A DNA stretch of 41,379 nucleotides, the filler included, from Squalus acanthias (lineage: Eukaryota): assembly GCA_030390025.1 (NCBI GenBank). It is 2 parts of 2 records of this genome, joined end to end, with 100 filler letters (N's around TTAATTAATTAA, not from the genome) between each part and the next. Parts side by side here need not be neighbours in the genome. Positions count along the whole stretch, not along the records: positions 13,907 to 41,379 come from JASTWF010000148.1; 1 more part is not named here. One strand, 5' to 3'. Both the position numbers and the translations under genes were made by a program. Shown one piece after another: positions 1-41,379 of this stretch; within the stretch, counting starts at the first letter, position 1, and every line of letters starts with the position of its first letter. The notes beneath the pieces are model-generated. The model did not search any database, was not told the origin of the DNA, and saw only the letters and a list, made by a program, of their open reading frames with translations.

Positions 1-199
1 CCCCATCAAACTGTTTAGCATTTATACAAAGACGTACTCAACACAAATGAACAACCATCAGACCAGCAATCATCCTCCACTTAACAAATATTTAATATTG
101 TTAAAGGCCATCTCCTGCCATTAAAGTTAACGATCTTAACAAGCCCACCAGAATTAAACAAAGCACTGGGAAGATTTGGCGGGCAAATAAGGAACAATC

Positions 200-1050
200 G
201 AACAGTATAACTTTAGACACCCTAGTCCACTCCTCTACCACCCCCAGCACCCCTTCCCCTTCGCCCGGCACCTTCCCGTGCACGCGCAGGAGATGCAACA
301 CATGCCCTTATACCTCCCCTCTTCCCACTGTCCAGGGCCCCAAACACCCCTTCCAGGTGAAACAGCGATTTACTTGTACTTCCTGCAATTTAGTATACTG
401 TATTCGCTGCTCACGATGTGGACTCCTCTACATTGGGGAGACCAAACGCAGATTGGGTGACCGCTTTGCGGAACACCTCCGTTCAGTCCGTAAGGGGGAC
501 CCCGAGCTCCCGGTGGCCTGTCACTTTAATTCACCGCTTCACTCCCACTCTGACCTCACCGTCCTCGGCCTAATACACTGTTCCACGGAAGCTCAGCGTA
601 AGCTCGAGGAACAGCACCTCATCTTTCGTTTAGGCACGCTACAGCCCTCTGGACTCAATATCGAGTTCAACAATTTTAGATCATAACCTCAGCTCCAATC
701 ACATTTATATTTTATTTTATCCACCCTTTTATTTGTCCCCCCCACCTTTTTTTCCTCCTAGAAGCTGGCAGCTGTCCTTCATTCTGCCAGTAGATTTCAC
801 ACTTCATTCAGCCTTAATCTGTCACATTAACACCACCTCTAGCCTTGCATATCTCTTAATGTCTCTTCATCTCCTCTTTTGTTCCTTTATCCCCTCCCCC
901 TTTTCCCAGCTTTACCCTGGCCTTAAATCTATTTGATTTCCAGCTCTTCCCAGTTCTGATGAAAGGTCATCGACCTGAAACGTCAACTCTCTTTCTCTCT
1001 CTACGGATGCTGCCTGGCCTGCTGAGTTTTTCCAGCGTTTTCTGTTGTTA
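200..1050 (+). mobile_element. Penelope-like retroelement, 3' fragment (GIY-YIG endonuclease C-terminus plus 3' pseudo-LTR)
   Basis: ORF 357-686 has LVYCIRC..CGLLYIGET.RRL..RF.EH and ends ...GLN, typical of the PLE GIY-YIG domain. It is followed by a pyrimidine-rich 3' region with a hammerhead core. Boundaries are approximate. Confidence 0.88.
956..985 (+). ncRNA. Minimal hammerhead ribozyme motif in Penelope pseudo-LTR
   Basis: CTGATGA (956-962), stem II AGGTC-ATC-GACCT, GAAA (977-980), then CGTC. Confidence 0.65.
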
Positions 1051-1754
1051 TTTAGTATAACTTTAGAGTTCTACAAGCCGGGGTGCTACAGAGACCTGTG
1101 CTGGAAGAAGCGGGAGTTCCACAGAGACGAGATGAGCAGTTTTGCAGCCTAGCAGTTTAAAAAACAAGCTGTTCAAGTGACACAGACAGGCTACAAGCAG
1201 GACAGCTGAAGCACAGGAGTTCTCCAGTACACAGTTCAACAGAAACAAGACCGTTCAACAAAGAAGGCCAGCTGCTCCAGAAACAGACCGACACGCAAGA
1301 AACCAGAGCAACGGTTCCAGTGACCATCAAACACCTCGAGGCACAAGGGCCTTATGAAACTTTTTACTTAAAAGGACTTTAAACCGTATCTCAACTGTCA
1401 AAGGATTCGTTTGGTGAGCATTATCCCGGGTCCTCAAGAGTCTAACTTAGCTAGTAAAGTGGGGTTGGGAGGGGTGAGGTATTGTTCTACTGTCATTTCC
1501 CTCGTTTGTACCGAAGTTAAGATTGACATGTTACGTTTCATCTCTGTTAAATAAACATTGGTTTTCCTCGCACCAATCCACGGGTCTGTTCGTTTGTCCT
1601 TATCGCCGCTCGATAAGTCCTGCGCTCAGAACTAATAAGGGGATAGCGATTTGCAACCGCACAGCGGGCAGTACAGTCCAGGAAAACATAACTGGCTGAC
1701 CTACAAATAAGCCCGAGACAAAAAACCCTTACAGTCGAGGCAGGAACCCTAACC

Positions 1755-2240
1755 ACATTTAAAAAGTACTTGGATGTGCACTTGGGATGCTCTAACCTGC
1801 AGGGCTACGGACCAAGAGCTGGGAAGTGGGATTAGGATGGATAGCTCTTTGTTGGCCGGCGCGGACACGATGGGCCGAAATGGCCTCCTTCCGTGCTGTA
1901 ACATTCTATGATTCTATGAATACTCCAGCTGGGGCCGAACTAGTGTTTTATAAAGGCTTAGCATAACTTCCTATTTATAAAGCCCAGGATCCCATGTGCT
2001 TTATTAACTGCTATATTAACCTGTTCTGCCACCTTCAGAGATTTGTGCACAAACACCCACAGGTCTCTCTCTTCTTACACCCCCTTTAACCTTGTACCAT
2101 TTCGCTTGTATTGTCTCTCCTCATTCTTCCGAACAAAATGGATCACCTCACACTTTTGTGTTGAATTTCATCTGCCATGTGTCCGCCCATTCCACCAGCT
2201 AGTCTGTGTCTTCCTGAAGTCTACTACGATCTTCTTCATA
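1755..2240. mobile_element. Two CR1-type LINE fragments (plus-strand 3' end ~1755-1920, minus-strand piece ~1920-2240)
   Basis: CR1 3'UTR motif gatgggccgaaatggcctccttc and an (ATTCTATG)n tail. The minus piece resembles the other CR1 copies in the window. Confidence 0.7.
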
Positions 2241-2439
2241 AAATGCTTAAATAAGTAGATCGACATGAAATGGCAGCTTTAAGGGAATGATAATAGTGAT
2301 GTATCAAAAGAGGTTCTTCTCCCTTAAGTTGGGAAGTATTGAAATACAAAGAATTAACTCTTAAATCACTGTAGATAACCTCGTTAACTGTTAGAAGGCC
2401 TCAACGTTAACTGTTAACTTATATAATTGCAGCTGTTGA

Positions 2440-3540
2440 TGATTCTGCCATCGCCATTTACATCTCATCTAGAGACATCTTTTGTTTCTTAACTTGTCCC
2501 ATGACCATCTCCTTTTGCCTTGCACCATCATCCCTTTTGTCTTTTAATCTCTCCTGCCTTCCATCCTATCACAGACCTTCCCTTTTGTTCTTTCCTCCCC
2601 TCCCCCTTTCCCATCACTTGCTTAAAAATCTGTTACATCTCCAACTTTTTCCAGTTCTGACGAACGGTCATTGACCTGAAACGTTGGGCCAAAAATTCGG
2701 CCCTTCCCAGGTGAGTACACAGTCCGTACTCACCCGTAATGCGTCCCGAAGTGCCGGTTTCCTGCATGCGCGGGAAACCGGAACTTCCGGTATGGTGAAG
2801 GGGGCGGTTCCTAGGTGAACCGCGTGCGCGGTAGAGGCTGCGCGCACGCAGCAAACTTAGATTTTTTTTCAGGTTTCTACGCGAGGGTGAGTATTGAAGA
2901 AACTACGCTATTAAAAAGGAGGCGCAAGACCCGTTTTCAACAAGGTAAGTGGTTAATTAAGTATAATTTTAAATTTTTTTCACAGGTTTATCTTTTTTTA
3001 GATACTTTAAAGAAAGGTAAGTTTATTTTTATCACTTTTAAAAAGTATTTTAATTTTTTCAAAATTTAAATTTTTGTTTAAAGTGGTTAATTTATTTAAC
3101 TATCGTTATTTTATAAATGTGATGGGTTTTTAAAAAAATTTATTTTAAGTTTAGCTGTTCTTTTGGGGCCGATTTCAATTCACAGATTTGACAGGTCTCC
3201 TGTCAAATCTATGAATGAAAGATGGTCTGCTGCCATTGGCTCTCCATGGCCCACGTGATCCCAGGGGTCGCATCGCACTAACTGCGCCCCTGGGACACGC
3301 AAGCACTGCACGCTGGCTCTTGGAGCAGGACCAGGAGCTGAAGTTCCCGTGGGCCCAAAACACAACGGCAGGCACGGTAGGTAAGAGCGCGCGCGATCCT
3401 TACCCCCGCGGCAAGCCGGAGAGGCGAATTTCTGGGCCTATAACTCTGTTTCTCTCCACAGATGCTGCCTGACCTGCTGAGTATTTCTAGCATTTCCTGT
3501 TTTTTTCAGATTTCCAGCATCCGCAGTATTTTGCTTTTAT
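2440..3540 (+). mobile_element. Penelope pseudo-LTR remnant split by an inserted element
   Basis: CTGACGA..GGTC-ATT-GACC..GAAACGTT (2657-2685) resumes at ~3441 as taactctgtttctctccacagatgctgcctgacctgctgag, matching the uninterrupted copy at 985-1040. Confidence 0.7.
2686..3438. mobile_element. Non-autonomous DNA element (MITE-like, possibly PIF/Harbinger type)
   Basis: Imperfect terminal inverted repeats: left GGGCCAAAAATTCG, right (reverse complement) GGCCCAGAAATTCG. AT-rich core, inserted at a TTAA/TA site, no coding potential. Confidence 0.55.
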
Positions 3541-3839
3541 AGAATTGCATGCTTTGACAGTCGATTGGAGGGAGGTCATGCCTAACTCTAGGCAAACAAG
3601 GACACAATAGTCTGTGCAAGATAATGGCTGGCTGAAACTAGACAGAGTGGAGACAAATGAGTTTCGGCTGATGCAAGAGCATGCTGTCCAGAGACCTGGA
3701 AATACCAACCTTGATTCTGGTAATTGTTGCTTGAATATTGTATGATTGATTCTGCTAATGTTACAATAAAGCCTCGTTATACCCAATTGGGATCGCCAAG
3801 CTGAATCACTGACAGGATAACCTGGGGCAGAGTGCCCCT

Positions 3840-5080
3840 CACAGGCCTAACCAGTGATTTATAAAGGCTCAGCATAACTTCCTTGCTTTTGTACTCTATG
3901 CCTCCATTTATAAAGCCAAGGATCCTGTAACCTTTTTTAAAAAAAACACTGATGAACTTGTCCTGTCATCTTGAAAGATTTGTATTCGTGAACCCCAGGT
4001 CTCTGTTCCTGCACCCCCTTTAAAATTGTACCATTTAGTTCATATTGCCCCTCCTCATTCTCCCTACCACCATTTTGTGTCATCTGAAAACTTTGATATA
4101 TATTAATGAATTGGGCTTGGGTATACAGGGCATAATTTCAAGGAGCAGTGGTCCCAATACCGACCCCTGGGGGACACCACTCTATACGTCGCTCCAATCT
4201 GAAAAACAATCGTTCACTGCTACTCTCTGCTTTCTGTCTCATTTCGTATTCATGCTGCCACTGCCCCTTTAATCCCATGGGCTTCAATTTTGCTAACAAA
4301 TTTATTATGTGGCACCTTATCAAATGCCTTTTGAAAGTCCATATACACATCAACCGCACTACCCTCATCAACCCTCTCCGTTACTTTAAAGAACTCAATC
4401 AAGTTAGTCAAACACGATTTGCCTTTAACAAATCCGTGTTGGTTGTCATTGATTAACCCATATTTTTCCAAGTGACAGTATATTTTGTCCTGGATTAGAG
4501 TCTCTAGCAGTTTCCCAACCACCGACATCAGGCTGACTGTCCTGTAGTTGCCGGGTTTATTCCTCTCCCCTTTTTTGAACAGGGGTGTAACATTTGCAAT
4601 CCTCCAGTCCTCTGGCACCATCCCCATATCGAAGAGGATTAAAAGATTGTGGCCAGAACCTCTGCAATTTCCACCCTTACTTTCCTCAGTCACCTCGGAT
4701 GCATCCCATCCGGACCAGGTGACTTTTCTACTTTGAGTGCTGCCAACCTTTTAAGTACCTCCCCATTATCTTTTTTTATCCCATCCAATTTCTCTCGTGC
4801 CCTCCTTTACTGTGACATTGTCAGCATCCTCACCTGTGAAGATGCAAAGTACTCATTTAACCTTCGCTTAATGATCCCCCATGTGGCAAACTTTCCGAAA
4901 GTCCATGTGCACTACATCCACCGCATTTCCCCATCACCATGTCTGCTACTTCTTCAAAGAATTCTGTGAGCTTTGGCAAGTATGATCTTCCCTCCTGAAA
5001 TCTGTGTTGGCTACTTATTTATTATTACCTCTTCACCTAGAAACCTGGTAATTTCATCCTTAAAATAATGTTCCCACCAT
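3840..5080 (-). mobile_element. Fragmented CR1 LINE ORF2 (reverse transcriptase) pieces
   Basis: ORF 4250-4693: VPEDWRIANVTPLFKKG...NYR.VSL.SVVGKLLE...QHGFVKGKSCLTNL.EFF...[13 protein letters not shown]. Confidence 0.88.
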
Positions 5081-5104
5081 TAGATGCATTAGACAGAGAC
5101 AGGA

Positions 5105-5894
5105 AGTAGAGTACAAACCTCATTTATTATTGGATTTCAGCAAAGACAAAATTACAGGTAAAGAGCCCATTTGCAAAGCACAACCCCCCCCCCCCCCCCC
5201 CAAAATAATCTCTGATCATAGGCTCCCTGATCTCCCAGCAATCAAAACCTCCCCCCATTTCAACAAGTGGGTCAGTGCCTCACATCCCCCCCAGGACTGA
5301 AGGTCTCATGGAGCAGTTCGCCCCCACCTCTCGCCACTCCAGGATGGTCTCGGGAACCCTACCCCCCATGACTGTCTCGGGGGAACCCCCCCACCAGGCC
5401 TGTCTCGGGGAACGGCCAGGGGGCAGGCTGTGTGGGCTCCACAGTTGGTCAAGGGCCAGTTGGACTGAGTGCGAGTGGATTTCGAGTCCCAGTTAGCACA
5501 TCTGACAACCAGAAACTGAGAGGGGATGAGATGAAGATCAGGGTCATTCTCCCATGGAACCCGCTCCCCCATCTCAGGGATAATTAAAGAGATTTAACTT
5601 TTAAAAAGCAACAGTGGAAACAAGCCCCGCAGTGAAACCAGTGAATGATTCGACATCCCAGAGAATGTGCAGAGTAAACAATACAGATCAAAGCTCCAAT
5701 CACCAGGCTCCCAATGCAGAAAGCACACGCATGTAATAATCTACAACCCCACAGTTACAATTAAACAGTCACAGATGTAGAGCCGTCATCAGTCACTCGC
5801 CATCACCTCGATGAAAAGACACCCTCCCTGATTCTCTCATCAACTCCTCCCGCTGACTGAAGTCCCTGGAGTATCAGCGGGACACGGGGAGCCA
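5105..5894 (-). other. Probable non-coding 3'UTR exon of the MHC class I gene
   Basis: Minus-strand acceptor tttctcttctccAG at 5896-5895, non-repetitive sequence, AATAAA at 5128-5123. The preceding exon ends with a stop codon immediately followed by a GT donor, so a UTR exon is expected. The 3' end is inferred. Confidence 0.55.
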
Positions 5895-5929
5895 CTGGAG
5901 AAGAGAAATAAATAGATGGTTACAGAGCA

Positions 5930-6260
5930 AGGCAAACCCATCAGACCCACCCAAATACCAGCCGAAAACCCATCAGACCCACCAAATACCAGCAAAACCC
6001 ATCAGACCCACCCAAATACCAGCAACAAAACCCATCAGACCCACCCAAATACCAGCAACAAAACCCATCAGACCCACCCAAATACCAGCAGCAAAACCCA
6101 TCGGATCCACAACCCCCTCCCAACACCAGCAGCAAAACCCATCAGATCCACTCCCACCCCCAACACCAGCTGCAAAACCCATCAGCCCCACCCAAATACC
6201 AGCAACAAAACCCATCAGACCCACCCAAATACCAGCTGCAAAACCCATCAGCCCCCCCCT
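5930..6260. repeat. 33-bp minisatellite (aaaacccatcagacccacccaaataccagcaac)n in the last class I intron
   Basis: Visible tandem units, which produce the spurious THQTHPNTSNK ORF. Confidence 0.9.
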
Positions 6261-6635
6261 CCCCCAATAATGAATCCTGGGGGAGAGACAACACAAAACC
6301 TCATTGACCAATTTCAGGGAAACTCGACTCCCGTAAATGAAACTGAGCAGCTGACAGGAGGCCATGTCAGGGCGAGATGTTACCACGAGTGTTTACGCCC
6401 CCCCCAACCCCACGATATCTCCAGGCTCAGACTGTGCAGGACCAGCATCTCCAGAAGGCCAGTCTCAACGCTCAGTGTTGAATTGTATGAGCCGGTCTTT
6501 AACGCCTATACACGGAGAGACAGATACTGGGCTGGGATTCAACCCACGAGAGTGTAAAGTGAACACCAGCTGTAATATCCCAGCTCGAAGGCCAGGGAAG
6601 GATCTGCTCACACTATTGATCAATAATATTCATAC

Positions 6636-6683
6636 CTCAGGCAGTGGCGGAGGAGTTGGATGAGGATTCCCCTTTATCAGAAG
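6636..6683 (-). CDS. MHC class I heavy chain, second cytoplasmic exon (TSDKGESSSNSSATA*)
   Basis: ccattaacAG acceptor, 48 nt, TGA at 6639-6637, then G|GTATG donor. In frame with the previous exon and gives a Ser-rich class I tail. Confidence 0.88.
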
Positions 6684-6989
6684 CTGTTAATGGAAGGACA
6701 GGCGTTAAAAAACTGTTCACCATGAGAGAGAGAGACACAGAGACAAAGAGAGTGCCCTGCCATCAGAGAGGAAGAGAGAGAGAGAGAGAGAGAGAGAGAC
6801 AGCCCCGCCAGAGAGAGGCTGAGACAGGAGAAATTATTATGGGGAATTAGGAAATGGCAGAAACGTTGACAGATGCAAAATATTTGTTTTTCCACAGTAG
6901 AAGACTCAAAAAGCATACCAAAAATGGTGGGGAACCAAGGGTCTAATGAGGGTGAGGAACTTTACTTATATTTCTCTACTTATATTAAT

Positions 6990-8595
6990 TACGTTGAGAA
7001 AAATTACTAGAGAAACTAATGGGACTAAAAGCCGACAAATCCCCTGGACCTGACGACCTACATCCTAGGGTTCTAAAAGAGGTGGCTGAAGAGATAGTGG
7101 ATGCATCGGTTTTGATCTTCCAAAACTCCCTAGATTCTGAAACGGTCCCAGCGGATTGGAAGGTCGCAAATATAACACCGCTATTCGAGAAAGGAGGGAG
7201 AGAAAAAACAGGAAACTGCAGGCCAGTTAGCCTGACATCAGTTGTCGGGAAAATGCTGGAATCCATTGTTAAGGAAGTGGTATCAAGTCACTTAGAAAAT
7301 CATAACATGTTTAGGCAGAGTCAACATGGTTTTATGAACGGAAAATCGTGTGACAAATTTATTAGAGTTTTTTGAGGATGTAACTAACAGGGTAGATAAA
7401 GGGGAACCAGTGGATGTAGTATATTTGGATTTCCAAAAGGCATTCGATAAAGTGCCACATAAAAGATTATTATACAAGATTAGGACTCATGGGGTTGGGG
7501 GTAATATAGTAGCATGGATAGAGGATTGGTTAACAGATAGAAAACAGAGAGTAGGGATAAACGGATCTTTTTCAAGTTGGCAGGCTGTAACTAGTGGGGT
7601 GCCGCAAGGATCAGTGTTGGGGCCTCAGCTATTTACAATCTATATTAATGATCTAGATGAAGGGACCAAGTGTCCAAGTTTGCTGATACAAAGCGAGGTG
7701 GGACAGTAAGCTGTGAGGAGAACACAGAATCTGCAAAGGGATATAGATAGACTAAGTGAGTGGGCAGTAAGGTGGCAGATGGAGTATAATGTAGGGAAAT
7801 GAGGTTATTCACTTTGGTAGGAAGAATAGAAAAACAGAATATTTTTTAAATGGTGAGAAACTTTCAAATGTTGGTGTTCAGAGATTTGGGTGTCCTCGTG
7901 CAAGAAACACAGAAAGCTAGCATGCAGGTACAGCAAGCGATACGGAAGGCAAATGGCATGTTGACCTTTATTGCAAGGGGGTTGGAGTATAAGAGTAAGG
8001 AAGTCTTGCTACAATTGTACAGGGCCTTGGTGAGACCACACCTGGAATACTGTGCACAGTTTTGGTCTCCTTATCTAAGGAAGGATATACTTGCCTTGGA
8101 GGCAGTGCAATGAAGGTTCACTAGATTGATTCCTGGGCTGGGAGGGCTGTCCTATGATGATGTGTAGAATGGGCCGATACTCTCTGGAGTTTAGAAGAAT
8201 GAGAGGTGATCTCATTGAAACATACAAGATTCTGAAGGGGATTGACAGGGTAGATGCTGAGAGGTTGTTTCCCCTGGCTGGAGTGTCCAGAACTAGGGGG
8301 CATAGTCTCAGGATAAGGGGTAGGCCATTTAAGACTAAGATGAGGAGGAATTTCTTCACTCAGAGGGTTGTGAATCTTTGGAATTCTCTGCCCCAGAGGG
8401 CTGTGAATGCCGAGTCTTTGAGTATATTCAAGGCTGAGATCGATAGATTTTTGGACTCTAGGGGAATCAAGGGATATGGAGATCAGGGTGGAAAGTGGAG
8501 TTGAGGTCGATGATCAGCCATGATCTTATTGAATGGCGGAGCAGGCTCGAGGGGCTGTATGACCTACTCCTGCTCTTATTTCTTATGTTCTTATC
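6990..8595 (+). mobile_element. 5'-truncated, frameshifted CR1 LINE in a class I intron
   Basis: [42 protein letters not shown] and RRNFFTQRVVNLWNSLP motifs, plus a (TTCTTATG)n tail. Confidence 0.93.
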
Positions 8596-8597
8596 AT

Positions 8598-8660
8598 AGA
8601 GAGAGACTGCCCCGCCATCAGAGAGCCCCGCCATCAGAGAGGAAGAGAGACAGCCCCACC

Positions 8661-8694
<34 letters not shown>

Positions 8695-8960
8695 GAGAGA
8701 CAGCCCCGCCATCAGAGAGAGAAAGAGAGAGAGTGAGAGAGAGAGACAGCCCCGCCATCAGAGAGTGAGAGAGAGAGNNNNNNNNNNNNNNNNNNNNNNN
8801 NNNNNNNNNNNNNNNNNNNNNNNNNNNNNNNNNNNNNNNNNNNNNNNNNNNNNNNNNNNNNNNNNNNNNNNNNNNNNNNNNNNNNNNNNNNNNNNNNNNN
8901 NNNNNNNNNNNNNNNNNNNNNNNNNNNNNNCAGAGAGACTCCTTCACCATCAGACAGAGA
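8598..8960. repeat. (GA)n / cagccccgccatcagagag repeat region containing an N gap (8778-8930)
   Basis: Seen directly. Confidence 0.85.
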
Positions 8961-9019
8961 CAGACAGACACACCCACACAGTTAAGTGAAGATCTAGTTG
9001 TGGTTCGAGGTAAACTTAC

Positions 9020-9052
9020 TCTTTGTAGGATTGTAGCCGCTCTTCTTCTCCG
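9020..9052 (-). CDS. MHC class I heavy chain, first cytoplasmic exon (AEKKSGYNPTK)
   Basis: ttgttttacAG acceptor, GTAAG donor, 33 nt, phase 1-1. Carries the conserved class I cytoplasmic Tyr. Confidence 0.88.
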
Positions 9053-9139
9053 CTGTAAAACAAGGAACCCTCAGTTAGTGACGCCGGAGAGGAGAAACTC
9101 CGAGGGAAAGGGAGAGATGGTGACTCTCCAACTATCCCC

Positions 9140-9320
9140 CCCACCCCCACACACCCTGGAACCCCCACTCACTCCCTCTCCACCCCCGCACACACCCTGG
9201 AACCCCCACTCACTCCCTCCCCACCCCCGCACACACCCTGGAACCCCCACTCACTCCCTCCCCACCCCCGCACACACCCTGGAACCCCCACTCACTCCCT
9301 CCCCACCCCCGCACACACCC
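9140..9320. repeat. 41-bp C-rich minisatellite, about 4.5 copies
   Basis: acaccctggaaccccc recurs at 9151, 9192, 9233 and 9274. Confidence 0.9.
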
Positions 9321-9400
9321 CATTCTTGCCCCCCCACTTCCTGCGCCCAGAAGCCCCCCCACCCCCAGTGAGGACCTGCCCATTTTCTCCCAATTCCTAC

Positions 9401-9505
9401 CTTTCTTCTTGTAGATGACGAAAGCCACAACGGCGAGAGCAATGAGCAGCACAATCCCAAGCACAACACCGATAATAACAGGGACCAGGGAGCCAGCCTC
9501 CCGCA
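9401..9505 (-). CDS. MHC class I heavy chain, connecting peptide/transmembrane exon (VREAGSLVPVIIGVVLGIVLLIALAVVAFVIYKKK)
   Basis: ctctctaacAG acceptor, GTAGG donor, 105 nt, phase 1-1. Hydrophobic helix followed by a basic stop-transfer sequence. Confidence 0.9.
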
Positions 9506-9559
9506 CTGTTAGAGAGAATGAGAGAGAGTGTCACACTTCAGGGTTCAGAGAGCAAGAGA

Positions 9560-12406
9560 GACAGTAAAATCCCAGGATACTCCGGGCCCTCGCACTGTAA
9601 TATCCCAGGATACACCGGGCCCCAGTACTGTAATATCCCAGGATACACCGGGCCCCATCACACTAATATCCCAGGATACACCGGGCCCCGTCACACAGTA
9701 ATATCCCAGGATACACCGGGCCCTCGCACTGTAATATCCCAGGATACACCGGGCCCTGTCGTACTGTAATATCCCAGGATACACCGGGCCCCGTCACACA
9801 GTAATATCCCAGGATACACCGGGCCCTCGCACTGTAATATCCCAGGATACACCGGGCCCTCGTACTGTAATATCCCAGGATACACCGGGCCCTCGTACTG
9901 TAATATCCCAGGATACACCGGGCCCTCGTACTGTAATATCCCAGGATACACCGGGCCCTCATACTGTAATATCCCAGGATACACCGGGCCCTGTCGTACT
10001 GTAATATCCCAGGATACACCGGGCCCTGTCGTACTGTAATATCCCAGGATACACCGGGCCCTGTCGTACTGTAATATCCCAGGATACACCGGGCCCTGTC
10101 GTACTGTAATATCCCAGGATACACCGGGCCCTGTCGTACTGTAATATCCCAGGATACACCGGGCCCTCATAATGTAATATCCCAGGATACACCGGGCCCC
10201 GTCGTACTGTAATATCCCAGGATACACCGGGCCCCGTCGTACTGTAATATCCCAGGATACACCGGGCCCTGTCGTACTGTAATATCCCAGGATACACCGG
10301 GCCCCGTCGCACTGTAATATCCCAGGATACACCGGGCCCCGTCGCACTGTAATATCCCAGGATACACCGGGCCCTGTCGCACTGTAATATCCCAGGATAC
10401 ACCGGGCCCTGTCGCACTGTAATATCCCAGGATACACCGGGCCCTGTCGTACTGTAATATCCCAGGATACACCGGGCCCGTCGTACTGTAATATCCCAGG
10501 ATACACCGGGCCCCGTCGTACTGTAATATCCCAGGATACACCGGGCCCCGTCGTACTGTAATATCCCAGGATACACCGGGCCCTGTCGTACTGTAATATC
10601 CCAGGATACACCGGGTCCTGTCGTACTGTAATATCCCTGGATACACCGGGCATTGTCGTACTGTAATATCCCAGGATACACCGGGCCCCGTCGTACTGTA
10701 ATATCCCAGGATACACCGGGCCCTGTCGTACTGTAATATCCCAGGATACACCGGGCCCTGTCGTACTGTAATATCCCAGGATACACCGGGCCCTGTCGTA
10801 CTGTAATATCCCAGGATACACCGGGCCCTCGCACTGTAATATCCCAGGATACACCGGGCCCTCGTACTGTAATATCCCAGGATACACCGGGCCCTCGTAC
10901 TGTAATATCCCAGGATACACCGGGCCCTCGCACTGTAATATCCCAGGATACACCGGGCCCTGTCGCACTGTAATATCCCAGGATACACCGGGTCCTGTCG
11001 TACTGTAATATCCCAGGATACACCGGGCCCTCGCACTGTAATATCCCAGGATACACCGGGCCCCGTCGTACTGTAATATCCCAGGATACACCGGGTCATC
11101 GTACTGTAATATCCCAGGATACACCGGGCCCCGTCGTACTGTAATATCCCAGGATACACCGGGCCCTGTCGCACTGTAATATCCCAGGATACACCGGGTC
11201 CTCGTACAGTAATATCCCAGGATACACCGGGCCCTGTCGTACTGTAATATCCCAGGATACACCGGGCCCTCACACTGTAATATCCCAGGATACACCGGGC
11301 CCTGTCGTACTGTAATATCCCAGGATACACCGGGCCCCGTCACACAGTAATATCCCAGGATACACCGGGTCCTGTCGTACTGTAATATCCCAGGATACAC
11401 TGGGCCCTGTCGCACTGTAATATCCCAGGATACACCGGGCCCTGTCGTACTGTAATATCCCAGGTTACACCAGGCCCTCGCACTGTAATATCCCAGGATA
11501 CACCGGGCCCTCGCACTGTAATATCCCAGGATACACCGGGCCCTGTCGCACTGTAATATCCCAGGATACATCGGGCCCTGTCGCACTGTAATATCCCAGG
11601 ATACACCGGGCCCTGTCGTACTGTAATATCCCAGGTTACACCGGGACCTATCGCACTGTAATATCCCAGGATACACCGGGCCCTGTCGCACTGTAATATC
11701 CCAGGATACACCGGGCCCTGTCGTATTTTAATATCCCAGGATACACCGGGCCCTGTCGCACTGTAATATCCCAGGATACACCGGGCCCTGTCGTACTGTA
11801 ATATCCCAGGATACACTGGGTCCCATCACACTAATATCCCAGGATACACCGGGCCCCATCACACTAATATCCCAGGATACACCGGGCCCTGTCGTACTGT
11901 AATATCCCAGGATACACCGGGCCCTGTCGTACTGTAATATCCCAGGATACACCGGGCCCTGTCGTACTGTAATATCCCAGGATACACCGGGCCCTGTCGT
12001 ACTGTAATATCCCAGGATACACCGGGCCCCGTCGTACTGTAATATCCCGGGATACACCGGGCCCTGTCGTACTGTAATATCCCAGGATACACCGGGCCCC
12101 GTCGTACTGTAATATCCCGGGATACACCGGGCCCTGTCGCACTGTAATATCCCAGGATACACCGGGCCCTCGTACTGTAATATCCAAGGATACACCGGGC
12201 CCTGTCGTACTGCAATATCCCAGGATACACCGGGCCCTGTCGTACTGTAATATCCCAGGATACACCGGGCCCTGTCGTACTGCAATATCCCAGGATACAC
12301 CGGGCCCTGTCGTACTGTAATATCCCAGGATACACCGGGCCCTCGCGCTGTAATATCCCAGGATACACCGGGCCCTCGCGCTGTAATATCCCAGGATACA
12401 CCGGGC
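9560..12406. repeat. Large 33/35-bp minisatellite (actgtaatatcccaggatacaccgggccc[tg]tcgt)n, roughly 80 copies
   Basis: Homogeneous head-to-tail units with no unique spacers. It is the source of all the RARCILGYY/GPVYPGILQ ORFs. Confidence 0.97.
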
Positions 12407-12640
12407 TGGGCCCTCTTGTACTGAGGATGGTTGTGTTTCCAGAACTGTTTCTACATCAAACACACCTCCCTCTTCTCATCCAAACTAATACTGTCCACAG
12501 TTCTGTGCCTTTCCCGCCCCAGTTTTCACAGTCCCCGCTCCATTACTGCCTTCCATATAAATGGTGTGAGGATCACCCTCTGAAATAGGACCTGGATCCA
12601 TTGAAAAAGCTAGCAGTTATTTCCCTGCATCAGATACCCG

Positions 12641-13300
12641 TACCCTGCCCAGTCCCAGACTGACAGCTCAGCACTGACCCCCGGACCCTGCCCAGTCCCA
12701 GACTGACAGCTCAGCACTGACCCCCGGACCCTGCCCAGTCCCAGACTGACAGCTCAGCACTGACCCTCCCCCTGGACCCTGCCCTGTCCCAGACTGACAG
12801 CTCAGCACTGACCCTCCCCCGGACCGTGCCCTGTCCCAGACTGACAGCTCAGCACTGACCCGCCCCCCGGACCCTGCCCTGTCCCAGACTGACAGCTCAG
12901 CACTGACCCCCCGCCCCGGACCCTGCCCTGTCCCAGACTGACAGCTCAGCACTGACCCTCCGGACCGTGCCCTGTCCCAGACTGACAGCTCAGCACTGAC
13001 CCCCCCCCCGCCCCCGGACCCTGCCCTGTCCCGGACTGACAGCTCAGCACTGACCCCCCGCCCCGGACCCTGCCCTGTCCCAGACTGACAGCTCAGCACT
13101 GACCCTCCGGACCGTGCCCTGTCCCAGACTGACAGCTCAGCACTGACCCCCCCCCCCGCCCCCGGACCCTGCCCTGTCCCGGACTGACAGCTCAGCACTG
13201 ACCCTCCCCCGGACCGTGCCCTGTCCCAGACTGACAGCTCAGCACTGACCCCCCGGACCCTGCCCTGTCCCAGACTGACAGCTCAGCACTGACCCTCCCC
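12641..13300. repeat. ~44-50-bp minisatellite (accctgccctgtcccagactgacagctcagcactgaccc...)n, about 14 copies
   Basis: Seen directly. Confidence 0.95.
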
Positions 13301-13351
13301 TTGTGGTCCTGTAGTGAGGCTGGATCCTCTCACAATGAAACACAATCTTAC

Positions 13352-13615
13352 CATAAAACACGACCACCTTCTCCTTCAGCCCGCTGTGCTCTACCTCACA
13401 GGAGAACTTGGCCTGGTCCTCGGGGTCAATCTCCGCCCATCTGTTGATCTGGTAGGTGCCGTCGTGATTGGGCAGGATCTCACTGGAATGGGTGTAATCG
13501 AGGGATTTCCCGTCTCTCCACAGAGTCACCTCGATGGCATGAGGGTAAAACCCAGTGGCAACACAGGAGAGCCGGTTAGAATTACCGGGACGGGTAAAGG
13601 ACACGACGGGGACAA
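13352..13615 (-). CDS. MHC class I heavy chain, alpha3 (C1-set Ig) exon
   Basis: (ct)n-cAG acceptor, GTAAG donor, 264 nt, phase 1-1. Translation VVPVVSFTRPGNSNRLSCVATGFYPHAIEVTLWRDG...ILPNHDGTYQINRW...FSCEVEHSGL has the class I C-x-x-x-GFYP, LPNxDGTYQ and CxVEH motifs. Confidence 0.95.
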
Positions 13616-13806
13616 CTGAGAGAGAGAGAGAGGTGTCAGCACAGGAACCTCGAGGGAAACCCCAACCTCACTCGCCAACTCAGTCACCCCTCAAGTCTCT
13701 CCCCACCCCCACTCTCAATCCCACACAACCCCTCACTCTCTCCCCCCTCACTCGCTCGCTCCCCCCCTCCCCCCCACTCGCTCCCCCCTCCCCCCCACTC
13801 GCTCCC

Positions 13807-13906
13807 NNNNNNNNNNNNNNNNNNNNNNNNNNNNNNNNNNNNNNNNNNNNTTAATTAATTAANNNNNNNNNNNNNNNNNNNNNNNNNNNNNNNNNNNNNN
13901 NNNNNN
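13807..13906. other. Artificial-looking assembly spacer: 44 N + TTAATTAATTAA + 44 N
   Basis: Exactly 100 bp and symmetric. The core encodes stop codons in all six frames. Confidence 0.92.
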
Positions 13907-14060
13907 GCCAATCGAAGCCCAATCTGTGGAAGAAACCTCAATGAGCATTAATTGTAGTTATTCAACATCCCTAGCAAGCTATTACCTGGAGCTTTACCCT
14001 CAGAGCCAGAACAAGGCTCCCACTTTCGTAATTCAGACACATTCCTTTGGAAAGGGTGAG
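13907..14060 (+). pseudogene. TCR alpha/delta V segment, 5' half (FR1 to CDR2), truncated by a CR1
   Basis: PIEAQSVEETSMSINCSYSTSLASYYLELYPQSQNKAPTFVIQTHSFGKGE is collinear with the V at 40404-40698. It is not in the ORF track. Confidence 0.88.
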
Positions 14061-14766
14061 GGACCTGGGAGTTAATGTGCAAAGGTCCCTGAAGGTGGCG
14101 GGACATATTGAGAGAGTGGTTAGCAAAGCATATGGGATCTTGGGTTTCATAAATAGAGGTATTGAGTATAAAAGTAGAGAAGTTATGCTGAATATTTATA
14201 AAGCGCTGGTTAGGCCACAACTGGTGTATTGCGTCCAGTTCTGGTCACCACACTTTAGGAAGGATGTGAAGGCCCTTGAGAGGGTGCAGAGGAGATTTAC
14301 CAGAATGGTTCCAGGGATGGGGGATCTTAGCTACAAGGACAGGTTGAAGAAGCTGGATTTGTTTTCATTAGAGCAAAGGAGGTGGAGGGGTGATTTGATT
14401 GAGGTGTACAAGATTATGACGGGTTTGGATAGGCTAGACGGGGAAAGGCTGTTCCCACTAGTTGATGGTACAAGGATTAGGGGACACAGATTTAAGCTTT
14501 TGGGCAAGAGATTCAGGGGGATGTGAGGGAAAACTTTTTACGCAGCGAGTGATGAGGACCTGGAACTCGCTGCCGACGGAAGTGGCGGAAGCGGACACAT
14601 TCAATGTTTTCAAGGGGAGACTGGGTAGGCACTTGAGGGAAATAAACTTGCAGGGTTACGGGGATAGAGCGGGGGAATGGACTGACTGGATTGCTCTGCA
14701 GGGCCCCGGCACGGACTCGATGGGCCGAATGGCCTCCGTCTGTGCCGTTATGACTCTATGACTCTA
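14058..14766 (+). mobile_element. 5'-truncated CR1 LINE
   Basis: RDLGV...YKALVRPQL.YCVQFWSP...LERVQRRFTRM and an (ATGACTCT)n tail. Confidence 0.92.
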
Positions 14767-15610
14767 AGTTTTTTTTATTCGTTTATGAGATGTGGGCGTC
14801 GCTGGCAAGTCCAGCATTTATTGACCATCCCTAATTGCCCTTGAGAAGGTGGTGGTGAGCCGCCTTCTTGAACCGCTGCAGTCCTTGTGGTGAAGGTAAT
14901 CCCACAGTGCTGTTAGGTAGGGAGTTCCAGGATTTTGACCCAGCGACGATGAAGGATCGGCGATATACTTCTAAGTCAGGATGGTGTGTGACTTGGAGTG
15001 GAACTTGGAGGTGGTGGTGTTCCCATGCGCCTGCTGTCCTTCTCCTTCTAGGTGCAAGAGGTCGCGGGTTTGGGAGGTGCTGCCGAAGAAGCCTTGGCGA
15101 GTTGCTACAGTGCATCTTGTAGCTGGTGCACACTGCAGCCACGGTACGCCGGTGGTGGAGGGAGTGAATGTTTAAGGTGGTAGATGGGCTGCCAATCAAG
15201 CGGACTGCTTTGTCCTGGATGGTATCGAGCTTCTTGTGTCTTGTTGGAGCTGCACTCATCCAGGCAAGTTGAGAGTATTCCATCACACTCCTTACTTGTG
15301 CCTTGTAGATGGTAGAAAGGCTTTGGGGAGTCAGGAGGTGAGACACTCGCCGCAGAATATCCAGCCTCTGACCTGCTCTTGCAGCCAGGTATTTATGTGG
15401 CTGGTCCAGTTAAGTTTCTGGTCAATGGTGACACCCAGGATGTTGATAGTGTGGGATTCGGCGATGGTAATGTCGTTGAATGTCAAGGGGCGATGGTTAT
15501 ACTCTCGCTTGTTAGAGATATGATGTGGAGATGCCGGCGTTGGACTGGGGTGGACAAAAATGAGAAGTCGCACAACACCAGGTTATAGTCCAACAGATTT
15601 ATTTAATTTT

Positions 15611-15644
15611 ACAAGCTTTCGAAGCAGTTCGCTCCTTCGTCAGG
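15611..15644 (-). ncRNA. Minimal hammerhead ribozyme motif (inverted pseudo-LTR copy)
   Basis: Reverse complement of the motif at 17916-17949. Confidence 0.62.
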
Positions 15645-15853
15645 TAAGTTAGCAATGAGAGAATCTCCCAGAATTCACAATTTAAACCCAGACAAAATCT
15701 ATTCACATTATTCCCTACAACAAAGAGCACAGCCAAGACAATGAGATGTGTCCCAGGGGGTCCAACGTGTCAAACCACCTGCTGGCTGCATATCCTGTCA
15801 ATTTGTGTTCTTGTGTTAGTCTTTAAAAAAAAAAACACCTGGGAAGACCGGCC

Positions 15854-17692
15854 ATCCACGCACTCAAGACCAACTGCAACATCGTCATCAAACCAGCGGA
15901 CAAAGGAGGAGCCATCTTCATACAGAACAGAACGGACTATTGCAAAGAAGCATACCGACAACTGGACAACCAGGAACACTACAGACAGCTACCCGCAGAT
16001 CCGACCAAAGAACACACCCGCCAACTCAATAGACTGATCAAGACCTTCGATCCAGACCTTCAAAACATCCTACGCGCTCTCATCCCACGTACTCCCCGCG
16101 TAGGAGACTTTTACTGCCTCCCAAAGATACACAAAGCCAACACACCCGGACGTCCTATCGTATCAGGCAACGGAACCCTGTGTGAGAACCTCTCTGGGTA
16201 CGTCGAGGGCATCCTGAAACCCATCGTACAGGGAACCCCCAGCTTCTGTCGCGACACTACAGACTTCTTGCAGAAACTCAGCACCCATGGACCAGTTGAA
16301 CCAGGAACACTCCTCGTCACAATGGACGTATCGGCACTCTACACCAATATCCCCCACAATGACGGCATCGCTGCGACAGCCTCAGTACTCAACACCAACA
16401 ACAGCCAATCTCCGGACGCCATCCTACAACTCATCCGCTTCATCCTTGACCACAATGTCTTCACCTTCGACAACCATTTTTTCACCCAAACACACGGAAC
16501 AGCCATGGGGACCAAATTCGCACCCCAATACGCCAACATCTTCATGCACAAGTTCGAGCAAGACTTCTTCGCTGCACAGGACCTCCAACCAACGCTGTAC
16601 ACCAGATACATCGACGACATCTTCTTCCTTTGGACCCACGGCAAAGGATCACTGAAAGGACTACACGATAGCATCAACAGGTTCCATCCCACCATCAAAC
16701 TCACCATGGACTACTCCTCAGAATCGGTTTCATTCTTGGACACACGAATCTCCATCAAAGACGGACGCCTCAGCACTTCACTCTACCGCAAGCCCACGGA
16801 CAACCTCACGATGCTCCACTTCTCCAGCTTCCACCCTAACCACGTTAAAGAAGCCATCCCCTATGGACAAGCCCTGCGAATACACATGATCTGCTCAGAC
16901 GAGGAGGAACGCGATGGACACCTACGGACACTGAAAGACGCCCTCATAAGAACGGGATATGACGCTCGACTCGTCGATCGACAGTTCCGACGGGCCACAG
17001 CGAAAAACCGCATAGACCTCTTCAGAAGACGAACACGGGACACAACCAACAGAGTACCCTACGTCGTCCAGTACTTCCCCGGAGCGGAAAAACTACGCCA
17101 TGTTCTTCGCAGCCTTCAACATGTCATCGATGACGATGAACACCTTGCTAAGGCCATCCCCACGCCTCCACTACTCGCCTTCAAGCAGCCGCCTAACCTC
17201 AAAAGTACCATCGTTCGCAGCAGATTACCCATCTTTCAGGAGAACAGCAACCAAGACACCACACAACCCTGCCACGGCAACCTCTGCAAGACATGCCAAA
17301 TCATGGACACAGATACCATCATTACACGTGAGGACACTACCCACCAGGTACACGGTACATACTCATGTGACTCGGCCAACGTTGTCTACCTGATACGTTG
17401 CAGTAAAGGATGCTCCAGAGCATGGTACATCGGCGAGACCATGCAGACACTGAGACAACGTATGAACGGACACCGTGCAACAATCGCCAGGCAGGAGGGT
17501 TGCCTCCCAGTCGGGGAACACTTCAGCAGCCAGGGGCATTCAGCCTCGGATCTGCGGGTAAGCGTTCTCCAAGGCGGCCTTCGAGATACACGACAGCGCA
17601 AAATCATAGAGCAGAAACTGATAGCCAAGTTCCGCACTCATGAGGATGGCCTCAATCGCGATATCGGGTTCATGTCACGATACAGAACGTGA
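15854..17692 (+). CDS. Penelope RT + GIY-YIG endonuclease, 5'-truncated but uninterrupted (~612 codons, no start codon)
   Basis: The frame upstream of ORF 16268 stays open: IVIKPADKGG, YCLPKIHK, GRPIVS, then MDVSALYTNIP, GTAMGT, RYIDD, FLD, YRKPT, VVYLIRC, YIGET and GLN. Confidence 0.9.
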   Translation: MHALKTNCNIVIKPADKGGAIFIQNRTDYCKEAYRQLDNQEHYRQLPADPTKEHTRQLNRLIKTFDPDLQNILRALIPRTPRVGDFYCLPKIHKANTPGRPIVSGNGTLCENLSGYVEGILKPIVQGTPSFCRDTTDFLQKLSTHGPVEPGTLLVTMDVSALYTNIPHNDGIAATASVLNTNNSQSPDAILQLIRFILDHNVFTFDNHFFTQTHGTAMGTKFAPQYANIFMHKFEQDFFAAQDLQPTLYTRYIDDIFFLWTHGKGSLKGLHDSINRFHPTIKLTMDYSSESVSFLDTRISIKDGRLSTSLYRKPTDNLTMLHFSSFHPNHVKEAIPYGQALRIHMICSDEEERDGHLRTLKDALIRTGYDARLVDRQFRRATAKNRIDLFRRRTRDTTNRVPYVVQYFPGAEKLRHVLRSLQHVIDDDEHLAKAIPTPPLLAFKQPPNLKSTIVRSRLPIFQENSNQDTTQPCHGNLCKTCQIMDTDTIITREDTTHQVHGTYSCDSANVVYLIRCSKGCSRAWYIGETMQTLRQRMNGHRATIARQEGCLPVGEHFSSQGHSASDLRVSVLQGGLRDTRQRKIIEQKLIAKFRTHEDGLNRDIGFMSRYRT

Positions 17693-17915
17693 CTTGACAT
17701 CATGGCCGGTCTTCCCAGGTGTTTTTTTTTTTAAAAAGACTAACACAAGAACACAAATTGACAGGATATGCAGCCAGCAGGTGGTTTGACACGTTGAACC
17801 CCCTGGGACACATCTCATTTTCTTGGCTGTGCTCTTTGTTGTAGGGAATAATGTGAATAGATTTTGTCTGGGTTTAAATTGTGAATTCTGGGAGATTCTC
17901 TCATTGCTAACTTAC

Positions 17916-17949
17916 CTGACGAAGGAGCGAACTGCTTCGAAAGCTTGTA
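17916..17949 (+). ncRNA. Minimal hammerhead ribozyme motif in Penelope pseudo-LTR
   Basis: CTGACGA (17916-22), stem II GGAGC-gaact-GCTTC, GAAA (17939-42), palindromic AAGCTT stem III. Confidence 0.65.
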
Positions 17950-19111
17950 AAATTAAATAAATCTGTTGGACTATAACCTGGTGTTGTGCGACTTCTCATT
18001 TTTGTTAGAGATAGTCATTGCCTGGCACTTCTGCTGCGCGAATGTTACCTGCCACTTATCAGCCCAAGCCTGAACGTGGTCCAGGTCTTGTTGCATGCGG
18101 GCATGGACTGCTTCATTATCTGAGGAGTTGTGAATGGCACTCAACACAGTGCAGTCATCAGCGAACATCCCCATTTCTGACCTTATGTTGGAGGGAAGGT
18201 CATTGATGAAGCAGCTGAAGATGGTTGGGCCTTGGACACTGCCCTGAGGAACTCCTGCAGCGATGTCCTGGGACTCTGATGATTGACCTTCAATCGCCAC
18301 AACCATCTTCCTTTGTGCTAGTTATGACACCAGCCAGTGGAGCGTTTTCCCCCTGATTCCCAATATCTTCAGTTTTACTAGGGCTCCTTGATGCCACACT
18401 CGGTCAAATGCTGCCTTGATGTCAAGGGCAGTCACTCTCACCTCACCTCTGGAATTCAGCTCCTTTGTCCATGTTTGGGCCAAGGCTGTATTGAGGTCGG
18501 GAGCCGAGTGGTCCTGGCGATACCCAAACTGAGCATCAGTGAGCAGGTTATTGGTGAGCAAGTGCCGCTTGATAGCACTGTCGATGACTCCTTCCATCAC
18601 TTTGCTGATGATTGAGAGTTGACTGATGGGGCGGTAATTGGCCAGATTGGATTTGTCCTGCGTTTTGTGGATAGGACATACCTGGGCAGTTTTCCACATT
18701 GTCGGAAAGATCCAGTGTGGTAGCTGTACTGGAACAGCTTGGCTAGAGGCGTGGCTAGTTCTGGAGCACAAGTCTTCTGCACGATAACCGGTATGTTGTC
18801 AGGGCCCATAGTCTTTGCTGTATCCAGTGCGCTCAGCCGTTTCTTGATATCACGTGGAATGAATCGAATTGGCTGAAGACTGGCTTCTGTGATGGTGAGG
18901 ACCTCAGAAGGAGGCCGATATGGATCATCCACTCGACAGTTCAGGCTGAAGATGTTTGCAAACGCTTCAGCCTTGTCTTTTGCACTCACCTGATGGGCTC
19001 CACCATGATTGAGGATGGGGATATTCATGGAGCCTCCTCCCCCCGTTAGTTGTTTAATGGTCCACCACCATTCACGACTGGATGTGGCAGGACTGCCGAG
19101 CTTTGATCTGA

Positions 19112-19284
19112 GGGATAGAAACCGGAACCCCGACTTCACGGATCGATTTAATTCTACGTTTAATGAAACTGCTAAGATTACCGAGCTAACGATCGGCAAA
19201 GCCCTGATCTCCGACACCGCCGTGTATTTCTGTGCGATGAGCCCCACACTGCTGTAGAGAAAAAGCGGCTCCTGTACAAAAACC
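19112..19284 (+). pseudogene. TCR alpha/delta V segment, 3' half plus RSS
   Basis: RNPDFTDRFNSTFNETAKITELTIGKALISDTAVYFCAMSP, then CACACTG (19245-51), a 24-bp spacer and ACAAAAACC (19276-84). Confidence 0.88.
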
Positions 19285-19324
19285 CACACTGAGAGTTCCA
19301 GTTACTGCTCACCAGAGCGCGCTC

Positions 19325-20310
19325 TCCCTTCTTCTTCTTAGGCAGTCCCTGGGAACCGAGGATGACTTGCTTCCACATTAAAAATGAGTTCTCAGGTGAC
19401 TGATGAGTCCAATGCGGGACCTACAGTTTCTGTCACAGGTGGGGCAGACGGTGATTGAAGGGGCGGGTGGGTGGGGTGCTTGGGTTGACGTGCGCTCCTT
19501 GTGCTGCCTGCGCTTGGCTTCTGCTTGCTCCTGGTGAAGAGACTCGAGGTGTTCGGCGCCTTCCCGGATGCTTCTCCTCCACTTTGTGCGGTCTTGTGCC
19601 AGGGATTCCCAGGTGTCGGTGGGGATGTTACACTTTTTAAGGAGGCTTTGAGGGTGTCCTTGAAGCGTTTCCTCTGCCCACCTGGGGCTCTCTTGCCGTG
19701 CCGGAGCTCCGAGTAGAGCGCTTGTTTTGGGAGTCTCGTATCAGGCATGCGGACGATGTGGCCCGTCCATCGGAGCTGATCGAGCGTGGTCAAAGCTTCG
19801 ATGCTGGGGATGTTGGCCTGAGCGAGAACACTGACGTTGGTGCGCCTATCCTGCCAATGGACTTGCAGGATCTTGCGGTGGTACCTCTCCAGTGCTTTGA
19901 GGTGCCTGCTGTACATGGTCCATGTCTCTGAAGCAGACAGGAGGTTGGGTATCAATACTGCTCTGCAGACCATGAGCTTAGTGCCGGGTTTGAGATCCTG
20001 GTCTTCAAACACTCTCTTCCTCAGGTGACCGAAGCCTGCACTGGCACACTGAAGGCGGTGTTGGACTTCGTCATCGATGTCTGCCCTTGTTGACAGTAGG
20101 CTGCCGAGGTATGGAAAGTCGTCCACGTTGTCCAAGGCCTTGTCGTGGATTTTGATAATCGGGGGGCAGTATTGTGTGGCGGGGGCAGGTTGGTAGAGGA
20201 CCTTTGTCTGACGGATGTTTAGTGTAAGGCCCATGCTCTCGTACGCTTCGGTGAAGATGTTGACGATGGTTTGGAGTTCGACCTCTGACTGAGCGCAGAC
20301 CCAAGCGCAT
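19325..20310 (-). mobile_element. 5'-truncated RTE/BovB-clade LINE
   Basis: GLTLNIRQTKVLYQP, FPYLGS, QLRWTGHIVRMPDTRLPKQALY and GGQRKRFKDTLK motifs, plus a (GAA)n tail. Confidence 0.88.
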
Positions 20311-21434
20311 CTCACACCGATAAACAGAAGCGATAACTCAGCCTCCACAGTGAGAGTCACAGAGAGATTCTTAAAAGGGCAAAAACACAATACTCATCAT
20401 CAACAGGTGAACTCCACTGGCGGAATTATATTAGTTGGTGATTTGTACTCCTATTTATTATTTTAAAAATAATTTCACAAATCCATCTGTGGCGCCTTAC
20501 CTCCCCTTTTGGCTTTCGATGCCCTTTCTGTGCCTGCCTGTCCCTTCTCATATCTTGTCTCTACTCTTCACCCATAATCCTGCGAACTTCCTTCTTCCAG
20601 TCTTAAGTTTAACGATGAAAAACCTTTGCTGCTTCTCTGTACATTTATTCAGAACCGCTCCAACCCAGCTTCCCATAAACAGGAACTGCAGACAGGGCAG
20701 TGAATAAAAACAGGATTTCTCACACTGTCCACCGACATCTGAGCAGTTCTCAGAATATCCAACAGAGGGCGGCAGGTCTCAAAATTTCCTTTTGTGCATC
20801 ATACCCCGGGGCTTTGAGTTAAATGCTGATTCTCCAATAGTTGTGCAAATGTTGGAATGAATTGAAGATTAATATTTGAAATCCACTTGCCACAATGGGC
20901 TGGGTCGGTACATCGGGCAATAATCATCACAAAAAGACATACATGATATCAAAGGATTGATTTCTGATACTAAACAGTGGGCAGGACCAGTGAGTGGAAG
21001 GGTGTGGAAGATGGGGAAAGGAATATTAAAATGTGGATGAAAGACACCCTGTGATCTGATTTCTGAAGCCATTAACTGTACCGATGGTGGAGATCGATGT
21101 TAATGGGGCGAAAAACAAACCGGAACCGCCTGTATTTTGTTTGTTTTTCTGCGCCACGTCCTTTTCTGATATGAGTGAAAGTTGTGAGGAGTTTTTCACG
21201 CCCTGCTGATGTTGAGCTCTTGTTATCGAGGACCCGTCCTATCCCTCACCCTGGAGGTTTGAACCCGCTTCCGCGCTCTGCTCCCGGGAACTTAAAGCAG
21301 ATGAGCGGTAATTAGCTGGAAAGAGCCGATGCGCCACTCTCTCGATTCTCTCATTGAAAATCCAAAATTTGAAGATTATGGATCCCCAAATTAATCATTA
21401 CAGGCCCTAAGCAGGTCACACTCACCAGATATAA

Positions 21435-21866
21435 AGAAAGTAAGCCTTGCACTTACATTGCGCCTTTCACGACCTCGGGACGTCCCACGGCGCTTTACAG
21501 CCAATGAAGTACTTTTGAAGTGTAGTCACTTATTTAATGTCGTATGCGCAGCAACCAGTTGCGTACAGCAACCTCCCACAACAACAGCAATGTAATAATG
21601 ACCAGATAAGCTGTTTTAGTGATGTTGATTGAGGGATAAATGTTGGCCTAGACACCGGGGATAACTCCCCTACTCTTCTTTGAAATAGTGACACGGGATT
21701 TTTTACGTCCAGTTGAGAGAGCAGACTGGGCCTCGGTTTAACGTCTCATCCAACAGCCAGCACCTCGGACAGTGCAGCGCTCCCTCAGCACTGCACTGGA
21801 GTGTCAGCCTAGACTTGATCCCACAACCTTCTGACTCACTGGCGCGAGTGCCAGCACTGAGCCACA
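21435..21866 (-). mobile_element. tRNA-headed SINE (shark DeuSINE/SacSINE-like)
   Basis: Head gtggctcagtg, body shared with 36395-36813 and 38365-38823, CTTT tail. The family name is an inference. Confidence 0.8.
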
Positions 21867-22959
21867 CAAGACACAAGATAACAAGATAAGACATTTTCAC
21901 ACTCATTACCATTCTAAAAGCAGGATTTTTTATCAATTGGTATTTGCATCAACTGATGCTTACAGCGTAACTGCGGCATTGTCGTGTTTCAGCATAGCTC
22001 CCACAATATATCATGTTGATGTTAATTATGCTTCTCTCAAGGAGTTAATGGAATATACTGTGAGACTAAACACAAAGATCAATAACTTCAATATTAGCAG
22101 CAAATCCAATTCTCAAAGTAATCATTGCTCTGAGTGGGCCATCTTCGGTGCCCCATATGTCATTGCAAGTCCCATGACACAGTTCAGTGTTCTGAGCAAA
22201 AGGTGGCTAAAAGGTGTTATCGTTTCGGGTCAGCTCCCTGCTGAACTGTGCATCGGTCGGCAAGCAAAGGGTATTTGAAATGTGAGATAGGCAGTTGTAT
22301 TACGCAGAGCAGAACCAATGACCAATTTGTTAATAAACCTGGTGGATATTCGGAACCTGCGGCAGCCCATTCGGGGTGCAGAGGTCACGGTTCCAGGCTC
22401 TGTCAAACACCGCCATCTTTGTGTGACGTACAGTCGGCCATGATTATGTGACGTACTGTCGGCCATGATTCTGTGACATACAGGCCGTCTGTGGCCCTTT
22501 ACTCGCCATTTGTCCTTTGATGCCCTTTCGGTGCCTGCGTGCAATATTGTGTAGCCCTTTACACATTATCCCTGAAAGTTTTCCGGACCCTTTGATCGCG
22601 GCCTGTACACTAGGTTTAGTTGATCAGTGTATGTTGCTGGGTCAGAGACTGTTCTTACACAATGAACAGATGTCACAAGGTAGTGATTGTGTTCTTTAAA
22701 ACAAGCCACAAGCACAGAGTTCCCTCAGTGTCGATTCGCCTTCCGAGTGTCGCTTCATTCTCTGTCACTGCACCTGGAAACGCTGAATATTAGACACCTT
22801 GAAAGCAATCATTACTTAATTGAAACATAACTTTACAAACATAACCACAGAAGGGGACGGTGCATGAAGCATTTATTTAAATTACAGAGAGAGTTTATTA
22901 TTTATGTATATTGTGTGTATCTGCCTGTATATTGAAAATGGCCCTGGACTGTCTCATAT

Positions 22960-23165
22960 TGTAACCTGACACTCAGTTGCGGGACTGAGGGAGTGCTGCA
23001 GGGTCTGAGGCGCCGTCCTTCGATCAGAGGTTTAACCGAGGTCTCCAGTCCGTTCAGGGAGATGTTAAAGAATCCCCGGCACTATTGGAATAGGAGCGGG
23101 GGATTCTCCCGGTGTCCTGGGCCCACATTCCACCCTCAATAAACACCACCCAATAAAACCACATG
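22960..23165 (+). mobile_element. Degenerate partial copy of the same SINE
   Basis: actgagggagtgctgca...ttaaccgaggtc...gatgttaaagaatccc matches the SINE core. Confidence 0.6.
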
Positions 23166-23518
23166 AACCGACCTCCCAGCTTATTAATGTGGGGCAAAGG
23201 CGGGCGGCAGCCTCTGCCGACAGAACAACTCCCCCCTGTACAATGTGGGAGGGGCTTTCACATCGGGCTCAGAGACCCAATGAAGCGCCAGAAAACTGCA
23301 GGTTATTCTTTAAACCTGTCGCTTATTCACACAACTCACAGCCAGAGATCCGGGAACCGTGCGGCCCATCAGTGATCTCCGGGGCACCGCCCTGTGGAAA
23401 TCAACTCGACCCCCGAAAGTATTTCAGTCCAGGTCTGAGGTACAGTCTCCCAGAACAGTCCAGGGCTGCAGTCTCCAGCTCCCCGTCATATAAACCATCA
23501 GCTCCAGGCAGCAGAACG

Positions 23519-23561
23519 ATGGGAATCCTCCTTGTTTTCACCCTGTGTGTCTGTTTACCCC
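23519..23561 (+). CDS. Leader exon of the NAR-TCR-like V (MGILLVFTLCVCLP)
   Basis: ATG at 23519, hydrophobic peptide, phase-1 GTGAGT donor, 147-bp intron to the V exon. CGTCA-TATAAA lies just upstream (23484-23494). Confidence 0.88.
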
Positions 23562-23708
23562 GTGAGTACCGATCAAACAAACCGACATTGTGTGGATTTA
23601 ATATAAAGCTGCCCGGGTCCATCCGAATTGCGGACACTGTCTGGGTTTTAGCCCCGTTGTGTGGTTCGGCTCTGATGGCCCATTAAACTCTCTCTGTTTA
23701 ATTTCCAG

Positions 23709-23998
23709 GCTCTTTCAGTAATTCAGTGGTACAGACCCCGCCAGCGGTGACCAGGGAGGAGTGTCAGTCTCTCACCATCACCTGTGTTTTCTATGGTGGT
23801 TTTTGGGCTAATCCTTTAACGCGTGGGGATTTCTTCAGACAAACCCAGACCGGGACAGAGTGGGAGCGATCTCGAGTGAGGAGCGATTTGTTGTGAGGAC
23901 TAATAAGGCAGAAAAGACATTTTCGTTGGAAATTCGGGATGTGCGAGTTGAAGACAGCGCCACCTATTACTGTAAAGCTGAGTACCAGTACAGGACCA
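23709..23998 (+). pseudogene. NAR-TCR-like (IgNAR-type, CDR2-lacking) V segment with a 1-nt frameshift
   Basis: SVVQTPPAVTREECQSLTITCVF...GDFFRQTQTGTEWER / ISSEERFVVRTNKAEKTFSLEIRDVRVEDSATYYCKAEYQYRT. The -1 shift near 23869 gives TGA at 23894. VNAR-like short FR2 region, extra FR1 Cys and YYCKA end. Confidence 0.85.
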
Positions 23999-24036
23999 CA
24001 CAGTGATGGGCCTCGGCTTCCCGCGATACAAAAACT
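23999..24036 (+). other. 23-type RSS of the NAR-like V
   Basis: CACAGTG, 22-bp spacer, ACAAAAACT. Confidence 0.9.
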
Positions 24037-24359
24037 CTCACTGCAGATTGTGACAGAAACAAGTGAAAAAGCGGAGTCAATCTGCCGTTAAACCCACAGT
24101 TCCGCCTCGCACCGTCTGCCCCACAGTCTAGTTTATAATCAGATTGGATTATTGCAGTTAACACCTTGAGTTTTGTAAATGCTGAGTGTGTGCGGGCGGT
24201 GACGTCTTTCCCGGGATTGGTGTCAATGAATGGCGATTGGGAATGACTGATCCCAGTTAGAATTCCCGAACACCAGATGGGATCCTGTTCTAACAGTTGG
24301 AACCGGGAACCGCGGTCCCCGCCGTGTAACTAATGTCCCCCCATCTCACCGAGTACCGG

Positions 24360-24429
24360 GGTATTTGATGCTGACTTGAAACACTGTGTTTGCTGGAACC
24401 TCACAGTGGATGAGACCTGAGCAAATACC
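24360..24429 (+). other. D segment (TTTGCTGGAACCT, 24389-24401) flanked by 12-type RSS on both sides
   Basis: GGTATTTGA-13bp-CACTGTG, D, CACAGTG-12bp-GCAAATACC. Confidence 0.88.
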
Positions 24430-24730
24430 TGTGTACAATTAAAATATAAATTCCCCGGGCCCGGAACCTGAATTGTAGGTTTGATCTTATTGCCGCTGTA
24501 ATCTAGTTTAATTTCATTGTAATTTCCTGTTTTCAGTTATCTTTCTTTGATATTTTCTCTGTTTATATGAAGCGCCATCTCCGGCCTGTGTTCCTGGGCC
24601 ATTTTACTGAGAGCTCAGAGTCTCACAAAGAACAGTTTGAACCGCCAGGGACTGTGGAACACGGAATATTGTTTATTGATCACTGGAATAATTGGGCAGC
24701 GCGGACGGTCCGGTGATGTGTGTCCGGCAG

Positions 24731-24860
24731 ATTGAGGCGCAGAAAACCATCTGGTTACACATCCCGAAACTGCAACTGAGTGACTCCGCTGTGTATTACT
24801 GTGCACTGAGTCCGCGCACAGCACAGTGATACAGAGCACGGAGAGAGCCGTACAAAAACC
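24731..24860 (+). pseudogene. 3' remnant of a TCR delta-type V (candidate supporting V) with a perfect 23-RSS
   Basis: IEAQKTIWLHIPKLQLSDSAVYYCALSPRT, then CACAGTG (24822-28), 23 bp and ACAAAAACC (24852-60). Confidence 0.87.
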
Positions 24861-25100
24861 TGAACATGGTGGGGATTACAGACACACAGTGATACAGAGC
24901 ACGGAGAGAGTTCACAAACCTGAACATGGTGGGGATTACAGACACACAGTGATACAGAGCACGGAGAGAGTTCACAAACCTGAACATGGTGGGGATTATA
25001 GACACACAGTGATACAGAGCACGGAGAGAGTTCACAAACCTGAACATGGTGGGGATTACAGACACACAGTGACACAGGGCAGGGGGAGAGAGTAAAAATA
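24822..25100 (+). repeat. Tandem array of RSS-derived units (63/60 bp, five heptamers)
   Basis: CACAGTG at 24822, 24885, 24945, 25005 and 25065. Confidence 0.93.
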
Positions 25101-26307
25101 TTCATCACGGATGCATTCTCGACGAATCTTAGAGTTTTCCCGAACAGAAACAAGTCATTAAGCCCAACAGTCTACACTTTCCTTTTCGCTCCTCACACAC
25201 TTTAATATTCCCCTCTATCGAGTCTCCTATCCAATTCCAATGTTTAAATATTTCATGCATTTATTCCACATTTTCCTCTCCTTCTGTGTAAATAATTGTT
25301 TTTCTCAACTTAAACATTTATATTTTGCCGAGTGATAGTTCACCCTAGGAGTTATATTTATTGTCCGCCTGTTTTCACAGGGACCAGCAGAGTTTCATCT
25401 TTCCTTTTCTTTGGTTCAATCCGTCTTTCAACGCTTGGGTTGATGAGCGGTCACCACCTCCTGGGATTTCCCGGATTCGGTGTCGAATCTGCTGAGAGAT
25501 TCTCTCCGCTCAACACGACACCCGCAGCCTGTCCGGACCAACAACCCGGCCAGGTCACGGCTGAAGGAGGATGGGTTTGGATTCAGTGATTTAATGACTC
25601 GTCCATGGAGGGCTGCGGCTTCCACAATTCACGGCAGAGAAAAGGCCCATTATGACACGGGCCGGGCTGCATTCTGGGAGAACTGCCCGCACATGCGCAG
25701 CTCAGAAAAACCTTTTAATGAAATTTTTTCAATTCTCTCGTGAGCCAGAATTTCACTTTAATTGATTAAGATCGAGCAGTTATTTTGATGGAACCTGAAG
25801 TAAATTTTCTTTTCAATCACACAGCGTTTTACGTCACACAAACATGGCCGACTACGTCACACAAACATGGCCGCCGCCGGTTTGCCCTGCAGTTGATGAC
25901 GCCAAAATCCCTCAGCAAGTCACAGCAACGTTATTGGCGGTTTCCCCCATTGATTCAGGGTCAGGATATCACGGGGCGTCTCCAGCCTCTGCTCAGCGCT
26001 AAAGAGCCCCAGTTTGTGGCCCCTGTGACCACTGATTCAGTCCTATGACCAGCAGAGGGGGCGGGGCAGCACGGGGCCTTTTAAAGGCACCCTGCACTCC
26101 ATGAGAACCACCGAGCCCGGAGTCAGTGAGAGCCTGGGAACAGGGCAGAGAGACGAGGGTGACATTAAAGATGATGGAGGCCCCGGATAGAGGGAGGGAT
26201 GAGAGATTGTAGCAGAGACGGAGTATAAGCACCAACTCCATACATTCCCAATCTCCCTTCAGACGGTCCATTAATTCTTCCCTCTCTTAACCCGATGTCA
26301 TACTTAA

Positions 26308-29090
26308 GGAAACGGTAGCGTAGTGGTAGTGTCACGGGACTAGTAATTTAGAGGCCTGGACTAATGAGCCAGAGACTTGAATTCAAATCCCAACACGGAA
26401 GCTGGGGAATTTAAATTAATTTAATTAAATAAATCTGGAAAAATTACTAATATCAGTAATGGTAACCATGAAGCTATTGGATTGTCGTAAAAACCCATCT
26501 GGTTCACTAATGTACTTCAGGGAAGAAAATCTGCCGTCCTTACCTGGTCCGGCCTATCGGTGACTCCGGACCCACAGCAATGTGGTTGACTATTAACTGC
26601 CCACTGAAATGGCCTAGCAGGCCACTCCGGACCCCATGAAGTCTCATGGCTTCAGGTCAAGTATGGGCAAGGAAATGTTGATTACCGCCCTCTCTCAGCT
26701 GATGAATCAGAGCTCATCCATGTTGAACAACACTTGGAAGAAACACTGAGAGTAGCAAGGGCACAGAATGTACTCTGGGTGGGGGGCTTCAATGTCCATC
26801 ACCAAGATTGGCTCGGTAGCACCACTACTGACCGAGCTGGCCGAGTCCTGAAGGACATAGCTGCCAGTCTGGGCCTGTGACAGGTTGTGAGAGAATCAAC
26901 ACGAGGGAAATACCTACTTGACCTCGTCCTCACCAATCTACATGTTGCAGATGCAGTATTGGTAGCAGTGACCACCGCACAGTCATTGTGGAGACGAAGT
27001 CCCGCCTTCACACTGAGGAAACCCTCCATCGTGTTGTGTGGCACTACCACCGTGTTAAATGGGATAGATTCAGGACAGATTTGCAGCTCAAAACTGGGCA
27101 TCCATGAGGCGCTGTGGGCCATCAGCAACAGCAGAATTATATTCCACCACAATCTGTAATCTCATGCCCGGTATATCCCTCACTCTACCATTAGCATCAA
27201 ACCCTGGTTCAATAAGGAGTGTACAGGAGCAGCACCAGGCGTACCTAAAAATGAGGTGCCAACCTGGGGAAGCAGCAACAAAGCTACAACATACATGCTA
27301 AAAAGCGCAAGCAGCATGCTATGGACAGGGCTAACCGTTCGCACAATCAACGGATCAGATCAAAGCTGAGTGCAAAAGACATGGCTGAAGCGTTTGCAAC
27401 CATCTTCAGCCAGAAGTGTCCAGTGGATGATCCATATCGGCCTCCTCCTGAGGACCCCACCATCACAGAGGCCAGTCTTCAGCCAATTCGATTCACTCAA
27501 CGCGATACCAAGAAACGGCTCAGCGCACTGGGTACAGCAAGGGCTATGGGCCCTGACAACATCCCGGCTATCCTGCAGAAGACTTGTGCTTATGAACTAG
27601 CCGCGCCTCCAGCCAACCTGTTTCAGTACAGCTACAACACTGGCATCTATCCGACAATGTGGAAGACTGCCCAGGTATGTCCTGTCCACAAAAAGCAGGA
27701 CAAATCTAAACCGGCCAATTGCCGCCCCATCAGTCTACGCTCAATCATCAGCAAAGTGATGAAAGGTTTCATCGACAGTGCTATCAAGCAGCACTTACTC
27801 ACCAATAACCTGCTCACTGATGCACAATTTGGGTTCCGGCAAGACCACTCGGCACCCGACCTGATTACAGCCTTGGTCTAAACATGGGAAAAGGAGCTAA
27901 ATTCCAGAGATGAGTTAAGAGTGACTGCCCTTGACATCAAGGCAGCATTTGGCCGAATGTGGCATGAAGGAGCCCTAGTAAAACTGAAGTCAATGGGAAT
28001 CGGGGGGAAAACTCTCCACTGGCTGGAGTCATAACTATCACAAAGGAAGATGGTTGTGCTGATTGAAGGTCAATCATCACAGCTCCAGGACATCGCTGCA
28101 GGAGTTCCTCCGGTCAGTGTCCTAGGCCCAACCATCTTCAGCTGCGTCATCAATGACCTTCCCTCCAACATAATGTCAGTAATGGGGATGTTTGCTGATG
28201 AATGCACAGTGTTCAGTGCCATTTTAAAATCCTCAGATAATGAAGCAGTCCATGCCCGCATGCAACAATATCTGGACAACGTTCAGGCTTGGGCTGATAA
28301 TTGGCAGGTAACATTCGAGCCATACAAGTGCCAGGCAATGACTATCTCCAACAAGCGAGAGTCTAACCACCGCCCCTTGACATTCAATGGCATTACCATC
28401 TCCGAATCCCCCACCATCAACATACTGGGGATCACCATTAACCAGAGACTTAAGTGGACCAGCCACATAAATACTGTAGCAACAAGAGCAGGTCAGAGGC
28501 TAGGTATTCTGCGGCGAGTGTCTCACCTCCTGACTCCCCAAAGCCTTTCTACAATCTACAAGGCACAAGTCAGGAGTGTGATGGAATACTCTCCACTTGC
28601 CTGGATGAGTGCAGCTCCAACAACACACAAGAAGCGCGACACCATCCAGGACAAAGCAGCCCGCTTGATTGGCACCCCATCTACCACCTTAAACATTCAC
28701 TCCCTCCACCACTGGCGTACTGTGGCTGCAGTGTGTACCATCTACAAGATGCACTGCAGCAACCCGCCAAGGCTTCTTCGGCAGCTCCACCCAAACCCGC
28801 GACCTCTTCCATCTAGAAGGACAAGGGCAGCAGGCGCATGGGAACACCACCACCTCCAAGTTCCCCTCCAAGTCACACACCATCCTGACTTAGAAGTATA
28901 TCGCCGATCCTTCATCGTCGCTGGGTCAAAATCCTGGAACTCCCTCCCTAACAGCACTGTGGAGTACCTTCACCACACGGACTGCAGCGGTTCGAGAAGG
29001 TGGCTCACCACCACCTTCTCAAGGGAAAAAACGGATGGGCAATAAATGCTGGCCTTGCCAACGGCGCCCACATCCCATAAACGAATATTT
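26308..29090 (+). mobile_element. Degenerate, internally deleted non-LTR retrotransposon (EN + RT, same family as 14768-19111) with a tRNA-like 5' head
   Basis: TRGKYLLDLVLTN (EN), MGPDNIP, RPISL, QFGFRQ, VP..SVLGP, FADE and YKAQVRSVMEYS motifs, with stops and frameshifts. Confidence 0.88.
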
Positions 29091-29097
29091 ACAAAAA

Positions 29098-29480
29098 AGT
29101 GGTGTTCATCATGGAGGAATACTGATTCATCAGCTGAGTGAGGGCGGTACGTGGTCATCAGCAGGCGGTTTCCTTGACAATGTTTGACCTGATGCCACGA
29201 GAGTTCAAATAGTCCCGTGTCGACGTTGAGGACTCCCAGTGCTATTCCCTGCCGACTGTATACCAAAATGCCGGCACCCCTGGTGGGACTGTCCTGCCGT
29301 TGGGACAGGACTTACTCAGGGATGGTGATGGAGGAGTCTGGGACTTTAGCTGAAAGGTATGATTCTGTGAGTATGACTATGTCAGGCTGATGCTTGACTA
29401 GTCTGTGGGACAGCTCTCCCAATTTTGGCACAAGACCCCAGATGTTAGTGAGGAGAACGTTGCAAGGTCGACTGGATTGT
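29098..29480 (-). mobile_element. N-terminal endonuclease fragment of the same LINE family, inverted
   Basis: TNIWGL..KLGEL...PDIVILTESYL (APE endonuclease motifs I-II). Confidence 0.75.
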
Positions 29481-31367
29481 ATACCTATGTCATGTCGAAA
29501 TCCGGTGCCCACATTGATGCTGTTTGGCTGTCCGGTTTTATTCCTATTGGCCCAAAAATTGCAGTTGGCTGCGTAGTTACGGAGTATGCCGCCGACCTAC
29601 AAAAAGAATACGCACTTACTTTGTGCGTGGCCGAGTACGGAGACTTGCACTTCGACGCTGCAGAGTTGTGCGCAGCGTATTACATCCCAGAGGCCAGGAG
29701 CGCTGCGCACATCCTATGCGTAAGGCAAGACACGCCCACAAAAGCTGTCAATACTAAGCCACGCCCACAGAAACTCCTTTCAGTCTCTTCCAGTGAAATT
29801 ACATTTAAACATTTTTTAGAAGCCTCTAAAAAGTTTTTTAAAAACTTGTATTTGATTGTGAAGTGATACCAGAAAGTTTAGCAATCCTTTCAGACGCACT
29901 CAAAGGGTTTCCAATGTTTTACTGCAAGGGCGACTAATAAATTCGACCATCTAATAAGGAGGTTTTAAGAGGACACTGAATGAAATGATCTTAAAGAGGT
30001 TTATGTGTCACAGCAAAGTTCAATGTGAATTAAAGTTCGTGGCTACAGCTAAAGTGCAGTGATTTGTCAGCAGGTAATTTTCACAATTATCCTCACTGTA
30101 TAACTTCTATTAGATTTTGTAAATAACCCGCATACATAATTTTGCTTTATTTTTTCCATCCACATCACAATCTATTAGTCCTTAGATATACAACTTCCTG
30201 CTTTGATACTCAGTAAAGCTCTAACAATGTTTCATATCTCCAACAAATAATGTTGTTAAACTTCAGAAAGAGATTCCCAGCCATATTTTCAATGTTACTT
30301 TTCAGGCTTAAAATATATAATTCAGACCTCATTTAGACTGGTAATAGAGAAATCTATTTTCCTTGTTATAAATGCATTATATTGTTTGTTATTGTGAAAG
30401 GACAGAATTGGTCGCTGAAATCTGATAGATGTTCACTTTATTGTACCTTCTTATTCAACTTCCCAAGTAATTAAAATGAAACTCGACCGACAAAAAATGT
30501 TTGCTCCACCAAAACGTACACAATATACAGACACAGATCCTCTTTTAAGATGTGAAACAGGCTCCTGCGCCTGCTTTCAGGAACCGTAACATTTTCGGAC
30601 GTCATTGCTGGGCAATTCACCCAACTCTGCGCCAGCAGTGAGTATTTCCCCGTTGGTGCGGATCATCTGTCAAGGCGTACCTTGACAGATCGCAAGTTCG
30701 GGATTTAACGCATGCGGAAATCCAGAACTTGTAGTACATTTCAAAGGCGGTATGATGGCATATTGTATGCCAGCAAACCCACCGCAAAAACTTCCCCATT
30801 ATACTCTGTCACAGCGGTTTGGTAGATCTGCGCGGCTTGCTAGGTCATTTCATAGGGAGTTAAAAGCCAACCACATTGCTGGGGGCTGGAGTCAAACATC
30901 GGCCAGACCGTCAAAAGTGAAATGGATGTTTTTTTTTATAACAATCTTGTAATTTCATAGCCGCCAGTACTGATACCACTTTTTAATTCCAGATTTATTA
31001 AGGAACTGAAACTGAATTCCCTAGCTGCCAGTGGTGGGATTTGAATTCACAGATTATCATAAATCATGAGCTTATGATTCTGGACTACTGGTGTAGTAAC
31101 ATAGCCGCTATGCTACTGTCCCCGGTTAGTTTAATTGGTCCCGAAACATCTCACTTGGCAGGTACAGGTAATGCCGGGGAAATAGCCACAGTTTTAATAT
31201 CAGAAAGAACTTGTTGCTGATTTCAAACTGGAGATTTTGTTCTTGATTTCGCTGAAAATCGCGAACAAAGGAACTTTTCACGTAAGCAGACACGGAGCAA
31301 CTACAGGAATGTTTTCTCTCTGGTCCATTGACAGGGAGAATGGTTTGTGTTCATTAAACAGGGACAC

Positions 31368-31450
31368 ACCAGGGTGGCCGAGTGGTTAAGGCGTTGGATT
31401 AAAATCCAAAGGACTGAGTGTTGACCTGGGTTCCAGCTCCGCTCCGGGTA
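31368..31450 (+). pseudogene. tRNA-Leu(TAA)-derived pseudogene
   Basis: ACCAGGGTGGCCGAGTGGTTAAGGCGTTGGA...TCCAA...GGGTTC...GGTA follows vertebrate tRNA-Leu(UAA). The anticodon loop is only 6 nt and the T-arm/B box is degenerate. Confidence 0.75.
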
Positions 31451-31629
31451 ATCCGCCTCTCAGTGTTGCTTCTCCTTTGTTGCGTAAGGATGTCACGTGA
31501 TCTGGAGGCAAGGCGGGTAAATGAGGTTGATGGGCAGATCAGCAATCATCTTATTGATATTCGGAGCAAGCTCGAGGGGCTGAATAGCCTCCTCCTGTTC
31601 CTAAAGAAGAATAATTTATATTAAAAGTA

Positions 31630-32720
31630 CAGAGACGGAGAGGGACAGAGGGAGAAAGAGGCAGAGGGAGAGAGAGAGAGAGACGGAGAGAGAGAGAGAG
31701 AGAGAGAGAGATCGATTGACAGACAGAGAAAGAATTATCAATTTCCGACAGTAAAAATATAGGTTCAGCAGAGAAGGCCACAATCGCAGATCGGTTTAGG
31801 AGTTTGTTAAGGCGGGTAAATTGAGTTAAGTAACAGATCAGCGCTGATCGAATTGAATTCAGGCTCGAGGGCCTGAATGGTCTACTCCTGTTCCTAATGT
31901 TTCTAAAGACGAACTTATCTTAAAAATACATAGACAGTGAGAGACAGTTGGAAAAAGTGGCAGAGGGAAAGAAACAGAGAGAGACAGACAGGCAGAGAGG
32001 AACATAAAAAGAGAAGGATAGGCAGAGAGGAACAGAGCGAGAGAGAGTGACAGATAAGCAGGCAGAGAGGAACAGAGCGAGAGAAAGAGGCAGAGAGGAA
32101 CAGACCGAGAGAGAGAGAGAGCGAGAGACAGAGAGGCAGAGCGGTACAGAGAGGGAGAGACAGACAGAGAGGAACAGAAAGAGAGAAAGAGAGACAGACA
32201 GCAGAGAGGAACAGAGAGAGATATAGGCAGAGAGAAACAGAGCGAGAGAGAGTGACAGACAAGCAGCCAGAGAGAAACAGATGAAGAGAAAGAGGTAGAG
32301 AGCAAAAGACCGAGAGAGAGAGAGCGAGAGACAGATAGGCAGAGCGGAACACAGCGAGAGAGAGTGACGGACAAGCAGACAGAGAGGAACAGAGGGAGAG
32401 AGAGCCAGAGAGGAACATAGCGTGAGAGAGTGCGAGAGTCAGATAGGCAGAGAGGTACAGATAGTGAGAGACAGACAGACAGGCAGAGAGGAACAGAGAG
32501 ACAGAGGAATAGGCAGAGAGGAACAGAGCGAGAGAGAGAGAGAGAGCGAGAGGCAGATAGGCAGAGAGGTACAGAGAGTGAGAGACAGACAGACAAAGAG
32601 GAACACAAAGAGAGAAAGAGAGACAGACAGACGAGCAGAAAGGAACAGAGAGGGAGAGAGGCAGAAAGGCAGAGAGGAACACAGATGGACAAAGAGTGAG
32701 AGAGAGGCAGACAGACGGAA
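31630..32720. repeat. Complex (GA)/(GACA)-rich microsatellite with short CR1 3' ends
   Basis: Seen directly. It is the source of the SLSLC ORFs. Confidence 0.9.
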
Positions 32721-33259
32721 AAACAGAGGAATAATTCTCAATTTCCTGTCATAAAAAGGTAAGTTCAGCACAGAAGGCCACACCCGCAGATCAGTTGAGG
32801 AGTTTTAAAGGACACTTTGTATTGATGTAGTGAAGAGAATTCGGATTAAAATGATTAAATCCTGCCGTGCTTAACAAGATAATGGTGTAAAATGGGCGGG
32901 TGGATGAAGTCCTCCTATTTCTGTGTTACACCTTCCTATCTTCTTATAGTGTAACAGCAACAACCAGTAACGGGGAGGTGACCCGGAGTGCCTGAGACTG
33001 CCCGCTTTCAAGAACCACACATTTCCCACCTTCTAACCTCAATGTCTGAGAGACGCGCACCTGTTAACCGTTTTCTCTGTTCAGTTCCCCATATCCACAC
33101 AGAACAGTTAAACCAGCGGTTTCCGCAATGGGGCCGTTGACAGCTCCATGTCCGTCGACCCGCCAAACCCTTATTCAGTCACATTGATATCACACAATAG
33201 GACAGGATTTAAAAATAAATCTGGAAATCAGAAATCAATTTAGAGGAATAAAAAATGCC

Positions 33260-33680
33260 CCCTCTGTCTGTCAGTCTCCTTTCTCTGTCTCGCTCTGACT
33301 CTATCTTTCTCTGTCTCTGTTTCTCTCTCTCTCTGCCTCTATCTTTCTTTCTCCGTCTCTGTTTCTCTCTCTGTCTCTATTTTTCTCTCTCTGTCTCTTT
33401 ATCTCACTCTGTCTCTCTCTCTGTCTCACCCTCTCTGTCTATCTCTGTCTTTCTCGCGATCTGTATCTCTCTCCCTCTCTCTCTCTGTTCCTCTGCCTCT
33501 CTATGTGTCTTTCTCTCTCTCTCTCTCTCTCCTCTCTCCACTTGCCCCGTCAATCTGTGTCCCCCGTTCTGTCTCTTTCTCTAAGTGTAACGGTCTTTTA
33601 CCCCTTTCTCTCTTTTTCTCTATCTATCAGTCTTTCTATCTACTTTTTTGTATCTTTCTCTCTCTCTCTCTCTCTCTGCC
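33260..33680. repeat. Complex (CT)-rich microsatellite
   Basis: Seen directly. Confidence 0.9.
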
Positions 33681-33906
33681 GCGCTCTATCCTCATTGTTT
33701 GAATGTCAAAAGATGCATTTCCACATTTTTTTTAGTTCAGATTCGAAACTTTCGCAAATGTCATTTTACTTCAGTCAAACATTTCTTTCATCTTGCAAAC
33801 CCATAGCCGGAAACTGTCGGTATCTGATTCTGGCCCTGTCAGTGATGAAGTCTCACTGTACACACATTGAGCTCCCATCCCGCAGGGTATGTTACAATCC
33901 AGCCAT

Positions 33907-33945
33907 AGTTTCCGTACGGGGCCTGTATCAGTTTAAAGCACTGTG
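33907..33945 (-). other. 23-RSS
   Basis: CACAGTG, 23 bp, ACGGAAACT (degenerate nonamer). Confidence 0.8.
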
Positions 33946-34252
33946 ATCTTCAGCACACAATAATACATCGCACTGTCACCCAGCTGTAAACCTGCCAGGG
34001 TTAAACTGAAGAAACGATCCGATACTCGGAGGGTAGAAGAGAATCGGCCTCCCACACGCTCTGGTTTTTGTTCTTCTCCCTCAGAATTCCTTCTGACTAA
34101 AAGCACCGGTGCCTCCCCCGTTCTTTGCCGATACCAGAGCAGGTCATATCGTCGGCTGTCTGTGGAGTATGAACAGGGCAGCACCATGCGTTCTTTCTCC
34201 ACGCATGGTACTGATGCTGCCGGCTGCTTAATTGTATTCGAATCAAACACTC
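33946..34252 (-). CDS. TCR alpha/delta V segment, open V exon (leader not identified)
   Basis: attcgcAG acceptor. VFDSNTIKQPAASVPCVEKERMVLPCSYST...LLWYRQRTGEAPVLL...GRFS...DSAMYYCVLK has Cys23, Trp41 and Cys104. Confidence 0.9.
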
Positions 34253-34334
34253 CTGCGAATAGTAAATAAACAGAAAACAAATAGAGGCTTAGATACCGGA
34301 GACACCAATAGCTGCTCACTCCCTCTCTTCATCC

Positions 34335-35335
34335 TAGAATCCTGGTATCAGAGAATGAGACAGCACAGAAGGAGGCTATTCGGCCCATCGCGCCTGTGCC
34401 AGCTCTTTGGTAGAGCTATACAATTAGTCCCACTCCCCTGCTCTTTCCCCATAGCCTTGGAAATGTTTTCCCTTCAAGTATTAGCCAATTCCTTTTTGAA
34501 AGTTACTATTAAATCTGCCTCCGCCGCCCTTTCAGGCAGTGCATTCCAGATCACAATGACTCGCTGTGTAGAAGAATATTTCTTCATGTCGCCTCTGGTT
34601 CTTTTTCCAATCACCTTAAATCTGTGTCCTCTGGTTACTGATACTAGTGCCACTGGAAACAGTGTCTCCTTATTTACTCTATCAAAACGTCCATGATTTT
34701 GAACACCTCTATCAAATCTCCCCTTCTCTGTTCCAAAGAAACAATCCCAGCTTCCCCAGTCCCTGCACATAACTGTAGTGACTCATCCCTGGTCCCATTC
34801 TAGTAAATCGCCTCTGCACCCTCTCCAAGGCCTTGACATACTTCCTAAAGTGTTGTCCTTAATTGAACACAATATTCCAGCTGAGGCCAAGCCAGTGTTT
34901 AATAAAGGTTTAGCATAACCTTTTTGGTTTGTACTTTATAACTATTAATAAAGCTCAATATACCATATGCTTTTTCACAGCCTTCTCAACTTGCCCACCT
35001 TCAAATATTTGTCTACATACACCCCCAGGCCTAGATCTCTTCCTGCACCCCTTTACAATTGTGTCATTTAGTCTCCATTCTTCCTACCAAAATATGTCAA
35101 TTCACAATTCTCTGCGTTAAATTTAATCTGTGATGTGTTCACCTATCTATCTATGTCCTCTTGAAATCCGTTTATATCCGACTCATTTTTTACTACATTT
35201 CCGAATTTTGTGTCATCTGCAAACTTTGAAATTAAGTCCTGTATAAAAAAGTCCAAGTCATTAACTTATATCAAAAAGAGCAGTGGTCCTCATACCGACC
35301 CCTGGGGACGACTACTGCATACCTCCCTCCAGTCC
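34335..35335 (-). mobile_element. 5'-truncated degenerate CR1 LINE just upstream of the V exon
   Basis: TRGHRFKV...TQRVIVIWNALPE and CR1 3'UTR. Confidence 0.85.

Positions 35336-41379: not shown

Follow-up and report, generated by a model that had tools for sequence, protein, structure and literature searches.

The window, as we call the whole stretch of 41,379 nucleotides of Squalus acanthias DNA (assembly GCA_030390025.1) analysed here, carries in its JASTWF010000148.1 part a NAR-TCR cassette that ends in a tandem array of V(D)J recombination signals (RSSs, Table 1). The best PDB matches of the NAR V are shark VNARs, and its 20 homologues are all shark gene models (63–89% identity), the closest being from Pristiophorus japonicus. 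It comprises a leader and a cysteine in the a–b loop and lacks the WYRK tryptophan, in keeping with the extra cysteine and the missing tryptophan that define NAR-TCR V segments in the available text of PMC1845163. The NAR-TCR cassettes of cartilaginous fish, as described in the accessible parts of PMC1845163, PMC12227049 and PMC6795676, share with our locus the leader, the NAR-like V with both of these features, the D segment and a supporting V-delta ending in a 23-RSS. In contrast to those cassettes, the window copy is frameshifted and is without its J and most of its supporting V. Four other V segments are present in the window, three of them open and one broken.

Table 1. Features of the NAR-TCR cassette, its RSS array and the other V segments (positions in the window)
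Feature	Position	Strand	Remarks
NAR-TCR V leader exon (MGILLVFTLCVCLP)	23519..23561	+	GT donor after exon; tblastn match with model P0046 begins at 23519
NAR-TCR V exon	23709..23998	+	Extra Cys ahead of first canonical Cys; FFRQ for WYRQ; frameshift near 23868
NAR V RSS, 22-bp spacer	23999..24036	+	Nonamer 8/9
NAR-TCR D segment (core 24389-24401)	24360..24429	+	13-spacer 5' RSS, 12-spacer 3' RSS
Junction; J, intron and about three quarters of supporting V missing	24737		Comparison with P0046; contigs of relatives
3' remnant (last quarter) of supporting V-delta	24737..24821	+	Ends YYCALSPRTA, then Q and stop across heptamer
Copy 1, perfect 23-RSS	24822..24860	+	Heptamer 7/7, spacer 23, nonamer 9/9
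24-bp linker ('D-like core')	24861..24884	+	Flank after nonamer, present in every unit
Copies 2-4, three 60-bp units	24885..25064	+	Heptamer 7/7, nonamer damaged, 3 bp shorter than copy 1; at high copy in related organisms
Copy 5, diverged terminal copy, older	25065..25102	+	Heptamer perfect, nonamer position 5/9
Three open TCR-type V exons, 23-spacer RSSs	33946-34277, 37680-38011, 40404-40735	minus	Opposite to NAR-TCR cassette
Broken V remnant, 24-spacer RSS	about 18900-19284	plus	

A NAR-TCR cassette has its own D and J; with the D present and the J absent, the window copy is a damaged member of this class. No J motif was found in the six frames of the cassette, and residues 108–203 of the intact model P0046 had no match in it. 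What is left of the supporting V, its last 28 codons, is 72% identical to residues 204–232 of P0046. The supporting V-delta of a NAR-TCR cassette is leaderless and has a cysteine in CDR1, and CDR1 falls in the missing part. We further compared the window with 7 of 22 sequencing runs, namely X1 and X2 (organism A), X4 and X18 (B), X7 (C), X14 (H) and X16 (J), all of them from individuals other than that of the window (best share of words 0.55). Contigs of X2, X4, X7 and X18 depart from the window at the junction at 24737 toward a nonamer-like motif; X2 and X4 also have contigs that reach this position from V-coding letters, indicating that paralogues in these organisms retain the missing part. 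As assembled, the cassette is dead, as a previous sequence-only reading of the locus had claimed: the NAR V is frameshifted, and the J is gone together with most of the supporting V.

Several contigs and repeats around the cassette deserve mention in their own right. At 23995, contigs of X2, X4 and X7 leave the NAR V end into an identical stretch of 30 letters that translates like a NAR-TCR J (DTVDGS) and looks like a germline-joined NAR V-D-J common to the three organisms. One X2 contig (23985–24400, depth 40) runs from the NAR V end to the 3' edge of the D with 13 other letters in between; this may be a V-D join in the germline, with the 3' RSS of the D retained. Similar short tandem repeats with a TGACGT/ACGTCA core lie on either side of the cassette in opposite orientation (22422–22483 and 25830–25873). 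Elsewhere, the window contains a 35-bp minisatellite of 83 copies (9564–12406) and an array of 44–49-bp units (12637–13300), and the RSS scan listed no signal in either.

Behind the supporting V remnant, five perfect CACAGTG heptamers begin at 24822, 24885, 24945, 25005 and 25065. This confirms the earlier description of a signal that is repeated together with about 24 bp of flank at intervals of 63, 60, 60 and 60 bp. Tandem Repeats Finder reported a period of 60, 4.4 copies and 94% matches for 24822–25090; the units are short, near-identical and arranged head-to-tail, that is, they form a minisatellite. In the whole window, CACAGTG occurs 18 times against 6.8 expected, a count reached in none of 100 shuffles. 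The N runs at 8778, 13807–13906 and 41069 are not close to the array. For scoring, we used the consensus heptamer and nonamer of the sequence-only reading and of the accessible text of PMC6857471. Copy 1 has all elements of a canonical 23-RSS (heptamer, spacer of 23 ± 1, nonamer). Copies 2–4 differ from each other by 0–1 base, with a single-base variant of its own in copy 3, and are 3 bp shorter than copy 1, as noted before. Their two proposed spacers, 20 and 22 bp, give 7/9 and 5/9 nonamer matches, respectively (2/9 at 23 and 24). Copy 5 had been counted as a plain copy, which has to be corrected: its spacer is diverged, its nonamer position matches at 4–5/9, and unique flank follows. None of copies 2–5 has an intact nonamer A-tract at the permitted spacer of 22–24 bp.

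Copies 1 and 2 align over the full unit with one 3-bp gap and two changes. The array unit derives from the supporting V-delta's own RSS and flank, and the proposal that the V remnant ends in a perfect 23-RSS from which the array arose is borne out. Searches for other content were negative. The best match of an inverted or 12-spacer RSS within the unit was 5/9, and an origin of the linker as a duplicated V tip gave an alignment score that was reached by 65% of 5,000 random 24-mers and is therefore background. For the open frame of the array, the search for a coding role gave no homologue of 50–160 residues; among representatives there were 43 matches, and the three inspected were unrelated repeats. 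Pattern scans of viral, metagenome and genome contigs gave no match. Within 120 bp behind the four other V segments and the NAR V (five V genes), we found no second consensus heptamer.

In related organisms, the damaged 60-bp unit is abundant. The summed contig depth over the array was 475,000 in X1, 177,000 in X2, 15,000 in X4 and 4,300 in X7, about 60 to 150 times higher than in the highest other bins (4,500, 1,450, 136 and 71, respectively). Dividing the depth by 31 for contig overlap, we estimate about 40 (X1), 24 (X2), 30 (X4) and 11–23 (X7) units per cassette copy, and 220–620 units per genome for X2; contig depth is not copy number, and these values give the order of magnitude only. On one 107-bp contig of X2, the V end and copy 1 lie without any difference at a depth of 446, whereas single contigs have 17–49; this part is accordingly common to about ten or more supporting Vs. 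The depth jump begins behind copy 1. Of the 361 X2 contigs, only 12 extend in part beyond the stretch, as one would expect from units in tandem at a small number of loci and not from dispersed ones. A 90-bp contig of X18 corresponds without difference to a full unit cycle, with a depth of 586 against 4–8 in the other two contigs of this run; that X18 is RNA is a guess, and we did not count this depth as expression. X14 yielded contigs of 59–60 bp with 0–1 difference to the unit, and its lack of cover on the flanks of 24700–25180 was not counted as absence.

One X18 contig links the flank 300 bp downstream (25359–25388) back to the array (24895) at a common CAGAG, which suggests either a larger tandem duplication of array and flank or a chimera. 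In X2, 80 unrelated C-rich letters lead into the array at nonamer 1 (24850) on one contig, and at least one array may have a different upstream neighbour.

In a second approach, we used 59 shark and ray gene models with a supporting V, some of which run past the V end into the RSS. While 27 of them stop at most 9 residues from YYC, most in xRxTAQ, and are uninformative on the array, 31 are longer and one is without the motif. From the 31, we picked 15 tails by eye. Eight of the 15 read-through tails enter a second unit copy: those of Pristiophorus (P0045), Rhincodon (P0048), Stegostoma (P0065) and Hemiscyllium (P0066, P0067, P0068 and P0076) as well as P0077. In these eight, 35–91% of the 7-residue windows fit the unit from our locus, versus at most 10% in 30 shuffles each. 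No match to the unit was found in the tails of P0050, P0078, P0083 and P0085, for which splicing at another site is probable, and those of P0069, P0070 and P0087 stop either short of the second copy or on reaching it. With Pristiophorus among the squalomorphs and Rhincodon among the galeomorphs, the second copy occurs in both superorders. Judged from these translated tails, the RSS duplication appears to be older than the squalomorph–galeomorph split. Local slippage within a dead cassette, the origin suggested before, is not supported by a duplication common to both groups; with second copies elsewhere, the array is not absent from paralogues and thus not local.

The second copies differ in preservation and length. 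P0077 has five units at an exact spacing of 61 bp, each codon-compatible with a 7/7 heptamer, a spacer of 23 and an 8–9/9 nonamer; for all gene models, such compatibility is an upper bound from protein letters rather than DNA. Among its same-frame units, 2 of the 13 changed residues fall in signal codons, which make up 12 of 40 codons; this deficit does not reach significance (P = 0.20). Decay of second copies is frequent in Rhincodon, Stegostoma and Hemiscyllium, and Rhincodon, Stegostoma and P0066 have no second position at a threshold of 13/16. Unit lengths among sharks include 63, 61 and 55 bp and others. The contigs of X16 (82–119 letters) differ from the window by 7 to 17 letters over the V end. 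Here, three-base insertions and substitutions restore a spacer of 23 and an A-rich nonamer in 63-bp units. One contig has three such units, with a joint going back 63, and another has the RSS with a different flank and no array; an X16 contig also shows an A/T-rich tail resembling that of copy 5 after the second heptamer. Copy number therefore differs between loci and species, with 4.4 in the window, three and none in X16 contigs, at least five in P0077 and high depth in X1, X2, X4 and X7. Compared with other sharks, the end of the supporting V is shifted downstream by four bases in the orectolobiform models P0048, P0065–P0072, P0076 and P0087. As a result, their reading frame crosses the signal without meeting the usual stop, and joining at one of the downstream copies could there preserve the frame.

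Taken together, the array is a minisatellite made from the 23-RSS of a supporting V-delta and its 24-bp flank, the duplication is common to distant sharks, and we consider it rather probable that the damaged 60-bp version spread as a near-neutral passenger. Neutral minisatellite expansion, put forward earlier as a rival, is now the reading we prefer. RSS and flank would have been duplicated before the squalomorph–galeomorph split, and the damaged unit would have spread among cassettes by unequal crossing-over and gene conversion. RAG itself could have made the first duplication, given that the 5' edge of the unit is at the RAG cut site and that germline RAG-like activity has been reported for sharks (accessible text of PMC2193156). 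In intact paralogues, RAG would use copy 1, and copies 2–5 would be weak cryptic sites at most. With less assurance, we suggest that damaged units could grow long at little cost and that stacks of intact signals would stay short; long intact stacks may be costly. The array is likely a passenger repeat that RAG may cut occasionally, and likely not one that generates new gene segments.

The structure of the array fits this reading in several respects. Variable unit length and decayed second copies are expected from turnover without a fixed function. Changes in the nonamer A-tract lower paired-complex formation, according to the accessible part of PMC7337519, and copies 2–5 should therefore be weak. 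The amplified variant is the unit with the broken A-tract; that the damaged form is the one at high copy speaks against a selection for additional functional signals in this lineage. In the V frame, a stop codon spans heptamer 1. A downstream join would retain copy 1 with this in-frame stop and would be non-productive here, which rules out CDR3 lengthening.

Other observations stand against our reading. For pure drift, the apparent persistence of the layout since before the squalomorph–galeomorph split is unexpected, as is the absence of such a stack behind the window's five other V genes. The five units of P0077, which protein letters make appear RSS-compatible, and the restored nonamers of X16 would also be at odds with a mere passenger. 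Furthermore, all five heptamers in the window are perfect, including that of the diverged copy 5. In the available text of PMC6857471, the alternative signal of mouse TRBJ1-7 combines a perfect heptamer with a poor nonamer and is used in vivo, so copies 2–5 need not be silent.

These observations overlap with those expected if the stack were a selected landing platform for RAG, an explanation we regard as unlikely. The extra signals would raise the capture of the leaderless supporting V for joining to D-delta, a distal cut would spare the proximal copies for a second attempt, and the window lineage would hold a decayed or heptamer-only version. The layout conserved in both superorders, the units of P0077 and X16, the few changes in P0077 signal codons and the restriction of the stack to the supporting V class within the window all speak for it. 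However, the P0077 deficit, which comes from protein letters only, lacks statistical significance, several orectolobiform models show decay of their second copies, and the variant at high copy has a damaged nonamer. A distal join would also consume the D-delta signal. Extended to a general rule, with equally low probability, the RSS stack would act in cis to set the rate at which RAG captures the supporting V: two to five intact signals would serve as extra landing sites, and the heptamer-only version, with tens of copies per gene, would tune by copy number. If true, V(D)J recombination would here be under a control that is heritable, varies in length and is built from the signal itself.

A further explanation concerns copy number and not origin. 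The 4.4 copies of the window could be the collapsed assembly of a far longer array, and the missing J and V part could perhaps reflect a mis-join. The estimated mean of 11–40 units per cassette copy in relatives (in runs from other individuals than that of the window), the window's four short N gaps and the finding that none of the contigs listed shows the window's junction at 24737 agree with a collapse. But in the same window, a 2.8-kb array is resolved into its 83 units, and copy 3 can be told apart by a single-base variant; we consider a collapse rather improbable.

Still less probable, in our view, is a role of the array as a decoy or spacer that lowers NAR-TCR output, its heptamers absorbing cuts or its length separating the V signal from downstream elements. 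All heptamers are perfect, hundreds of units per genome are estimated (for X2), and the in-frame stop makes distal joins non-productive; in addition, cryptic satellite signals are cut in mouse cells (accessible text of PMC2193808). Against this stand the nonamer matches, 5/9 at best at a permitted spacer, and the rarity with which the alternative signal near mouse TRBJ1-2 is used, namely in less than 0.1% of joins (PMC6857471, available text).

Finally, there is hardly any chance that the units are D-delta-like segments or show the birth of a D by slippage. A G-rich 24-mer, presumably reminiscent of human TRDD3, lies directly 5' of every repeated heptamer, but it is the ordinary flank after nonamer 1, GGGG is present in 7% of the window's 24-mers, and the homologous linkers of X16, P0045, P0048 (Rhincodon) and P0077 have different letters, so that the G-run is not conserved. 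A TCR delta D has an RSS on both sides of a short core, and the linker has none on its 5' side (no permitted spacer gives more than 3/9 nonamer matches), as the sequence-only reading had itself remarked. On these comparisons, the D-like interpretation appears largely refuted.

In antigen-receptor loci, a gene end normally has a single signal. Ordinary minisatellites under concerted evolution have a short unit and a variable copy number, are near-identical within a lineage and differ in unit length between lineages; the shark array differs from them in that its unit is a V(D)J recombination signal with its 5' edge at the RAG cut site. The cryptic 23-RSSs of the mouse gamma-satellite, described in the available part of PMC2193808, likewise form a tandem unit with a heptamer and are low to moderate RAG substrates. 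They are look-alike signals in a 234-bp satellite away from gene segments, whereas the shark unit copies a real gene signal, is attached to the gene and has the same orientation. The alternative RSSs of mouse TRBJ1-7 and TRBJ1-2 also represent a second signal beyond the gene's own (31–40 bp there), and when they are used, the coding joint retains germline DNA, the first RSS included. In contrast to the shark array, each is single, unrelated to the gene's own RSS and beside a J gene, with no array and no report across species in the accessible text of PMC6857471. Repeated signals behind the supporting V are not mentioned in the available parts of PMC1845163, PMC12227049 and PMC6795676. In the literature searched, which covers the primary shark TCR delta papers incompletely, we found no report of repeated signals behind shark V genes. 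The array is a real and old arrangement of RSSs that has apparently not been described before, and the window shows it in a damaged state within a dead cassette.

By itself, the window copy adds little, since it lies in a dead cassette. If the arrays are neutral, they would still confuse assemblies and RSS annotations of shark TCR delta loci. With an RSS repeat behind one V class, in intact short and damaged long forms, sharks offer a natural test of whether spare signals attract RAG, distract it or do nothing, and the array bears on the order of the two NAR-TCR joins.
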